DNA from: a virus
Taxonomy: Duplodnaviria > Caudoviricetes
Reading direction: 5' to 3' (one strand)
Virus record (IMG/VR): IMGVR_UViG_2974541498_000001
Span: 72,609 to 136,608 of that record
Length of the DNA stretch: 64,000 bases
Each line of letters opens with the position of its first letter. Positions within the stretch are counted from its first letter, which is position 1. The translations under genes and the position numbers were made by a program. The notes under the pieces are model-generated. The model saw only the letters and a program-made list of their open reading frames with translations. It did no database searches and was not told where the DNA came from. Shown in pieces: positions 1-64,000 of the stretch.

Positions 1-26
1 GCGTAAAGTATCAAGATATTGGTCTG

Positions 27-566
27 ATGGACTCAGGGAGTGCCCTAGGAACTGTCCAAGTAAATCAATATGTTAGCTTTAGAGATAGAATATCTATTCC
101 CGATCAAATGCTTGTACAATCTTATTTATTTAATATGGATGATAATAGAATGAAATATGGTATGAGAATACCTTATTCAGTTGCTAAGTTTATGCTTGTT
201 AAAAACTCTAATAATGAAGACTTAGTAGAAGGAGTAGACTTCTCATATAATAAAGATACTCATTTCTTTAAACCACTATCAAATAAAGTCTATTCTGGGG
301 TTAATATATCTATGAATATTCTAGTAGAGCTAAGATATATTGTAGTTGATTTATTAAAGCAGGCTAGATACCAGTATACTCAAAGTGAAATGCCTTCAGG
401 TACTGCTAAATTTGATAGACTCCCTCAATATATTCTTTTAAAAAGAGAAGATGCATGGATAGGAAATGTTAGTTTTACTGGTACTTCTACGGTAGATAAA
501 ACAGGTATAGTAGATCCTAAACGCTCTATGGATACTAATAGCACTCTTAAAGGATTTGGTTTCTGA
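27..566 (+). CDS. Virion neck/head-tail protein, C-terminal part (gene probably begins before the window)
   Basis: Position upstream of the sheath gene; Twort-like motifs LRYIVVDLLK and LPQYILLKRED. Confidence 0.6.
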   Translation: MDSGSALGTVQVNQYVSFRDRISIPDQMLVQSYLFNMDDNRMKYGMRIPYSVAKFMLVKNSNNEDLVEGVDFSYNKDTHFFKPLSNKVYSGVNISMNILVELRYIVVDLLKQARYQYTQSEMPSGTAKFDRLPQYILLKREDAWIGNVSFTGTSTVDKTGIVDPKRSMDTNSTLKGFGF

Positions 567-1180
567 TGGAAGAAATACCAGGATTATTTAAAGAACCTAA
601 AAAGTATTTAGACGCCCTAGGAAGTTCAATATCTAACAGTATTATTAATGAAGTTGGAAAAGCTTCCATAGATGAAGGGGCAGATTCTTATCAAGTAGAG
701 CCTAATTACCTATCAGTAACAGCACATAGAGTTAATAACTTAGGAATACTTGATTTAAAGCCATATTTTGAAAGTAGTCCCTTTGTTAAAACTACTAAAG
801 ATGGTGGCTGGTATTTAAGAGTTCCTATTAGACGATTAACTTCTGGAATGTCTTCACAATTATATAAAGAAGCGAGACAAATTGAATTACAATCCGATCA
901 AACTATGAAAACCGCTTGGATAAATTCCTTATATTCCGGAAGACAAGAATCTTCTATTGCCTCTTTAAACTATACACCAGTATCTAATAACTTAACGAGA
1001 ATTAAAAATGATGCAGGTAGCGGTACTAAATATATTGCCTTTAGAACGGTATCAAACAAGTCTAATCCAGCTAGTTGGATTCTTAATAGAGGTCAAGCAA
1101 CAGAAGATAATATGAGTAAGACTTTATTAAAGAACTTAGATAGATTAATTAGCTATCGACTACAACATTTAAATGACTAG
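566..1180 (+). CDS. Conserved virion neck/tail-completion protein
   Basis: GGWYLRVPIRR and YIAFRTVS..S.PASWILNR motifs typical of Herelleviridae structural genes; synteny. Confidence 0.6.
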   Translation: MEEIPGLFKEPKKYLDALGSSISNSIINEVGKASIDEGADSYQVEPNYLSVTAHRVNNLGILDLKPYFESSPFVKTTKDGGWYLRVPIRRLTSGMSSQLYKEARQIELQSDQTMKTAWINSLYSGRQESSIASLNYTPVSNNLTRIKNDAGSGTKYIAFRTVSNKSNPASWILNRGQATEDNMSKTLLKNLDRLISYRLQHLND

Positions 1181-1197
1181 GTAAAGGAGGTAATCTA

Positions 1198-2091
1198 TTG
1201 ACTAATATTGCTTCACAAGATACATTCATTAAACAAAATATAGAAAATAGAATAAATGCCGTAATAGCTAGTGGATCTTCTAATTCTAAGAACTATATTA
1301 TAACTGAGGCATTAAAAAACATAGAATCCGATGTCTCGGAAAGCTTTATAAACACCTATTGCGGAGACAATCCAAGCAATCAAATAGAAGTTAGTTACTC
1401 GTTCCCTCAAAATCGAGAAAACTTAGACGCTTTGGTAATTGTCAATGCGGGTGCTATGACCGAAGATGATAAAAGCTTAGGAGACAACTATAGTTCTTAT
1501 AATTCTAGAGGTACTGGATTATCTACAGAAACAGCAAAAGTTCAATACGATATAGATAATGATATTTACTTCATAGAAACATCAGAACCTGTTAGTGAAT
1601 TCGTTAAATGTGATGTCTTCAGTCAAGGAATAGTATTAACAGATGAAAAGTATCTATATCAAAATAAGTTGTTCCTTAGTTCCGGGGCAAAACCTGCTTT
1701 AGGTGTTGATGTTACATTCTCATATATTCCTTTAATTGAAGGGTCTAATAGTCAGGATATGGCAGGATATAATATTGGATTTAATGCCACAGAGACAACA
1801 ACAGTCTCTATCGTATCTAACCATATAGATACCCTTCGTTGTTTATCTGCTATTGTTGCCTTCTCTCTAATATCATTAAGAGCTACTAATGAACAAGATG
1901 ACATATTTGCTATTCAAACTATTAGTAAAAAAGGTCTTAGTACTATCCAAGATACATTTGGGATAAAGAATGTTGATGAGAAGCCTTTATACGCTATTCA
2001 ATATTCTTTAAATACTAAATCAACCTATTCTATTAGTTATAATGACGTTAATGCAATTAAAGAATTAGAAATAAATTTAAGGAGCGAATAA
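1198..2091 (+). CDS. Virion structural protein (putative tail terminator/neck)
   Basis: AAGGAGG RBS, TTG start; position just upstream of sheath. Confidence 0.55.
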   Translation: MTNIASQDTFIKQNIENRINAVIASGSSNSKNYIITEALKNIESDVSESFINTYCGDNPSNQIEVSYSFPQNRENLDALVIVNAGAMTEDDKSLGDNYSSYNSRGTGLSTETAKVQYDIDNDIYFIETSEPVSEFVKCDVFSQGIVLTDEKYLYQNKLFLSSGAKPALGVDVTFSYIPLIEGSNSQDMAGYNIGFNATETTTVSIVSNHIDTLRCLSAIVAFSLISLRATNEQDDIFAIQTISKKGLSTIQDTFGIKNVDEKPLYAIQYSLNTKSTYSISYNDVNAIKELEINLRSE

Positions 2092-2093
2092 TT

Positions 2094-2258
2094 ATGGAAT
2101 ATATGAGCATTGATACTTTCTTAGAATCAGCTAAATACTTATATCCCCTATCGGATTCAGAAAAGGCTAATTTTAAGCGCAGGATGAAAGGTAACTGGTA
2201 TATGAAGTCGGAAGAAGATTTCTTACCACACCTTAAAGATTTTATTAAAAACAAGTAA
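2094..2258 (+). CDS. Small conserved pre-sheath protein, 54 aa (MEYMSIDTFLESAK...; not in ORF track)
   Basis: Read by hand: AAGGAG RBS, ATG 2094, TAA 2256-2258; IDTFL..A...FK..MKG..Y motif resembles the small gene preceding the sheath in Twort-like phages. Confidence 0.7.
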   Translation: MEYMSIDTFLESAKYLYPLSDSEKANFKRRMKGNWYMKSEEDFLPHLKDFIKNK

Positions 2259-2274
2259 AGAGAGGTAATAATAA

Positions 2275-4113
2275 ATGGCAATATATGTATATCCATCAAA
2301 TCAGAATGATAACATTCCAGGAATTTCTGTAACTATTAATACAGACTCCTTTACAGGATCTTCTAGCAATTCAGAAAAACCTTTAATGATTATTGGGGAA
2401 GCTGATGATGGTATTCCACAAACTGTTAGAACTTTTTCTAGCTATACACAAGCTAAACAAGAACTTAGAGGCGGGGAACTTCTTAAAGCGTTAGAACTTG
2501 CTTGGCAACCAGATTCAGATGGGACGTATTATGCAGGAAATATTATGGCAATGCGCTCACAACCAGCTACCCAAGCATCCTTGAAGAAAGGAACTTTGAC
2601 ATTTACTTCAAAGTTGTATTCAGAAAAGGCTAATAATATTCTAGTTAGCTTACAACCAAACAGAATTACTAATACTCAGCGGTTGGTTGTTTCATTCCCC
2701 GAAGATGGTGTTACTAATACCTATGATAATCTAGGGAATATATTCTCATTGTCTTACACAGGTAATGAACGCTATGCCGCTTATAAGATTGATACCGATG
2801 AAAATGGTTTTGCATCTCTTTTAACGCTATATGCTGGAGATAGTGTAAGTACAGCAGAACCTATCCAAAAGTTTATCCTTGGTGATAATTCCTTATATGT
2901 TAAGACTAACAGTCTTATTAATGCCATTAATCAAGTTGCTGGATTTACTGCTACTAGATTCTCTATTGGAAATAAGAATGTTTATACTAAGTATTATCAT
3001 GGCATTGATGAAACGCAATTAAGTGCTACTCCTAATAAACAATATGTATATGCTATTGAAGGAGACATTCTTAATACTGTTGGCGATTATGATAGCTATG
3101 TTTCCATCGGGTATGTTCCAGAAGGTACTCCAGAAGATCCAACTAATATTAAAGAAACTTCTATTAGTGATGGTGTTCATATTGAACTTGATGCTATGGC
3201 CGTTACAACTCCAATAGATAACTTTGAAACAACTGCTTTATCTGGAGCTTCCGTAGGAGTTTCTCCTGATTCTTGGACTAGCTTATTCAACCAGTTTACT
3301 GATTCATATGATAACAATGGATATCTTGGGTATTACTTGATTCCATTAACAGATGATGCGGCTATCCAAGCAGAAGCTACCGCCTTTGCTAATAATCAGG
3401 CTAGAGTTGGTAATGCTATGAGAGTCATTGTGGGTGCAGGAATTTCTGAACCAAAACAACAATTGATTAGCCGGTCACTAGAGCTGGATGATGCACGAGC
3501 AAACCTAGTAGGTAATTCTGCTATGGTAAAGATGTCTGATGGTACTACCCAAGACATGCCCGGATATATGCTTGCCGCTATGGTTGGTGGCCTTGCTTCT
3601 GGTATTGATATTGGAGATTCTATTACTAATAAGACGCTTAACCTTGTTAGCTTAGATCAGAACTTTACAACCGATGATATTAATGAGTTGACAGGTTCTG
3701 GAATAGTAACTATTAAATACCTTCAAAATAGATCGAGTAGCTCATTTAGAATTGTTGATGATGTTACTACTTCTACTAGGGTAGATGAACCATTAGAACA
3801 TGAAATGGCTATTGGTGAGAGTTCTGACTTCTTAGTTGCAGGTATTCGTGAAAAACTAGATCCATTTATTGGGAGCAAGATAAACACTGCGTATGCAAGT
3901 ACTCTTTCTTCTTACGTGCTTGAATATCTTTCTGATGTTAAAACAGAAGGAATTATCATGGATTATGACTCTAGCTCAGTAACTGTAACGATCGTTGGAT
4001 CTACTGCTAATATTGGTGCTACTGTATATCCTGATAGAACATTGAAGAAAATGGATATTGCTCTTCAATATAATACAGAAACTCTTACAAGTAGCAATAC
4101 AAGCATTGCCTAA
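2275..4113 (+). CDS. Contractile tail sheath protein
   Basis: 612 aa; SEKPLMIIG..G.P, LRGGELL.A.ELAW and FRIVDDVTT motifs. Confidence 0.93.
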   Translation: MAIYVYPSNQNDNIPGISVTINTDSFTGSSSNSEKPLMIIGEADDGIPQTVRTFSSYTQAKQELRGGELLKALELAWQPDSDGTYYAGNIMAMRSQPATQASLKKGTLTFTSKLYSEKANNILVSLQPNRITNTQRLVVSFPEDGVTNTYDNLGNIFSLSYTGNERYAAYKIDTDENGFASLLTLYAGDSVSTAEPIQKFILGDNSLYVKTNSLINAINQVAGFTATRFSIGNKNVYTKYYHGIDETQLSATPNKQYVYAIEGDILNTVGDYDSYVSIGYVPEGTPEDPTNIKETSISDGVHIELDAMAVTTPIDNFETTALSGASVGVSPDSWTSLFNQFTDSYDNNGYLGYYLIPLTDDAAIQAEATAFANNQARVGNAMRVIVGAGISEPKQQLISRSLELDDARANLVGNSAMVKMSDGTTQDMPGYMLAAMVGGLASGIDIGDSITNKTLNLVSLDQNFTTDDINELTGSGIVTIKYLQNRSSSSFRIVDDVTTSTRVDEPLEHEMAIGESSDFLVAGIREKLDPFIGSKINTAYASTLSSYVLEYLSDVKTEGIIMDYDSSSVTVTIVGSTANIGATVYPDRTLKKMDIALQYNTETLTSSNTSIA

Positions 4114-4134
4114 TAATAGAAAGGACTGATTTAC

Positions 4135-4578
4135 TTGGCAAAAGCGGCATCAGGTAGTTATGAACAAGGCTATCAGCAATCAGAAACAGGTACAGTAACT
4201 ACCATATTTATGAACTCAAAAGCAGTAGGTAGAGCAACATCGGCCACTGCCCAAATTGAGTATGGTACTACTGGTGTTTGGGGTATTGGTGATTATATGC
4301 CATATGAATACGTATTTATGCGGTATAATGGTCAACTTACGGTAGAAGGAATTAGAATGCGGACTAATGATATGGTTAGTGCCGGAATTGTTGCTCTAGG
4401 AGAAGATGTCCTAAAGCAAGGAGATACTCTAATTACTATTCAAGATAAGTATACGCACAACCTATTGGCTTCCTACAGTCATTGTACACCAGTAAGCTAT
4501 AACTTACAAGTTCGGGCTAATCAATTAGTTACAGAACAAGCAGTATTTAACTTCACAAGTGCTACACAAAAGAAGTAA
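4135..4578 (+). CDS. Tail tube protein
   Basis: 147 aa immediately after sheath; GRA.SA...EYGTTGV..IG..MP.E motif. Confidence 0.9.
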   Translation: MAKAASGSYEQGYQQSETGTVTTIFMNSKAVGRATSATAQIEYGTTGVWGIGDYMPYEYVFMRYNGQLTVEGIRMRTNDMVSAGIVALGEDVLKQGDTLITIQDKYTHNLLASYSHCTPVSYNLQVRANQLVTEQAVFNFTSATQKK

Positions 4579-4583
4579 TAATT

Positions 4584-4611
4584 AAAATCCCCCATGTACG
4601 GGGGATTTTTT
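4584..4611 (+). terminator. Rho-independent terminator
   Basis: aaaatccccc-atgtac-gggggattttt hairpin plus T-tract after tube gene. Confidence 0.85.
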
Positions 4612-4702
4612 AGTGCATATTTAGTGCTTATACTAATATTAATTTATATACTATAATATATTTAGAATCCGCAAATTATATTATTATTAAAGGTGGTTTA
4701 TT

Positions 4703-5221
4703 ATGGAAAAAAATAGTTATACCAAAGAAGAAATAGAGGCATTAAAGTATCCTGGTAGCAACAAAAAGAAGGAATATACTGAGGACGAACTATTAAAGCT
4801 TCGCCAGAGATCTGAAAATGGAGATAAGTTAACTGATGATGAAGCCAATGCACTTCATAAGCAAGATAGTGAGAAGTCAATTAAAGACATTGACCAAATT
4901 CTTCAGGGAGTTAATGATATCTTCTCAAAAGACTATGTTTTCTCAGAAGACAATGAAAAGTTTCATGTAGAAATAAAGGCACCTAACGTTATTGAGGACG
5001 CTAAGATTAAAGCACTTAGAGAGAAGTGGTTAGATGGAACAGGTCTAGATCAAAATATGTTTGATTATACTGCCTATACTGCACTAGCCACCCTAAATGT
5101 ATGTGGAACTAAAGTACCTGTTCAATTAGCTGATAATGATAAGATTTATCCGCCAACTCTTTCGTGGTTATACGAGATTGGAGTAGACTTTAATAATTGG
5201 ATGTCTCGATTTCGATCATAG
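4703..5221 (+). CDS. Tail assembly chaperone (lambda gpG-like)
   Basis: Between tube and tape measure; IKAPNVIE..KI and DF..W..RFR end. Confidence 0.8.
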   Translation: MEKNSYTKEEIEALKYPGSNKKKEYTEDELLKLRQRSENGDKLTDDEANALHKQDSEKSIKDIDQILQGVNDIFSKDYVFSEDNEKFHVEIKAPNVIEDAKIKALREKWLDGTGLDQNMFDYTAYTALATLNVCGTKVPVQLADNDKIYPPTLSWLYEIGVDFNNWMSRFRS

Positions 5222-5675
5222 ACGAAATTATACACCCTTAGTAAAAACAGTTTATTTTCAAAATTTATTTACTATAATGGACCACTTTAAAGTCCTACCA
5301 ACAGATGAACGCTTTAAAAATCTTACTGTTGACCAAATAAATATTATTTTATATGGAATGCAAGAAAAGTCACGTAGAGAGGCTATTGCTCAGGCTAACG
5401 CTAATGGTGAGCAAGTTGTATCTACCAGTTCATTCAATGACTTGGATGACTCTTGGCAATATTCTGAAGATTTTGATCCTACTGATGGAGCGGGTGAAGA
5501 AGACTTGTTAAAGCAGGTTAAAGATCAGCAATCAGATAACATGGATAAAATGGAAAACGTAGATACCTTAGAAGCAGATAATCTTGCTAAGCAACAAGAT
5601 AAGTATATTAAGAGTAAAAATAATGAGACTAAGAAGACCATATCTAAGACTATAGCGGCATTTACGAAAAAATAA
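5211..5675 (+). CDS. Tail assembly chaperone extension (gpT-like), probably reached by +1 frameshift; ATG-defined ORF is 5277-5675
   Basis: +1 frame open from 5211 (FDHRRNYTPLVKTVYFQNLFTI) into MDHFKVLPTDERFKNLT; no SD before ATG 5277. Confidence 0.75.
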   Translation, partial: FDHRRNYTPLVKTVYFQNLFTIMDHFKVLPTDERFKNLTVDQINIILYGMQEKSRREAIAQANANGEQVVSTSSFNDLDDSWQYSEDFDPTDGAGEEDLLKQVKDQQSDNMDKMENVDTLEADNLAKQQDKYIKSKNNETKKTISKTIAAFTKK

Positions 5676-5692
5676 GGAAAGGGGGAATATAA

Positions 5693-8600
5693 ATGGCTGA
5701 TAACTCTTATAAATTTAAAGTTGAGGCAGAAACAGACTCTGCACTTAATAATCTTTCACAAGTAGAAGAACAAGCTAGAAAAATATCTGAGTTACAAAGT
5801 AATTCCCATAATAAAGGTGACTTTGTTTCTGTATCCAATATTCAAGAAGCGGTTCAGTCAATGCGTCAATTGGAACAGGAAGCTCAAAGCTTATTATCTA
5901 CATTTGATAAGTTTAGAAGCAATGGTGCTGGAGGGAATGCTAGTATACTTAATGGCGCCTTAAATGGAATAATGAGTAACGCCCGTGACTCTTTTAATTC
6001 AATATCAGGAATGAACATTAGTACTCCAAGAGGTTACTCTGTTTTAGATAGACAAGATGCCGCAAATACTGGTTATACTAATACAAGCTCCTCTTATATC
6101 GATAAACTGGATACCAGAGAAGATAGAAGTTATATGAGAAGGCTAGCTAGTCGGCAATCCGCTAGATTCCGATCAGCTATGTCTGGTAATAGAATTAGTG
6201 CAGAAAGGTATGACCAATTTAATTACGATAATGAGCAAGGGTTATCTAACTTGTCTGATATTGCGAATAGAAATAATTACCGTATAGACTCTGCTAGAGA
6301 AAGAATAGCTAAGGCTAGAACTAACATCAATGAAGTTAACCATGATACTAGCATTGATGAATTTTCTAGAAATCAAGCCACTCAAAAGCTTAATGATGAA
6401 ATAAATGCTAATACTAAGCTTATAGAATCCATTAAAAATTTTAATAGTGAAATAGATAAAACTACTACAAAGTTAAAAGATCAGAAGTCCCAAATGGATG
6501 ATAATAGTGATATGACGGTATCTGCTCGTAGAGGAACCTTTCAAGGGTTCTTAGCACAAAGAGCAGGTGCTATCGGATATCATACTGTTGCTGGAGGTCT
6601 TGGATTAATAAGCTCGCAATATCAACAAGGAAAGCAACTAAACTCTGCTACTGATGATACTAGTATTAACTTAGCTTATTCTACTAATAGTGCTAATGAC
6701 CAGTCAATTAGAAACCAAATGTTTTCTATTAACCAACAGAGGTCTAATGGATATAGTTTGGAAGATAGCCTTAATATGTATCAATTAGCTATTTCCAGAA
6801 ATGGTTATTCTGGTGGTAATAGTGCCACTAATATGGGAATGGTTGACCAGATGGAACAAGCCGGTAACAACACAGGTATTGGCAGATCTGGTTATATGAA
6901 TTATGCTTCTTCTTTATTTAATGCTGGTGCTATAAATAATAATAATGACTTAAAATCATTAGATAACTCTGTTACTGGTATGAATGTCTATGCAAGGACA
7001 CAGGGTATTCAACAACAACAGGCACAAACTCTAACTTCATTAGTTAATCAAACAAGCCAAGATAGAACTCTATCTGCAAGTGATATTCAAAGGCTTGCTA
7101 GTGTAGAAGGAATAACTGCTAAAAATGGTGGGAGATCCCTTCAAAGTATCCAAGGGCAACAATCACTATCCCAGTGGAACAATAGCTATATTCAAGCTAG
7201 TGAAGGAGATAATCAACAGCTACTGCAACTGAAAGTTCAATCAAATCCAGAAAGATATGGAGGACTTAGAGGTGCCGTAAATGCTGAAAAGGATTTAAGT
7301 AAAGGGTTAGCAGACCCAGATAATATTGATTTAGCTAGAAGAATGTCCGATATGTATGGTGGAGGAAAAGGTGGAGGAGCCTTAGTCCTCCAACATAGTT
7401 TTGGGATAAAGTCTATTAAGAATGCTGATGAAATATCTAAAATACTAGATAATGGTGACCTTTCTAAATCAGAGCAAGATAAGGCTATTAAAGATTTTGA
7501 AAAAACAGGTAAATTTAAGCGGCAAGAAAATCAGGCTAAATATGATAGTAGTTCTACGGCAAAAAGAAACCAACAAGCATCTGAATATGAGAAAAGAATT
7601 AGTCAAAGTAATGATGTAATAGAAAAGACTGTTGGGGGAATACTTGGATTTATTGGGGGACTTCCTAGCTGGATGACTACTATAATATCACTTCTTTCTA
7701 CTATTGCAACAACTGCGGGAACACAAGCCGCAGGAAGCTATGTTGGTAGTAAAATTCAGGATTATGCTGATGGAAAATTCTCAGGAAAAGGAGGAAAATT
7801 CTCTACTAAATCAGGCGCTTATAAAGAAGGAGAGTCCCTCGGCGGGTATTCTTCCTCTAATAAAACAGCAAAGGTTAAGGGGAATTTTGGGTCATCTGGT
7901 AGAGCTTCCTTTACTAACCGGGCTGAAGCTAGATTTAATAATTCTAAAATAGGCGGAAAGGCTAGAAATATACTTGGAAAAGTTAAAGACACTAAAATTG
8001 GTGGATTTACCTCTAGAACTTTAGAAAAAGGTAAAGGAGTATTTGGAAAAGCCGGAGAATTTGCTGGTAAATGGGGAAACAAATTAGGAGTTGCTGGTAA
8101 TGTTCTAGCCGCCGGTGCGCTTGCCTCAGAAGTTATTGGGTCGAAACACCCAGTTAAGCAAGCTATTAGATCAGGTTCACGAATGGCTGGTGGAATGGCA
8201 GGCTGGGCAGGAGGTGCCGCCGCAGGTGCCGCATTAGGGTCAGTGATACCGGGAGCTGGTACTCTTGTCGGTGGTGCTTTAGGACTTGCTGGAGGAATTG
8301 GTGGTTCCTTAATAGGATCTGATGTATTTGGAAAAGTTGGAGACTTTCTTACTGGAAAGGGAAGTAATAAGTCTGCTGATACTGCACAAAAATATCAGGA
8401 TAAAGAAAAGGAAGAAGCTAACGCCAGAGCTAGAAAAGAAAATATTGATTCTGATAATCGACAACTAGATAAAGCGGCTAACCTATTAAATGTATCTAGA
8501 GCACAAAATGGATTAATTGGTAAAAATGGTACAGGAACTTCTAGTACCAGTATTAAACAATCTAAATCTGATAAAGATAAGGCTAAGCAGAATGCTAAAG

Positions 8601-9025
8601 TAACCTCTGCTATGCAACCTTACCAAAAAATTTCAACTTATATGCCTATGGATAAAAATAGTAAAAAGTCTCCTAGCAAAAGTAAGTCAACGAAAGCTAA
8701 ATCTTCTAATACTTCAGATACTAATAGCAAGTCTGCGGCTAAAGCAACCCAAGATGGTTTAAACAAAATGTATCATCATACTAGTATGGCTAGCAGAATG
8801 CTTAACCAGCCTGTGGGGGCACAAGACTTCTCTACAAGCACAAATAAATCAAGTAAATCTTCTAATAAATTTGATATTAAAGTTAATGTTAATGGTGATG
8901 TTAAAGATGGTCATAAGACCGGTAAAGAAGTTGGTGAAGGACTTATTGCTAGTCTAAAGAATAAAATGAATAATGGTATTGCTAATAATACCAGCAATTT
9001 ATCATTGCTAAATGGATTAAGCTAG
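5693..9025 (+). CDS. Tape measure protein
   Basis: 1110 aa, coiled-coil N-terminus, Gly/Ala-rich GAAAGAALGSVIPG segment, follows chaperones. Confidence 0.88.
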   Translation: MADNSYKFKVEAETDSALNNLSQVEEQARKISELQSNSHNKGDFVSVSNIQEAVQSMRQLEQEAQSLLSTFDKFRSNGAGGNASILNGALNGIMSNARDSFNSISGMNISTPRGYSVLDRQDAANTGYTNTSSSYIDKLDTREDRSYMRRLASRQSARFRSAMSGNRISAERYDQFNYDNEQGLSNLSDIANRNNYRIDSARERIAKARTNINEVNHDTSIDEFSRNQATQKLNDEINANTKLIESIKNFNSEIDKTTTKLKDQKSQMDDNSDMTVSARRGTFQGFLAQRAGAIGYHTVAGGLGLISSQYQQGKQLNSATDDTSINLAYSTNSANDQSIRNQMFSINQQRSNGYSLEDSLNMYQLAISRNGYSGGNSATNMGMVDQMEQAGNNTGIGRSGYMNYASSLFNAGAINNNNDLKSLDNSVTGMNVYARTQGIQQQQAQTLTSLVNQTSQDRTLSASDIQRLASVEGITAKNGGRSLQSIQGQQSLSQWNNSYIQASEGDNQQLLQLKVQSNPERYGGLRGAVNAEKDLSKGLADPDNIDLARRMSDMYGGGKGGGALVLQHSFGIKSIKNADEISKILDNGDLSKSEQDKAIKDFEKTGKFKRQENQAKYDSSSTAKRNQQASEYEKRISQSNDVIEKTVGGILGFIGGLPSWMTTIISLLSTIATTAGTQAAGSYVGSKIQDYADGKFSGKGGKFSTKSGAYKEGESLGGYSSSNKTAKVKGNFGSSGRASFTNRAEARFNNSKIGGKARNILGKVKDTKIGGFTSRTLEKGKGVFGKAGEFAGKWGNKLGVAGNVLAAGALASEVIGSKHPVKQAIRSGSRMAGGMAGWAGGAAAGAALGSVIPGAGTLVGGALGLAGGIGGSLIGSDVFGKVGDFLTGKGSNKSADTAQKYQDKEKEEANARARKENIDSDNRQLDKAANLLNVSRAQNGLIGKNGTGTSSTSIKQSKSDKDKAKQNAKVTSAMQPYQKISTYMPMDKNSKKSPSKSKSTKAKSSNTSDTNSKSAAKATQDGLNKMYHHTSMASRMLNQPVGAQDFSTSTNKSSKSSNKFDIKVNVNGDVKDGHKTGKEVGEGLIASLKNKMNNGIANNTSNLSLLNGLS

Positions 9026-9063
9026 ATTATAGCTTTTTCTATACATAGTTAAGGAGGAATATA

Positions 9064-12000
9064 ATGGCTTCTAATAACGTAACTAGTATAACTACTAATC
9101 AAACATCCGTTCCACTAATTGAATTAAAATTATATACCGAGCATAATATTATTAATTTAAAATATGATAATTCTATAAAAACTAATAATAAAAGTTTAAC
9201 TTCTGGTGTCGTTAGTTTTCAAACAAAGAATGCTATGGAAGATGACTCATCTGCTTTTAGCATAATCTTATCTGGAGACTTTAAGTGGGACTACGTTATC
9301 TTCCCTAATGATATTATTTCTCTAGGAGTCAAAACTAATCAAACTGGTGTTAAAAATGATAAAAATACTAAGTTAATTACTGGAATGATTACGGAAGTCC
9401 ATAGAGTTGACAACTATGATTCAGACAATGTTGTCTATCAGCTTAATGGCCGTTCTATGGCAAACGCTTTTATGCAATACAAAATTGGACTTATTGAAGA
9501 AGTTCAAGAAAGTATTAGTTCTATGGGTTGGCTATGGGATACTAATATGGATTATCAGGCAGAAACAGTAACTAGTGAAAATTCTAGTTCTGGTAGCGCT
9601 TCCGGAGTTCCTAGCACAGAATTAGAATTTTGGAAGCTCCCCCTAGATAATGATTTTGGAATATCTGAAAGCAAGTTAATTAGCTTAGCTAAAAGCTCCA
9701 CTAGAGTAAAAATGTATAATATGGGAGTATCCGATATAAAGAAAGCCAATCAAATAATTAGTTCTTATCATTTTTCCGTAGCACTATTTTGGGGATACGA
9801 GTTAGTAGAAGGACCGGGATCTGCTGGATGGCTTAATCATCATGATTATGGTGGCGGTTGGGAGCATCAACTTAAAAGCTGTCTAAGAGACTTAATTGCT
9901 ACTAGTAAGCATCATGGGAGCTTAGCTACTGGTGGTGGATCAAATGTTACGAGTTCTTGGTTTGGAAAAAAAGAAAGAGATATTTATAAGTCTTTGCCTA
10001 ATGGTAGTATAGGCGTTATGTATATGCAAGAAACAGCCGCCGCATCTGCAATGCTTACTGGTCATCGCGCAGGAGGAAGACCCGGAGGTTATGGAGACCC
10101 TTTCAAGACAATTATGGATAAATTAAAAAGCATGGGGGCAAAAGGAGGAACATCTACTAAATCAGCAAATTCCTCTGTAAAATCTTCTGGATCAGGAAAT
10201 ACAAACGCTACTCAGGCAGAAATAAATAATGAAAAAGAACATTCAAAAGGCGTTGCTTTTCTAGGAAATACTTGTGCAGTAATTGAATCTGAAATAATGG
10301 ATAGATTTCTTCCGTATATGAAGTATTCATATGGTACTAAAGGATATAACTTATCCCATTTTATTAATTATAATAGTATGACTAGCTGGGATTCTTATGA
10401 AAAATTACAAGATTCTTCTTCATTTGTTAACTTTAAAGGAAGCTTATATGAATTGCAAGATGCAATTCTTCATAAACCCTTTGTAGAAATGTTCTATGAT
10501 ACTGATTATAATGGATTAGCTCATCTAGTAGTTAGAAGAACTCCTTTTAACCCTTCTGATTGGAATGGTGTTGACTCAAAAGGAAATTATGAAATTCCAC
10601 GAGTAGTATTAAACAGTAACCAAGTTATTAATGATGATTTGAGTAAAACAAACAGTGAAGCTTACTCAGTATTTAATGTCAATCCGGCCACTGCTAACTA
10701 TACTGGTATTAAAAATGCTGGAGAACTAGGATCACTTCCACAGTTCAACCAACAGTTAGTTAATATATATGGATATAGCATTCTAGAAGTTACTAGCCTT
10801 TATTTAAAAGGAAGTAGTACGGGGCCTTTAGCTAATAATACTAAATCAACCGGAAAGAATTCAAAAGTTTTAGCAAGCGCAGGAACTCCTTATACCGCAT
10901 CTGATATTAATAAGCTTTTAAATAAAGTTAAACTAAAAACACTTAGACAGAAGCAATCCACTTACGCTCAAAAAATAGCTAATAATGCTAATAATATTTC
11001 TGGCCAGCAAGCCGCAGAATTAGTTAGTGCTTATTTAATTAATGAAAAGCATTTAACGCAAACTAAAATGAATGGGATATTAGATACAGAAAATGGTGGC
11101 GGACAAAGTTGTATTGGCGGAGAAGGAATAAGCTATAAGAAATGGCTAGATATTGTTAAAACATATTCTGATGCTAAAACCTATATGCAAGAATGTAAAA
11201 CAACTTTTAATAATACAGATGATGAGGTATTATTTGAACTTCGAGGAAAGTATGCTAGTGGTGGTAACAAGCTTTCTCAAAAAGATTTTAAGTCACTTCT
11301 AAAAAAATATCAAATTGTTAGTCAAAATACAAAAGTTAAGGATGAAGCTATTGATTTAAAATTCTTTACTCAAATGTTATTTAATTGGTATTCAGATGAT
11401 ATTAATTTCTTAGCAGGAAACATAACAGTTCCCGGTGACTCTAAATATAGAATTGGGGAAATAGCAGAAGTAATTAATGAAAATGATCCTAAAGATTCAA
11501 TGGAATTCTATATAGAGTCTGTTGAACACACTTTTAGCTTTACTTCTGGATGGCAGACTGTTTTAGGAGTTACTAGAGGGCTTAAAAACTTAGGAAAAGA
11601 TAGGTTTAAGCATATGTGGGGTAAAAACCAAGACTTCTTAGGAGGATATATGGGAGAAGCCGCACTTAATATGCTTGCTTATGGTACGGAACCTACTAAA
11701 TCTTCTGGAGGAAGTGACTCAACAGGAGGTGCCGCTGGAGGAAAATGGGGGCTTCCTTTTAAAGGACATGGAACTGTTGATACCAACCCTGCACAAAACT
11801 TCGGATCTCCTAGAGGACAAGGAACCCATGATGGAACAGACTTTGGATTTTCTAATTTCTCTAATGGGGGATCAATTAGGGCTATCCATGGGGGAACCGT
11901 AAAATACGTGGGATCTGGGGCAGGTTCTTGGACAAATTCTGTTATTATTATTACGGAATCTGATGATGGATATTCTGTATGCTATCAAGAATTTGGAACA

Positions 12001-12201
12001 ACGGCCAATGCTAAAGTTAAAAAAGGAGATAAAGTAAAAACAGGAGATATAATTGGAACAAGAAACTACAGTGGGCATGATCATGTACATGTAGGAGTAA
12101 CCAAGCATGGATGGAGAAAATTATATAATGGTAGCTATTCTACTAGTGGGTTTGAAGACCCTTTAAAATTAATTGCTGGTAAAAACCATGGAAGTGTTTA
12201 A
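9064..12201 (+). CDS. Baseplate hub / tail-associated lysin with C-terminal M23 peptidase
   Basis: Hub motifs (FQTKNAMEDD, FYIESVEH.F...GW.T.LGVTRG); M23 zinc motifs HDGTD and HVH, VKKGDKVKTGD. Confidence 0.85.
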   Translation: MASNNVTSITTNQTSVPLIELKLYTEHNIINLKYDNSIKTNNKSLTSGVVSFQTKNAMEDDSSAFSIILSGDFKWDYVIFPNDIISLGVKTNQTGVKNDKNTKLITGMITEVHRVDNYDSDNVVYQLNGRSMANAFMQYKIGLIEEVQESISSMGWLWDTNMDYQAETVTSENSSSGSASGVPSTELEFWKLPLDNDFGISESKLISLAKSSTRVKMYNMGVSDIKKANQIISSYHFSVALFWGYELVEGPGSAGWLNHHDYGGGWEHQLKSCLRDLIATSKHHGSLATGGGSNVTSSWFGKKERDIYKSLPNGSIGVMYMQETAAASAMLTGHRAGGRPGGYGDPFKTIMDKLKSMGAKGGTSTKSANSSVKSSGSGNTNATQAEINNEKEHSKGVAFLGNTCAVIESEIMDRFLPYMKYSYGTKGYNLSHFINYNSMTSWDSYEKLQDSSSFVNFKGSLYELQDAILHKPFVEMFYDTDYNGLAHLVVRRTPFNPSDWNGVDSKGNYEIPRVVLNSNQVINDDLSKTNSEAYSVFNVNPATANYTGIKNAGELGSLPQFNQQLVNIYGYSILEVTSLYLKGSSTGPLANNTKSTGKNSKVLASAGTPYTASDINKLLNKVKLKTLRQKQSTYAQKIANNANNISGQQAAELVSAYLINEKHLTQTKMNGILDTENGGGQSCIGGEGISYKKWLDIVKTYSDAKTYMQECKTTFNNTDDEVLFELRGKYASGGNKLSQKDFKSLLKKYQIVSQNTKVKDEAIDLKFFTQMLFNWYSDDINFLAGNITVPGDSKYRIGEIAEVINENDPKDSMEFYIESVEHTFSFTSGWQTVLGVTRGLKNLGKDRFKHMWGKNQDFLGGYMGEAALNMLAYGTEPTKSSGGSDSTGGAAGGKWGLPFKGHGTVDTNPAQNFGSPRGQGTHDGTDFGFSNFSNGGSIRAIHGGTVKYVGSGAGSWTNSVIIITESDDGYSVCYQEFGTTANAKVKKGDKVKTGDIIGTRNYSGHDHVHVGVTKHGWRKLYNGSYSTSGFEDPLKLIAGKNHGSV

Positions 12202-12220
12202 AAGAAAGGAAGATTAATAT

Positions 12221-15200
12221 ATGGCTAAGCAAAAGGGGGATATCCGTAGACAAGCCTCTTTAGGAACAGAATTAAAAAGAAATATAAACAATAATAATTC
12301 AACTTCTGATCTAGTATTAGCTAGAGTTTCTAAGGTAGACTATGAGAATAATAGTATTGAATATATTGTACAAACAAATGGTATGAATAACAGCTCGGGA
12401 GCTATATCCAATGGAGGCGCCAGACTTCCTGTTTCCTTTGGTGGTAAAAATGGCTATGGAAATCCTTATGGATCAGTTAATACGATTAGGGTTAATGATA
12501 TTGTCTTAATTGGCTTTGTTGGGGGTAAAAAGAATTCCCCTATTGTAATAAGCAAATATTTGTCTGACGAAGATGCCTATATGCTATCCGATTATTCAGG
12601 GGACCAATATATGGCTCCTAATGATGAAGATATGTATGATAAAACTAATTCATATAGAGATTTATATCCTGATTTAACTTACTCCTATCATAATGGTAAT
12701 GGATATTATGAGCATACTTTTAGTGGAAATAGCTTCCTAGTAATGGATGATTATGATATTAAGGGCAATTTTGTAGACTATCCAGTAGGCGAGGTTGATG
12801 CTTCTACTTACTACTCATTACGGGGAAATAAATATAAAGATGGAACAAACTTTGACACTTTAAATTATCTAGCTCCAAACATATTTTTTAAACATCAAGG
12901 AAGCTATCTATTAGATGATAACGGAGAAGAAAAACTAGATCATCATCAAACAAATGTTTCTATATCACCCCAAGGAACGACTAGACTAACTACTTTTCAT
13001 GATGATGATAAATGGCTATCGTTGTTTTCTATAGATGGAGATAATGGGGAAATAAGTCTTACTAGAGAAAATGATAACTCTATCAATATTGGGGATACTT
13101 CTGATAGTAATGCCACATTTACAATTGATAAAGACAATAATTTAATATTATCATCAGGTAATACAAAAATGACGCTTTCTGACGGTCATCATATTATTGC
13201 TAGCGACTTAGATACTGATTCAGATAAAATAGATCTTTATCAATCGGCTTTAAATAACAAGAATTCAATATCTGGTATAAACAATAGTATAAACTCTATT
13301 AATAATAATATGTCTTCTAGTTCCAGCTCATTATCTACTGTGAATGACCAAGTGAATATGTCAGCATCTTCTATTTCTCAAACAAATGCTATAGCTAGTT
13401 CAATTTACGGGAATGCAACTACTTCTGTAAATATGTTTTCTTTAGCAAGTTCTATTGCGAATACTGAAATAGATAGTAATACTGGATTCTACAAGGAAAA
13501 TAATGGTAGCTTATCAACTCCCAAAATGGCGGCAATAAGAAACTTTAATTATATATTAACGGCTTACTCTGTTACTAGTCCAATTACTATAAAGATAGCC
13601 TTTTATGACTTAAATAAAAACTTTATAAATGAAAAAGAAGTTACAGGTAATTCAGGAGATATCTCTGTAACCGCGATTTCACCAGATAATGCTGTATATA
13701 TTTCTGCAAGTGTAAGTAGTAACGCCTTTAAAGTAAAATTAGAGCAAGCAGATAAGGTTACTAGTTGGTCTCCATCAATTGTCGATTTATATACAAATAA
13801 TAATACGGTATTAGAACTATTAAGTGCGGCTAAAATAGCACAAGCAGATACTAATGCCAAAATGTCTACGGTAACTAGCAACAATTATTTAAATAGTCTA
13901 TTACAGTATAATAATGATTCACAAATATTAGCCAGTGATAAAGATTCTTTAGCTAATTCTTGGGACTTATTCAAAGCAGATTATAAAGTAGTAGTATCCT
14001 ATGCTACTAAATACTCAGTAGACTTAACAACTGCCAATAGCTACTATACCCCTTTGGAAAATTCTATTGAAAAAGATATTCTGGTTGATAGAACGTCTAA
14101 TAGCCCAGCAGGAGCTTATACAAGCAATATTAAAGGCCTTCAATCTGCACTTGATAAAGTTATACCTAATATAATTTCATCAGCCCTGAATAGTGTCATA
14201 ACAGCTCAGAATACGCTTGCTACAAATACTAGCAGTTATAGAAATCTATTACTAGGAACCACTACAAATATTTCTGCAACTGGAGATCAGAAATTATACT
14301 CCTTATCAAACGGAGCTAGTCAAATATCTGGAAGTACTATACTATCTTTTACTTTTAATACTACTGATGTTAATAGCAATTTTTCTATTAATGAGGTTAT
14401 TCTAAACAATGATGGATCTATTAATAAAGAAGTTGTTTTAATTGATAATCTTCCAAACAATATGACTAATAATGTTGTTTCTAGCTTTATACAGCCTATT
14501 GTGCCTACTTTAAATCAAAAGGCGGACATTTATATAAGGTTCTCTTCTTATAGGCAACCTGTTCAAATTTCTAATATGATTATGGCAACATCAAATAATA
14601 CTAAAGTAACATGGGTTGCGGCTCCTGAAGATATTTCTAGCACTACTACAGACAAACTAGCTACCTTTAAAATTACCGATGACCAAATTACTAGCGCTGT
14701 ATTTGACCATCTTCTAGAACAGTCTGATGTATTTACACAAACGGCTGAAAAGGCTCAAATCGCCGTCACCCAAGGAGATGTTTCTGCGGGATTATCAATT
14801 GAAGCAGGTAAGATGGTTTGGTTTGGTAAAGAAATAGATATTTTGGGAGATATTGTTGATAACAATAAAATAACAGGAGCTCAATTTGTAGATACTTCTT
14901 GGTCTTCTACTACTGGAAACTTTAGTATTACTAATACTGGGGTAACTACTGGCATGTCGTTAAATAGTTCAACAATAACTAACACAACTTTTAACTTATC
15001 TGCATCTGGGGAAATAATTGGCAACTATAGCATAGCAGATAGTACTACTTCTAATATTCCTATTAAGTCTTCCGGTAAGTCAATAGAAGATAACTCTGGT
15101 ATTAAATCTTCTGGCAGTAAACAATCATATATTAATGGATCATGGTCTGGATATGATGATAGTTTAAACTTATCAAGTTCCGTTAGCAACAAGGAAGTAT

Positions 15201-15730
15201 CCAATATTTCTCCTAGCTATTTAGAATATAAAATACTAAATACCTCGGGCAACAATTTGATGGATACCAAAGTATCTAGTGATGGTGTATATTTAAGTGA
15301 TATTAGTAATTCTATTAAATATACCAGTAAAGGGATATCTGCAAATAAGACATTATCAATAGAGTCTCCTGCTATTTCTAGCAAGGGAATATATAATAAT
15401 ACTTCTAGTGCTTCTGCAAACTTAACTATAGATGATTCTGGAATAATTCATAGAGTATCATCTTCTGAAAAGTATAAAAAGAATATTTCACCAATTGATG
15501 ATATAATAGATAAAGGTAAAGCACTATTAACTATTACACCTAAGAAATGGCAAGATAAAAATAATGATAAAGATACCCAAGTAGGATTGATTGCCGAGGA
15601 CTTAGAAAAAGTAGGATTATCTGATTTCTTATTTTATAAAGATGGTAAACCCGAAGGAATTCAATATGACCGACTATTCATTCTTTTAATGCCATTAATC
15701 AAAAATATTTTGGAGGAAAACAATGGATAA
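12221..15730 (+). CDS. Baseplate spike/central fibre with C-terminal intramolecular chaperone (peptidase S74-like)
   Basis: N-terminal OB-fold-like LARVSKVDY / VLIGFV.G....PIVI; C-terminal SSEKYKKNI...GLIAEDL...GIQYDRL motif. Confidence 0.78.
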   Translation: MAKQKGDIRRQASLGTELKRNINNNNSTSDLVLARVSKVDYENNSIEYIVQTNGMNNSSGAISNGGARLPVSFGGKNGYGNPYGSVNTIRVNDIVLIGFVGGKKNSPIVISKYLSDEDAYMLSDYSGDQYMAPNDEDMYDKTNSYRDLYPDLTYSYHNGNGYYEHTFSGNSFLVMDDYDIKGNFVDYPVGEVDASTYYSLRGNKYKDGTNFDTLNYLAPNIFFKHQGSYLLDDNGEEKLDHHQTNVSISPQGTTRLTTFHDDDKWLSLFSIDGDNGEISLTRENDNSINIGDTSDSNATFTIDKDNNLILSSGNTKMTLSDGHHIIASDLDTDSDKIDLYQSALNNKNSISGINNSINSINNNMSSSSSSLSTVNDQVNMSASSISQTNAIASSIYGNATTSVNMFSLASSIANTEIDSNTGFYKENNGSLSTPKMAAIRNFNYILTAYSVTSPITIKIAFYDLNKNFINEKEVTGNSGDISVTAISPDNAVYISASVSSNAFKVKLEQADKVTSWSPSIVDLYTNNNTVLELLSAAKIAQADTNAKMSTVTSNNYLNSLLQYNNDSQILASDKDSLANSWDLFKADYKVVVSYATKYSVDLTTANSYYTPLENSIEKDILVDRTSNSPAGAYTSNIKGLQSALDKVIPNIISSALNSVITAQNTLATNTSSYRNLLLGTTTNISATGDQKLYSLSNGASQISGSTILSFTFNTTDVNSNFSINEVILNNDGSINKEVVLIDNLPNNMTNNVVSSFIQPIVPTLNQKADIYIRFSSYRQPVQISNMIMATSNNTKVTWVAAPEDISSTTTDKLATFKITDDQITSAVFDHLLEQSDVFTQTAEKAQIAVTQGDVSAGLSIEAGKMVWFGKEIDILGDIVDNNKITGAQFVDTSWSSTTGNFSITNTGVTTGMSLNSSTITNTTFNLSASGEIIGNYSIADSTTSNIPIKSSGKSIEDNSGIKSSGSKQSYINGSWSGYDDSLNLSSSVSNKEVSNISPSYLEYKILNTSGNNLMDTKVSSDGVYLSDISNSIKYTSKGISANKTLSIESPAISSKGIYNNTSSASANLTIDDSGIIHRVSSSEKYKKNISPIDDIIDKGKALLTITPKKWQDKNNDKDTQVGLIAEDLEKVGLSDFLFYKDGKPEGIQYDRLFILLMPLIKNILEENNG

Positions 15731-15878
15731 AATACAAATAGATATAAATGATGTATTTAATTATTATTTAGATGAACTTTCTAAAAAGGATAAGAAGATA
15801 ATTATGTTGATTTCAGAAAATAAAGCATTGGCTAAAAAGATACAAGAAAGAGAAAACAAAAATAAGCCTACTAAGTAG
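15723..15878 (+). CDS. Small coiled-coil tail accessory protein, 51 aa (not in ORF track)
   Basis: GGAGG RBS, ATG 15723, TAG 15876-15878; overlaps the spike stop codon. Confidence 0.65.
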   Translation: MDKIQIDINDVFNYYLDELSKKDKKIIMLISENKALAKKIQERENKNKPTK

Positions 15879-15886
15879 GCTTTTTT
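15864..15886 (+). terminator. Rho-independent terminator
   Basis: aagcctac-taa-gtaggctttttt. Confidence 0.8.
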
Positions 15887-15926
15887 CATATTCAAGTTAA
15901 ATTATAGATAGAAGGAAGGTTTTATA

Positions 15927-16526
15927 TTGAATTCGAGATATTCAGGAACTAGAAAAACTAGTGTAGGTAGCGGATTAGTTGCCTTTCAATGGGGAAGCAA
16001 GTATGTTCAACTTGCTATTAATCCACAACAGTATGAATATAGTTCTCCTCAACGTACTTCGACATTTAAAACACAATCAAACGTTGTTGTTGAAAACTTT
16101 GGGCAAGATCTCAGGACTATAACTTTTAGTGGAAATACTGGTGCTAAAGAACAAGGATCAGGAACATCCAGAATGAATGGTGAGCAAAGATTTCAAGCAT
16201 TAAAGGATATAATAGTTGGGTATCAGCAAGCCAGTGATAATGGGAATGTGCCAGCAGATGAGCTTATATTCTATAACAATATGGATATAAACCAACCAAG
16301 CTATACGGTAAATATTGCTCCACAAGGATTCCAATATAGCCGGGATAGTGACAACCCTTTACTATATAATTATGCAGTATCCTTACTAGTTATAAAGCCT
16401 GCAAGCATTCCTCAAAGCAAAGTTAATGACCGGCAAGGGACTTCTGGGGGTAATGAAACTTCTCAGGCAGAACAAGAAGCTCAAAATAGTGGTAAAAAGG
16501 CTGGAACTATTGTAGGGGGTAAATAG
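15927..16526 (+). CDS. Baseplate / tail-tube initiator protein
   Basis: INPQ.Y....PQRT..FKT.S..VVE.FG.D...I.FSG.TG motif; PLLYNY. Confidence 0.7.
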   Translation: MNSRYSGTRKTSVGSGLVAFQWGSKYVQLAINPQQYEYSSPQRTSTFKTQSNVVVENFGQDLRTITFSGNTGAKEQGSGTSRMNGEQRFQALKDIIVGYQQASDNGNVPADELIFYNNMDINQPSYTVNIAPQGFQYSRDSDNPLLYNYAVSLLVIKPASIPQSKVNDRQGTSGGNETSQAEQEAQNSGKKAGTIVGGK

Positions 16527-16528
16527 AA

Positions 16529-17092
16529 ATGTCCTATATTGTGGGAATAACAGATCAGTCTGCGGAATTAATGCGATTCCTTTATTCCATAAAAATAACA
16601 AATAATCAATTAGTTAAAAACTTACTTGATGAAAAGGTTTCCTTTATATCAAGATTTTATACTCCAAATATAGATGTTACTAATTTATCCGGTAAGGTTG
16701 CGACACTTATTCAAGAATCTGATGCTGATTGGGTTAATAACATTAATTCTATTGATGAAAAATCCTTAGTATATTTACTAGATCAGTCAGATATAAAGAA
16801 CAATCATAACGACCTATATAGTATTTTCCAAACAGTTATATTAGATGCTTTTAGCATTGGTTATGCGCAAGGATATGATAATTCTTTATATACCTATTTA
16901 AGTACAGATGAGATAGATAGCTTACTAGTAAATATATCTTATTTAATAGACGCTTTAGAAAACATAAATATTTCCCAATATTCAGACATAATTCTTAGTT
17001 CAACTGATTTATACAATAATATATGTTCGGTTAAATCAAATTTATCTTATCTACAGAATCAGCAAGAAATTGATAGCCAAACAATTATATAG
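16529..17092 (+). CDS. Conserved baseplate-region virion protein
   Basis: Synteny; FISRFYTP motif. Confidence 0.55.
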   Translation: MSYIVGITDQSAELMRFLYSIKITNNQLVKNLLDEKVSFISRFYTPNIDVTNLSGKVATLIQESDADWVNNINSIDEKSLVYLLDQSDIKNNHNDLYSIFQTVILDAFSIGYAQGYDNSLYTYLSTDEIDSLLVNISYLIDALENINISQYSDIILSSTDLYNNICSVKSNLSYLQNQQEIDSQTII

Positions 17093-17108
17093 AGAGGAAT
17101 GGTAGTGA

Positions 17109-17798
17109 ATGGCTAGATACCTAAAATATACAGTTCGAGAAGGTGACACTCTTCAAAGCATTTCTCAAAGCACAACGGAGGATATCAACAATTGGATAAC
17201 CATTGCAGAATACAATAATCTAGAATATCCCTATATTGTAGAAACTCCAAAGGAAAAAGTTGCAAATGTTTCTCACCTAGTCACATGGGGTGATGAAATT
17301 ATTCTTCCTTTTCCTATAGAATCATTAGAACTATCAGCATTAAATATAAACAGACAGGATAAAGATGAAATTGAAAATATTGCGCTTGGAACAGACCTTA
17401 ATGTAAATATTATTGGTGAAGGTTCTTGGGATGGCATCTATAGATTATCTAGTAATGGTCATGGGGATATTGAAATATCTTCTGGTATGGATAACATAAA
17501 GCAAGCAGTATTAAATAGACTGCTAACTGGTAAGGGAAGCTTAGAAGGACATCCTGATTTTGGATCTAATCTAGAACGAGATATTGGGTTGCATACAAGT
17601 AATACCCTTCAAATGATTAATAACGATATTAGTAAAGCAATTTTATCAGATTCAAGAATAACAGCAGTTAACGTGTCTAATAGTTCTATACTAGGAGATA
17701 CGTATAATGGAAAATGGCAAGTAACTGTAGAAGGACTCGACACTGCCTTTGAATGGGTGTTTTCTAGAGATTCTTCCGGAAACTTTACATTAGAATAG
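17109..17798 (+). CDS. Baseplate wedge protein, LysM-like plus gp25-like domain
   Basis: YTVREGDTLQSI...W..IAEYNNLEYPYI; NIKQA..RLLT.KGSL..HP.FGS. Confidence 0.82.
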   Translation: MARYLKYTVREGDTLQSISQSTTEDINNWITIAEYNNLEYPYIVETPKEKVANVSHLVTWGDEIILPFPIESLELSALNINRQDKDEIENIALGTDLNVNIIGEGSWDGIYRLSSNGHGDIEISSGMDNIKQAVLNRLLTGKGSLEGHPDFGSNLERDIGLHTSNTLQMINNDISKAILSDSRITAVNVSNSSILGDTYNGKWQVTVEGLDTAFEWVFSRDSSGNFTLE

Positions 17799-17804
17799 AA
17801 AGAA

Positions 17805-19454
17805 GTGATTATTATCAAAATAAAAAGTTTATCTGAAATCGTTAGCAATCTAATAAATACTACTACTAGTTTAACTTCTGAATTGACAGACTTCACATTA
17901 GGATCATCAATCATTAGAAGTATTTATGAAGCCTTTGCTATGCAACTTCAAGAATATTATGTATTAACTCGTCAAAATATTATAGGGGGTATAGAAGAAG
18001 GAGTTCAGAATGGCTTTGGATTTGAAAGAAGAAAAGCTACACAAGCCTTTGGGGATTTATTAATAACCTTTAGCTCTTCTACAGTATCAGATACAATAAT
18101 TCCACAGGGTACTACCTTTACGTCAAATATTCAAGGTTATAATTATAGTTATGAAACTATTGAGCCTTACTTCGTGCCCTCTGGTTCTATTGATGCAAAA
18201 GTTACGGTATATTGTAATACCGTTGGAGTAGCTGGTAATGTTCCGGCTAATGTTATTAATGCTGTTCAAAATTCTATTGGAAATGTAGCTACCATTACTA
18301 ATCCTGAAGAAATAATAACGGGGCAAGATGAGGAAAGTGAGTCTGATTTTAAGAACAGATTTAACCAATATATAACAGCTATTGGTAGATCAACTGTTCA
18401 ATCAATAGAGTACGCTACTCGAAAAGTTCAAAATATAACAGGAGTATATGTAGATGATAGTGAAACCGGACTAATAAAGATATATTGTCATGATGCAAAC
18501 GGTAATCTAGAAGAAAATGATTATGATAAAGTTGTTTATGCTATTTCAAATGAAAATGATGAGTATAATCCAGCAGGGATTGCTTGGGAAGTTCTTCCTG
18601 TAGATAAAGTATTGGCTAATATGGACATTAATGTCTATATAAAGGATTTTAACAAGTTAACAGAAACTGTTCAAAATAGTATAGAGAACATTGTCAATTC
18701 CTACTTAAATACTAAAGTTGTTGGAAGCGATGTTTCCTTATCTCAAATATCAAGATTAATTATGAACTTTGACCCATATCTAATAACTGACGTATCTGTA
18801 GAAATTCCTATTACTGACGATATGGATAGTCAAATTACTAGTGCTAGTTCTGACGTATCTAGCGTTAGTCAAGAACGATCAACAGTTTCCGGTTTAGTTT
18901 CTTCTGCACAATATGATAATTCATATACAGCAACGGATATGATTAATTATGGAAATGACTATTTAATCACTGTTAATGAAAAGGCAGAGATTAATAAACA
19001 ATTAGTATCAATTAACTCTAATTATACTACAGACTCGTCATTAGCTGATAAATATTTTGTAAATAAATTTAGCTACTCCCAAGCGTATAACAATATTGTT
19101 TCATTGCTAACTAATATATTGCCTACAGATAATAAGCCTTTCCAGATTGATTATACATCTTATCGGGAGACTATTATGAATTATTATGCTTCCAGAGTTA
19201 CCCTTCTAAATAATATACAAGATAGTGTTTCAAACAAGCTAACTACTTTACAGCAATCTCTAGTATCTTTAAACCAAGAGGCATATAAACAACAACACTC
19301 CAATATTCCTATTGGGCCGAGTCAAGTTGCTCGTCCAGGGGATGATGTTAACGTATTTTATTATAATACACAAGATGCTGAGCAAACTACTGTTACGAAG
19401 TATATAGATCAGCATACTACTGAGATGACTACAATTAATGATAGTCAGGAATAG
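17805..19454 (+). CDS. Baseplate J-like protein with C-terminal helical extension
   Basis: TDFT.GS.IRS.YEA; GNVPAN.I; G.D.ES...F..RF. Confidence 0.85.
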   Translation: MIIIKIKSLSEIVSNLINTTTSLTSELTDFTLGSSIIRSIYEAFAMQLQEYYVLTRQNIIGGIEEGVQNGFGFERRKATQAFGDLLITFSSSTVSDTIIPQGTTFTSNIQGYNYSYETIEPYFVPSGSIDAKVTVYCNTVGVAGNVPANVINAVQNSIGNVATITNPEEIITGQDEESESDFKNRFNQYITAIGRSTVQSIEYATRKVQNITGVYVDDSETGLIKIYCHDANGNLEENDYDKVVYAISNENDEYNPAGIAWEVLPVDKVLANMDINVYIKDFNKLTETVQNSIENIVNSYLNTKVVGSDVSLSQISRLIMNFDPYLITDVSVEIPITDDMDSQITSASSDVSSVSQERSTVSGLVSSAQYDNSYTATDMINYGNDYLITVNEKAEINKQLVSINSNYTTDSSLADKYFVNKFSYSQAYNNIVSLLTNILPTDNKPFQIDYTSYRETIMNYYASRVTLLNNIQDSVSNKLTTLQQSLVSLNQEAYKQQHSNIPIGPSQVARPGDDVNVFYYNTQDAEQTTVTKYIDQHTTEMTTINDSQE

Positions 19455-19463
19455 GAGGGAAAA

Positions 19464-22112
19464 ATGAACTTTAAAAGACTCTTACATCCAAACTTAAAAA
19501 AAGGATATGTTGAAGACTTCAATACCAGCTCGGCAAATTATGCTTTTTTCTCAGCAATTGAAGATATCCTAAGCTCTACTGAAAAAGATACGATTGATAG
19601 TAAAGTAGAGAGTTATTTAAACAGTGCTGATGGAGAATTCCTCGATGAGTGGGGAAGCTGGTTTGGTGTAGCTAGAAAAGATAATCAAAGTGATGACGAT
19701 TATCGGAAATGGATAATTACGTATGCAACATTGAAGCGTGGCACAAAAAAAGCCATAATTGATGCCATTAAAATGTATCTGGATATGTCGGATGCTACAA
19801 TATCTGTATATGAACCCTATAAGAATGTATTTCAACTAGATAAATCAAAACTAGATGGACTAGATCATCTATCAGGAGACTATTATAGATGGGGAATTAT
19901 TAACATATATGTAGATAGACCAGTACCAGAATCAATATACCAGATAATTAGAGACTTTAAACCAGCAGGAGTTAACTTTTTTATCACTGTAGATACTTCA
20001 ACTAATAAAAATAATAAAGCATTAGCTATAACTACTGGAATTAAGGAATTCAATTCCGTAGAAGAAGCTTATATTGGTTTCTCTAAAAGTCAAAGCTACT
20101 ATTTGGATTTAGGTGGTAGAAATAATAAGCAGGAACTTAAAAATCCCTTTATTCTAGATAAATCAAAACTAGATAGTACGGATGTTTTAGCTGGGGGATA
20201 TAATGATGATATTAATTATGATGATATTCCTTCAAATTATAATAAGGCATTCATTTATGGGGTTTCTTATATCGGATCTGATGATGTATTTTCAGGTAAT
20301 GATTGGAATTATCAAACTAATTCCTATGGATACAATGATGATCTTTGGAATTCAGCTACAGTCTTTGATAAAAGTTATTTCACTTCGGATAAATACTCAG
20401 ATTTAGACGGGTACACTAGAGCAAATTATTCTAGTCAAATAATAAAATTAGACTACTCTGGAATGCTATCACAAAATATTAATGGGAATAATAGAGTATA
20501 CGGTAGTGTACTATATGGGGATAATAACATAAGCACTATTAGTTATGATCCTAATAACTTAGTATCCCCAGATAAAGCCGTACCAGTAATTACAAAGACG
20601 GATAAATATTACACCTATTCATTAGAGTATAATTCTATAGATAGCTCATATAATTCTATCCCGGATAAACTAAATATATTAATATCAGCAAGTAGTTTAA
20701 ATTCTAACTCCAGCTACCAAGTAGATCTACTAGATAAATATGGTGTTCCTTTAAAAACTCAAATAATTAATATATCTGGTAATTCTAGCATAAATAAAAT
20801 AGTTTTTGATAATGAAATAAAAACAGAACCAGCCAATCCTTTCACCATCAGTAAATCTAAAGTAAGTGAAGGAGTTATTGGAGTAACACCAAATTTAATG
20901 AAAGCTGTTAAGCTGGTAAGAATTTATTGTGGTATACGAGGAGATAGCCTGAATAATAACATATCTTTTGGTGTACCATCTGCTACTATTTTTGATACGG
21001 ATACTTGGCTACCTTTTAGTGGGGATAAGAATCAATTCCCAGTAATATTGGATGAGAACCTACAGAATCTGTCTAAGAAAGATGATAACCAATTAACAAT
21101 AAATCCTGTTGCTAATTATAATGTTTCCACCAATTCTTATACGAACGTTTCTCCAGCAAGTTTAAAAATAACTTTTAACCTAATAAACGATCTATATTCT
21201 AAGTATCTAAACTTCTGGGATTCTCAAGGAGTAATAGATAAAAAGGATATAATTAGTAAACTATTGCCAGCAATTAAAGGGATCAGTTTGGCATTTGCTG
21301 GGGACTTAACTCATGCAAATATTAGTTATTCAAAAGGAGGAAACCTAACCCCTATTTCAGATAATTCAATATCTAATGATATAATTACTATAGATCCGAA
21401 TTATATTGATGATGATGGAAATATCGTAATTGTAATATCAGGTAAAACAAATAGTGACAAAATAAATGTAGATTTTATTAGATTTTATTATTCTCTAAAT
21501 GATAAAGCAATTCCAACATTTTCTCCAAACAAAGAAATGGGTAAGCCTTATCTTAAGTTCTTTGGTAAAGGAATAGACTATTCTTTCTATGACGCACTTA
21601 CTATGGGAAGCAATAATATTTATGTAAATTCTGATATTAAAGATAATAGTATTATTATTGCTATAAATGCAAGAAAACAATTAGAATACAGATATGGTAT
21701 AGATGAAAAGGATATAACTTCGTTTTTAAACAATAGTAATTCAAGTATACTATTAGAAATGTTAGCTGAAAACGCTGGAAATGCTAATTTATCAATTGCT
21801 AATCTAAATACCGGAAATCCAGATTCTATTGGGAATGTTTCTTTTTCAAACGACTTTAGCTACGTTAATATTTCTAATAACCTAAATGATTTTGAAAACT
21901 ATGTATCCAATTCTGGATTCATTTTCCTTTCAATAAATCCAGATACTGATTTAGGAGAAATACGAATTAAAAACTTGTATATTTTTGGAAAGTATCCAAC
22001 AGCTCATTTAAGTACCCGTATAAAGACTGGTATCAGTATGGATATTACCGTTTTTGATTCCTATAGTAGTGCCGTTGATAAGGCAGTTGTAGACAAAAGC
22101 AAGGTAAAATAA
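19464..22112 (+). CDS. Baseplate wedge (gpI-like N-terminus) tail morphogenesis protein
   Basis: LN.ADGEFLD.WG.WFGV.R...DDDYR; FKPAGV motif. Confidence 0.75.
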   Translation: MNFKRLLHPNLKKGYVEDFNTSSANYAFFSAIEDILSSTEKDTIDSKVESYLNSADGEFLDEWGSWFGVARKDNQSDDDYRKWIITYATLKRGTKKAIIDAIKMYLDMSDATISVYEPYKNVFQLDKSKLDGLDHLSGDYYRWGIINIYVDRPVPESIYQIIRDFKPAGVNFFITVDTSTNKNNKALAITTGIKEFNSVEEAYIGFSKSQSYYLDLGGRNNKQELKNPFILDKSKLDSTDVLAGGYNDDINYDDIPSNYNKAFIYGVSYIGSDDVFSGNDWNYQTNSYGYNDDLWNSATVFDKSYFTSDKYSDLDGYTRANYSSQIIKLDYSGMLSQNINGNNRVYGSVLYGDNNISTISYDPNNLVSPDKAVPVITKTDKYYTYSLEYNSIDSSYNSIPDKLNILISASSLNSNSSYQVDLLDKYGVPLKTQIINISGNSSINKIVFDNEIKTEPANPFTISKSKVSEGVIGVTPNLMKAVKLVRIYCGIRGDSLNNNISFGVPSATIFDTDTWLPFSGDKNQFPVILDENLQNLSKKDDNQLTINPVANYNVSTNSYTNVSPASLKITFNLINDLYSKYLNFWDSQGVIDKKDIISKLLPAIKGISLAFAGDLTHANISYSKGGNLTPISDNSISNDIITIDPNYIDDDGNIVIVISGKTNSDKINVDFIRFYYSLNDKAIPTFSPNKEMGKPYLKFFGKGIDYSFYDALTMGSNNIYVNSDIKDNSIIIAINARKQLEYRYGIDEKDITSFLNNSNSSILLEMLAENAGNANLSIANLNTGNPDSIGNVSFSNDFSYVNISNNLNDFENYVSNSGFIFLSINPDTDLGEIRIKNLYIFGKYPTAHLSTRIKTGISMDITVFDSYSSAVDKAVVDKSKVK

Positions 22113-22148
22113 GTGGACTAAATTATAGTAAGAAAGAAGGAAGAAATA

Positions 22149-22763
22149 GTGGCCTACGAAACCCCTACACCAGCAATTAATAGTAATGCGTTAGTTTTTC
22201 ATGCTATTAATTACTTTAATAATCTAAATAACTGCTATATAGTAATTGGTAAAACAAGCTCTTGGCCGGTTGATGCTCAGCCTCCTGTTCCTGTTGATGG
22301 AGATAATGTCACGGAAGTTGCAGGATACTTTAAGCCAACTTGTTATCTTTGCTATAAAACAACCGCAGATAAAAAAGATGATTCAACATTATCTTATGGA
22401 AATGACTTTTATCAGCCGGTTTCCTTAGCAGATGCTTATAGTAAAAAGGCTTCTTATGTATATTATACCGTAACAATAAAACCAGATGATATTTCAAATG
22501 TTAATACATTCAGACAAGTAGGTCTTAACTTTGGGGTAACTCTTAAATCTGGGGTATCTGGGGTAATTTTGACTCCAAGCAATGTAGATAATTCTGGATA
22601 TACTCATTTTATTCTTAACAGTCAACCATTCATTGTTACTAATAATAGAAGCATTAAAATTAATATGCTCATTTCAGAAGAAAAGGATATTAGTGGATCT
22701 AATGTAGATACTGACGTTACCTCAGAAATAACAACAGTTTTGCCTACTACTGTAAATCAATAA
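22149..22763 (+). CDS. Baseplate wedge protein ending in a short TTVLPTTV tag
   Basis: YIVIGKTSSWP....PP.P, FRQVG motifs; synteny. Confidence 0.72.
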   Translation: MAYETPTPAINSNALVFHAINYFNNLNNCYIVIGKTSSWPVDAQPPVPVDGDNVTEVAGYFKPTCYLCYKTTADKKDDSTLSYGNDFYQPVSLADAYSKKASYVYYTVTIKPDDISNVNTFRQVGLNFGVTLKSGVSGVILTPSNVDNSGYTHFILNSQPFIVTNNRSIKINMLISEEKDISGSNVDTDVTSEITTVLPTTVNQ

Positions 22764-22789
22764 AAACATAAAAATTAGAAAGAAGTGAT

Positions 22790-24643
22790 ATGATGGCAAA
22801 ATATACGCCCGGAGATTTAGAGATATCTCCTTATTACGATAGATTTGATGACACTTCAAATATAACTTTTGTTGCTTTCGTAGCTAATAATATCCTTCAA
22901 GGATCAGAAATGAATGAGTTACAATCCATCATTAGTTATTATATGCAATCATTAGGTAATTCCATCATGAGCGATGGTGATAAACAAGCAGGAATGGCCT
23001 ATGTTCAAGATGGAACAAATATAACAATACAATCCGGGGAAGTTTATCTTGGAGGTAAAGTAAGACATTTCTTAGAGCAGACAGTTAAAATTACCGGTGT
23101 TGGTATTGAAAATATTGGAATAAAATTAAATACGGAGATTATTACTCCCCAAGAAGACTCTTCTTTGTTAAACCCAGCCATTGGCACTCCTGGGTATCAA
23201 TCACAAGGAGCTAATAGAATAAGAGAAACTGTTGAATTGGTAGCTAATGATTCTAGTGCCGTATCTATTTATACTTTCAAAGATGGTAAAATATATTATG
23301 TTCCAGAATCTACCCAACTAGCTAAAGTAAGCAACATGATGGCTAAACAAACATCTGAAATAGATGGAAACTTTAGAATTGGGTCATCTGGATTCCAAAT
23401 GTCTACGGTAGAAGACCCTAATGATAACAAAAAAGCCATTCTAAATATATCATCAGGGGTAGCCTATATCTTAGGTAAAAGAGTAAATAAAGCAGTTGCT
23501 ACTCAACTGTCTGTTGACCGGGCTATTAATACTAGTACAATCACTAATGAACAAAATACATTTGCGACTGGAACGTTAAAATATCCTCTGGGGAATTTCC
23601 CAGTTCAAAGTATATCATCAGTTACGGCAAATGTTCAGAAAACAATTGTTGTATCAAGAGGAACTTCTGATGTTGATTCTTTAGCAGATAAAAATGTTAT
23701 TTCTATTTCTAAAGTATACACAGAGGGTAGTAGTAGTGTTACCTATACAGAAAATACTGATTACAAGTTAATAAACCATCAAACAATTCAATGGATTTCT
23801 ACAGGAAGCTCACCTGCTAGTGGTACTAGTTATAAAGTCACATATGTATATAATAAGAGTCTTGACTCAACTAATGATTATGCGGTAACTACCGATGATA
23901 ATTCACTAATAACATCTATTGATTTCACTGGAAAAGGAATTGTGGGATCAGGAGATGCTACTGGTGGTGTTCTATTCAACGGTAGTATTATTTCTACAAC
24001 TTATGACTATTATCTTGCTCGAATAGATATTCTAACATTAAATGATAAAGGCGACTTTATTATCCACGTTGGGCAACCAAATGATGCGGATTCTGTAGTT
24101 CCTCCATTAATTAATGACGGTAATGTCCTAGAAATAGGAAGTATTGCATGGCTACCAAATTCATATAAATCTACTTGTAAGACATATGCTACTTCTAACT
24201 TAACTTTTAGAGATCTAACAATGCTACGGGATAGAGTTGATATTATAGAATTTAATGAAGCGCTTAATTCCCTAGATGATGTTGCTACCGCTAATTATGA
24301 TCCTACTCAATTAAGAGGGGTGTTCTCTGATGGGTTCATTTCATTAGATAAAGCAGATTATACAAATGATGACTATTCCGTTATGATGAATTTTGAAGAC
24401 GGAACTATTACCCTTCAATATTCTAGTAAAACAGAATTAGTTCCCGATATATTATCTGGGGAAAGCAATATTATCCTATCTGATAGTGGTAAGTTTGCGA
24501 CTGCGGCATATACAGAAGTCCCAGCTATATCCCAGCCAACAGCTACCAGCGCCATATTAATTAACGAATACTCATACTTCGGTAAAGAAGGGGTATTAAC
24601 ATTAAAGCCTTCATCAGATAATTGGGTAACTAATGCAAGCTAA
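22790..24643 (+). CDS. Adsorption-associated tail protein (DUF4815-type), N-terminal half
   Basis: SPYYDRFD, LQ.SE.NELQS, YYLARID, LRGVFSDGFISLDK motifs. Confidence 0.8.
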   Translation: MMAKYTPGDLEISPYYDRFDDTSNITFVAFVANNILQGSEMNELQSIISYYMQSLGNSIMSDGDKQAGMAYVQDGTNITIQSGEVYLGGKVRHFLEQTVKITGVGIENIGIKLNTEIITPQEDSSLLNPAIGTPGYQSQGANRIRETVELVANDSSAVSIYTFKDGKIYYVPESTQLAKVSNMMAKQTSEIDGNFRIGSSGFQMSTVEDPNDNKKAILNISSGVAYILGKRVNKAVATQLSVDRAINTSTITNEQNTFATGTLKYPLGNFPVQSISSVTANVQKTIVVSRGTSDVDSLADKNVISISKVYTEGSSSVTYTENTDYKLINHQTIQWISTGSSPASGTSYKVTYVYNKSLDSTNDYAVTTDDNSLITSIDFTGKGIVGSGDATGGVLFNGSIISTTYDYYLARIDILTLNDKGDFIIHVGQPNDADSVVPPLINDGNVLEIGSIAWLPNSYKSTCKTYATSNLTFRDLTMLRDRVDIIEFNEALNSLDDVATANYDPTQLRGVFSDGFISLDKADYTNDDYSVMMNFEDGTITLQYSSKTELVPDILSGESNIILSDSGKFATAAYTEVPAISQPTATSAILINEYSYFGKEGVLTLKPSSDNWVTNAS

Positions 24644-24654
24644 GGAGGATATTA

Positions 24655-26322
24655 ATGGCTTTTGATTTTTATAATGATATGATGGCTAAACAGGCCGATA
24701 TCACAATTAATACAGATAGATGGTGGAAACATGGTGGCACTGATAACTATGTTTTAAACAATACTACTTGGGATGCTTCTAGCTCTAAATACATTGGAAA
24801 TATGGGCAGGCAAAAAGGTAAGCATCAATTAAATGGTACGTATACGACATCGACAACAGTATCTGTGGCACACAACTATAGTTATACTACTATGGATCAG
24901 TTTATGCGAGTTAGAGATGTTGAATTTACTGCAACAGGATTAACTCCCTTAGCTACAGGATTTTATTTAACATTTAACGGGGTTAGAGTAACTATTACTC
25001 CATCTTCTGGATATAGCACAGACACTTCTGGTAAAGGAACCGTTACTACTGATTCTAATGGTGCTTTTTCTGGGAAATTCTCTGTTCCATCTAATGTTCC
25101 TGTAGGCACCGTAGAAACTATTTTTACAAATGATAAAGATAGCTGTGTTACAACTTATACAGCATCAGGTATGACACAACATACTGGGGTTTATTATACT
25201 GATGAAACATATTTCAACACACAATATGTTACTGCATACGTATCAGACCCAGTAGCAGAGACATTTCAATTACCACAGGACAGTTACGTAACTAGTTTTG
25301 ATATCCCATTTGGATCAGTAGACTTAACAGAACCAGTAAAGTTTCAACTTAGAGAAGTAAGCAATACTGGATATCCAACAAGTACAGTTTATGCTAATGT
25401 CACAGTTCCTTCGGAAAATATTAAAACATCACAAGATGGATCAGTACTGACGAATATAAAGTTGCCAACACCTTTCTTAGCTAATGCAAATGTTCAATAT
25501 GCCTTTGTTCTAGCTTCTCAGTCTGATAATTATACAGTATTTAGAGCTAAATTGGGTGAACTTTCTTTAGCAGATAAGAAAACTAAATGTAATTCTCAAC
25601 CATATGGTGATGGAGTAATGTTTACCTCTTCTAATTCTACCACATGGACCGCCGACCATACCGCCGATTTGAAGTTTAATATTAACATTGCCAAGTTTAA
25701 CCCAACAGCAGAAATTGTTTTTGATGTGCTGAAAAATATTAAAATGGATACATTCGTAGCCTTTTCAAATTTCTTAACACCAAACAACACTAACTGTACT
25801 TGGTACTATAGAATGATTGGTCAGGATGATTCTGGGGATGCAGATATTACTAAAAAGAATTGGCTACCATTAGCGCCTTTTGAAACAACTGAAGCAGATA
25901 CTATTATTACTCAGTTCCAATTAAAGGCGGATTTCACGGCAACTGATTTCAGTTCTCCTGTAATTAATATGGATAGTCTAAGTTTAGGACAATTCATTAC
26001 TGCACTTAAAGGTAACTATATTGGAAGGACAATAGATGCTACCCAAGCACCCTTTAATACTATTCACACAGTATTTAGTGCACAACTTCCTAATAATGCT
26101 GTAGTTACACCTTATTATAGTCTAGATGGTGGTAACACGTGGAAGCAATATACACAGGCTCCAACAACAACCACTCAGACTAATGGGTATGTTCAGTATG
26201 CTTATACAGAGAAGTTAAGTAATGATGCTACTAGCTTTAAGATTAAATTAACTTTATCTACACAAAGTAGTTTCTTAAAACCTTACGTAACAAACTTAAT
26301 GAATACCTTTAACAAGGAGTAA
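24655..26322 (+). CDS. Adsorption-associated tail protein (DUF4815-type), C-terminal half
   Basis: Own TAAGGAGG RBS; FMRVRDVEF, DPVAETF, GVMFTSSN..TWT....DLKF, YSLDGG.TW motifs. Confidence 0.78.
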   Translation: MAFDFYNDMMAKQADITINTDRWWKHGGTDNYVLNNTTWDASSSKYIGNMGRQKGKHQLNGTYTTSTTVSVAHNYSYTTMDQFMRVRDVEFTATGLTPLATGFYLTFNGVRVTITPSSGYSTDTSGKGTVTTDSNGAFSGKFSVPSNVPVGTVETIFTNDKDSCVTTYTASGMTQHTGVYYTDETYFNTQYVTAYVSDPVAETFQLPQDSYVTSFDIPFGSVDLTEPVKFQLREVSNTGYPTSTVYANVTVPSENIKTSQDGSVLTNIKLPTPFLANANVQYAFVLASQSDNYTVFRAKLGELSLADKKTKCNSQPYGDGVMFTSSNSTTWTADHTADLKFNINIAKFNPTAEIVFDVLKNIKMDTFVAFSNFLTPNNTNCTWYYRMIGQDDSGDADITKKNWLPLAPFETTEADTIITQFQLKADFTATDFSSPVINMDSLSLGQFITALKGNYIGRTIDATQAPFNTIHTVFSAQLPNNAVVTPYYSLDGGNTWKQYTQAPTTTTQTNGYVQYAYTEKLSNDATSFKIKLTLSTQSSFLKPYVTNLMNTFNKE

Positions 26323-26326
26323 TAAG

Positions 26327-26488
26327 ATGACTATACAAAAACCAATTACTAATTCTAAGGGTAGACAAATAGCTAAATTATTTGTTCCAACTAGAGGTGA
26401 ATTAACCTATATAAAGAATCAGGAAAAATTAGCTAAAGAGCTTAAAGAACTTGAAATATTAAAAAGAGATCTTAAAAAAAGTAAGTAG
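26327..26488 (+). CDS. Small conserved tail protein, 53 aa (not in ORF track)
   Basis: AAGGAG RBS; LFVPT..E plus coiled coil, like the small gene after the adsorption protein in Twort-like phages. Confidence 0.65.
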   Translation: MTIQKPITNSKGRQIAKLFVPTRGELTYIKNQEKLAKELKELEILKRDLKKSK

Positions 26489-26493
26489 TGACT

Positions 26494-26518
26494 AGCCGGT
26501 TAGAGATAATCGGCTTTT
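26494..26518 (+). terminator. Terminator between converging genes
   Basis: agccggtta-gaga-taatcggctttt. Confidence 0.7.
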
Positions 26519-27984
26519 CATGTACAATCTATTTGCAATCTGTGGAATAGTTCTGAGAATACAAATTCACTAACAATATCATAGTCGTTCTTTAATACGT
26601 TTTCTTCCACACTTAAAGAGAACCATAGTCCGTGGTCTTTTGCATTCTTTAAGAACATTAATAATTCAGAAGCCTTTGCCCGATTAATATCAATAAAAGA
26701 GTCAGTACCCATAATTTTTTCAGTTCTACGAAGAGTTCTCGTACTAATCTTTAATAGCCAAGCAATATGCTTTTTAGTACTATTAGATAATTCTGAAAAT
26801 AATCCTTTTAGCAAGCTTACTTGCTTTTCTTTCTCAACTTTACGAGTTTCTTTTAGTTGATCCATTGACATATGGCCTTTTTCATACCAACGATTCTTTT
26901 CCATTTCTCGCTTACGTTCTAACTTGATAGCATCTGAAGCAAAAGTTACTAGCTGTAATTGCTCTTCTTCTGTTATATCAAAATCTCGGATAATTGTCTT
27001 TACTTTTTCAGGCTTAACAATACCATCATCTTGATTATATAGAATCACATTTCTGTTTTCTTTATAATACTTTAAAAATAATCCAGCTTCTCTCCAGCAA
27101 CTCTTTAGAGTATTCTTAATTTCTGAAGTAGATAGACCCGGGACATACTTATCCTGAATCGTATTCATTTGATCTTCAAAGTCCCCTTGAGAAATATTCT
27201 TAGAAAGAAGATAATGAAATCCATACCAAAATAACCATTCATTTCGGTAACCAATCATTTTTCTAGTTCCCCGAATACTAGCGAGCTTTTCAAAGTCTTC
27301 TAATCTAGTCTTATTAGTCTTTACTCGATTACCAATAAGCTTAGTTTCTCTATCTTCTTCTGAAAAGTTATCTACAATGTAATCAGATAGTTGACTAAAA
27401 TCATATTCATTATTATTCCAAATCTCAAATTTAATCTTAGAATTATTACGAGAGTTTACACTACCGGGAACACGGAATAGACGAGTTACATCAGTACACT
27501 TAGGATCTGCTCCCAAGTCGCTTAACTTATTAACGAAATTTGCTGTAATATTTTTAGTTGCCCAAGCCATACTAGCAGGTAACCCATTTTTAATCGTCCA
27601 AATCAATTGAACACCATGACCAAACGTTACCATATTTGGCCCAGGAATATCTCCATTACCAATATGCTTAATAACTTCTTCAAACACTTCTGAAATAGCA
27701 TTTTCATTAGTCATAGATGAATATTTATCCATCTTATAGAAATCTAGATCAATACCAATATTTCTAATCTGAGCTAACTCACTAGACCGTCTTACTCCAT
27801 TTTTAAATGAATTCAAACTAATGTAAGTATCTGTATTATTATTTGATTTTTTAATTAGGTTATTGACTGTTTTTAATCGATAGTTATAATCGAATACTAC
27901 TCCATTATAACCAAGCTTAGTTAATACTACGTTCCCATAATCCTTCTTATTATTGAACCATAAGTCTTCCCAAGAGTTTAACAA
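26518..27984 (-). CDS. Plasmid-type replication initiator (AEP/primase-fold Rep with C-terminal HTH)
   Basis: YISLNSF, IGIDLDF (DxD), TFGHGVQLIW, LGADPKCTDVTRLFRVPGSVNSR, GYRNE.LF, HTH-like KKHIAWLLKISTRTLRR; AGGTGAG RBS. Confidence 0.75.
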   Translation of the reverse strand: MLNSWEDLWFNNKKDYGNVVLTKLGYNGVVFDYNYRLKTVNNLIKKSNNNTDTYISLNSFKNGVRRSSELAQIRNIGIDLDFYKMDKYSSMTNENAISEVFEEVIKHIGNGDIPGPNMVTFGHGVQLIWTIKNGLPASMAWATKNITANFVNKLSDLGADPKCTDVTRLFRVPGSVNSRNNSKIKFEIWNNNEYDFSQLSDYIVDNFSEEDRETKLIGNRVKTNKTRLEDFEKLASIRGTRKMIGYRNEWLFWYGFHYLLSKNISQGDFEDQMNTIQDKYVPGLSTSEIKNTLKSCWREAGLFLKYYKENRNVILYNQDDGIVKPEKVKTIIRDFDITEEEQLQLVTFASDAIKLERKREMEKNRWYEKGHMSMDQLKETRKVEKEKQVSLLKGLFSELSNSTKKHIAWLLKISTRTLRRTEKIMGTDSFIDINRAKASELLMFLKNAKDHGLWFSLSVEENVLKNDYDIVSEFVFSELFHRLQIDCT

Positions 27985-28021
27985 CTATCTCACCTGCCTA
28001 TTACTATTTTTATTTATATTT

Positions 28022-28050
28022 AGTATAGCACACTTATTTATATTCTACAA
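28022..28050 (-). promoter_or_regulatory. SigmaA-type promoter for rep
   Basis: TTGTAG-17 bp-TATACT with extended TG on the minus strand. Confidence 0.6.
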
Positions 28051-28265
28051 GCTATCTATATATTCTATAATACCTATTTTAATATTAATTAATAGCCTTA
28101 TATATCTAATATAATTTCTCTAAAAGTCGGAGGGGCTTAGCAATAATAGTGTTTGTCGCAAGACATGTGTCCGCTTTTAAGAGAAACCTTGATAGGCCGG
28201 TGTTTTGACCACTATGAAATATCTTAGAAGATTCTATAATAAATTATGGGATGTTAGTCTATTAA

Positions 28266-28294
28266 TTGACAATTGACTATTAATGTGATAGAAT
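28266..28294 (+). promoter_or_regulatory. SigmaA-type promoter for helicase operon
   Basis: TTGACA-17 bp-TAGAAT with TG extension. Confidence 0.75.
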
Positions 28295-28312
28295 ATAGTA
28301 AAAGTATAGAAG

Positions 28313-30586
28313 GTGAAGAACATTAGATTAGAAGTTTATCCAATGACAACGAAGTTAGTTGGTAGAAAAGAAGATTTAACTAAATATGCTGATCTAATTA
28401 GCGAAGATATAGATATTCCTGTTGATAACTATCAATTTAGTTTTTCTTATCAAAACTTTGGGGAAATACCTGTCAATCATTTTTATGATAAGAAAACTAA
28501 TACTTTTCCTACTGGTTTACTAGAGAGTGTAAAAGGGTTATTAAAAGCTAATAACTTAGAATATGAGGTAGTTGATAAGCGTCCTAAAGGATTATTTACT
28601 AGTGATGATTTATTAACGTCTCCTATAACTCTGGGAGGTCGGACAACAGAAGGAAAGTATGCCTATCAAATGGATGCTATTAATTCTATTATTAAATCTA
28701 ATGGGAAAGGTATACTAAACCTAAGTGTTGGTAGCGGCAAGTGCCTGCCGGTTGATACGTATTTATTAACAGATACAGGATATAAAACCATTAGGGATAT
28801 TTTAAATAATGAAGGACTAGAAGAAAGTAGCAATGAATCTATTCATACTGCCAAGAATACTATTTTAGTTAATCGCTATGGGGAAAATGAAAAAGTAGAT
28901 AAGATTACAATTAATGGTATTAAGCCAATTAATAAGGTTATTCTTAATTCTGGTATTTATGAAGAAATGACACCCAATCATCCCCTATTAGAATTTCGTC
29001 CTAGCGCTGATGGATTTGTTTGGGTTAAGTCTAGTGATATAAAAGTTGGAGATATTATAGTTACTAGGGATCATTGTAGAAATTTTGGGACTTTTAAAGA
29101 AGATAATAAAGAAACTATTTTAAAAAGCGATAAGATAAAGGAAAAATATAATCTTTCAACCGCCTATGATTTAGTTTTTGATGAAGTATCTTCAATTGAA
29201 TTTGTTGGATATCAAAGAACCTATGATGTAAGTATGCCAAAGACTCATAGCTTTATTGCTAATGGCATTGTAAATCATAATACTCTTTTATTCTCTGCAT
29301 TAGCTAAGATTGCTTTACCTCATCTAAATGATGGAGAACATATTCTGTTTTTTACTAGTTCTAAGGAAATATTTAAGCAAACGTTGAAAGAGCTAGAAGA
29401 TATGACCGGTCAAGAAATTGGTTATTATGCTTCTAAAAAGTATAAAGATCGTCCTATTATGGTAGTCATGTTGCAATCTGCTTATGCGTTATATAAAATT
29501 GATCCATATAAAGGATTAAAGTTAACTCCTAAAGATAGGGAGTTAAGAAAGATAAAGGATGTTATTCTACCGAAGATATCTAATGGAAATAGTATAAATG
29601 CTTTGAAAGCTTATTTAAGATTTATGAAGCTTGATACAAAAGTTGCTAAGAATTTCAAAGAAATGCTAGAAAATGAAATAGATACTTCCGGTAGTGATAA
29701 GGAGTTAGTAGATAAGCTGACAGCCTATGCTAATGAATTTGATGAGAGAATAGAAGATAAAGCAAAAGACTCTAAAGAAAAAAAGGATTTTATTGTAAAT
29801 CTACTAAATAGTGCCGTTTTTATCTGTAATGATGAATGTCAGCATTTGACAGCAGAATCCTATTATAAAGTAATATTAGCTTGTAAAAATGCTTTAGTAT
29901 GCGTAGGACTATCTGGAAGCTTAGACCCCAAAAACAAGCTATTGCAACAAAGGGTTAAAGCAATTTTTGAAAAGATTACTTACCGAGTAAAGTTAGTAGA
30001 TAATGTTAAGAGAGGCGTAAGTGTTAAGCCAATAATTCATATGTTATCTGTTAATTCGCCAAAGAATATTGCTAGTTTAAGAGAATGGCCGGAAGTTTAT
30101 GCTACGGGAATAGTTCATAATGAATATAGGAATAATCTAATTGCTAAACTCGTAGCCGAAAAAGCCTATCCTTCTGGTAGAGTTACTTTAATAATTGTTA
30201 ATCAAATAGATCATGGTAAGGATCTTCTAAAAAGATTAACTGATCTAGGAGTACCTGCGGTGTTTATTTATGGTCAATCAGAAGATGAATATAGAAGAAA
30301 GTCTATTCAAGCTATGAGAGATAATAAAGTAAAAGTTGCAATTGCCACATCTATTCTAGATGAAGGTGTTGACGTAAAAACTATTAAAGTTTTGATATTA
30401 GCGGCGGCAGGTAAATCTTATCGAACAACTATTCAAAGGATTGGGCGTAGTGTTCGTTTAGGTGAATTTAATGATGCACATATCTTTGACTTCTTTGATA
30501 ATCAAAACTATATGTTATCACGTCAATCGTTAGAGAGAATGAACATATATAAGGAGCAACAATTAGAAATTAAAGAAAACAAGTAA
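28313..30586 (+). CDS. SF2 (UvsW-like) DNA helicase containing an intein
   Basis: Walker A GSGK/T split by intein; DECQH, LSGS, ILDEGVD, QRIGR motifs. Confidence 0.9.
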   Translation: MKNIRLEVYPMTTKLVGRKEDLTKYADLISEDIDIPVDNYQFSFSYQNFGEIPVNHFYDKKTNTFPTGLLESVKGLLKANNLEYEVVDKRPKGLFTSDDLLTSPITLGGRTTEGKYAYQMDAINSIIKSNGKGILNLSVGSGKCLPVDTYLLTDTGYKTIRDILNNEGLEESSNESIHTAKNTILVNRYGENEKVDKITINGIKPINKVILNSGIYEEMTPNHPLLEFRPSADGFVWVKSSDIKVGDIIVTRDHCRNFGTFKEDNKETILKSDKIKEKYNLSTAYDLVFDEVSSIEFVGYQRTYDVSMPKTHSFIANGIVNHNTLLFSALAKIALPHLNDGEHILFFTSSKEIFKQTLKELEDMTGQEIGYYASKKYKDRPIMVVMLQSAYALYKIDPYKGLKLTPKDRELRKIKDVILPKISNGNSINALKAYLRFMKLDTKVAKNFKEMLENEIDTSGSDKELVDKLTAYANEFDERIEDKAKDSKEKKDFIVNLLNSAVFICNDECQHLTAESYYKVILACKNALVCVGLSGSLDPKNKLLQQRVKAIFEKITYRVKLVDNVKRGVSVKPIIHMLSVNSPKNIASLREWPEVYATGIVHNEYRNNLIAKLVAEKAYPSGRVTLIIVNQIDHGKDLLKRLTDLGVPAVFIYGQSEDEYRRKSIQAMRDNKVKVAIATSILDEGVDVKTIKVLILAAAGKSYRTTIQRIGRSVRLGEFNDAHIFDFFDNQNYMLSRQSLERMNIYKEQQLEIKENK
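28742..29281 (+). mobile_element. Mini-intein, 180 aa, no homing endonuclease
   Basis: Starts CLPVDT after GSGK; TPNHP block B; ends TYDVSMPKTHSFIANGIVNHN followed by Thr; no LAGLIDADG motif. Confidence 0.92.
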
Positions 30587-30591
30587 TTATA

Positions 30592-30621
30592 GCGGGTAGC
30601 CCTTGATAAGCTACCCGTTTT
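30592..30621 (+). terminator. Rho-independent terminator
   Basis: gcgggtagc...gctacccgtttt. Confidence 0.75.
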
Positions 30622-30654
30622 GTATTATACTAATAAAAGGAAGGGGACAAACAT

Positions 30655-31470
30655 ATGGGTTTAGATAGTTTTTTAGAGGATATGCCAAAATCGGGCTTCA
30701 GCCCCTTCTTACGGCCTATTAAAGATAATAGGTATAATGACATTAAAAAGGATGTAGAGGCCCTCTATCGTCCTGTATTAGACGTTAAACGGTATCCTAG
30801 GGAGTTACCCCTGATTTACATGTTTGATAATGTAATTAACTTGAGAAAACGTAATAACGGAATCTGGTATAACAAAAAAGTTTTATATCAGAGCTGGGAT
30901 AACTTTAGTAAATTGAATATTTTATTAGAAAATTACAATATTAAACCAAGTAATTTTTTATCTAATTTATTTTGGATGGCAGAGAATAAACAATATCCTG
31001 CAACCTATAATAGAAAATTAGGGTATTACGTACCTGATATTACTATGTGGGAAAAGGTTTTAGAAAATATGTCAAGATATAAGAAAAGCGTATTTTTTAA
31101 CTCTCTTAATAAGTTCACTATAATCAGCGGATGGGAAGATGTTTATTTTGAGGAATCTTTTAACATAAATACCTATGATGAAAATATATCTTTATTTGTT
31201 AATAGGATGACATCTTTAAATGATTATAAAATGTTTGATAGAATTCCAGATAGATCCTTAAATGAAGATGAGAAAAAATATATTTTATTATACTTGTGGA
31301 ATTATAGTGATTCTATGAAAATAACTAGCAATTATTTTAGGGATTTATCGGGTATTTATGGTACTGGAAAGCAAGAAACCTTATTAGGATACATCTTAGG
31401 ATATCATATTAACTTAGAAAATATAAATTTAAACAGTATAGAGGATGATATTAATGGAAGAGACAGTTAA
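30655..31470 (+). CDS. Hypothetical protein (possible helicase loader by position)
   Basis: Between the two helicases; no recognisable motif. Confidence 0.4.
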   Translation: MGLDSFLEDMPKSGFSPFLRPIKDNRYNDIKKDVEALYRPVLDVKRYPRELPLIYMFDNVINLRKRNNGIWYNKKVLYQSWDNFSKLNILLENYNIKPSNFLSNLFWMAENKQYPATYNRKLGYYVPDITMWEKVLENMSRYKKSVFFNSLNKFTIISGWEDVYFEESFNINTYDENISLFVNRMTSLNDYKMFDRIPDRSLNEDEKKYILLYLWNYSDSMKITSNYFRDLSGIYGTGKQETLLGYILGYHINLENINLNSIEDDINGRDS

Positions 31471-32935
31471 GCAAGTTATCTATCGAAGTTTTATGGATAA
31501 TACTTATGCAAAAAGAATTAGCTCATTGCCTTTAACAGAAGATTATTTCTCTAAAGAAGTTATTCCTATTGTTAAGGTTATTAATTCACATTATCGAAAA
31601 GAAGATACACCTATTTCTGGTGAAGCAATTAATCTTGATCTAGAAAAGTCATTATCAGATAATAAAAATTATAGTGAAGAAGATATTAAAGAAATTATGA
31701 GTAAAGTTTCTGATATATCTTTGCTATCAACCTATAAAAATTATAATAATGACCAGCCAATTAAAGAGAATACAGATTCTTGGTTAAGAAAAAAGCTTGC
31801 CATGAATACTTTAACAAGAACATTATCTAATCGGTCATTAGATGATAAAGATACTATTGATTATCTTGTTAATGACTTAATGGATATTTCTTCTATTGGT
31901 GAGGACTCTGAGATTATTCATGCACAAGATCTAGTAGGTGAAGAGAATGTACAGCCTATTCATGATACTATTGAAGACAGTGTTAAAGGTTCTATTTCTC
32001 TTGGTATACCAGAGTTAGATGCGGTAATGTCTGGGGGGTTAAAGCGTAAGGAACTTGGAATGGTTGTTGCTAAAAGTGGTGGTGGTAAAACAACCTTCTT
32101 ACTCAACTTATCCTGTAATCTAATAGCTGATAAGAGGAATGTTGTTTACTTAGAATTAGAAGAAAACGATGGGACTATGTTTGCTAAAGGATTATCTATG
32201 TTAAATAGAAAAAATGTTAAAGATCTTTTTACTGACAATGGGGAGGGATTAAATGAATTTGCTTTTAATGACCTTATGAAAAATATAAAAAAAGGTAGTG
32301 ATCTTGGAAGATTAGGCCAATTTACATTATGGACGGCAGAATCTTACACAGTAACTTTATCTGCTATTGAAAAGAAGTTGCAGAAGTATTATCAGGACAA
32401 AGGATTTTACCCAGATATGCTAATAATTGACTATCCGGAGCTATTAAAAAATGATTATATTAATAGTGGTGTCCGAGAAGAACATGCGACAGAAATGCTT
32501 ACTCATTCTATTCGTGATTTAGCAAAAAAATATAATATGATTTCTTTCATTGCTAGTCAAGCGAACAGATTCGCTTATAGTCAAGTTACTATAAAAGAAG
32601 ATGGAATAGAAGGAGCTAAGGCAAAGATTAACCCAACAGAATTATCTATTAGTGTTAATCATAATGCAGAAGAAAGAGCCGCCGGATTCACTAGATTGTA
32701 TATTATGAAGGCACGTAATCGAGACGAAAATTTCCCTGATGATGGTATAATTAGATTAAAGACGGATAAATCGAGTGGTAGATTAAATTCAGAAAGTGCT
32801 GAAGAAAAGAAAGAACATCAGAAAATAATTGATGAGATGGGAACTGCCTTTGACACAAACTCAGCTAAGACTAATAACAAAATGAGTTATGAACTAACTG
32901 AGCAGCAATTAGATAAGAAGAGGAATAAATTGTGA
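31445..32935 (+). CDS. DnaB-like replicative helicase
   Basis: GGLKRKELG...AKSGGGKT, YLELEE, IIDY, ASQANR, KARNR. Confidence 0.9.
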   Translation: MILMEETVKQVIYRSFMDNTYAKRISSLPLTEDYFSKEVIPIVKVINSHYRKEDTPISGEAINLDLEKSLSDNKNYSEEDIKEIMSKVSDISLLSTYKNYNNDQPIKENTDSWLRKKLAMNTLTRTLSNRSLDDKDTIDYLVNDLMDISSIGEDSEIIHAQDLVGEENVQPIHDTIEDSVKGSISLGIPELDAVMSGGLKRKELGMVVAKSGGGKTTFLLNLSCNLIADKRNVVYLELEENDGTMFAKGLSMLNRKNVKDLFTDNGEGLNEFAFNDLMKNIKKGSDLGRLGQFTLWTAESYTVTLSAIEKKLQKYYQDKGFYPDMLIIDYPELLKNDYINSGVREEHATEMLTHSIRDLAKKYNMISFIASQANRFAYSQVTIKEDGIEGAKAKINPTELSISVNHNAEERAAGFTRLYIMKARNRDENFPDDGIIRLKTDKSSGRLNSESAEEKKEHQKIIDEMGTAFDTNSAKTNNKMSYELTEQQLDKKRNKL

Positions 32936-33954
32936 GAAAATATATAACATCCCCAAATAGTAATCAATTCTCTTATGATGGCGCTGTGAAGCCTAGGCTA
33001 GATACTGCGAATACTCTAGTTAGCTTAGGGTATGAAAAGATAAATTTTAATATGTATGGTAGAATAGAAACAGGATCAAATGAATATAAAGAAATAACGA
33101 AACAGTTGGATTCCTTAAAAACTGGGGATTTAGTTATTCAGCAAGTTCCTAGCTATTGTAGCAATGAATTTGATAAGTATCTTAGTAGATATATTATAGA
33201 AAAGGGTGCCTATTCAGTTGCTTTAGTACATGATGTAGATACTCTTAGAGGATTCTATCCTAACTTTGATTCAGAAAGGATAGTATTTAATTCTTATGAC
33301 TTGTTAGTAGTTGCTAGTGATAAGCTAAAGAAATATTTAATAGATTCTGGGATAACTACTAAAATAATTATTCGAGGTCCTTGGGACTACCTGCAAAATT
33401 TACCATATAGAAACCATAAGATAATTAATAATATCTATTATGCGGGTAACTTATCTAAGAGAAAAGCAGGATTCTTAGAAACTTTTAATAAAAATACTGG
33501 TCTAGTTGTAACAGTTTGTGGTAATATAAATAATAGTAAGGATTATATTGATACAAGTTTGGTAGATTATTTAGGCCCGGTTAATCCTAATAGTATCTCG
33601 TTCTCTGCTGGATGGGGATTAATTTGGGATAATGAAAATGATGATTCCGATAATTACTACCATACCTATCAGGAGTACAATTGGCCGGCTAAGCTTTCTG
33701 TCTATTTAAGAAGTGGAATCCCTGTTATTGTGTCAAAAAAGGCGCAGACTTACTCATATATTAAAGATAATCATTTAGGAATTGGGATAGATGATATTAA
33801 AGATATTCCTATTTGTTTAAATAAGTTATCTGAAAATGATAAGATGCTTATTATGAGTAGTTGTTTTCAAGAGGCTAATAAAATAGGGAATGGTTATTAT
33901 GCAAAACAAATGTCAAACAATATATTAAAAGAACTAGATATTGAAGGGAACTGA
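32932..33954 (+). CDS. GT-B glycosyltransferase, Gtf3/WbbI-like
   Basis: KPR.D, HDV..LR, WDYL, YAGNL, GLIWD, Y..YNWPAKLSVYL.SG.PVIV motifs of the Gtf3/beta-1,6-galactofuranosyltransferase group. Confidence 0.8.
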   Translation: MRKYITSPNSNQFSYDGAVKPRLDTANTLVSLGYEKINFNMYGRIETGSNEYKEITKQLDSLKTGDLVIQQVPSYCSNEFDKYLSRYIIEKGAYSVALVHDVDTLRGFYPNFDSERIVFNSYDLLVVASDKLKKYLIDSGITTKIIIRGPWDYLQNLPYRNHKIINNIYYAGNLSKRKAGFLETFNKNTGLVVTVCGNINNSKDYIDTSLVDYLGPVNPNSISFSAGWGLIWDNENDDSDNYYHTYQEYNWPAKLSVYLRSGIPVIVSKKAQTYSYIKDNHLGIGIDDIKDIPICLNKLSENDKMLIMSSCFQEANKIGNGYYAKQMSNNILKELDIEGN

Positions 33955-33956
33955 TT

Positions 33957-34694
33957 ATGATTATTACATTAGCAGGAATGATTGGTAGCGGTAAATCTAC
34001 CTTAACAACTATTTTGTCAGATTATTTGGGGACACCCGCTTATTATGAGTCAGTTACAGATAATCCTATTTTAAAGCTATTTTATAAAGATCCTAAGAGA
34101 TACGCTTTTTTATTACAAGTATATTTTCTTAATACAAGATTTAGTTCTATGAAGCAAGCGTTAAAGACTAATAATAGTATTATGGATAGAAGCATTTATG
34201 AAGATTCTCTATTTTTCCATACTAATGCAAGTTTAGGTAGAGTTGGTGTTGGAGATGATTCTAAGAATCAAGTTTCTGTTTATGATAACTTGTTAGACAA
34301 TATGCTAGAAGAAATCAAGGGAATGCCAAAGAAGTCCCCAGATTTAATGATAGGTATTAAGGTATCCTATGAAACAATGATTAAACGTATTAATTTACGT
34401 GGAAGATCATTTGAACAGCCTAAGAATGACCCCGGTTTAGTTAGCTATTATAATCGACTGTTGGATGAATATGAAAAGTTCTTTAATGGTGGATATAATG
34501 CATCCCCTATTTTGATTATTGATGGAGATAAGTATGATTTTGTAGATAATGAAGAAGATCGAGAAGAAGTTCTTAATCAAATTTCAGATAAAATGAAGTC
34601 TATGGGATTACTTGATAGCTCATTCATTGGTAAGGAATATTCTAGAAATCAAGTAGATAGTATGTTGAATAATGTTAAAGAAATAATTGTCTAA
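33957..34694 (+). CDS. Deoxynucleoside kinase
   Basis: GMIGSGKST, LQ.YFL..RF, DRSIYED, RGRSFE. Confidence 0.93.
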   Translation: MIITLAGMIGSGKSTLTTILSDYLGTPAYYESVTDNPILKLFYKDPKRYAFLLQVYFLNTRFSSMKQALKTNNSIMDRSIYEDSLFFHTNASLGRVGVGDDSKNQVSVYDNLLDNMLEEIKGMPKKSPDLMIGIKVSYETMIKRINLRGRSFEQPKNDPGLVSYYNRLLDEYEKFFNGGYNASPILIIDGDKYDFVDNEEDREEVLNQISDKMKSMGLLDSSFIGKEYSRNQVDSMLNNVKEIIV

Positions 34695-34698
34695 GTAG

Positions 34699-35739
34699 GT
34701 GATAGCTATTAGTAACGAAATTATGCTTTTTACAGACTTTCATGCATACTCTGGATTTACAGAATTCTCTGACTCCGATAAAGAATATAAGAATTCTAGA
34801 TTTAGAAATCAATGTGAAGTATTAGATGGAATCCTTAATACTGCTGAAAAAGAAAATATTCCTGTTATTTTTGGAGGAGATTTATTTCATGTTCGTCAAA
34901 AGGTAGATATATTTGATTTTAATAATATTTTTAGGATATTTGCTAATCATCCTAAAGTTGAAGTTTATTTACTAAGAGGAAATCATGATTCCATTAATAA
35001 TCTTATGGGTTCTCCATCTTCTATAGACTCTTTTAATTTCTTACCTAATGTAAAAGTTATCACTAATCCAGAAAAGATTAATATTAATCATGTAAATGTG
35101 TTCTTCATGCCTTATGGAGAAGATAAAGATTTTATTAGGAATAAGTTAAAAGAATTTTCTGATACTGCTAATAGGCAAGGTAATCAGTCATTATTAGTAG
35201 GTCACTTAGGAATTAACGGTGCAGAATTAATGGGAACTAAAGCCGAAGGCGAGTTTAACGCAGGAGACTTTTATCCAGATATATTTGACTTTATCTATAT
35301 GGGACATTATCATAAGAGACAAAGGATTAATGGATTAGATACATTTATCTATGGTGGAAGCACTATTCAAAATACCTTTAGTGATGCGGGTCAAGATAAA
35401 GGATACGATATTTTATCCTTTGATGGTAATACAGTATATGATAAATTTATTACAAGTTCTTCTCCAAAGTTTTTTACCTTTAGTAATTATGATGATACAG
35501 TAAAGGAAGTAATTGATAGAGGAAACTTTGTTAGAATTAATGCCCCCGAAGAAGAGGTTAAAAAAATAGCGCTATCGGAAGATGATGAAAGTAAAGTAAG
35601 AATTTCTCCAATAAAAAATTTTGATGTAAATTCTAGATTAGATATTTCCCCGGACGATTCAGTTACTGAGGTAGTTGCTAAGTTTCTTAAAGATAAAGGA
35701 ATAGACGCGTTAGAAGAAGCGAAAGAGGTTTTGCCATAA
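34699..35739 (+). CDS. sbcD: SbcD/Mre11-like recombination nuclease
   Basis: TDFH, GGDLF, GNHD, GH, GHYH metallophosphoesterase motifs; paired with SbcC. Confidence 0.88.
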   Translation: MIAISNEIMLFTDFHAYSGFTEFSDSDKEYKNSRFRNQCEVLDGILNTAEKENIPVIFGGDLFHVRQKVDIFDFNNIFRIFANHPKVEVYLLRGNHDSINNLMGSPSSIDSFNFLPNVKVITNPEKININHVNVFFMPYGEDKDFIRNKLKEFSDTANRQGNQSLLVGHLGINGAELMGTKAEGEFNAGDFYPDIFDFIYMGHYHKRQRINGLDTFIYGGSTIQNTFSDAGQDKGYDILSFDGNTVYDKFITSSSPKFFTFSNYDDTVKEVIDRGNFVRINAPEEEVKKIALSEDDESKVRISPIKNFDVNSRLDISPDDSVTEVVAKFLKDKGIDALEEAKEVLP

Positions 35740-36254
35740 TGAACATTGATAATACAGTAACATATGATTTTGATAATTCAATTGTAGCCATGAATAAGAT
35801 TTTAGCTAATCTGCATGTTTTGTGGATTAAAACGCATCAAGCACATTGGTATTTAATTAGTGGATCTGAGGGAATGACCGATTTTCTTATCTTGCATGAT
35901 TGGTTAGATAAGCCATTAGATTTCTTACTAGATATGATTGATGATGTAGCAGAAAGAATTGTAATGATTAATGGAAGACCAGTTTCTACTACATCAGATA
36001 TTTCGTTATTATCCAGTATTAGTGAAGAGAAAATTGATCTATTAGAATATAGCTCGGATTCCCTTTTAAACAGAACTGTTAATGACTTTAGATTATTACG
36101 AAACGAAATAGCTAATTCCATTAAAGTTCTCGATGACGATGGGGATGTATCCGATAGCAATAAGCTACAAGATGATTTAAGCCAAATCAATAAGTATATT
36201 TGGTTTATGCAAGCTACCCTAGGAAGAACAACCTTAGATAGTAACCTACAATAA
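35739..36254 (+). CDS. dps: Dps family ferritin-like DNA-protection protein
   Basis: KTHQAHW..G..F..LH..LD......D.VAERI..I.G.P ferroxidase signature; K.IWF end. Confidence 0.9.
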   Translation: MNIDNTVTYDFDNSIVAMNKILANLHVLWIKTHQAHWYLISGSEGMTDFLILHDWLDKPLDFLLDMIDDVAERIVMINGRPVSTTSDISLLSSISEEKIDLLEYSSDSLLNRTVNDFRLLRNEIANSIKVLDDDGDVSDSNKLQDDLSQINKYIWFMQATLGRTTLDSNLQ

Positions 36255-36280
36255 CAATAATTACAAATAAATAATACCAT

Positions 36281-36308
36281 AAATAGCCGACTAACTATCG
36301 GCTATTTT
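36281..36308 (+). terminator. Rho-independent terminator after dps
   Basis: aaatagccga-ctaacta-tcggctatttt. Confidence 0.8.
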
Positions 36309-36310
36309 CC

Positions 36311-36339
36311 TTGCATAAAATAAAAATTAATGCTATAAT
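36311..36339 (+). promoter_or_regulatory. SigmaA-type promoter for sbcC
   Basis: TTGCAT-17 bp-TATAAT with TG extension. Confidence 0.7.
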
Positions 36340-36363
36340 TAATAGCATAGAGGGGGCGTTTGC

Positions 36364-38238
36364 TTGATTAAGTATAAAAATGTGGAAGCCAATAATTTTC
36401 TAAGCTATAATCATTTTAAGCTAGATCTAGATAATCAAGGATTAGTATTAATAGAAGGACTAAATAATTCTGATAATTCTTTTAAAAGCAATGGTAGTGG
36501 AAAAACCTCTGCATTATCAGCAATAACTTATGCCTTATATGGAATAACCTTGAACAACACTAAAGGTAATGATGTTATTAATCGACAAGAAGGGAAAAAT
36601 TGCTGGGTAAAGTTGACCTTTGAATCTGGCAAGGATACATTCATTATTGAAAGATATAGAAAAGATAAGGAAAATAAAAATAAAGTAAAGATATTTGCTA
36701 ATGGTGAAGAGATAACCGAGTCTAGTAATGCTAAAACTGATGTAACTATTAACAAATTGATTGGTGTAGACTTTGATACTTATGTAAACGCTATTGTTTA
36801 CAGTAATAATTTTTCTGATAAATCTTTTATGCAAGCGACCGATAAAGGTAAAAAGGAAATTTTGGAATCGTTAGCTAACGCTACTATATATTCAACAGCT
36901 AAGGAAAACTCTATTGATAAGCGAAAAGAACTAGAAGATCTTATTAAAGATAATGAAAACAGATTGTATAAGATTAATACAGATATTGATAAAGAAAACG
37001 ACTTGTTTAATTACAAAGTTTCTGAATACAATAAAAGTATTAATAGCAAGGATTCTCTAAAGTCTTCTTTAAAAGATAAAGAAAAAGAGTATGATAGTTT
37101 TCATGAGAATAGTCAAGACGAGTTAAAAAGTCTTTCTGATAAAAAATCTAAGATATTAAAGTCTTTTAATCAATATAAGCTAGCTATTAGTGAAAAGAAT
37201 AGTATTAAGAATAGTATAAATTCTGAAAAAATGACTATCAATAATTTAAAATCACAATATTCTCAATATCTTGAATTGTATAATGAAGAAATAAAAAAGT
37301 ATAAAAATCTTAATAGTTCCCCCTATTGTTATGTTTGTGGGGCTAAGCTAGATGAAGTTCATCTTAAAAATGAACAAGATATTATTGCTAAAAAAGGTAA
37401 AGAGTATCATTCTAAGCTAGATAATATTAAGAATGCGGCCTATACTTCTAATAGCAAATTAAAGGATCTAGAAGAAAAGTATAATAATTATATAATTGAT
37501 GATAAAGATTATAGCAGTGAATTGAATAGTATAGATAGTAAGGTTAATAAAATAAACTTGACTGAGTCAAACATTTCATCTAGCATAAATGCTTTAAAGG
37601 CTTCTATTAGCAATCTTATGCTAGTTAAACCAGAGAAAGATGTTGCTAAGCTATCTGATTTAGAAAAGGAAAAGAATAACCTAACTAATAAGAATAAGGA
37701 TTTAAATATTCGTAGAGACAAGTTTGACATATTAGCTAAGAGAGTGTTTAGTGATAATGGGATAAAGTCTTATCTAATGGATATGATTACTCCTTTTATT
37801 AATACACATGCTAATAACTATTTAACTAGGTTGACTAACGGAGATATATCCATAGAGCTACAAACGCAGACGGAAACAAAATCCGGGGATCTTAGAGATA
37901 AAATGGATGTTATTGTCACTAGTAAAACTGGAGCGGATAATTATGATAGTTGTTCTGCTGGAGAAAAGAAGCGCATAGAATTAGCTATGGCCTTCGCTAT
38001 CCAAGATTTACTATTAAGCCAATCCAATTTAAGTGTTAACACGGCAATCTATGATGAATGTTTTGATGGACTTGATTCAATTGGTTGTGAGAATGTTATA
38101 GATATTTTAAAGGATAAGCAAAAGCAGTTAGGTAGTATTTATGTAATCAGTCACAATGAATACTTGAAACCATTATTTAACCATGTTATTACTGTTGAGA
38201 AGGACAAAAATGGAATAAGTAAAATAAAGGAAAATTAA
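36364..38238 (+). CDS. sbcC: SbcC/Rad50-like ATPase
   Basis: NGSGKT, coiled coil with CYVC hook, SAGEKKR, DECFDGLD, ISH. Confidence 0.92.
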   Translation: MIKYKNVEANNFLSYNHFKLDLDNQGLVLIEGLNNSDNSFKSNGSGKTSALSAITYALYGITLNNTKGNDVINRQEGKNCWVKLTFESGKDTFIIERYRKDKENKNKVKIFANGEEITESSNAKTDVTINKLIGVDFDTYVNAIVYSNNFSDKSFMQATDKGKKEILESLANATIYSTAKENSIDKRKELEDLIKDNENRLYKINTDIDKENDLFNYKVSEYNKSINSKDSLKSSLKDKEKEYDSFHENSQDELKSLSDKKSKILKSFNQYKLAISEKNSIKNSINSEKMTINNLKSQYSQYLELYNEEIKKYKNLNSSPYCYVCGAKLDEVHLKNEQDIIAKKGKEYHSKLDNIKNAAYTSNSKLKDLEEKYNNYIIDDKDYSSELNSIDSKVNKINLTESNISSSINALKASISNLMLVKPEKDVAKLSDLEKEKNNLTNKNKDLNIRRDKFDILAKRVFSDNGIKSYLMDMITPFINTHANNYLTRLTNGDISIELQTQTETKSGDLRDKMDVIVTSKTGADNYDSCSAGEKKRIELAMAFAIQDLLLSQSNLSVNTAIYDECFDGLDSIGCENVIDILKDKQKQLGSIYVISHNEYLKPLFNHVITVEKDKNGISKIKEN

Positions 38239-38240
38239 AG

Positions 38241-38825
38241 ATGAGAACAATATTTGATGAAAATTTAGGAAAACTATACGTACTTAATAAGTATAACTAC
38301 AAAGAAAAACTATTAAAATTTAATAAGGACAGTTTGATTAGATGGTATCCGTTTAACAATAACTACTCCTATTATTATTCAGAGGTACATGATAGCGTTT
38401 ATTTGAGTAAGGACAGTCGGCTAGGAAGCTTTGATAACTATGGAATATCTAGTGTAGGAAGGCATGATGATTCCGGAATTCTAATCCATAACTCTTTAGA
38501 TTTACATTGCAATCAAGTTGAGAAAGATAATTACAATCTATGTGATAAAATAAATGAACTGGGATATGCTAGTTTTAATAATTCTAGTAATAGTCTAGAA
38601 GGCATAACGGATCAGATAAAAGATACTCTTGATGGAATTACTAAGCTATCAGTAGATATTACTAAGAGATATGAAGACCGACATCATGTAAATCCAGATA
38701 TTATTAATAATTATTTTGGGATTAGCTTAGGTGAGACTACTAGTGAAGAAGATTATGATTATTTCCTATTAGGTTGCTCTTATACTATGCTTAAACTGAA
38801 AAAAGATATTTTAGAGAACAGGTGA
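38241..38825 (+). CDS. Hypothetical protein
   Basis: ORF with RBS in operon; WYP motif. Confidence 0.5.
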   Translation: MRTIFDENLGKLYVLNKYNYKEKLLKFNKDSLIRWYPFNNNYSYYYSEVHDSVYLSKDSRLGSFDNYGISSVGRHDDSGILIHNSLDLHCNQVEKDNYNLCDKINELGYASFNNSSNSLEGITDQIKDTLDGITKLSVDITKRYEDRHHVNPDIINNYFGISLGETTSEEDYDYFLLGCSYTMLKLKKDILENR

Positions 38826-38829
38826 AATT

Positions 38830-39879
38830 ATGGACTACTTAGAAAACGCATTAACCGATAACTTAGGTGATCCTTTAAGAATAGAGGATGAATTAAGATA
38901 TAATTGTCCTTTTTGCGATGATGGGCGTAATCGGCACAAGCTTTATGTTTCTACTGATAAGCGGGTATGGAACTGTTTTAATTGTGGCCGTCATGGGTAT
39001 ATTACTAGTCTATTAGCTAAGATATATGATGTGGATTACAAAGAAGCCAATAATATCGCTAACAGCTTGGGAATAAGTTCATTGTCTATTAGTCCAAATT
39101 CTGAAATATCTGATGAAGAGAAACTATTAGTATATGTTAAAAATACTACGGTTAATGAGAATAAGAAAGATGATGATAATTTGGAGCTTAAACCAGCTCC
39201 TTTTATTCATGGCTATAAGTCTTTGAAAGACAACTATATGTTACCCGAAGCTAAGCCCTTTCTAAAATATATTAATAAACGGGGATTTACATCAGATGAT
39301 ATTGTTAAACATGGAATAGGATACGTTACTGATGGATATTTTAGAAAGCCAGATAGTGACATTATTAGTGTAAACAATAGTCTGGTTTTTCTTACCTATG
39401 GACTAGATGGAAAATATATTTATTGGAATACAAGATCAATTGAGCCTAATCCTTATGTAAAATCTATTAATGCCCCGATATATGATGGCTGTTATTCTAA
39501 AAAGACAGCTATATTTAATTTTAATAGTGCAATAAAAGAAAAGAATATTGTTATTACGGAAGGTGTTCCTGATGCTATTACGTTAGGAAACTCAGGAGTT
39601 GGAACTTTTGGTAAACAAGTTACTTCAGAACAAATTAAGCTAATTATTGATAACGTTTTTAAAGATCAGAATATTTATGTTATGCTAGATATGGATGCTA
39701 AGCCTTATATTGAAAGACTAGGAAGAAAGCTATCAAATTATCATAAGAATACTTATATGGTTATTAATCCAACTGGTAAGGATGCTAACAGCCTTGGTAG
39801 AGATAAGGCTTGGGAAATAATTAATGCTAATTCCGTAAAAGTTGATGACTATGGTATTATTAAGCTAAAGCTATCGTAA
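38830..39879 (+). CDS. dnaG: DNA primase
   Basis: CPFC..H....C..C zinc finger; TOPRIM EGVPDA, LDMDA, KDAN. Confidence 0.9.
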   Translation: MDYLENALTDNLGDPLRIEDELRYNCPFCDDGRNRHKLYVSTDKRVWNCFNCGRHGYITSLLAKIYDVDYKEANNIANSLGISSLSISPNSEISDEEKLLVYVKNTTVNENKKDDDNLELKPAPFIHGYKSLKDNYMLPEAKPFLKYINKRGFTSDDIVKHGIGYVTDGYFRKPDSDIISVNNSLVFLTYGLDGKYIYWNTRSIEPNPYVKSINAPIYDGCYSKKTAIFNFNSAIKEKNIVITEGVPDAITLGNSGVGTFGKQVTSEQIKLIIDNVFKDQNIYVMLDMDAKPYIERLGRKLSNYHKNTYMVINPTGKDANSLGRDKAWEIINANSVKVDDYGIIKLKLS

Positions 39880-39892
39880 GAAGGGGTAAAAA

Positions 39893-40222
39893 ATGAAATT
39901 AAATAAGTATATTGAATTAATGCAAGAAGCTTCAAACAAGTTAGATTCAGAAAAGATGGAAGAATTAGATAAGTCCCACGGAGACGAGGTAGTTACTTAC
40001 CGAGAAGCTGAACAGTCTATCGCAGAAACGGTTGATGCCTTGCTTAGATACTCAGCTAATATTAAGTCTATTGAAGTAGGACAGTTCGAGATTCTTGTAG
40101 GATTGTTAGAAAAGCATAAGTTAGTAACACAAGAAGAAATTAATAATATTCGTAAGGCACATCATGATATGATTAAGGCGGCTAACGAAGAATTGTTAAG
40201 TACGGAAAAGGGGGGCAAGTAA
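39893..40222 (+). CDS. Hypothetical protein
   Basis: ORF with RBS. Confidence 0.5.
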   Translation: MKLNKYIELMQEASNKLDSEKMEELDKSHGDEVVTYREAEQSIAETVDALLRYSANIKSIEVGQFEILVGLLEKHKLVTQEEINNIRKAHHDMIKAANEELLSTEKGGK

Positions 40223-40224
40223 TA

Positions 40225-40620
40225 TTGGCAAATAAAAAGGTATCTGATGAAGATTTAGATTTAATTGTTAAGGTTATGAGTAATCCTGAAGTTTTACAAG
40301 ATAAGGATACTTTTAATAAGTTTTATGAAGCAAGTACTAAGAGCATTCGGGTAGCAGACTTAGCTTATATTGTTCCTAATGTTATTGATCGAAGACTATT
40401 ATCTATTATGAATGAGCAAGCTATTGTAGAAGAAATCCTTCATAAAAAGTTTAAAGTTACCAAGGAAGAATTTAAGAAGTACACGCAGGATTATCAAGAA
40501 CGTCTTAAAAAGGAAATGGAAAAGTCCAATAAGACACAAGAAGATACCCCTAAGGAAGATACTTCTAAGTCACGTGTTGCTTCCCCAGAAGAAAAACCAG
40601 TAGATTCCGAAGGAAAGTAG
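40225..40620 (+). CDS. Hypothetical protein
   Basis: ORF with RBS, TTG start. Confidence 0.5.
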   Translation: MANKKVSDEDLDLIVKVMSNPEVLQDKDTFNKFYEASTKSIRVADLAYIVPNVIDRRLLSIMNEQAIVEEILHKKFKVTKEEFKKYTQDYQERLKKEMEKSNKTQEDTPKEDTSKSRVASPEEKPVDSEGK

Positions 40621-40629
40621 GGATAGATT

Positions 40630-41259
40630 TTGGCAGATATGCACAAAGTTGGGGCTAAGAATAAGCGATCTGGTAATTCATTAGAAGCGGCAACTGCTAA
40701 GCAATTTTCTAAGTGGTATGGCAAAGGATTCCATAGAAGCCCCGGATCTGGCGCACTTGGTTGGACCGAAATAAACGTTTCTGCTGATGTGCTTCCTCCT
40801 AATGACCTAGACTTCCCTTTTATTATCGAGTGTAAGTCTGATAAATCTAGTAACTGGAATATCGAAAACTTTATGAATAGTAATAAACATTTTCCAGTAT
40901 GGTCAGCCCAAGCAGTTAGAGAAGGAATTAATACGGATAGTAAAGTTCCTTTATTAGTATTCAAAAGGAACTACGTGCATTCTTATATATCTTTCCCATA
41001 TACTAGGAAGATCGTAAATAAACTAGAAGAAAAGAATATTCCCTATGCAGTATCCTTTATTACTTATACCTCGGAAATTGATAAGAAAACAGTAAAATAC
41101 AAGTGTGTTGCTATTATGCTGGACTACTTATTAGATATGTTCTCTACTAAAGAGTTCGAAGATTGCTTTGATAACACATGGATTAGCTCTCTTGATAAAG
41201 AGGATAATTTAGTAGAAGATAGCTCCCCAGGGGATAAAATAAACGAAATTGAATTTTAG
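40630..41259 (+). CDS. Holliday junction resolvase (Hjc-like PD-(D/E)XK)
   Basis: K.SG...E...AK.FS.W.G..F.RSPGSGA, AD, IECK. Confidence 0.85.
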   Translation: MADMHKVGAKNKRSGNSLEAATAKQFSKWYGKGFHRSPGSGALGWTEINVSADVLPPNDLDFPFIIECKSDKSSNWNIENFMNSNKHFPVWSAQAVREGINTDSKVPLLVFKRNYVHSYISFPYTRKIVNKLEEKNIPYAVSFITYTSEIDKKTVKYKCVAIMLDYLLDMFSTKEFEDCFDNTWISSLDKEDNLVEDSSPGDKINEIEF

Positions 41260-41267
41260 GTGAAACG

Positions 41268-41813
41268 ATGGATAAAAATAAATTTATTTCTGATTTAGAA
41301 AATAACACCTATGAATTGGTTGAAAGCATTGCTAATTATGATAAAGCAAAGCGTATTAACAATCTTTATTCTTTTAATGTTGTACAAGATTACGTACAAA
41401 AATTCAAAAATGATAATGACTCAAAATATATACCAGAAGTATTAGGATTCAGGTTTACTCCTAATGAAAAAGATGATGATTTTCAAGTATTTAGAAAGTT
41501 AACTTATGCCTATAGCGATTTAACTATTAGTTGGCTATTCTTATATCTATATGATGAAGAATGGGATAGAGATGTGCCAATTACTTTATTAGATACCTTT
41601 GACTTTCTATATGCAAGGATAAAAGAATTCTTAAATATTGAAAATTATAAAACAAATAATCAGTTAGAAATAGGAAGTTCCTACCTTAGCTTTTACCTTT
41701 ATTTAAAATATAATTATATTTTGGAAGATGAGGATTTATATAAGTTTTCTGTAGTATCTAATGAGTTACTTAGTCATTATGGATGGGGTAGACCATTGCC
41801 GGAAGGGAACTAA
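41268..41813 (+). CDS. Hypothetical protein
   Basis: ORF with RBS. Confidence 0.45.
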   Translation: MDKNKFISDLENNTYELVESIANYDKAKRINNLYSFNVVQDYVQKFKNDNDSKYIPEVLGFRFTPNEKDDDFQVFRKLTYAYSDLTISWLFLYLYDEEWDRDVPITLLDTFDFLYARIKEFLNIENYKTNNQLEIGSSYLSFYLYLKYNYILEDEDLYKFSVVSNELLSHYGWGRPLPEGN

Positions 41814-41822
41814 GGGAATTAA

Positions 41823-42107
41823 ATGAACGAAAAGGATAAACCATTTGCTATAATTTACCACACAAAGAATTGCCAAAAGTGTAGGCAAACTGCTAGAATG
41901 TTAAATATCAAAACCGAGCTTAGATTAATTGATAGGGCTAATGGAGATAATAGTGATATTATTGATTACATGGATATCCACGGAATGTCATCAGCCCCCT
42001 TAGTTAGAGTATATGAAGATAGTCAATTGGTCGATGAATGGAATGACTTTAACATTGATAAGATAAAATCAACTAATAAAAAATACGACTATGAAATGTT
42101 TAAGTAA
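41823..42107 (+). CDS. nrdH: NrdH/glutaredoxin-like redoxin
   Basis: NCQKC CxxC, SAPLV, W.DF..DKI. Confidence 0.8.
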   Translation: MNEKDKPFAIIYHTKNCQKCRQTARMLNIKTELRLIDRANGDNSDIIDYMDIHGMSSAPLVRVYEDSQLVDEWNDFNIDKIKSTNKKYDYEMFK

Positions 42108-42169
42108 ATAAAACAATAATAAGTTCTCTGATATAATTAAACTATAAATTATATTAGGGGATTTTTTAA

Positions 42170-42940
42170 ATGAAAAGAAAAAAGAGACTATTAATTGGAA
42201 ATTCAGACCGTTTTTATAACTTTTCGTTAATAAGTGAAAGCTTGTTTAACGATGTAGACAAGATTACTTTTAGGAATGTTAATAAATATCGAAAAGAAAT
42301 GAGTAATATTGATAATAAGAATAAAAAGAATGATCCTTTAGGATTATATAAAAAAACGAGTAAAAATTATTGGCTATATTCTGATAGTGGTGCTAGTCTA
42401 GGAATGATTAAGGATCTATTACACTATGGTAATAGACTCACCTATATTACAGATAAAGAAATATCTAATTCGCTTATTAACCTTCTTGCTGTTGCTAAGC
42501 ACCGAGAAGTTGTCTACTTATATAATTCTATTACCGAAGATATGGTAGCTAATATCATAGAAGCGCATAAAGCTTGCACAACTTCTGCCTATATTGAATT
42601 AGACCCATTAGATAACCCAGAAAAAATACTTTTTAATTTATATCGATTACGAACAAATTTAGACAATTTATATATTAGATTTAAAAAGTTATCTGATGAA
42701 GAATATGCTAACTTATCACAAAGTGACAAGACGAAGTTTTCTAAGATAAATAACTATTGGGAATACACTCCTGAGAATAAATTTAAGAGATTTAAAGCTA
42801 TAAAAACATCACTTTCTATTTGGGGGATCAATATAAAAATTATTTTAGGTGCAGATATTTATGATATGGAAAAGTTGGCTATTAATGATAAAAAGAAGGT
42901 TAAGACCCCTAAGCGAGTAGATATGAAAAAAGAAGGATAA
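42170..42940 (+). CDS. Conserved hypothetical protein preceding HU in Twort-like phages
   Basis: Synteny. Confidence 0.5.
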   Translation: MKRKKRLLIGNSDRFYNFSLISESLFNDVDKITFRNVNKYRKEMSNIDNKNKKNDPLGLYKKTSKNYWLYSDSGASLGMIKDLLHYGNRLTYITDKEISNSLINLLAVAKHREVVYLYNSITEDMVANIIEAHKACTTSAYIELDPLDNPEKILFNLYRLRTNLDNLYIRFKKLSDEEYANLSQSDKTKFSKINNYWEYTPENKFKRFKAIKTSLSIWGINIKIILGADIYDMEKLAINDKKKVKTPKRVDMKKEG

Positions 42941-42945
42941 AATTT

Positions 42946-43242
42946 ATGGACATTACGCATAGGGATATTGTTAATAGGATCGCTTTAACAACAGGTATTA
43001 AGAAAAAGGATATTGATAAAGTTCTCAGGGGAAACTCTGAAGCTATTAATTACTTTTTATCTTCAGGCCAATCTATTAAGGTTCTAAAGGATTTTAAGTT
43101 GCAACCTATTCACAGAAAAGAACGTAAACGAGTTTATGACGGAATCCATCAGAAGTATTATGACTCTCCGGCACACTATACACTATCAATCACTCCTTTA
43201 TCAAATATAAAAAATGCTATAGAGCGTTTAAACGAAAATTAA
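42946..43242 (+). CDS. HU/IHF-like DNA-binding protein
   Basis: 98 aa basic; IVNRIA..TGIKKKDI..VL, F.L....RKER..YDG; upstream of polymerase. Confidence 0.82.
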   Translation: MDITHRDIVNRIALTTGIKKKDIDKVLRGNSEAINYFLSSGQSIKVLKDFKLQPIHRKERKRVYDGIHQKYYDSPAHYTLSITPLSNIKNAIERLNEN

Positions 43243-43262
43243 GCCCTATGGCTTTTTTTATT
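43157..43262 (+). repeat. Direct repeat copy 1 (3' end of HU gene plus terminator)
   Basis: 106 bp, homologous to 44829-44934. Confidence 0.9.
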
Positions 43263-43277
43263 CTAAATGAATTTCTA

Positions 43278-43305
43278 TTGACAAATAAATAATATATGTT
43301 ATACT
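43278..43305 (+). promoter_or_regulatory. SigmaA-type promoter driving the MTase cassette
   Basis: TTGACA-16 bp-TATACT with TG extension. Confidence 0.7.
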
Positions 43306-43344
43306 CTAATTGTTATCGAAAACCAAGATAACTAATAAAAGTAT

Positions 43345-43457
43345 ATTAACTGGGCTGGAACGGCCCTTAGTAAAATAGCTATAATCTCTGTCTAATTCTA
43401 TTAGACAAGCATGTAGTGTTACTAGAAGCCCATGGCTTTAACCCTGGTGTAGTTCAC
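43345..43457 (+). mobile_element. IS200/IS605-family right end / TnpB omega-RNA-like remnant, without tnpA or tnpB
   Basis: gggctggaacggccc hairpin, tgtctaat/attagaca hairpin, terminal agaagcccatggcttta...gtagttcac resembling tnpB-element right ends. Confidence 0.6.
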
Positions 43458-43591
43458 AACACAGATTTAGATGAAGACTAGGACGAATAATTTGTTCAGA
43501 TTATGTGTGATAAATGTGGTAAATATAAAGAGGTATCTAGCTGGGATTGGAAGATAATCAATAAACGGCAAGAACTATTGGAGGCAGAATA

Positions 43592-44740
43592 GTGAAATTC
43601 ATTGATTTATTTGCAGGTGTTGGAGGTATTCGACTTGGAATGGAACAAGCCGGGCATGAATGCGTAGGCTGGGTAGAGTGGGATAAGTTCGCACGCAAAA
43701 GTTATCAAGCTATTCACAAACCAGACGGAGAATTTACGGAAAAAGATATTAATGATGTTAAAGCGGAATTATTGCCCAAGGCTGACTGTTGGTGCTTTGG
43801 CTTCCCTTGTCAAGATATTTCGGTTGCAGGTAAACAAGGAGGATTTACAAATGGTAAAAGATCAAGTTTGTTCTTCAAAGTCACTGGGCTTATTAGGGAA
43901 CTCAAAGAAGAAAATAAGCCCAGCTACTTGTTCATTGAAAACGTTAAAAACCTACTTAGTATCAACAAAGGGTGGGACTTCGCAAAGTTGCTCATTGAAA
44001 TGGATGAAATCGGGTATGATGTCGAATGGGACGTTCTCGACTCAGCAGAAGTCGTCCCTCAGCACAGGGAACGTATCTTCATTGTCGGACATCTTAGAGG
44101 ACGAAGTACCAGAAAAGTATTTCCTATCTTCAAAAGTAACGGAGAAGCTTCTGAAAGGTCAGACGCAACAAATACCCTTACCACCCGTTACGGGGAAGCA
44201 CAGGGATCAGGATCGTACGTTGCTGAAAGCGAACCGTCGAAAGTAAGGCGGATTGGAAACAGTAGTAGTTCAAATCCATTTGGAAGAAATACACAAATTG
44301 GCTGGGTTTATGATCCTAGCGGTATTTCACCAACACTAAGCACTATGCAAGGTGGTGGTCAAGAGCAAAAAGTGTTGACAAAAGCAAAAACAGAATTTGG
44401 TCGAATGGGTCAACAAGCTATTGAGACGGTTAATAGTAATAATGTTACACCTGGTGACACCATTAACCCTTATTATATGAGGGTTGATAAGTCTAAAGTG
44501 TCACCAACGCTTACTACCCGGCCTGAAGGCATGAAGACCGCAATATTACCAGTAACTAAAGATCTACGCATCCGCAAGTTAACCCCACATGAGTGTTGGC
44601 GCCTACAAGGCTTCCCAGATTGGGCGTTTGATCGAGCAAAACAAGCTGGATTGAGCGACAGCCAGTTGTATAAGCAGGCTGGTAATAGTGTCACTGTTCC
44701 TGTTATTACGGCGATTGCTGATAGAATGGCGTTAAATTGA
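43592..44740 (+). CDS. DNA (cytosine-5)-methyltransferase, orphan
   Basis: FAGVGG (I), GFPCQD (IV), ENV (VI), QHRERIF (VIII), RKLTPHECWRLQGFPD (IX), YKQAGNSV (X). Confidence 0.95.
   Translation: MKFIDLFAGVGGIRLGMEQAGHECVGWVEWDKFARKSYQAIHKPDGEFTEKDINDVKAELLPKADCWCFGFPCQDISVAGKQGGFTNGKRSSLFFKVTGLIRELKEENKPSYLFIENVKNLLSINKGWDFAKLLIEMDEIGYDVEWDVLDSAEVVPQHRERIFIVGHLRGRSTRKVFPIFKSNGEASERSDATNTLTTRYGEAQGSGSYVAESEPSKVRRIGNSSSSNPFGRNTQIGWVYDPSGISPTLSTMQGGGQEQKVLTKAKTEFGRMGQQAIETVNSNNVTPGDTINPYYMRVDKSKVSPTLTTRPEGMKTAILPVTKDLRIRKLTPHECWRLQGFPDWAFDRAKQAGLSDSQLYKQAGNSVTVPVITAIADRMALN
43752..44246 (+). CDS. Alternative-frame ORF inside the MTase (possible beta-type polypeptide; start uncertain)
   Basis: +1 frame encodes SSLSDILEDEVPEKYFLS, a segment typical of C5-MTases after motif VIII. 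Confidence 0.5.
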   Translation: MMLKRNYCPRLTVGALASLVKIFRLQVNKEDLQMVKDQVCSSKSLGLLGNSKKKISPATCSLKTLKTYLVSTKGGTSQSCSLKWMKSGMMSNGTFSTQQKSSLSTGNVSSLSDILEDEVPEKYFLSSKVTEKLLKGQTQQIPLPPVTGKHRDQDRTLLKANRRK

Positions 44741-44835
44741 TGAAAGCTGCTGAGTTGCCCGTGATTCCTAAAGCAAGGGCCGATACGATTGAAGAATATA
44801 AAGCCAATCATTACCGAGTGGAATTGGAATTATGA
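44740..44835 (+). pseudogene. Truncated DUF1642-like N-terminal fragment
   Basis: MKAAELPVIPKARADTIEEYK resembles the P.IPK.VADWIE start of DUF1642 proteins; cut off at the repeat. Confidence 0.4.
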
Positions 44836-44934
44836 TTCTCCCACACATTATACTCTAGCAATTACACCATTATCTAATATTAAAAATGCTATAGAGACTT
44901 TAAACGAAAATTAAGCCTTATGGCTTTTTTTATT
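44829..44934 (+). repeat. Direct repeat copy 2 (orphan 3' end of an HU allele plus terminator)
   Basis: Encodes YDSPTHYTLAITPLSNIKNAIETLNEN* versus YDSPAHYTLSITPLSNIKNAIERLNEN* in copy 1. Confidence 0.9.
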
Positions 44935-44971
44935 TGGTAAAACATGCTATACTTTAAAACAAAAGGGGCTG

Positions 44972-47900
44972 ATGAAAATAAAAGCACTGATTTTAAATGA
45001 GTTTGTTAGAGCAGACTATTTTGTTGGAGATAGCTTGGATTATTTTAATTCTAAGACAGGTAGTAAGTTCAAACAAGTTTTTAATAAGTATGGGCTAAAG
45101 GAGGGAGTAGACTACGATTGTAATTACTTTATTAGAGATATTCCCAAAGCCGCTAAAGTTTATAATAATCGAGTAGTTTCTTATAAATCGCCAACTAGCG
45201 CTCAACTAAAGAAAGCTAATGCTGAAATTAAAGAAAAAATAAAAGACTATGATATTATTTTAGTTACTGGAAAGTATGGATTAAGCTATTTTTATCCTGA
45301 GTATATTATTAATGGTAAACGAAAAGTATTACCAAAAATGACTAAGCTATTATCTCATGATAAAGTAGTTAATATTGATGGTAAAGATCATTTAATTCTC
45401 CCAATATTTTCACAAGAATTAGTAGATATGGATAATGAAAAAGCCTATCCACGGAACCTTGTTATTAGAAAATTAGCTTTATATCTAAAAGGCTACTGGA
45501 ATATTAAAACTTCTAGAGTAGGTAATTATAAGATTGCTGATACAGTAGATAAAGTAAAAGCTGTTTTTAATGCCGCTAAAAAGCATGTAACTGCTTGGGA
45601 TACAGAAGATAATGGATTTGATGCCCATAGAAAGAATAGTCGTATTTTATGTATGACATTATCCTTTAAACCGGGAACAGGTTATTATATTCCGTTAGCA
45701 CATCGTCAATCCCCGTTCTCTAAAGATGAATTAGTAGAGGTAAAAAAGTGTATTAAAGGATTTCTAGAAGGACCTAACATTAAAGTAGCACATAACTCCC
45801 GTTTCGATATTGACTGGATGATATATCGAGGAATTGCGGGCCATGTTCATAATATTAGAGATACTAAGATTGGCTATTGGCTATTAGTAGATCAGCGAGT
45901 ATCTGAAAGTCTTAGATTAACGGACTTAGCTTGGCAAGTAACTCCTATTGGTGGTTATGATGATCCTTTAGAAAGTTATAAGGACTGGATTACTAGTACG
46001 TTAGCTTCTCTATGCTCCCAGATGCTAAAGAAAAAGTATAGAAAAACTCATTCTAATTTAAAAGAATTTGAAAAAGGGACTGAAAAGTTAGATGAAGAGG
46101 ATAAGAACTTTCTACTAGAAAACATTATTCCGGAAGAATTTAGTAAAGAGGATAATCCCTTGTTAAAGTTATTATCTAAAGCAAGTAGAGAACAGCATAT
46201 TAAACTAAATCAGAAAATATTTAATGAAGATTATATGGATGATGAAGTTTTAAATGATGCAGTTAATTCAGCTATTTCTTTAGCTAATAAGTGGCGAGTA
46301 GATAATAAAATAAAGTCTCACTTTAATTATGATATTTTCCCACTAAAAGTTATGCTTAATTATTCTGTTGGTGATGCTGATGCCTGTTTGCAAATATACC
46401 GTTGGGAAGAAATGGAAGTCAATAAGTCTACAGATAAAATTAAATTTTTATTTGAAAAGTTCTATCCTGAATTTGTTTATACTTTAGCTAGAATGCAAAG
46501 TAATGGCGCACATATTAATTTGGATTACACCAAGGAACTTAAAAAAGCATATGCTGATGAGTCCGATAGGATATATAATGAGCTATTAAAGTTTTCAGAT
46601 GTTAAACAGTTAATAGATATTAAACAGGAACTTTATTTAAAAGGATTAGCTGAGAAAGCAAAACCAGTTAAAGAAAGAGATAAGGATATCTATAAGTATT
46701 ATAATAGATATAAGGATGAGGAAGATAGAAAGTTTAAGCCTAATGCAGATAAGAAGACCTTGTTATTAGAGGTTATGGGAGTATCTATTCCAGACGAGGA
46801 CAAGTTTAAGACTAATAAGGGTGAAATAAGCGTTGGATCGGAAACGATATCTTATCTATTAGATACATTACCAAAGGATTCAGATTCTTATGAAATTGTT
46901 AATCTATTAGATAAGTATGCACAATCTTCCAAGATTCAGACTACTTATACTGACACTATGTTAGATATTGTATCTGATGTTGATGATAGTGTTCATGGAA
47001 CATTTAATGAAACCGGAACATCTACTAGTCGATTAAGCAGTAGTCATCCTAATATGCAAAATATCCCTTCTCCCCATTCTAATAATATTCATGAATTTGG
47101 CAATAGGTATCCAATTAAGCGCCAGTATAATTCAAGGTTTAAGAATGGGATTATCTTTAACTGTGACTATTCAAACCTAGAATTAAGAATATTGGGATTA
47201 ATCAGTGGTGATGCGGGAATGTATCATACTTTCGTTACTGGTAAGGATATTCATAAAGCCACTGCCGCGGATGCTTTTAAAACCCCATTAGATGAAGTTA
47301 CTAAAAGCCAACGACAGGCCGCTAAGAAAGTTGGGTTCGGTATCGTATATGGAATTAGTAAATATGGTTTAGCAGTTCAATTAGGTGTTACTCCAGATGA
47401 AGCACAAGACTTTATTGACAAGTACCTAGATTCTAAGCCTGCGGTTGAAAAGTTAATATCCGATGTTCATAAGGCGGTTAAGCAGAATGGCTATGTTGAA
47501 TTATTATCTGGATTCAGACGACAATTACCTGGTATTTTTTCTACAGATAAAGCAAGTGTTAGTTCAGCTTTAAGAGAATCTGTTAACACTTTGATTCAAG
47601 GGTCCGGATCATATCTAACAAACAGTAGCTTATTATATATTCAGAATTATTTAGAAAGCAATAATAAGAACTCTAAGTTAGCTATTACTGTTCATGATTC
47701 TATCATGGGAGATGTTCCTGCTGATGAAATATCTGAGGTATTGCCACAAGTTCTTAGAATTATGACTAATCTTCCTTATGACTGGTTAAAAATAGAGCAT
47801 GACGGTAATATTGTTAAATACCCAATTAATGCAGAAATGACTATTGGATATAACTATAGTGATCAGGTTGATTTCGATTTAGAAGATTATAATACTTTTA

Positions 47901-48055
47901 AATCCCCTAATGGATATATTGATTATTATATGGAAATAAGTAATTTAGAAGCTAAACATGATAGTAAGGACTTATCTGATGATGATTATAGTAGACTTTT
48001 AGAAGAAATAAAGGAATCTAAGAATAAATATCAAGATATTCCTTTACAAGAATAA
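44972..48055 (+). CDS. polA: Family A DNA polymerase with N-terminal UDG-like domain and 3'-5' exonuclease
   Basis: WDTE, HNSRFD, Y...D exo motifs; TSRLSSSHPNMQNIP, DYSNLELR, RQAAKKVGFGIVYG, NTLIQG, TVHDS. Confidence 0.95.
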   Translation: MKIKALILNEFVRADYFVGDSLDYFNSKTGSKFKQVFNKYGLKEGVDYDCNYFIRDIPKAAKVYNNRVVSYKSPTSAQLKKANAEIKEKIKDYDIILVTGKYGLSYFYPEYIINGKRKVLPKMTKLLSHDKVVNIDGKDHLILPIFSQELVDMDNEKAYPRNLVIRKLALYLKGYWNIKTSRVGNYKIADTVDKVKAVFNAAKKHVTAWDTEDNGFDAHRKNSRILCMTLSFKPGTGYYIPLAHRQSPFSKDELVEVKKCIKGFLEGPNIKVAHNSRFDIDWMIYRGIAGHVHNIRDTKIGYWLLVDQRVSESLRLTDLAWQVTPIGGYDDPLESYKDWITSTLASLCSQMLKKKYRKTHSNLKEFEKGTEKLDEEDKNFLLENIIPEEFSKEDNPLLKLLSKASREQHIKLNQKIFNEDYMDDEVLNDAVNSAISLANKWRVDNKIKSHFNYDIFPLKVMLNYSVGDADACLQIYRWEEMEVNKSTDKIKFLFEKFYPEFVYTLARMQSNGAHINLDYTKELKKAYADESDRIYNELLKFSDVKQLIDIKQELYLKGLAEKAKPVKERDKDIYKYYNRYKDEEDRKFKPNADKKTLLLEVMGVSIPDEDKFKTNKGEISVGSETISYLLDTLPKDSDSYEIVNLLDKYAQSSKIQTTYTDTMLDIVSDVDDSVHGTFNETGTSTSRLSSSHPNMQNIPSPHSNNIHEFGNRYPIKRQYNSRFKNGIIFNCDYSNLELRILGLISGDAGMYHTFVTGKDIHKATAADAFKTPLDEVTKSQRQAAKKVGFGIVYGISKYGLAVQLGVTPDEAQDFIDKYLDSKPAVEKLISDVHKAVKQNGYVELLSGFRRQLPGIFSTDKASVSSALRESVNTLIQGSGSYLTNSSLLYIQNYLESNNKNSKLAITVHDSIMGDVPADEISEVLPQVLRIMTNLPYDWLKIEHDGNIVKYPINAEMTIGYNYSDQVDFDLEDYNTFKSPNGYIDYYMEISNLEAKHDSKDLSDDDYSRLLEEIKESKNKYQDIPLQE

Positions 48056-48088
48056 ATATTTGTGGTAATATCTAAATATAGATAGAAG

Positions 48089-48571
48089 GTGACTACTCTG
48101 AAAGAAATTGTAGTTTCTAAGCTGGATTTTGATAGTTTTAGGTTAAGAGATGCCTATACTGGGGAGGTTGTTGATTATTCATTAAAAGATGAACTAAAAG
48201 TTAATGAGAATAACTACAAGCAAGAATATTTAGATCAACCAGCTAAATATGTTTATTGGCAAGCAGTTTACCAGAACTTAAAATCTTATCAGGAGTCTGT
48301 TGAACGAGAAGCAAGCATTGTTCATGCTAATGCCTACAATGAAGCTTATAATTTTCTTAAACAGAAAAAGGGAATTACTAGGCCAACAAAGGATTTAATA
48401 GATTCTGCTATTATGCAAGATAAGGACTATCAAAGTGAATTAGAAAAAGTTGAGGAAGCTCATAGAGCCGTAGGAATTATAGGATCTATTGTAAAAGCTT
48501 TCGAGCAACGTAAGGATATGCTAATACAGTTTGGTGCAGAGCAACGAGCTAATAGAAATAATTCAAATTAA
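48089..48571 (+). CDS. UvsY-like recombination mediator
   Basis: QPAKYVYW, KAFEQRKDML.Q motifs; synteny. Confidence 0.65.
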   Translation: MTTLKEIVVSKLDFDSFRLRDAYTGEVVDYSLKDELKVNENNYKQEYLDQPAKYVYWQAVYQNLKSYQESVEREASIVHANAYNEAYNFLKQKKGITRPTKDLIDSAIMQDKDYQSELEKVEEAHRAVGIIGSIVKAFEQRKDMLIQFGAEQRANRNNSN

Positions 48572-48617
48572 GAAGGAGGTGTAAGTAGATATACTTTAAA
48601 AGGTATACTACAAACAC

Positions 48618-49703
48618 ATGGCAAATCAACTAGAAAAGATTCTAGCTAAGTATTCAGAACAAGAAAAGGAAAATAGTAATTCGGAAAGTCTTAACGTTTA
48701 TGAAAAGCTAAATCATAAGGTTATTCGAGCTAATGCGGCGCCTACAATGACATTTCGTATTTTGCCTCCGGCAGATTTAGAAAATGGGCTATTCTACAAG
48801 GATTACCGTAAGATTATGCTAAATTCACCGCAAGGTTATCAAAGTAGCTTTAGTAATTTCGTAACAGCTTCCCCAGAAGACCCAAATAATCCCTTAGAAA
48901 AAGCTGTTTCTGAATGGAAGTCTCAAGGAATTAAATTTAATAAATATAATACGGGTTTTCGTCAATCTTACTATATTCAGATTGTTCCTGTTAAAGCTAA
49001 TGGTAATGTATTAGAAATGAAGACAGATGCTAATGGATTGCCAGATGTTTATGTACTAGATATCACTTCTTCCTTATTTGACTTATTAATGAAGGCTTTA
49101 GGAGAATCTGGGAATGACCCTATTAATAACAAGTATTTTGCCTCGGAGTTAGCTAATGATAATGCTAGTGATGCTAACCAAGGTAGTTGGAGTTTCTTGT
49201 CTCCTAATATTGCATATTCTGTTACCATTACGTATAATAAGAATGCGCAAAAGGCTTCTGATTATTATAACCTTTCTGTTAACGCCGGAAATATGTTGCC
49301 ACCTTTGCCACAAGGATGGGAAACTAAGCTAGAAGATTTAGATTATCTAGCCACCCCTATTGATAAAGCTAACCCAGATTTTATGAATAGATTTATTGAT
49401 GATTTTAATAGTCAGCACGGATTGCAAGGAAATTCCGTAGAAACTCCAAGCAACCAAGTAACTCCCGGAACAACAGCAAGTTCATCACCATTCGATGACA
49501 CGCCACAACAACCAGCACCACAGCAACCAGCACCACAACAACCAGCACCACAGCAACCAGCGCCACAACAACCAGCACCACAGCAACCAGCGCCACAACA
49601 ACCGGAGCCACAATCTAATAACAATGGGTTCCCAGATATGCCAGATCCATTTAGTGATACTGGAAGTTCTGTTGATATTTCCGATGACGATTTACCATTT
49701 TAA
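48618..49703 (+). CDS. Single-stranded DNA-binding protein (gp32-like)
   Basis: FRILPP motif, acidic DDDLPF C-terminus, between UvsY and RecA. Confidence 0.78.
   Translation: MANQLEKILAKYSEQEKENSNSESLNVYEKLNHKVIRANAAPTMTFRILPPADLENGLFYKDYRKIMLNSPQGYQSSFSNFVTASPEDPNNPLEKAVSEWKSQGIKFNKYNTGFRQSYYIQIVPVKANGNVLEMKTDANGLPDVYVLDITSSLFDLLMKALGESGNDPINNKYFASELANDNASDANQGSWSFLSPNIAYSVTITYNKNAQKASDYYNLSVNAGNMLPPLPQGWETKLEDLDYLATPIDKANPDFMNRFIDDFNSQHGLQGNSVETPSNQVTPGTTASSSPFDDTPQQPAPQQPAPQQPAPQQPAPQQPAPQQPAPQQPEPQSNNNGFPDMPDPFSDTGSSVDISDDDLPF
49503..49607 (+). repeat. 15-bp tandem repeat x7 encoding PQQPA in the SSB linker
   Basis: ccacaacaaccagca / ccacagcaaccagcr alternating. Confidence 0.95.
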
Positions 49704-49716
49704 TAGATAATTAATA

Positions 49717-49743
49717 AGGGGGAGACAATTACGTCTCCTTTTT
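49717..49743 (+). terminator. Rho-independent terminator
   Basis: ggggagac-aattac-gtctccttttt. Confidence 0.75.
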
Positions 49744-49745
49744 GC

Positions 49746-49774
49746 TTTACTGATTATATCGGGTGTGGTATAAT
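49746..49774 (+). promoter_or_regulatory. SigmaA-type promoter for recA
   Basis: TTTACT-17 bp-TATAAT with TG extension. Confidence 0.65.
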
Positions 49775-49814
49775 TAAATAGGATAAAAATAAGTAAAAAT
49801 AAAAGGATGGTAGT

Positions 49815-51101
49815 ATGGCAAAAAGTTCAGAAGAAATTAAAGTAGCTAAAGATTTAGGGTTTTCTTTAGTATCTGATAGTAACTATGCACACGTTGACGA
49901 CTTCATACCAACATTTTTACCACAAATTGATAAGATTATGGGTGGAGGAATTCCTTTACAGCGTATCTCAGAAGTATATTCTCCAGAAGGAGTAGGAAAG
50001 TCTACTTTTATGATTGAATTAACTAAGGCTTGCTCTTTGCTTGGAGTTAAAACATTCTATATTGATGGTGAAGGAACTGCTGATAGAGTTCGATTTGAAG
50101 AGCTTGGTGTAGATCCATCAAATACTTTTGTTGCTTCTCCCAACGAAGGAGAACAAATGACGATTGAATTCGCCGCACAACGTCTAGAAAAAGTTATTGA
50201 TAGCTTTACTGGTAGTAAGGAACCTCTTGTAATTATTATGGATTCTATTGGAGGAATTCCCGCTAAAGGTGAATTAGATTTAGATGCTGACGAGGAAGGC
50301 CAACGGGGAATGAAAGCAAAAGCAGTTACCCGAATGGTTACTAAATTAAATGCTAAAGTAAAAGATGCAAATGTAGCAGTTATATTTATTAATCAGGTTA
50401 GAGATAATCAAAATAAGAAAGGAAAATTTGATGTTGATACTATCCGACCGGGTGGACGTGCGTTATCCTTTGCCGACAGTCTACGAATAGAATTAAGAGC
50501 AGGATCTAAATACTGGGCAGGAACTGGTACTGATAGAGAATACGAAGGGCATATTCTTAGAGTTGTTATTGATAAGTCTAAGGTTAATCGGCCCCATCAA
50601 AAGAGGGAGACTTCTATATTTGCGGGTGCTCCTAGAAATACTACAACAATTACTAATGAAAAATATCAAGAAATGGACCCTAGTTTTGTTCCCGAATTAG
50701 AAAGTAATCCTAAAGACCCTATTCCATTTGTTCTAGATGGTATTGATTATGAGTATAACTTATTTCAAGAAGGATTTGCTCAAGATATTCTAAGCAAGGT
50801 TCATCGAGGATATGTTACTATGATTGATCCAAATACTGGAGAGGAACTATATAAGGAACGAGAAAATGATTTCCTGTTTTTACTAAAAAAGAATTATAAA
50901 GGAATTCGTAAACAATTGTTTGAATTTGTTCTATTAGCAAACTTTCCAGAAAACTTTCCACCATTAGATAATAAGAATGTTAATGTAACCGCTTGGCCGG
51001 ATATGAAAGATATTCAAAAAATCTATAAGCAAGTTCATAAGGATAAGCTATTAAGGGAAAAAGAAGCTAAGGAGGCTAAGTCTGATGCCTCTAGCAAATA
51101 A
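49815..51101 (+). CDS. recA: RecA/UvsX recombinase
   Basis: GGGIP..RISEVY.PEGVGKST, YIDGE, MDSI, INQVR, PGGRAL.F. Confidence 0.93.
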   Translation: MAKSSEEIKVAKDLGFSLVSDSNYAHVDDFIPTFLPQIDKIMGGGIPLQRISEVYSPEGVGKSTFMIELTKACSLLGVKTFYIDGEGTADRVRFEELGVDPSNTFVASPNEGEQMTIEFAAQRLEKVIDSFTGSKEPLVIIMDSIGGIPAKGELDLDADEEGQRGMKAKAVTRMVTKLNAKVKDANVAVIFINQVRDNQNKKGKFDVDTIRPGGRALSFADSLRIELRAGSKYWAGTGTDREYEGHILRVVIDKSKVNRPHQKRETSIFAGAPRNTTTITNEKYQEMDPSFVPELESNPKDPIPFVLDGIDYEYNLFQEGFAQDILSKVHRGYVTMIDPNTGEELYKERENDFLFLLKKNYKGIRKQLFEFVLLANFPENFPPLDNKNVNVTAWPDMKDIQKIYKQVHKDKLLREKEAKEAKSDASSK

Positions 51102-51354
51102 AGTGGAACCTTTTCAACAATATATTGATAAGTTAAATAAATATAAAGAGTCACAAAAAGAAGTATTAGTCGAAAATAGAGATCAGAAATATACACATTC
51201 TGATGTTATTAGGATTACCTATGTTGGCAATAGATTTGCTTTAGGTGAAACGGTTGATTATGGAATTCCCTATACACTTAACTACGCAGATATGTATGCT
51301 AATAAGGGAAACACACTAAAAGTTAGATATAGAGACGAGGTTTTCGATGAATAA
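51085..51354 (+). CDS. Conserved hypothetical protein
   Basis: Between recA and sigma factor; PYTLNYAD motif. Confidence 0.55.
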   Translation: MPLANKVEPFQQYIDKLNKYKESQKEVLVENRDQKYTHSDVIRITYVGNRFALGETVDYGIPYTLNYADMYANKGNTLKVRYRDEVFDE

Positions 51355-52240
51355 TTATTTACCAAGAGATTCTGAAAACTTACTAAAGAAATATAAACCA
51401 TTAATTGATTCCACTTATGCTAGATATAAATATTTATTTACAAATACTATTGGATCGGAATCTTATATGCAGGGGGCTGAAGGCTCTCAAAACAGAGAAA
51501 TTCCTAATAAGTATGCCCAAGAAGATTTATATAGTTATATTTCAGAGCAATTTATTAAACTTATTAAGGAGTATGACCCTAATGGGGGTGTTGACTTACC
51601 TGGGTATTTAGCTAGTAAATTGCCTAGAAGAGTATTAGGATCTTATATTCATGGTAGAAGTAGAGATAGGCAACGAGAGAGTGTTTCCTATGAAAGCAAT
51701 GGAATAGAAACTGCTATGGCTACTACTCCTTCGGTTGATAATAGTAGTGTTGTTCAAATTGTTCAATTAGTTGAAGGCGATCTTGAAACTCCTATGGATA
51801 AATATATTTTTAATCTATTAACGAGTAAGAATGAAGATTTAACTAAGACGGAAATGTATCATAGAGTTCTATCAGCATTCCCTGGTATAAAGAAATCGGA
51901 GTATACTGAGCGTCTTGACTATATTAAAGGTAGAGTTTCAGAAGAGATTTATGATAATCATTTGCGTTTATTTGGTAGTTATTCTAATAATGCCTATGCT
52001 AATAGTACGGGAACTTTGAAAAGAACCGACAGGGTCACACACAAGAAAGACAACCTAGATTATTTGCCAACGGCATCTGTTACTTCTATTACTAAAGTAT
52101 CTTTAAATGATGCTGTATTTACTAAGGATGTAGATTATTCATATGAGGGCAAAGGAATTATTAAATGGATCTCTTCAAATAGACCAAAGGTTGGAGAAAA
52201 ATATGTTGTAGATTATATGTATAGATATTCTAGTGAATAG
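51347..52240 (+). CDS. Phage RNA polymerase sigma factor with extra C-terminal beta-rich domain
   Basis: RD.E.L..KY.PL, EDLYSYI.EQFIKL.KEYDP...VD.PGY...KL..R motif of Twort-like sigma factors. Confidence 0.85.
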   Translation: MNNYLPRDSENLLKKYKPLIDSTYARYKYLFTNTIGSESYMQGAEGSQNREIPNKYAQEDLYSYISEQFIKLIKEYDPNGGVDLPGYLASKLPRRVLGSYIHGRSRDRQRESVSYESNGIETAMATTPSVDNSSVVQIVQLVEGDLETPMDKYIFNLLTSKNEDLTKTEMYHRVLSAFPGIKKSEYTERLDYIKGRVSEEIYDNHLRLFGSYSNNAYANSTGTLKRTDRVTHKKDNLDYLPTASVTSITKVSLNDAVFTKDVDYSYEGKGIIKWISSNRPKVGEKYVVDYMYRYSSE

Positions 52241-52242
52241 AG

Positions 52243-52869
52243 ATGTTTATTTTGAGAAAGTCTAATGAAGCAGTTAAAGAAGATTTATCACCATTAATTG
52301 AGGAGGCCATTATTGAGGTGGAAAAAGAAGAGTTAAAGGGTACTCAGACGGAAAATATTCCAGATAAGGTAACGATTAAAGTAGGAAATACAGAAACTAC
52401 GGTAGATACTGATTTACCTAGTAAGTATAAGGCGGCAATTCCCTATATCGTTATTTTGATTTCTTGGGTAATTACTTTTGTTACTACTAAGTTTGGTTGG
52501 AAATTTCCGGGAACAAGTGAAGATATCACTACTTGGGTTACTTTATTAGTTTCCTTTGCATTAAGTATCTACGGAACTTGGCGGGATAATCCAATTACTA
52601 AGAAGGGCCAGTTCTTATCTATAATTGGTAAAGAACTAGAAGGATTATTGGGATCTATTGAGGGGCACACTAAGCCTACGACAGTATCCCCTAAGACTGC
52701 TGAAGAAACTACAGTGGAACCAACAACTGTTGAAGAAACTACAGTGGAACCAACAACTGTTGAAGAAACTACAGTAGCTCCTACGACTGTTGAAGAAACT
52801 ACAGTAGCCCCCACGACAGTAGAACCAACAACCGTTGATGAAACTACAGTAAATGTTAAACAGGCATAA
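52243..52869 (+). CDS. Holin (phiLC3-like, 2 TM) with Thr-rich repeat tail; true start may be downstream
   Basis: Two hydrophobic helices then YGTWRDNPITKKG; position after sigma factor. Confidence 0.78.
   Translation: MFILRKSNEAVKEDLSPLIEEAIIEVEKEELKGTQTENIPDKVTIKVGNTETTVDTDLPSKYKAAIPYIVILISWVITFVTTKFGWKFPGTSEDITTWVTLLVSFALSIYGTWRDNPITKKGQFLSIIGKELEGLLGSIEGHTKPTTVSPKTAEETTVEPTTVEETTVEPTTVEETTVAPTTVEETTVAPTTVEPTTVDETTVNVKQA
52675..52851 (+). repeat. 15/30-bp tandem repeat encoding about 12 TTVxP/TTVEE pentamers
   Basis: gaagaaactacagtggaaccaacaactgtt units. Confidence 0.95.
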
Positions 52870-52899
52870 TAGAATAAGCAACATATATTATTAAAAATT

Positions 52900-52925
52900 A
52901 GGACACTACGATTAGTGTCCTTTTT
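52900..52925 (+). terminator. Rho-independent terminator
   Basis: aggacacta-cgat-tagtgtccttttt. Confidence 0.85.
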
Positions 52926-52987
52926 CTATTGTCTAAATTATAAGTGAGGGAACAAAGTAAACTACTATAAAAGAGAGGTAAAATTCA

Positions 52988-53545
52988 ATGGCAAGTATTA
53001 ATGTAAATGATTATTTAACTGGGGCAAAGACAGTCCCCTTAGATGGAAAGTATTTAATAGCAAAAACGAGAGATGATGGATTTACTGGAACTTGGGCAGG
53101 AAATTATATTTATAAAGTCCAAAAGTCGGGCAATAACTATTATGTAATTGAACAAAAGTGGGACTTTGATAAGCTAGCATGGGTAGACAAGGATGCTCCT
53201 ATTATTAGATACGATGGGACTACTCTATTTTTTGCTACTAATACGCATATCGATCCATATAATGGGAGTGTCGGCAACTATAAAACAGTTACTCCAGATA
53301 AGGTAGAACATAATATTGTATTAGCTTTCTTGGCTTTCATTGCTGATGAGTTTGCTAATGCTAACTATGATGTCTTCCTAACTCATGATAACTTTATTGA
53401 TGACGAACTTGTTTCTAAAGTAAATCCTAGTTCGGGTACTACAGTTAAGCCAACAACGGTAGCTCCAACTACAGTTAAACCAACTACAGTGGCACCCACA
53501 ACGGTAGCCCCAACTACAGTTAAACCAACTACAGTTAAACCATAA
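52988..53545 (+). CDS. Putative virion decoration protein with TTV[K/A]P tail
   Basis: Occupies the locus of Ig-like virion proteins after holin in Twort-like phages; candidate late-promoter motif upstream; 7 pentamers at C-terminus. Confidence 0.5.
   Translation: MASINVNDYLTGAKTVPLDGKYLIAKTRDDGFTGTWAGNYIYKVQKSGNNYYVIEQKWDFDKLAWVDKDAPIIRYDGTTLFFATNTHIDPYNGSVGNYKTVTPDKVEHNIVLAFLAFIADEFANANYDVFLTHDNFIDDELVSKVNPSSGTTVKPTTVAPTTVKPTTVAPTTVAPTTVKPTTVKP
53438..53542 (+). repeat. 15-bp tandem repeat x7 encoding TTVKP/TTVAP
   Basis: actacagttaaacca-type units. Confidence 0.95.
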
Positions 53546-53560
53546 TAATAGGGGGCTAAT

Positions 53561-54538
53561 ATGGAAAAGAAGGTTAACTATATTTTCTGTGACCCCCAAG
53601 AATATCGGTTTTATTGGCAGGAACTTAATTATGTTAGGAATCTTATAGATATTGGTGTTTCTACAGATAACATCTATATACTAAATATAAAAAATAATGA
53701 AGATTATGCTCAAAACATTGTTAATCATTTTCCGGGGGTTCACTTATTTGAATTTGAGGATAAGCGAGATCGTGCAGGGAAGCAGTATGCGGCAACGCTA
53801 AAGCCTTGGCTGATGTGGCAATTCTTTGAGTTCTTCCCCGATAAAAAGGATGATGTATTTTTCTATACAGATTCTGACATTATTCTAAGCAAAAAAATAG
53901 AAGTTCCTGATGATTTAGATATCCACCACTGGTATGGATCAGATTGTAATTCATATTTAGGGATTGAATATATAAATAGCAAGAATTACCAAGACTCTAA
54001 TTTGCTGTCTGAGATGACTAGCAGTATCGGTTTAGATGAATCGTGGGTTATTAGTCACGATGATGCTTCTATTGGGGCACAATACCTTATGACAGGGTTA
54101 TCTGCTACGTACTGGAAGGATGTATATGATTCTTCCATAGCATTGAAAAAATACCTAGATAGCATTGAACCTAGATATTTAAAAAAGTATAAAAAGTATA
54201 ATCTAGACATTGATAATCCAATACAAAAATGGTGTGCAGAAATGTGGGCTACTTTATGGGTTATGGGAAAGCATGGCATTACCCCGAAAGTGTCAGATAA
54301 TCTTAAATTTTGCTGGATTGACTGGAAACTAAGTGATTGGACCTCAGGAAAGTATTCTATTATGCATGATGCTGGAGTTACTTCTAGTGATAATGGTATA
54401 TTTTATAAGTATGACTATGCAAATAAGGATATATTTAAGGATATGCCTAACTTGCTAAATAGATTAGATAAGGGAAAATGTGGTTATGCTTATGCTTTAG
54501 AATTGAATAAGACAGGAAAAAGAATTAAGGCTATATAA
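53561..54538 (+). CDS. GT-A glycosyltransferase, HPAT/SERGT-like putative protein O-glycosyltransferase
   Basis: Y...LKPWLM.QF, FYTDSDII (DxD), GAQYLM, QKWCAEMWA, IMHDAG. Confidence 0.72.
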   Translation: MEKKVNYIFCDPQEYRFYWQELNYVRNLIDIGVSTDNIYILNIKNNEDYAQNIVNHFPGVHLFEFEDKRDRAGKQYAATLKPWLMWQFFEFFPDKKDDVFFYTDSDIILSKKIEVPDDLDIHHWYGSDCNSYLGIEYINSKNYQDSNLLSEMTSSIGLDESWVISHDDASIGAQYLMTGLSATYWKDVYDSSIALKKYLDSIEPRYLKKYKKYNLDIDNPIQKWCAEMWATLWVMGKHGITPKVSDNLKFCWIDWKLSDWTSGKYSIMHDAGVTSSDNGIFYKYDYANKDIFKDMPNLLNRLDKGKCGYAYALELNKTGKRIKAI

Positions 54539-54575
54539 TTAGCCTTTTTTCTTTACATATTTTTAATAGATTCCC

Positions 54576-54604
54576 TTGAGTAATTACTAAATCGGTGGTA
54601 TAAT
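54576..54604 (+). promoter_or_regulatory. SigmaA-type promoter
   Basis: TTGAGT-17 bp-TATAAT with TG extension. Confidence 0.65.
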
Positions 54605-54629
54605 TTAATTATTAAATCAGATGGAGTGA

Positions 54630-54974
54630 TTGAATATGTTTAAGAAATTACACAAGGGGTATCGAAGCTCTATCAATAGCCGATTAAAGACTTTCACTAA
54701 TAATTTTAATCACCCTATTCATCATAAGAGAAAACCTAATAATGAAGTTTGCGCCTATTATTTCGTAGCTTATTTATCTAATAAAGGAAAAGTATTTATT
54801 ACAGCATATAGTAATAATAACTATAGTATTAATCAAATTAGAAGCAAATGTGCTTCAAATAAAGGTAAATTAGTTGATGTTAAAATATTATTACTCAAGG
54901 ATGCTCAAAACTATTCACGGCAATTACAGAATAAATTAAAAGATATTCCATTTAAGGATATCAAAGTTGTTTGA
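54630..54974 (+). CDS. Basic hypothetical protein
   Basis: ORF with promoter and GGAG RBS. Confidence 0.45.
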   Translation: MNMFKKLHKGYRSSINSRLKTFTNNFNHPIHHKRKPNNEVCAYYFVAYLSNKGKVFITAYSNNNYSINQIRSKCASNKGKLVDVKILLLKDAQNYSRQLQNKLKDIPFKDIKVV

Positions 54975-55052
54975 CTCTGGTGCAATTAAAGCGGAGTAGC
55001 TAATCTAGTAAATAATAACTCTATGATTTAGCAATCTTAGGGTTATTTTTAC

Positions 55053-55081
55053 TTTACAAAAAATTAAATACATGCTATAAT
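55053..55081 (+). promoter_or_regulatory. SigmaA-type promoter
   Basis: TTTACA-17 bp-TATAAT with TG extension, after a hairpin/T-tract. Confidence 0.7.
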
Positions 55082-55101
55082 ACAGTAAGTGAGGTGATTA
55101 T

Positions 55102-55929
55102 GTGAACTTTATTGTAGGAATAAAGTCCTTAGACTTAGAAATACTAAATAATGTACTATATAAAAATAAGAAATTTCATGTATTTATATCCTATAATTAT
55201 AAAGATTTTTTATTATCAATTGAAAATATAAAGGACACTATTAGTCTAGGAGACACTGTAATTATATATAACAATTTTCCTATGAATAGCTATAATGATG
55301 ATTTGAAAAGCATTAGTAATCTTGCAGAAATTAAATATTTTAGTAATTGGCATAACTCTACTGAAATAAATGATAATCATTCTGATGCTTTCAATGACAT
55401 GCTGATATACCTTAATGAGAATAAGGAATTATCAGATGAAGAAGTTTATGAAATATCTAAATATAAAAAGGAAAATTCAGGAATTACAAACCAAATGGCT
55501 TTATTGCAGTATGGTATTGGATTACCTATTATGAATGAAAAAGGATTAGAACAATGGAAAACCTATTCATCATATATTACCGCTTCTAATATGGTAGCCG
55601 CTAAGCGTCTTATTAACAAAGAAAATACTATTTATAGCAAAGAATTCGGATGTGTTATAATCAATAATAACAACGAATTAGTGCCATATTTAGAAGAAGT
55701 TACTAAGCGAAATAATATGAGTTTAATCAATTTATCGGTTGCAGAAAATAGCATTGAAGTGATGGTAAGCACAACTATTCCAGAAACTTGTAAAAGAATT
55801 AGCGACAAACTTTTCTATAGTGAGGATTCTCCTTATTATATAAATGAAAATAAGTCAGTTTATTTTATTGATGGTACTGTAAAAGATATTAAAAGAGCAA
55901 TAAAACAATTATTGGATAAGAAGGATTAA
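55102..55929 (+). CDS. Hypothetical protein
   Basis: GAGGTG RBS, 275 aa. Confidence 0.5.
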   Translation: MNFIVGIKSLDLEILNNVLYKNKKFHVFISYNYKDFLLSIENIKDTISLGDTVIIYNNFPMNSYNDDLKSISNLAEIKYFSNWHNSTEINDNHSDAFNDMLIYLNENKELSDEEVYEISKYKKENSGITNQMALLQYGIGLPIMNEKGLEQWKTYSSYITASNMVAAKRLINKENTIYSKEFGCVIINNNNELVPYLEEVTKRNNMSLINLSVAENSIEVMVSTTIPETCKRISDKLFYSEDSPYYINENKSVYFIDGTVKDIKRAIKQLLDKKD

Positions 55930-55933
55930 ATTA

Positions 55934-57193
55934 ATGAATTATAAAGAAGAAAACTTAAATGGGAACTATGAACGTCTTGCTGTTATCTATGGATACTTGC
56001 AGAAGGCTATGGGTAAGGTAACGCTATCAAGTGCTAATAAGGTTCTTAATGAATTAGGGTTTGACCGGATGACTAGAAAAGATTATGTCTTTTCACAAAA
56101 GGTTATTAATGAAAAAGAAGATCTTAAAGATATTATTACAAATACGATTGATGGAGTTATTTCTTTAGATGATTTAAAGAATGCTCAGGGGAATACACCT
56201 AATAACAGTATGGAGAATAACTTGGATGATGTTTTAACCCCCTATATGAAAACACATCAACGTAGCTTGGATAACTCTCGTGAATATAAGCAGTTAACCC
56301 GAGAAGAAGCAAGATATCAAAATAGATTAGATGACGTTTATAGCAAGTTATCTCAGGATATTAAGGAAAATGCTATTTCAGTTGATCTTCCCCCAATTAT
56401 TAAGACTAAAAAGGAAGAAAAGTCTTTAATTATTACTGGTAGCGATTATCATGTAGGAAATTCCTATAAGATTAAGGGAAATACTTATAATTTTGAAATA
56501 TTAAAGAAACGTGTAAGATCCTATACAGAATCTGCTATTAATTATGGTGAAAGCTTAGGAATTACCCACGTATATTTTATTCATTTAGGAGATTTAATCG
56601 AAGGAATTAACATGCGAGCAACTAATCAAGCATATTTCGATGAATTTACTTATTCTGAACAGGTTTCTAATGGTATTAAACTATTAGTTTGGCAAATTAA
56701 GGAATTAACTAAGCATTTCAAAGTTACTTTTGGTTTAGTTCAAGGTAATCATGATAGAACAGATGGCAATAAAAATTCTGCTGTTTACGGTGACGGTGCC
56801 ATGCGACTTGTTTTAGAACAGCTTTTGTTGTTCAAAGAAAATAACGTATTCAATAATCTAGAAATTTTAGATAATCGGGACGATATTTATAATTTGGAAT
56901 TTGATGTTTTAGGTAAGCATATTATGTGTACTCATGGGGAAACTATTAAACGTAACGCTACGGATAACATCGCTAAGCATATGCGTAATCAAAAAATCGA
57001 TTTATTATTGGGTGGGCATTACCATTCATTCTTATCTAAGGAAGAAAATAATGCTTCTATGGTAGCAATCTCTGGATCAATGAAGGGATATGATATGTAT
57101 TCTAAAACTTTGAATATGGGAGATTCTGTTGCTAGCCAATTGATGGTTGTTCTTGATAAGAATTCTATTGAATTGAAGACAGTATTCCTTTAG
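55934..57193 (+). CDS. Metallophosphoesterase / putative exonuclease
   Basis: SDYH, GDLIE, GNHDR, THG, GHYH. Confidence 0.85.
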   Translation: MNYKEENLNGNYERLAVIYGYLQKAMGKVTLSSANKVLNELGFDRMTRKDYVFSQKVINEKEDLKDIITNTIDGVISLDDLKNAQGNTPNNSMENNLDDVLTPYMKTHQRSLDNSREYKQLTREEARYQNRLDDVYSKLSQDIKENAISVDLPPIIKTKKEEKSLIITGSDYHVGNSYKIKGNTYNFEILKKRVRSYTESAINYGESLGITHVYFIHLGDLIEGINMRATNQAYFDEFTYSEQVSNGIKLLVWQIKELTKHFKVTFGLVQGNHDRTDGNKNSAVYGDGAMRLVLEQLLLFKENNVFNNLEILDNRDDIYNLEFDVLGKHIMCTHGETIKRNATDNIAKHMRNQKIDLLLGGHYHSFLSKEENNASMVAISGSMKGYDMYSKTLNMGDSVASQLMVVLDKNSIELKTVFL

Positions 57194-57207
57194 AAAGCAG
57201 GGATAAA

Positions 57208-57567
57208 TTGGAAATATTAGAAAATGTTCTACTTATGAATATCCCAATTGCCACCGTTTGGTATATCCGATGCTTAATTATTTTTAATGTTATGCATAAT
57301 TCAGAAGGATATTCTACTGTGTATACCTTAACTTCGGAATTTCTAGTAAATACTATAGTAAGCTTAATTGGTTATTATATCATTGCAGGAATTTCAAATA
57401 GCTATGTTCCTATTGGTAAATACTTGCTATTTGTTCTTTTATCAGTAGTTGGATACTTTATTATTCATATATTATCTTCTTTTATTAATGGTAGTATAGA
57501 CACGCTTATTATTAAGCATCATATTAATAAGAAAATTAAAGAAGATGCTAAAAAAGACCTTAAATAG
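57208..57567 (+). CDS. Membrane protein (3 TM)
   Basis: Hydrophobic segments, basic C-tail. Confidence 0.6.
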   Translation: MEILENVLLMNIPIATVWYIRCLIIFNVMHNSEGYSTVYTLTSEFLVNTIVSLIGYYIIAGISNSYVPIGKYLLFVLLSVVGYFIIHILSSFINGSIDTLIIKHHINKKIKEDAKKDLK

Positions 57568-57605
57568 GTCTTTTCTTATATTATTAATAGTAAGGAGGAA
57601 ATATC

Positions 57606-58127
57606 TTGGAAGAAAATAGTTATAGAACTGGGATTATTCGTATTAATAAAGAGCCTCAATATTTTGTTGAAATGTACTCTAAAGGGGATACTATTGCAGT
57701 ATATGATGTGCGTTTAGACCACTATGATAATAATAATAATCCGGTTTACGGTAAGGATTTTAAAATGGTTGAGAAACGTCAACCGGTATATACTAGAGGA
57801 AAATTGGGCAAGATTCTTAATAGTCTAATTGATGTTAGCAATAAGAAAGATCCTAAAAAAGTAAAGGCAGTTAAACCACCATTATTCATTGCCGATATTG
57901 AGTATGGAGTAGATAGCTTCGATGGTAAATATACTTTAGGGTTTGAAGAACGATTACCCGACACCTTGATTATGAATGATTCTGGTAATGTTGTGGATAA
58001 TAAGCATAATGAGAATACTGGGGTGTTTATTGGATTGAACAAGATCCATTGGATGAAAGAATATTTCCCGTTAGAGGATATTAAAAGAATTTCTGATGAA
58101 AAGGAAGAAAATAGATGGAAGATTTAG
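57606..58127 (+). CDS. Conserved hypothetical protein
   Basis: AAGGAGG RBS; KPPLFI...G..GF.ER...GVFIGL motif seen in Twort-like phages. Confidence 0.55.
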   Translation: MEENSYRTGIIRINKEPQYFVEMYSKGDTIAVYDVRLDHYDNNNNPVYGKDFKMVEKRQPVYTRGKLGKILNSLIDVSNKKDPKKVKAVKPPLFIADIEYGVDSFDGKYTLGFEERLPDTLIMNDSGNVVDNKHNENTGVFIGLNKIHWMKEYFPLEDIKRISDEKEENRWKI

Positions 58128-58756
58128 CATACGAAGCGAAGATAAAACAATATATTTTAGATAATCCCCACTTATTTGTTTCCCCAGATAAAACAGAGTC
58201 TACTGTATATTTTGAAAAGTCTATTTATTTTGGTAATACCATAGCAGATTGTCTTGTTTTTAATTCTTATAATCATGAGATAGGAATTGAAATAAAAACC
58301 GGCCATGATAGTACGTATAGATTAAGAAAACAGCTTAGAGATTATATAAAAGTATGTGATTATGTATGGGTAGTTATTCATGAGTCTTTGACGGAAGAAG
58401 TAATGGGGATTCTAGATGAGCTACATTTGCCGTTTGTGGGCGTTATAACCTATATAGAGTACGATGGAGACGTCGCTGGGGGTATTTACCGACAAGCAAG
58501 CTATAACCCCGTGAATAGCTCATATATGGCTCTAATGATGATGTGGTCTAAAGAGCTTAAAGTTATGGCTAAAGCAGTTGCTGAGAAAAATAATGAAAAT
58601 ATAAATAAAATGACCAAAAAATCTCAATATATTAAGTATATTATAAAAAAATTAGGTAATGAAGATGCAAAAGGCTTATTATGTAATTTTATAATAAGTG
58701 GTCAAGGAGATCCCAATAAAGTTATTAATTCCTATAGATTTAATTTAAGCAGGTGA
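58115..58756 (+). CDS. PD-(D/E)XK nuclease-like protein (sce7726/MmcB-like)
   Basis: EK....IADCLV...IGIEIKT..D...RL..QL..Y. Confidence 0.7.
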   Translation: MEDLAYEAKIKQYILDNPHLFVSPDKTESTVYFEKSIYFGNTIADCLVFNSYNHEIGIEIKTGHDSTYRLRKQLRDYIKVCDYVWVVIHESLTEEVMGILDELHLPFVGVITYIEYDGDVAGGIYRQASYNPVNSSYMALMMMWSKELKVMAKAVAEKNNENINKMTKKSQYIKYIIKKLGNEDAKGLLCNFIISGQGDPNKVINSYRFNLSR

Positions 58757-58808
58757 TATTATTTCACTAATATTAACAGATAGAGAACGGTTTTCTTCAC
58801 TAAATGCT

Positions 58809-59210
58809 ATGGGAGAAAAAGAGGGGTATTATTATGTGTCTTTCTCTAAGTCATATCTTAATCTCACGAGTAAAGAAGTAGATGAATTCCCTCAATTTTC
58901 TTTAGAGAAAGTAAGCAAATATCTAAATACAGATTTAGACTTTATTCATTTAGAACCAGGGAAATATATAGATATTGCTAATGGTAAAATAACGAATGAT
59001 TATGTTAAAATAGGTAAGAGATATATTGGTAGGATTAATACTTCATATATTATGATTAATGAAAACAACTTCTCTGTAACTTTTAGCTATTTAGCCCATA
59101 AAAGTATACCAGATTCCGCTTTTACTGGACACACTAAGTTTTATAAGTTAAAGAAGATAGGAACACATATAAAAAGAAAAAATACAAAAACAGAAGACAA
59201 GAAGGTATAA
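58809..59210 (+). CDS. Conserved hypothetical protein (may start upstream)
   Basis: YIGRI motif; synteny. Confidence 0.45.
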   Translation: MGEKEGYYYVSFSKSYLNLTSKEVDEFPQFSLEKVSKYLNTDLDFIHLEPGKYIDIANGKITNDYVKIGKRYIGRINTSYIMINENNFSVTFSYLAHKSIPDSAFTGHTKFYKLKKIGTHIKRKNTKTEDKKV

Positions 59211-59211
59211 T

Positions 59212-60012
59212 GTGAAAATACAGAATATTTTATCAAAAGCATTAGATAATAATTTTTCTTTAGTAGGAACACAATTTCAGTGTGAATGGCTACCTGTTGC
59301 GCTAAGATTTTCTAATGAGGTAAGTATTAGTGACAACAATTTAGATTTGGTTTCCTTTCCCTCTAGTAATCAAGTACAATCCGTATCTAATTTTGTTAAT
59401 ATGTTAGAAGAAAAAGAACTAGGGGCTGAAATTAACAGAGATATTATTTCTGATTTTGGAGTAAATATGAGTAATATCAAGGACTTACTCTTGCACCCAG
59501 AATCATCTAAAATAAATTATATATCTTTTACAATAAACTTAGATAAAACTATTGTTAATCATTATAGTAAGGATATTAGTATATGTGGTATCAAGTATAA
59601 AGAGATTACTATTCATTTAGAGTCGGATGCCTTTTCTGGTAATTTATATATTTTATTAAGGGAAGATACCAGCAATGGATTATCTGTTTTTACCGATTTA
59701 CTTAACAAGAAAATTAGTAAGCCAGACACTAAAAAGTTATTAGACTTTGTTAACCATCGAAATATTATGGGATTAGGTCTAGTAGCAGTTACTCTTGATA
59801 GTAAGAATGCAGAATCTTCTTTATTCCCTATTAGTAGTGATCTATCTAGTATTTCAGATAAAGAAAAGCTTTCTTTTAGAACAGATACGGGGATTGTTAA
59901 TATTCCTTGGAAGTTTATTGATAATTCTTTGATTATAAAAGAAGGATTAAATTCATATACTTTCAATATAAAATCAGGTAAAAGTCTAATTAAGCTATCT
60001 TTTCAGAAATAA
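59212..60012 (+). CDS. Conserved hypothetical protein
   Basis: EWLP.AL motif; synteny. Confidence 0.5.
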   Translation: MKIQNILSKALDNNFSLVGTQFQCEWLPVALRFSNEVSISDNNLDLVSFPSSNQVQSVSNFVNMLEEKELGAEINRDIISDFGVNMSNIKDLLLHPESSKINYISFTINLDKTIVNHYSKDISICGIKYKEITIHLESDAFSGNLYILLREDTSNGLSVFTDLLNKKISKPDTKKLLDFVNHRNIMGLGLVAVTLDSKNAESSLFPISSDLSSISDKEKLSFRTDTGIVNIPWKFIDNSLIIKEGLNSYTFNIKSGKSLIKLSFQK

Positions 60013-60146
60013 ATAAGTGAAACGGGATAATATATGAGAAACTAGTGATTTTTTCTATATTTTTACGCTAATATTCGTTTCATAATATCCTATATTACAG
60101 TTAATAAATCCTATATAATAGGGTATTTATATTAGGGGGACAAAAA

Positions 60147-60788
60147 ATGAGTTCTGAAACGAAACATAGTGCTGTGTCAGAGATTGTAAATAATAAGCAA
60201 TTAAAAATAAAAGTAGATGAAGCTTTTAAGAAAGAAGAATCCTATGAGTGGATTATTGGATTATGTAAGCAGTATGGTGTAGATGTATCTAAATCTACTT
60301 TGACTAGATATAAGAAAAAGGTAGAAGAGGCGCAAGAAACTGGAGTTCCAATTGAGGATATTGCAGACAAGCGGCAAGCATCATCAATTGATAGTAAGGA
60401 AGTATCATCTTTTGGAGAAGTTCAGCCATTAATATCTCATGTACAAGCTTTAGATGACTTTATTCAAAAAGGCTATGAAGGTATGCAAGTTAGTGGAAAT
60501 TATCCAAGTCCCAAAGATTACTTGAAAGCTATTGAATTGTATGCTAAAATTACAGATAATAGGGATAAAGGGCTAACCATACAAGGATTAAAGGAAATTA
60601 AGCTAAGAGAAGAAGCAAAAACTCAAGCTATGTCCCAAGTAATTGCCAAATATATTCCGGTAGAAAAACATGAAGAGGTTGCTAAGGACTTAGAAAAAGC
60701 GGAAAAGGAATTCTATGATTCATTGAATATGTCTGATGCGCAAAGAAAGATAAGCAAGGAATTACGAGAAGCAGGTATTGACGAATAG
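60147..60788 (+). CDS. HTH protein, putative terminase small subunit-like
   Basis: KVD....E..SY..I...CK..G..VSKSTLTRYKKK N-terminal HTH; GLT.QGL.EIKLR. Confidence 0.5.
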   Translation: MSSETKHSAVSEIVNNKQLKIKVDEAFKKEESYEWIIGLCKQYGVDVSKSTLTRYKKKVEEAQETGVPIEDIADKRQASSIDSKEVSSFGEVQPLISHVQALDDFIQKGYEGMQVSGNYPSPKDYLKAIELYAKITDNRDKGLTIQGLKEIKLREEAKTQAMSQVIAKYIPVEKHEEVAKDLEKAEKEFYDSLNMSDAQRKISKELREAGIDE

Positions 60789-60800
60789 GAGGGCACTATT

Positions 60801-61247
60801 TTGCTAGTAAGTAGTGACGTATCAATTGATTCATTAACTAAGTCAGATACTGGGATTGTTGGATTATCACAAGGAATATCAATTCTAACCAATGGTGGGA
60901 TAATTTTAGCTAAAGGCTATGATTGGGCAAAAAATGATGATGTATATTTTAGAATTAATCCAGTAACAAATCTTACCGAGATTGCCTATAGTATTGACCC
61001 AGATAATAGCCGTTTTACTTATTGGCAAGCTTATAATATTCCGATTAATGTTTTTAATCAAGTTAATTGCTACAGATATACCCCTGATTTAGCTGGAACA
61101 AAATATTATATTGGGAATACCGTCACGTACATTAGTCCAGAAACAAATGAAGAAGATTCTGCAATTGTTCTAGCTACGTATACGGATACAGATAATAACA
61201 TATACTATCAGCTAAGTCGGGAAGATAAATTATTTAAAGAAGGCTAA
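60801..61247 (+). CDS. Conserved hypothetical protein
   Basis: AGGAGG RBS; YY.LSRE motif. Confidence 0.5.
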   Translation: MLVSSDVSIDSLTKSDTGIVGLSQGISILTNGGIILAKGYDWAKNDDVYFRINPVTNLTEIAYSIDPDNSRFTYWQAYNIPINVFNQVNCYRYTPDLAGTKYYIGNTVTYISPETNEEDSAIVLATYTDTDNNIYYQLSREDKLFKEG

Positions 61248-61250
61248 TTT

Positions 61251-61862
61251 ATGGGCGCTAGTATTTACTTTAAAATAGCAAAAGATGAAAAGGCTAGTTG
61301 TATTGTTAAAAATGATGAAGAAGATACTTTGGGTAATTTTGATTTAGAATTAGATTATGTAACACCTTTACAAATAGCATTAGGTTGTTATGAAGATTTA
61401 TATGATTCTGTTGAAATAAAAGAAAGCTCAGATAAATATGTTACTTTAATTGAAAAAGCTACTCATAAGGAATATCAAATGGAAGAGGATAGTATTGACG
61501 TATTTTTATCAGACCTACTGGATAAATCCCAAGATGCTAAAACAGAGGGATATTTAGAAACTATTGATAGTTTATTAGAACCTATTACTACTATTCCTAT
61601 TACAGGAACTTATTATAAATGTGATGGCTTGTCTAGTGACTTAAAAGATATATATTATTTGATTGATGAAGGAATTAATGAAGATCCAATATTATTAACT
61701 TTTGCACTAAAGCAGTTATCTAAAGAAATATTAAAAGGTCCAGAATATAAGCATGGATTAACCAAACTTATCAATAGTATTGATTTAAAAGAAATAAAGA
61801 AAATATCAAAAGATTATTATAATAAATTTAAGGGAGCTAAAGAATATATAGGGGGAATGTAG
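61251..61862 (+). CDS. Hypothetical acidic protein
   Basis: ORF in operon. Confidence 0.45.
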   Translation: MGASIYFKIAKDEKASCIVKNDEEDTLGNFDLELDYVTPLQIALGCYEDLYDSVEIKESSDKYVTLIEKATHKEYQMEEDSIDVFLSDLLDKSQDAKTEGYLETIDSLLEPITTIPITGTYYKCDGLSSDLKDIYYLIDEGINEDPILLTFALKQLSKEILKGPEYKHGLTKLINSIDLKEIKKISKDYYNKFKGAKEYIGGM

Positions 61863-61864
61863 AA

Positions 61865-62401
61865 ATGGATAAGTCAAAAGCAACTAAACTATTAAGAGAC
61901 ACTCCAAATATTGGCATTCAATTAATAGATTATAATTCCCCATTAGCATTGAATTATCCATGTAGTTTTAAAATACCTGATAGTCAAGCTAAAGATGGAT
62001 ATATAACTTTTAGTAGTGCTAATCAGGCTTTTGCTTACAGTAAAGCCGTATTTTTTAATAGAGATGATCTGTTAGAAGATATTCTAAATTTAGAAAATAT
62101 GAGTAAGGTAGGCTCTTCATTAAAACCTTTGGGAGGAGATTCTTGGGATAAAGGAAAGTTTAGAGTGATGGTTATCTCTAATTTATATAAGTTTAAAGAT
62201 AACTCTGATTTACAAGAAGAACTATTTAAAACTAATGACAATATACTAGCTTTCTTTGGGAAAAGTATCTATTGGGACTATGGAAATCTAAAAGATTATA
62301 AAAACATTAATACTTGGACGGGATTAAATAATTTACATGAAGTTATGCAGGAAATTAAAGATATTCTACGTCCACAACGCAATGAGAATATCATCTATTA
62401 G
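61865..62401 (+). CDS. NADAR (YbiA-like) domain protein, divergent
   Basis: YPCSF...TF.S..QAF..SKA.FF; W.K.K..VM.....KF..N.DL...L..T; W.G.N.L..VM..I. Confidence 0.7.
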   Translation: MDKSKATKLLRDTPNIGIQLIDYNSPLALNYPCSFKIPDSQAKDGYITFSSANQAFAYSKAVFFNRDDLLEDILNLENMSKVGSSLKPLGGDSWDKGKFRVMVISNLYKFKDNSDLQEELFKTNDNILAFFGKSIYWDYGNLKDYKNINTWTGLNNLHEVMQEIKDILRPQRNENIIY

Positions 62402-62424
62402 CTTATATTAGAATATAGAAAGGA

Positions 62425-62706
62425 TTGATAATATTGTTTGTATATATTAAGTTCGATGAAAATGGGTATATTACTGATTTTAAGAAAGAACCAGAAGATG
62501 GCTATACAAAATCATTTGTATTAAATAAAGATATTAAAAATTTTGTAAAGTTTAGCGATAAATTTAGATGGGATACAGATAGCCAAGCGATTATTACCCC
62601 AAGTAATCTTCCTAAGACAGTAGAATATGAAGATGCTATGAATCAGATTAACTCATTAAGTACAACGATTAATAGTTTAACTAATGTTATGATTGGAGGA
62701 ATTTAG
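62425..62706 (+). CDS. Small tail-fibre-associated protein (DUF2977-like)
   Basis: YIKFDENGYIT N-terminus, C-terminal coiled coil; precedes XkdX-like gene. Confidence 0.45.
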   Translation: MIILFVYIKFDENGYITDFKKEPEDGYTKSFVLNKDIKNFVKFSDKFRWDTDSQAIITPSNLPKTVEYEDAMNQINSLSTTINSLTNVMIGGI

Positions 62707-62710
62707 TAGC

Positions 62711-63271
62711 ATGGAAAAACATACTCCATTATTTATTCCAGTAGACTATGCTTATACTATTTTTAAGAACGTGGATCTACGATGGGTGTTCGTAAAGGTA
62801 AATGCCCCCTCTGGTCTTGGTATTAATAGAGAAGAATTTTATGAAATTACTAAGCAAGACTACTATGAAGCCGCAAAAGAAAATGGTTGGACTACCCTTC
62901 CTGATTTAACCACAGTAGCACCTACCACTGTTGAAGAAACCACAGTAGCACCAACCACTGTTGAAGAAACCACAGTAGCACCAACCACTGTTGAAGAAAC
63001 TACAGTAGCACCAACCACTGTTGAAGAAACTACAGTAGCCCCTACCACTGTTAAAGAAACCACAGTAGAACCAACTACTGTTGAAGAAACCACAGTAGAA
63101 CCAACTACTGTTGAAGAAACTACAGTAGAACCAACTACTGTTGAAGAAACTACAGTAGCACCTACTACGGTAGAACCTACTACGGTAGAACCTACTACGG
63201 TTGAAGAAACTACAGTAGCCCCTACCACTGTTGAAGAAACTACGGTAGCACCTACTACAGTAGCTCCATAA
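62711..63271 (+). CDS. XkdX-like protein with 120-aa mucin-like Thr-rich tail
   Basis: GGAGG RBS before ATG 62711; INREEFYEITKQDY resembles XkdX IT.EEY.EITG..Y; 24 TTVxx pentamers. Confidence 0.65.
   Translation: MEKHTPLFIPVDYAYTIFKNVDLRWVFVKVNAPSGLGINREEFYEITKQDYYEAAKENGWTTLPDLTTVAPTTVEETTVAPTTVEETTVAPTTVEETTVAPTTVEETTVAPTTVKETTVEPTTVEETTVEPTTVEETTVEPTTVEETTVAPTTVEPTTVEPTTVEETTVAPTTVEETTVAPTTVAP
62909..63268 (+). repeat. 15/30-bp tandem repeat x24 encoding TTVAP/TTVEE/TTVEP
   Basis: accacagtagcaccaaccactgttgaagaa units. Confidence 0.97.
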
Positions 63272-63286
63272 TATTAAGATAAAATA

Positions 63287-63316
63287 AAAAGGGTCCCTAT
63301 TCGGGGTCCTTTTTTT
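63287..63316. terminator. Bidirectional terminator between converging genes
   Basis: aaaagggtccc-tattc-ggggtccttttttt. Confidence 0.75.
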
Positions 63317-63905
63317 GTTCCTTATCTTCTTCCTTATCTTCTTTATTTGACTCTTTATCACTTTTTTCTGCCAACAGCTTTTCTTTCTGATGAGTTTCCT
63401 TTAGAGCTTCTTCTAAGCTACCTCCGGCATTATAAATGTTTTTAATAACATCTTTCTGATCTTGAGTAATCCCTAGCTCATCAACGTCCGAATATACTGT
63501 TTCTTTCTTGGCATTATTCTCTGATTGCTCTTGAAAGGAACTCATAGTCTTTTCAGTACCATCTGGGAAATAGTAAATAAATAATCCACTTTGAGTATTG
63601 AGAGAAGATTGTCTTTTTGTTAATAAAACCTCGTCACTAAGTGGGTATGAATTCTCTCTATTCAAAACGTTACTAGCAAACATATATAATGAACTATCCT
63701 TTGGAATTCCCATATAAAGATATAGTGTATCTTTAGTAATATTTCCTAGGAGAATTTCTCTAATGATTAGCCTACTTGCAATACCTAAAGCCGTCTCATC
63801 ATTTACGGCAACAGATGGTTCTAACTTCCCCCGATCAAAAAGTTTCTTAATTAATTTTGGATTGTATTTATTATATAGCTTATTTGAAACATATTTCTCT
63901 AACAT
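63297..63905 (-). CDS. Hypothetical protein
   Basis: 202-aa ORF with GAAAGGG RBS on the minus strand. Confidence 0.55.
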   Translation of the reverse strand: MLEKYVSNKLYNKYNPKLIKKLFDRGKLEPSVAVNDETALGIASRLIIREILLGNITKDTLYLYMGIPKDSSLYMFASNVLNRENSYPLSDEVLLTKRQSSLNTQSGLFIYYFPDGTEKTMSSFQEQSENNAKKETVYSDVDELGITQDQKDVIKNIYNAGGSLEEALKETHQKEKLLAEKSDKESNKEDKEEDKEQKKDPE

Positions 63906-63946
63906 ACAAGCACCCTTTCTTTTTTATAATTATAACATAAAATTGT

Positions 63947-63975
63947 TTGACATTAAAGTCACTAAGTAGTATTAT
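63947..63975 (+). promoter_or_regulatory. SigmaA-type promoter for a gene beyond the window
   Basis: TTGACA-17 bp-TATTAT; AGGAGG RBS at 63988. Confidence 0.7.
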
Positions 63976-64000
63976 TATCATAAACAAAGGAGGAATTACT

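Follow-up and report, generated by a model that had tools for sequence, protein, structure and literature searches.

The window analysed here is a 64,000-nt stretch of the 136.6-kb genome of a large lytic phage of Levilactobacillus brevis, which belongs to the Tybeckvirus lineage of the Herelleviridae. The SPO1/Twort-like phages, which find use in biocontrol and therapy, make up this family. Within a 70-kb run of plus-strand genes, the phage carries a single gene on the minus strand, rep. It is flanked by a small ORF (26327-26488), which follows a split adsorption-associated tail protein, and by an SF2 helicase gene (28313-30586); an earlier reading of this sequence (the original prediction) had likewise placed it between the adsorption gene and the helicase. 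The locus and its surroundings contain the following elements:

26494..26515, no strand assigned: terminator of the structural operon, a stem-loop whose 9-pair stem runs into TTTT on the plus strand
26518..27984, minus strand: rep gene, an intact ORF for 488 aa with a TTG start
27990..27995, minus strand: rep ribosome binding site (RBS) AGGTGA, 5 nt upstream of the TTG, as read from the sequence
28022..28050, minus strand: candidate sigma-A-type rep promoter with TTGTAG (28050-28045), a 17-nt spacer and TG-n-TATACT (28027-22), an extended -10 element
28060..28099, no strand assigned: AT-rich tract (85% A+T, 40-nt bins) separating the rep promoter from the conserved block
28131..28179, no strand assigned: non-coding block of 49 nt, nearly invariant between the window phage and phage ENFP1
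28266..28294, plus strand: promoter of the helicase/replication operon, divergent from that of rep, with TTGACA, a 17-nt spacer and TG-n-TAGAAT (11/12 match, with TG)
30655..31470, plus strand: ORF for 271 aa located between the SF2 and DnaB-like helicase genes, a slot syntenic with that of phrog_1098 in other herelleviruses

The span 26518-28312, to which the gene had originally been assigned, held in part: positions 26518-27984 represent the gene, whereas the remainder (27985-28312) is a non-coding intergenic region of 328 bp upstream of rep. The intact reverse-strand gene for 488 aa with an RBS and a promoter of its own was recovered as predicted, both signals being readable in the window and in ENFP1. 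By sequence comparison, the RBS is kept in ENFP1 and in IMG/VR fragments. The ENFP1 promoter retains the -35 bases TTGT, the 17-nt spacing and TGnTATACT, with diverged bases around them. Transcription of rep is predicted to begin near 28015. A consensus promoter scan did not list the rep promoter, which fell below the cut-off because its -35 element matches at just 3/6 positions. The divergent helicase-operon promoter is conserved in ENFP1 as TTGACA-17-TATAAT. The terminator of the structural operon lies 3 bases past the rep stop codon, at the gene end opposite to the rep promoter. Further into the genome, we located a replication set consisting of a DnaG-type primase (38830-39879), two helicases, a family A polymerase (44972-48055) and recombination genes (RecA-like and SbcCD-like), in line with the primase, helicase and polymerase that had been attributed to the phage.

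In BLASTP comparisons, the rep protein matched the Rep of the Bacillus phage-plasmid vB_BceS-IEBH (IEBH Rep, ACH42334.1) with an E value of 3e-59 and 30% identity over 455 columns (tblastn 5e-50), and the two are collinear over residues 1-423. Kazlauskas et al. (2018, PMC5862659) placed IEBH Rep in the PrimHYQ family, which belongs to the PrimPol-PV1 supergroup of archaeo-eukaryotic primases (AEPs), and an IEBH rep fragment of ~2 kb self-replicates in B. thuringiensis (review PMC4113786). Another rep homologue is the sole large ORF of the 5.4-kb Clostridium septicum plasmid pCSWW106, and a tblastn search against PLSDB yielded matches in 564 plasmid records, the best being Bacillus, Geobacillus and Clostridium plasmids. 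The collinearity with IEBH Rep, the replicating IEBH fragment and the homologues on small plasmids therefore support the designation "plasmid-type Rep" given in the original prediction; the homologues of the rep protein are in turn candidate Rep proteins of small Firmicute plasmids. The match to PHROG 9432 ('replication protein') had an E value of 2e-57. The rep cluster contains 53 near-identical members, among them that of phage 521B, which already carries the annotation "replication protein". Relatives at 37-50% identity comprise P0003-P0006, P0013 and P0016 (contigs up to 95 kb), and scans of IMG/VR, GTDB genomes and JGI metagenomes retrieved near-identical fragments or relatives of at most 37% identity only.

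Phage homologues of rep were mostly found in ~50-kb temperate phages of the Bacillus cereus group and in phage-plasmid-like contigs, and the closest characterised homologue, IEBH Rep, serves a plasmid prophage. Both observations would fit a Rep that permits persistence as a plasmid-like episome, i.e. the carrier or phage-plasmid state that had been considered for this phage. We regard such a state as very improbable. IEBH is a 53-kb temperate siphovirus maintained as a circular plasmid, whose rep is coupled with an adjoining actin-like partition gene and several repressors, whereas rep resides here in a 136.6-kb virulent herellevirus equipped with helicases, a DnaG primase and a polymerase of its own. 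Published relatives were reported to be virulent phages that form clear plaques and have long (7-kb) terminal repeats (PMC6563214, PMC9302086). The 136.6-kb genome gave no match to Phage_integrase or ParB_N, and the single match to AAA_31 (ParA), below the cut-off, is the P-loop of the DnaB-like helicase. The par genes that the original prediction had suggested looking for elsewhere in the genome were thus not found in a partition search that covered the ParA/ParB families. A search with HTH_3 gave a single sub-threshold match, to a 93-aa ORF. Among the families searched, no counterpart to the partition and repressor genes of IEBH was found.

The architecture of the rep protein can be described as follows:

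residues ~1-205: AEP primase domain
residues ~209-310: helical PriCT-1-like domain
residues ~378-430: winged helix-turn-helix (HTH)
residues 431-488: lineage-specific C-terminal tail

According to an AlphaFold2 model (pLDDT 92), the AEP fold of the N-terminal part is confirmed: VIA-align superimposed the model on the AEP domain of S-2L PrimPol (6ZP9; Z 15.7, rmsd 3.3, 173 aligned residues) and on the catalytic domain of RSF1010 RepB' (3H25; Z 13.6, rmsd 3.3, 172 aligned), and Foldseek retrieved the same two with E values of 6e-6 and 7e-5, respectively. With full-length RepB', the alignment reaches residue 311, but at an rmsd of 12. The PriCT-1-like region is modelled as a helical bundle; matches in Pfam were weak (RepB_primase and PriCT_1), the latter covering residues 245-299 with an E value of 0.047 and 13.7 bits against a cut-off of 21.1 bits. 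The C-terminal HTH of the original prediction was located by fold matches in structural alignments (residues 378-430, Z ~7) and by the family profile, which matches HTH chains at profile positions ~390-440. A helicase domain was absent from the family searches of the 488-aa protein.

The AEP-type motifs noted earlier (DxD; LGAD...D..R.FR.PG) proved to be present, with residues that are invariant or nearly so across 71 family members. This applies to D79 and D81 of motif I (IGIDLD), to G124 of motif II (GHGVQ) and to D160 of motif III (GAD). Q126 of motif II is invariant in the eight closest homologues, and the 71-sequence consensus is likewise Gln at this position. In the segment LGAD...R168..R171-VPGS, R171 is invariant and R168 nearly so; one of these two would be the motif IV Arg. 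Motif II is defined by a His, Tyr or Gln residue, and both Gln at this place and a conserved Arg in motif IV are features described for these AEP families (PMC5862659). Judged from its conserved residues, the protein probably has primase activity.

Among known systems, IEBH Rep shares motifs I-IV with Gln in motif II, the order of primase, putative PriCT-1 and HTH domains, and the lack of a helicase domain; the rep protein differs by an extra tail of ~58 aa after the HTH, which is common only to its closest metagenomic relatives. In the plasmid-specific AEP primase-initiator ColE2-P9 Rep, a primase domain is likewise combined with PriCT-1 and an HTH, a domain logic that the rep protein would share. 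ColE2 Rep binds a short single-copy origin and unwinds it without an NTPase, its primer being extended by a family A polymerase (PMC5862659). It belongs to another AEP family, gave no direct sequence match to the rep protein and uses host Pol I, whereas the window phage encodes Pol A itself. RSF1010 RepB' (3H20/3H25) is the best solved structure spanning the catalytic and helical domains (Z 13.3-13.6) and also has Gln in motif II. On the other hand, it lacks a C-terminal HTH, has 11-12% identity to the rep protein, and primes at ssi sites with a separate RepA helicase and RepC initiator.

AEP PrimPols fulfil varied repair and repriming roles, and PrimPols, for instance those of S-2L and CAPP, are among the structural neighbours of the rep model. 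This raises the question if Rep, as a primase-polymerase, acts chiefly in repriming, damage tolerance or counter-defence and not as an origin-specific initiator. We consider this improbable: in plasmid initiators (ColE2 Rep, RepE/RepS, PrimHYQ; PMC5862659), a uniform layout of primase domain, PriCT-1 and HTH, which the rep protein would share, goes together with sequence-specific DNA binding; a comparison of the rep protein with defence-system models gave no meaningful match, and a unique conserved DNA block adjoins rep.

This block (28131..28179) and the AT-rich tract sit between the two divergent promoters. Identity to ENFP1 amounts to 98% in the bin 28140-28179, as compared to 57-72% in the flanking bins. 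The window contains a single copy of its core, which in IMG/VR is present only within the same lineage. We discarded the block as a repeated phage promoter because the 10-mers of its core are unique across the genome. A reading as structured RNA was rejected as well: the hairpin with 17-nt arms that surrounds the block lacks conservation in ENFP1, and the conservation of the block therefore concerns sequence, not RNA structure. An Rfam search of the intergenic region revealed no RNA element, its one match (E 0.59) being at chance level. No iteron array was found in a repeat search; an 11-nt repeat flanking the block (ATTCTATAATA) is not conserved in ENFP1. GC skew, a check named in the original prediction, tracks the coding strand and gave no origin signal. 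Based on its position and conservation, we regard the block as a candidate Rep-binding site or origin, and the AT-rich tract as a possible unwinding element. The candidate origin, at ~28.1 kb of the window, corresponds to ~100.7 kb of the genome.

How replication starts in the Herelleviridae is poorly defined, and the conserved "Rep"/HTH protein of the family is merely an annotation. This winged-HTH DNA-binding protein, phrog_1098, is represented in 681 phage records across herellevirus genera, with A511 gp112, EF24C ORF044 and a Kayvirus 'replication protein' as members, and we detected it in EF24C and in the Lb. brevis phage 3-521. Outside the Tybeckvirus lineage it is close to universal among the Herelleviridae searched. 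Its N-terminal winged HTH resembles O-like and DnaD-like PHROGs (~1e-5), and at the level of annotation it would be an initiator. It is thus comparable to Rep as a presumed origin-binding, initiator-like protein of the same virus family and the same replication module, but is of an unrelated fold class, with the winged HTH at the N-terminus and without a primase domain. At E <= 0.1, phrog_1098 was not found in the window phage genome or in ENFP1, the two Tybeckvirus genomes searched, and the O-like/DnaD-like initiator families phrog_186, 270 and 678 were not found in the window phage genome. The complementary distribution of rep and phrog_1098 accordingly refers to one lineage, that of these two genomes.

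The slot of phrog_1098 is occupied by the 271-aa ORF, whose homologues are confined to the window phage lineage. It gave no match in PHROG, Pfam or a protein atlas search. An hhalign comparison with phrog_1098 members aligned 29 columns (E 0.011, probability 3.8%), and the AlphaFold2 model (pLDDT 40) is too poor for a fold comparison. This ORF might be a diverged remnant of phrog_1098 that is still working.

We favour, with somewhat better than even confidence, the view that rep encodes an origin-specific PrimHYQ initiator-primase, gained by the Tybeckvirus lineage from the Firmicute pool of plasmids and plasmid prophages, which starts phage replication in place of phrog_1098. Service as an initiator, already put forward in the original prediction, is our best reading of the data; the assignment of the origin, and of a part for Rep in phage replication, is likewise what we infer from them. 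According to this proposal, host RNA polymerase would transcribe rep from its sigma-A-type promoter, uncoupled from the phage operons on either side, and Rep would replace the protein whose gene lies between the two helicase genes in other herelleviruses. It would bind a cognate site beside its own gene, the best candidate being the block 28131-28179 next to the tract of 85% A+T, and its PriCT-1/HTH module would open the duplex as shown for ColE2 Rep. The primer made by Rep would then be extended by the phage family A polymerase, the phage helicases would take over unwinding, and recombination-dependent replication, involving the RecA-like and SbcCD-like genes, would follow.

An alternative is that Rep and its cis site form an accessory or selfish replicon cassette which confers a non-essential advantage, normal initiation being independent of Rep; for example, it might accelerate early replication as an additional origin, or interfere with or exploit resident plasmids or satellites with related Reps. 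In large lytic phages, replication can also be initiated via transcription or recombination, and as the conventional replication set of the window phage is complete, an extra initiator may be unneeded. The position of rep is also typical of a moron or an independently acquired cassette, and the junction varies in other herelleviruses. In EF24C it is empty, with a small ORF separating the adsorption protein from the helicase, and phage 3-521 has a holin and a lysin at this site; the "usual tail-fibre locus" of the original prediction did not withstand this comparison. Still, we judge the cassette explanation to be rather unlikely. Between the window phage and ENFP1, dN/dS of rep is 0.043 at a dS of 0.95, a constraint as tight as or tighter than that on the DnaB-like helicase (dN/dS 0.069). 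As dS of rep is close to that of the neighbouring core genes, these values argue for a long-resident, constrained gene with a strongly selected function. Furthermore, no other recognisable initiator was found in the genome. Rep homologues of more than 34% identity were not found in PLSDB plasmids, nor homologues of more than 33% in 401 sampled Bacilli genomes, and no partner element is therefore in sight.

New here are the lack of phrog_1098 in both searched Tybeckvirus genomes and the unique, nearly invariant 49-nt block upstream of rep. Extending the initiator-primase reading, we tentatively propose, as a possibility rather than an expectation, a non-orthologous displacement of the initiator: the Tybeckvirus lineage would have lost phrog_1098, retaining at most a 271-aa remnant, a plasmid-derived AEP initiator-primase with its own origin would start replication, and a cassette of 1.8-2.1 kb with rep and the block would be a portable minimal replicon working in Lactobacillaceae. 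A lineage without phrog_1098, but with a plasmid-type initiator-primase and a compact candidate origin, offers an experimental handle on origin choice. If the proposal is true, the lineage would exemplify an exchange of initiators between plasmids or phage-plasmids and large virulent phages; if rep is dispensable, it would be an ordinary acquired accessory gene. In practical terms, a small rep-ori cassette, if active in Levilactobacillus, could serve as a cloning replicon.

RNA-library contigs from three studies cover rep and would fit its expression, with strand and level not readable from them and DNA carry-over possible. In run X18, contigs on rep had depths of 225 and 80, as compared to 6-10 over the intergenic region. 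In X16, one low-depth RNA-library contig spans positions 27848-28193 and thus extends across the block.

The window covers the right-hand 64 kb of a virus record of 136,608 bp. The 488-aa gene rep is alone on the minus strand amid ~70 kb of plus-strand genes and occupies the gap that separates two transcription units. Among the GenBank records searched, the nearest match to this region is Levilactobacillus phage ENFP1 (Herelleviridae, Tybeckvirus), with 86% nucleotide identity over 24000-31000. The features at this junction are:

22790-24643 and 24655-26322, plus strand: adsorption-associated tail protein (phrog_877), split into two ORFs
26327-26488: 53-aa ORF (phrog_1074)
26494-26515: stem-loop terminator at the end of the structural operon
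26518-27984, minus strand: rep ORF, 488 aa, with a TTG start 5 bases past AGGTGA
28050-28022: promoter-like element upstream of rep (TTGTAG, 17 nt, TG-n-TATACT)
28060-28099: AT-rich tract (85% A+T), adjoining a conserved block at 28131-28179
28266-28294: strong divergent promoter that opens the replication operon (TTGACA, 17 nt, TG-n-TAGAAT)
28313-30586, plus strand: SF2 helicase

The promoter-like element of rep retains its -35 TTGT, its spacing and the extended -10 in ENFP1, with the adjacent bases diverged. The original prediction placed rep in the usual tail-fibre locus of such phages, which is not what related genomes suggest. In the Enterococcus herellevirus EF24C, one undivided adsorption protein and a small ORF lead straight to the helicase, and in Lb. 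brevis phage 3-521 the same junction is occupied by a holin and a lysin. The site is therefore a variable inter-operon junction and not a tail-fibre locus. The phrog_877 adsorption protein itself is one protein of ~1,150 aa in EF24C, two adjacent ORFs (617 and 555 aa) in the window and in ENFP1, and two full-length paralogues of ~1,400 aa in 3-521. An RNA-library contig of a related strain (run X18) omits 36 nt at 24660-24697, just within the second of these ORFs.

Between the window and ENFP1, rep shows a dN of 0.041 and a dS of 0.95 (dN/dS 0.043). The flanking genes have dS values of 0.3-1.2 and dN/dS ratios of 0.02-0.09, the DnaB-like helicase being at 0.069. Rep is therefore under strong purifying selection and has co-diverged with its neighbours.

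Family searches with the Rep protein yielded only sub-threshold Pfam matches (RepB_primase and PriCT_1) and no NCBIfam match; PHROG 9432, "replication protein", matched at 2e-57, and an exhaustive phmmer search returned 1,354 representative homologues at E <= 1e-3. In an alignment of 71 sequences, five positions are invariant (D79, D81, G124, D160, R171) and a sixth, R168, nearly so. They belong to IGIDLD, motif I of the archaeo-eukaryotic primases (AEP), GHGVQ, motif II (with Gln), and LGAD...R..R.PGS, motifs III and IV. The AlphaFold2 model built from this alignment (mean pLDDT 92) resembles the AEP domain of cyanophage S-2L PrimPol (Z 15.7, rmsd 3.3, 173 aligned residues), the catalytic domain of RSF1010 RepB' (Z 13.6, rmsd 3.3, 172 aligned) and archaeal and eukaryotic PriS (Z 10-11). 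Foldseek again placed S-2L PrimPol and RepB' on top (E 6e-6 and 7e-5), matches in BFVD were phage AEP primases, and a winged HTH spans residues 378-430. The predicted intact reverse-strand gene with promoter, ribosome binding site, AEP motifs and HTH was thus borne out by the ORF, its AGGTGA, the conserved residues and the fold.

Over residues 1-423, Rep aligns collinearly with a protein of the Bacillus plasmid prophage IEBH that is annotated "potential replication protein" (30% identity, E 3e-59) and is a named member of PrimHYQ in the PrimPol-PV1 supergroup (Kazlauskas et al., PMC5862659). The layout of PrimHYQ proteins is uniform: a primase, PriCT-1 and an HTH, with no helicase. Their motif II contains His, Tyr or Gln and their motif IV a conserved Arg (PMC5862659). 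IEBH is kept as a circular plasmid, and a fragment of ~2 kb with its rep ORF is self-replicating in B. thuringiensis (review PMC4113786). By tblastn, 564 plasmid records match Rep, the best being Bacillus, Geobacillus and Clostridium plasmids; the 5.4-kb plasmid pCSWW106 has no large ORF other than the homologue. The assignment as a plasmid-type AEP Rep, as originally predicted, is therefore well supported. Among 50,697 phage records, rep was confined to ENFP1 and a number of siphoviruses of the Bacillus cereus group; it is absent from Lb. brevis phage 3-521. Since the homologue in phage 521B is already annotated as "replication protein", calling the gene as such adds nothing new; a described AEP family gains a new member in an unusual host genome.

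The original prediction also offered, as an alternative, that such a Rep permits a carrier or phage-plasmid state. The whole 136,608-bp genome gave no match to Phage_integrase, ParB_N or a genuine ParA, and only a sub-threshold HTH_3 match in a 93-aa ORF. In IEBH, by contrast, several repressors and a partition gene of the actin-like type lie beside rep. ENFP1 forms clear plaques and has terminal repeats of 6,973 bp, and an obligately virulent lifestyle has been predicted for the 2019 isolates. A carrier state is thus not supported.

In the herelleviruses compared (EF24C, A511, a Kayvirus, a Bacillus Nitunavirus, Brochothrix A9 and Lb. brevis 3-521), the SF2 and DnaB-like helicases are separated by a phrog_1098 protein of 430-570 aa, variously annotated as "putative Rep protein", "replication protein" or "HTH DNA binding protein". 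The wHTH at its N terminus hits two further PHROGs at ~1e-5, "replication initiation O-like" and "DnaD-like helicase loader". The family occurs in 681 phage records, matching at 2e-160 in EF24C and 2e-15 in 3-521; at E <= 0.1 there was no match in the genome of the window or in ENFP1. The slot is occupied here by a 271-aa ORF (30655-31470, plus strand), which has no Pfam, PHROG or PADLOC match, homologues limited to its own phage lineage and an AlphaFold2 pLDDT of only 40. Profile-profile comparison with phrog_1098 aligned only 29 columns at the best-conserved motif (E 0.011, probability 3.8%), with an offset that would suit a remnant without ~150 N-terminal amino acids. Searches of the genome for further initiator families, O-like or DnaD-like, found none, which leaves the AEP Rep as its only recognisable origin-binding candidate. 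This motivates the proposal, drawn from a single lineage, that the AEP Rep may have replaced the herellevirus wHTH Rep, which is the part worth testing. A plasmid-type Rep acting as initiator is the best-supported explanation, and one towards which we lean guardedly.

A candidate site of action lies upstream of rep. Identity to ENFP1 across the 328-bp rep-helicase intergenic region is 57-72%, apart from the block at 28131-28179, within which the 40-nt bin 28140-28179 reaches 98%. The block lies between the two divergent promoters; its core is present at a single place in the window, none of its 10-mers recurs in the genome, and in IMG/VR it is found in the same lineage only. An inverted repeat around it is not retained in ENFP1, RNA-folding z-scores there are ~0 and an Rfam search of the intergenic region gave no match, which argues for conservation at the sequence level. 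Together with the AT-rich tract, the block fits a candidate protein-binding origin site.

The 90%-identity cluster of Rep has 53 members, and the rep stretch is contained in 20 runs (11 studies), most of them food-fermentation metagenomes. For 26300-28400, 13 public runs contain at least half of the sampled words; these too are chiefly food-fermentation metagenomes, along with one chicken-gut run. The lineage thus seems common in fermented foods, besides wastewater. Contigs of four RNA libraries from three studies cover rep. Contig depth in X18 was 1056 over structural genes, 225 and 80 over rep, 6-10 over the intergenic 27816-28417 and 75-397 over the helicase, an unevenness that hints faintly at RNA rather than DNA carry-over, the contigs being strandless.

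Further observations concern genes nearby. The SF2 helicase carries a mini-intein directly after the Walker A lysine (GSGK/C...VNHN/T; Pfam Intein_splicing at residues 152-323, 1.7e-16) and measures 757 aa, whereas the ENFP1 orthologue without the insert has 567 aa. A 340-aa ORF (32932-33954, plus strand), flanked by the DnaB-like helicase and a deoxynucleoside kinase, overlaps the helicase stop codon with its start; no PHROG matches it, and in Pfam only ILEI does so, below threshold. The product of 38241-38825 (plus strand) is homologous to gp67 of phage G1 (N-terminal domain, 1e-10), which is the anti-sigma factor in Twort-like phages; its gene directly precedes the DnaG-type primase, in the same order as in EF24C.

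Follow-up and report, generated by a model that had tools for sequence, protein, structure and literature searches.

A gene in a 64-kb stretch of Lactobacillus-type phage DNA (the window) probably encodes a cytoplasmic glycosyltransferase (GT) that initiates O-glycosylation of threonine-rich tails on the phage's own proteins, an activity predicted here from the gene, its family and its neighbours. The gene lies directly behind that of a Thr-tailed protein, as in most carriers of the family, and for this reason the enzyme probably sugar-coats phage proteins. The window makes up the right-hand 64 kb of a virus record of 136.6 kb; among deposited genomes its closest relative is that of Levilactobacillus phage ENFP1 (Herelleviridae, Tybeckvirus), with 86% DNA identity over the window region.

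The candidate GT gene is an open reading frame of 325 codons with an ATG start. A preliminary description had picked out this frame and four motifs within it, all of which are found in the places given and belong to the core that a large family conserves:

53561-54538, + strand: GT gene; 325 aa, soluble, GT-A fold of GT8/HPAT-like type, phrog_4417
53801-53824, + strand: KPWLMWQF motif, residues 81-88; K81-P82 conserved
53867-53884, + strand: TDSDII, residues 103-108; contains the DxD
53870-53878, + strand: D104-S-D106, the DxD motif; D104 and D106 invariant in 79 homologues
54224-54250, + strand: QKWCAEMWA, residues 222-230, the family signature helix; W224 and M228 invariant, Q222 at least 90% conserved
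54359-54370, + strand: IMHD, residues 267-270, a motif quoted in the preliminary description
54365-54409, + strand: H269 to K283, the H-[ND]-A-G ... F-x-K-G motif; both residues invariant in 79 homologues

Across an alignment of 79 homologues at 25-95% identity, Y76, D104, D106, G172, W224, M228, F250, H269 and K283 are invariant, whilst S127, A173, Q174 and Q222 are conserved in at least 90% of sequences. Motifs that are retained over such divergence are not chance strings. The KPWLMWQF region has the consensus S-I/L-K-P-x-L in the 79 sequences; in an alignment of 12 closer homologues, K81 and P82 are invariant, as is the whole of A226-E227-M228-W229-A230. D104-S-D106 would bind the metal and the nucleotide-sugar; in the structural model it follows strand E99-102, the usual position in GT-A enzymes. 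By analogy with GT8 enzymes, H269 may be the distal His metal ligand and K283 the diphosphate-binding Lys, as D104, D106, H269 and K283 occur in the order expected for the GT8 DxD, distal His and Lys, an equivalence drawn by order and not by superposition. No hydrophobic segment able to span a membrane is found in the 325 residues, so the enzyme should act in the cytoplasm.

That the protein is a glycosyltransferase, as previously claimed, is borne out by its AlphaFold2 model, built from the 12-sequence alignment (pLDDT 90.7, pTM 0.90), which predicts with confidence a GT-A fold: an alpha/beta/alpha sandwich of Rossmann-like type in which the fourth strand leads into the DxD. Foldseek matches the model to WbbM, GT6 blood-group transferases, UGGT and LgtC (E ~1e-6, TM 0.40-0.47), at identities of 7-14%. 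The closest neighbours of solved structure are GT8-type enzymes, and several of the top ones act on proteins or glycoproteins. In BFVD, only uncharacterised phage proteins are matched, followed by viral GT8s. A profile of the 12 homologues found no match at E <= 10 among all PDB sequences, and neither the GT protein nor any other part of the genome gave a sequence match to Pfam GT8 (PF01501). Because the fold neighbours are GT8-type, the chemistry may be retaining, which would yield an alpha-linked sugar as in mucin-type O-glycosylation.

The protein belongs to phrog_4417, a family annotated as of unknown function (E 5.8e-70; residues 6-317 cover positions 2-290 of a 293-position profile), and the sources examined give no functional name for any member. 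It is a large family: an exhaustive HMMER search returned 640 clusters at 50% identity (E <= 0.001), and the signature Q-x-W-[CTA]-[AS]-[EDS]-M-[WY]-[ASV] alone recovered at least 591 confirmed relatives in IMG/VR. By tblastn, members are found in 73 deposited phage genomes, whose hosts include Enterococcus, Lactobacillus, Staphylococcus, Lactococcus and Clostridium. A search of GTDB species genomes with the 12-sequence alignment located a further 56 loci, mostly in Bacillota, with some in Bacteroidota and one in Saccharimonadales. Some members carry the domain in fusion with GT2, GT32, GT6 or Methyltransf_24 domains, as would be expected of a glycan-building enzyme.

HPAT1-3 (GT95) and SGT1 (GT96) are the hydroxyproline O-arabinosyltransferases and the peptidyl-serine alpha-galactosyltransferase of plants and algae; GT95 enzymes move L-Araf to Hyp, and GT96 moves Gal to Ser in Ser-Hyp4. 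The preliminary description had called the phage protein HPAT/SERGT-like. Remote kinship with these enzymes is upheld through relatives of the window protein, but the protein itself falls below the cut-off of the Pfam HPAT family (PF23452) and is without the anchor. The window GT matches no Pfam family, PF23452 being absent even at E <= 10. When the 79 homologues were scanned singly, however, PF23452 was the family matched most often (four of the 79) and the only GT family matched by more than one. The strongest case, the full-length homologue P0365, passes the curated cut-off (27.8 bits against 23.9) and covers profile positions 48-229 of 307, including the DxD and Q-x-W-x-A-E-M-W regions; its alignment to the window GT spans 317 residues (BLASTP E 4e-32). 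All four are collinear with the profile, and the other three score below the cut-off: P0032 (21.9 bits, residues 9-242 on 9-230), P0109 (13.4 bits, residues 62-232 on 65-226) and P0079 (12.7 bits, residues 75-244 on 79-240). As a lead, of the 30 named ESM-Atlas clusters nearest to the protein, 19 also list PF23452, which is on 10% of members in the one such cluster inspected. Searches with PF23452 and PF23741 of the phage genome, and with PF23452 of five bacterial genomes carrying homologues, gave no match, a weak negative in both cases as the controls were silent too.

By transitivity through P0365, the window GT is homologous to Pfam HPAT, and the sequence comparisons place the phage family, as a distant relative, at the edge of HPAT as Pfam defines it. 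The marks of GT95 and GT96 in the strict sense, a membrane anchor (type II in HPAT, type I in SGT1) and a place in the secretory pathway, are absent from the phage protein, and no GT95 or GT96 entry is present among the solved-structure matches listed. Best matches to GT8 enzymes that modify polysaccharide or DNA, together with a lack of peptide-acceptor activity, had been put forward as grounds for rejecting the HPAT idea. The matches are indeed GT8-type, but this does not refute it, since HPATs are themselves described as GT8-related (PMC4908140) and the GT8-type fold of the phage GT thus agrees with the idea. GT95 has in turn been described as related to GT96 (PMC4908140, PMC8012813), and HPATs are regarded as plant-specific (PMC12115135).

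Reading along the + strand, a gene for a RecA/UvsX-like recombinase comes first, then a small ORF and the genes of a sigma factor, the holin-like protein and an Ig-like protein; the GT follows, and after it two ORFs without family and an SbcD-type exonuclease. The GT is found here in a recombination and sigma-factor region beside the holin, and not in the head-tail module. The features of the locus, together with a more distant gene of the same kind, are:

52243-52869, + strand: holin-like membrane protein, 208 aa, second predicted substrate; TTVE[EP]/TTVAP tail from about 52675
52900-52921, + strand: terminator-like hairpin upstream of the Ig-like gene; 9-bp stem, then a T-run
52988-53545, + strand: Ig-like-family protein, 185 aa, predicted main substrate; ends 15 nt before the GT start
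53438-53542, + strand: seven TTV[KA]P units in the C-terminal tail of the Ig-like protein, a predicted O-glycosylation tag; period 15, 7.0 copies
54527-54546, + strand: terminator-like hairpin overlapping the GT stop codon; 7-bp stem, then a T-run
62693-63271, + strand: 192-aa protein, third predicted substrate; N-domain of about 70 aa, then 24 TTVxP/TTVEE units

The two hairpins bracket just two genes, those of the Ig-like protein and the GT, and the 15-nt gap between them holds a Shine-Dalgarno sequence. The Ig-like protein matches phrog_1240 (E 3.5e-27) and phrog_215 (E 1e-15), and the seven units make up its last 35 residues. In the 99%-identical phages L148 and L149, the sole two near-identical phages from a locus search with the Ig-like N-domain, the Ig-like protein has 6 tail units; in these two phages the tails differ by whole units, in frame. 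ENFP1 carries tails with TTVAP units. The holin-like protein scores 26.4 bits against PF04688 (Holin_SPP1), for which the cut-off is 27, and matches the holin family phrog_263 (E 3e-10); its gene contains repeats at 52681-52824. The gene of the 192-aa protein has a tandem repeat of period 30 and 11.5 copies at 62908-63252. A fourth such protein, of 92 aa, is encoded outside the window between the portal and prohead-protease genes and belongs to the head module. In a TT-dipeptide screen of all ORFs of the 136.6-kb genome, TTVxP repeats were found in these four and no others; the Ig-like and holin-like genes, two of the four, stand directly upstream of the GT. The TTVxP tails are only 40-50% Thr. 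In this phage, a Herelleviridae myovirus, the tag is TTVxP rather than poly-Thr, and one of the tagged proteins is holin-like.

The pairing of GT and Thr-rich tail recurs throughout the family. In phiFL1A, the GT homologue follows the major tail protein, and both that protein and a putative capsid protein end in poly-Thr. Poly-Thr or (T)n-V-K-P repeats also form the ends of nearby proteins in bIL285, iLp84, VPE25 and Bacchae, where the bearers are capsid, tail-tube or small structural proteins, and the same pairing is seen in 80 IMG/VR loci. Bacillota prophages encode a protein of about 210 aa with a terminal Thr run whose gene stops a few bases from the GT start, along with Thr-run proteins of about 105 and 390 aa, 1.8 and 2.1 kb upstream of the GT. 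A 'Thr-tag + GT' module is defined here as a same-strand Thr-tailed ORF within about 150 bp of the GT, and the window locus contains one. With GTs dereplicated at 60% identity and ORFs called mechanically, a Thr-run ORF on the same strand is found no more than 150 bp from the GT in 13 of 16 GT clusters. Sorted by distance from the GT, Thr-run ORFs make up 14 of 28 when adjacent, 12 of 112 at 150 bp to 3 kb, and none of 116 beyond 3 kb; the comparison of adjacent ORFs with those more than 6 kb away (0 of 43) gives a Fisher p of 1.7e-7.

Such context is correlative, and three of the 16 clusters have no adjacent Thr-run ORF. Both points favour a different acceptor, be it a small molecule, a nucleotide-sugar intermediate or another protein site, with the tails merely sharing mobile structural-gene cassettes with the enzyme. 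The identity of the partners makes this improbable. They are mutually unrelated (capsid, tail tube, small head, Ig-like, holin-like and large fibre-like proteins), the Thr-rich tract being the one trait they have in common, and this pattern fits a relation between enzyme and tag rather than the hitch-hiking of a cassette.

A complementary observation comes from relatives of the Ig-like protein. Orthologues of its N-domain occur in 470 Herelleviridae records, where they are annotated as Ig-like or structural. Three of these, Listeria phage LP-083-2, Enterococcus phage EF24C and Staphylococcus phage phiIPLA-RODI, keep the order sigma factor, holin, Ig-like protein and have no member of the GT family. 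In these three phages the holins stop just after a conserved W..N..T.KG motif and the Ig-like orthologues have no Thr-rich tail; in the GT-positive ENFP1 and Bacchae, the tails are present. To judge by eye, the C-terminal place of the Listeria Ig-like orthologue is filled by an apparent further Ig-type domain, which hints that the Thr-rich tail may replace another exposed module of the protein.

Neither this tail loss nor the tight adjacency to Thr-tailed ORFs is explained if the GT modifies a host envelope glycopolymer, such as teichoic acid or cell-wall polysaccharide, blocking superinfection or altering receptors, and the tails are unrelated linkers. GTs with which phages modify the envelope are a familiar class, and LPS or polysaccharides are the acceptors of many GT8-type enzymes, including LgtC and WbbM among the top fold matches. 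Nevertheless, the GT has neither a membrane segment nor a signal. In temperate siphophages, moreover, the gene is found between capsid or tail-tube genes and chaperone genes, that is, in the late head-tail operon and not in the lysogeny module. An envelope substrate, and with it the idea of a seroconversion GT, is therefore given little credence.

Under the favoured model of tail glycosylation, a soluble, metal-dependent (Mn2+-type) GT-A enzyme would take a host nucleotide-sugar and transfer the first, and possibly the only, sugar to the threonine hydroxyls of the Thr-rich, Pro-spaced TTVxP tails before assembly. Threonine is the predicted acceptor. The targeted tracts would be disordered, spaced by Pro, Val or Ala, and borne by phage proteins in the cytoplasm. 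The primary substrate would be the Ig-like protein from the same hairpin-bracketed unit, with the holin-like protein, the 192-aa protein at 62693 and the 92-aa protein of the head module as further candidates. Exposed tails would then bear a mucin-like brush of glycans, which may contribute to shielding, stability or adhesion of the particle.

The preliminary description had favoured an initiating peptide:sugar transferase over an enzyme acting on DNA or polysaccharide. This prediction is well supported by the Thr-tail context and by the lack of another GT in the genome, where no GT2, GT1/4 or GT8 Pfam match was found; GT2 and GT1/4 likewise went unmatched in the complete genomes of five further phages with a member of the family. 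If the phage does glycosylate its tails, its only recognisable GT must be the initiating transferase. Certain observations count against tail glycosylation: the window protein itself reaches no Pfam GT threshold, three of the 16 clusters have no Thr-run neighbour, the gene lies outside the head-tail module in this phage, and one of the tagged proteins, the holin-like one, is no obvious virion component. Thr/Pro-rich linkers are, in addition, common in surface proteins that are not glycosylated. A bolder suggestion, and a rather doubtful one, is that the Thr tract is a portable tag, read by one HPAT-like enzyme, that has spread past the virion proteins to the holin-like protein so that lysis is also tuned by O-glycosylation of a holin tail, the phage family deriving from a peptide-directed ancestor common with the supposedly plant-specific GT95/GT96.

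It might also be proposed that the protein is a catalytically dead member of the fold with a structural or chaperone role for the Thr-tailed proteins, in keeping with the position of the gene beside assembly genes in siphophages. The strict invariance of the DxD, His and Lys across 79 diverged homologues, and the fusion of the domain to active-type GT and methyltransferase domains, make this very unlikely. A DNA-modifying GT adding sugar to hydroxymethylated bases is scarcely credible: large virulent phages often encode DNA glycosyltransferases and the gene is near recombination and replication genes in the window, but temperate phages of 35-40 kb commonly have homologues within their structural operons, and, as weak evidence, no DNA-glycosyltransferase is among the best structure matches listed. 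None of the four alternatives explains the co-distribution of enzyme and tag.

If the model is correct, a sugar coat would be found on many phages whose hosts are Gram-positive bacteria of dairy, gut or clinical origin. This would bear on phage therapy, through immune recognition and mucus adherence, as well as on phage stability and the reading of virion proteomics. It would also provide a one-enzyme, one-tag system for the cytoplasmic O-glycosylation of chosen proteins in bacteria, and the plant GT95/GT96 enzymes would gain a relative that is soluble and microbial. No literature on the GT family or on Thr-tailed virion proteins in Firmicutes phages was found in a search of incomplete coverage, and in the literature searched mycobacteriophages are the only phages shown to glycosylate their virions with enzymes of their own.

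According to Freeman et al. 2023, as cited in PMC12363180 and also in PMC13313380, the mycobacteriophages Che8 (gp108-110), Corndog and Myrna use their own GTs to decorate capsid and tail-tube proteins, and this glycosylation shields particles from antibodies. The logic of a phage-encoded enzyme acting on a phage-encoded structural protein would be common to both systems. The enzymes, in contrast, belong to unrelated families. Pfam assigns Che8 gp108 to GT2 plus a methyltransferase, finds gp109 GT2-like and puts gp110 in GT25, and comparison of gp108-110 with the phage GT family by hhalign gave probabilities of 0.1-0.2%, indicating no profile similarity. The system described here further differs in having a single GT coupled to a Thr-rich tag, and in its Bacillota and Bacteroidota hosts; the organisms counted across the 73 tblastn records include no Mycobacterium phage.

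Chlorovirus PBCV-1 places atypical N-linked glycans on Asn through the action of several enzymes. The phage GT is a much weaker fold match to this capsid glycosylation machinery (A64R and its partners). Closer comparators are the protein-directed transferases of GT8 type, namely glycogenin, Streptococcus pneumoniae GlyE, the Skp1 alpha-galactosyltransferase and UGGT. Glycogenin glucosylates itself on Tyr, and GlyE contributes to the glycan of a serine-rich-repeat adhesin. Identity between these enzymes and the phage GT is only 7-12%, with no Pfam GT8 match, and the Q-x-W-x-A-E-M-W helix and a helical insertion of about 30 residues (H182-212 in the model) are peculiar to the phage family.

With HPAT and SGT1, the phage enzyme shares the GT-A fold with a DxD and, on the phage side as a prediction, the transfer of a first sugar onto hydroxyl side chains of a repetitive, Pro-containing peptide. 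Unlike them, it is soluble and has no membrane anchor, and it would work in the bacterial cytoplasm rather than the Golgi. Its probable acceptor also differs, being Thr in TTVxP or poly-Thr tracts in place of Hyp, or of Ser beside Hyp.

When window 52675-53545 is compared with two near-identical phages (loci L148, positions 3418-4209, and L149, positions 3415-4206), the N-terminal domain of the Ig-like protein is 99% identical, whilst its TTVxP units number six in both phages against seven in the window. The holin-like protein also carries fewer units in these phages than in the window. The tails differ by whole units, which is in-frame variation in repeat number. These genes and others considered here are as follows.

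Window 51347-52240: sigma factor (phrog_1025).
Window 52243-52869: holin-like protein (resembling PF04688; its score of 26.4 bits falls below the cut-off of 27).
Window 54630-55929: two ORFs downstream of the glycosyltransferase, of 114 and 275 aa.
Window 62425-62706: gene overlapping the next from upstream (phrog_24421).
Window 62693-63271: 192-aa protein; N-terminal domain of about 70 aa, then 24 TTVxP/TTVEE units.
Genome 67458-67736 (L087:7459-7737), outside the window: 92-aa protein, encoded between the portal and prohead-protease genes.

The 92-aa protein, which ends in TTVTPTTVAPTTT, matches phrog_14018 (‘major tail protein’), a match that probably reflects a small Ig-like decoration domain of the head or tail. 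This match, together with the position of its gene, makes it the clearest virion-module member of the tagged set. The 192-aa protein is encoded 8 kb downstream of the glycosyltransferase, and its repeat has a period of 30 with 11.5 copies. The holin-like protein has a TTVE[EP]/TTVAP tail of about 60 aa, which lies past the position at which its orthologues in Listeria LP-083-2 and Enterococcus EF24C terminate. The glycosyltransferase could reach this tail if it is cytoplasmic, and a link between lysis timing and glycosylation is possible.

The sigma factor has an additional C-terminal stretch of about 75 aa matching DUF4815 (PF16075; E 2.8e-7, slightly below the cut-off) and phrog_877, a domain that elsewhere occurs in large structural proteins. 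Neither ORF downstream of the glycosyltransferase matched a Pfam or PHROG family. The 114-aa ORF has no counterpart in the Levilactobacillus phage ENFP1, where a homologue of the 275-aa protein directly follows the glycosyltransferase.

Homologues of the glycosyltransferase are also found in Bacteroidota (Pedobacter, Chitinophaga, Niabella and Deminuibacter) and in a Saccharimonadales MAG (among loci L108, L130-L132, L136, L137 and L138-L140). In L108 and L137, an ORF with a threonine run lies immediately upstream. The analysis of gene surroundings covered copies with the exact signature pattern, which several of the remaining Bacteroidota copies do not have.

In five long relatives (P0026, P0038, P0080, P0126 and P0152), the glycosyltransferase domain is fused with GT2, GT32 (Gly_transf_sug), GT6 or Methyltransf_24 domains. 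Gp108 of mycobacteriophage Che8, from an unrelated system, likewise combines a glycosyltransferase with Methyltransf_24/TylF in one protein, and this shared pairing suggests convergent glycan methylation.
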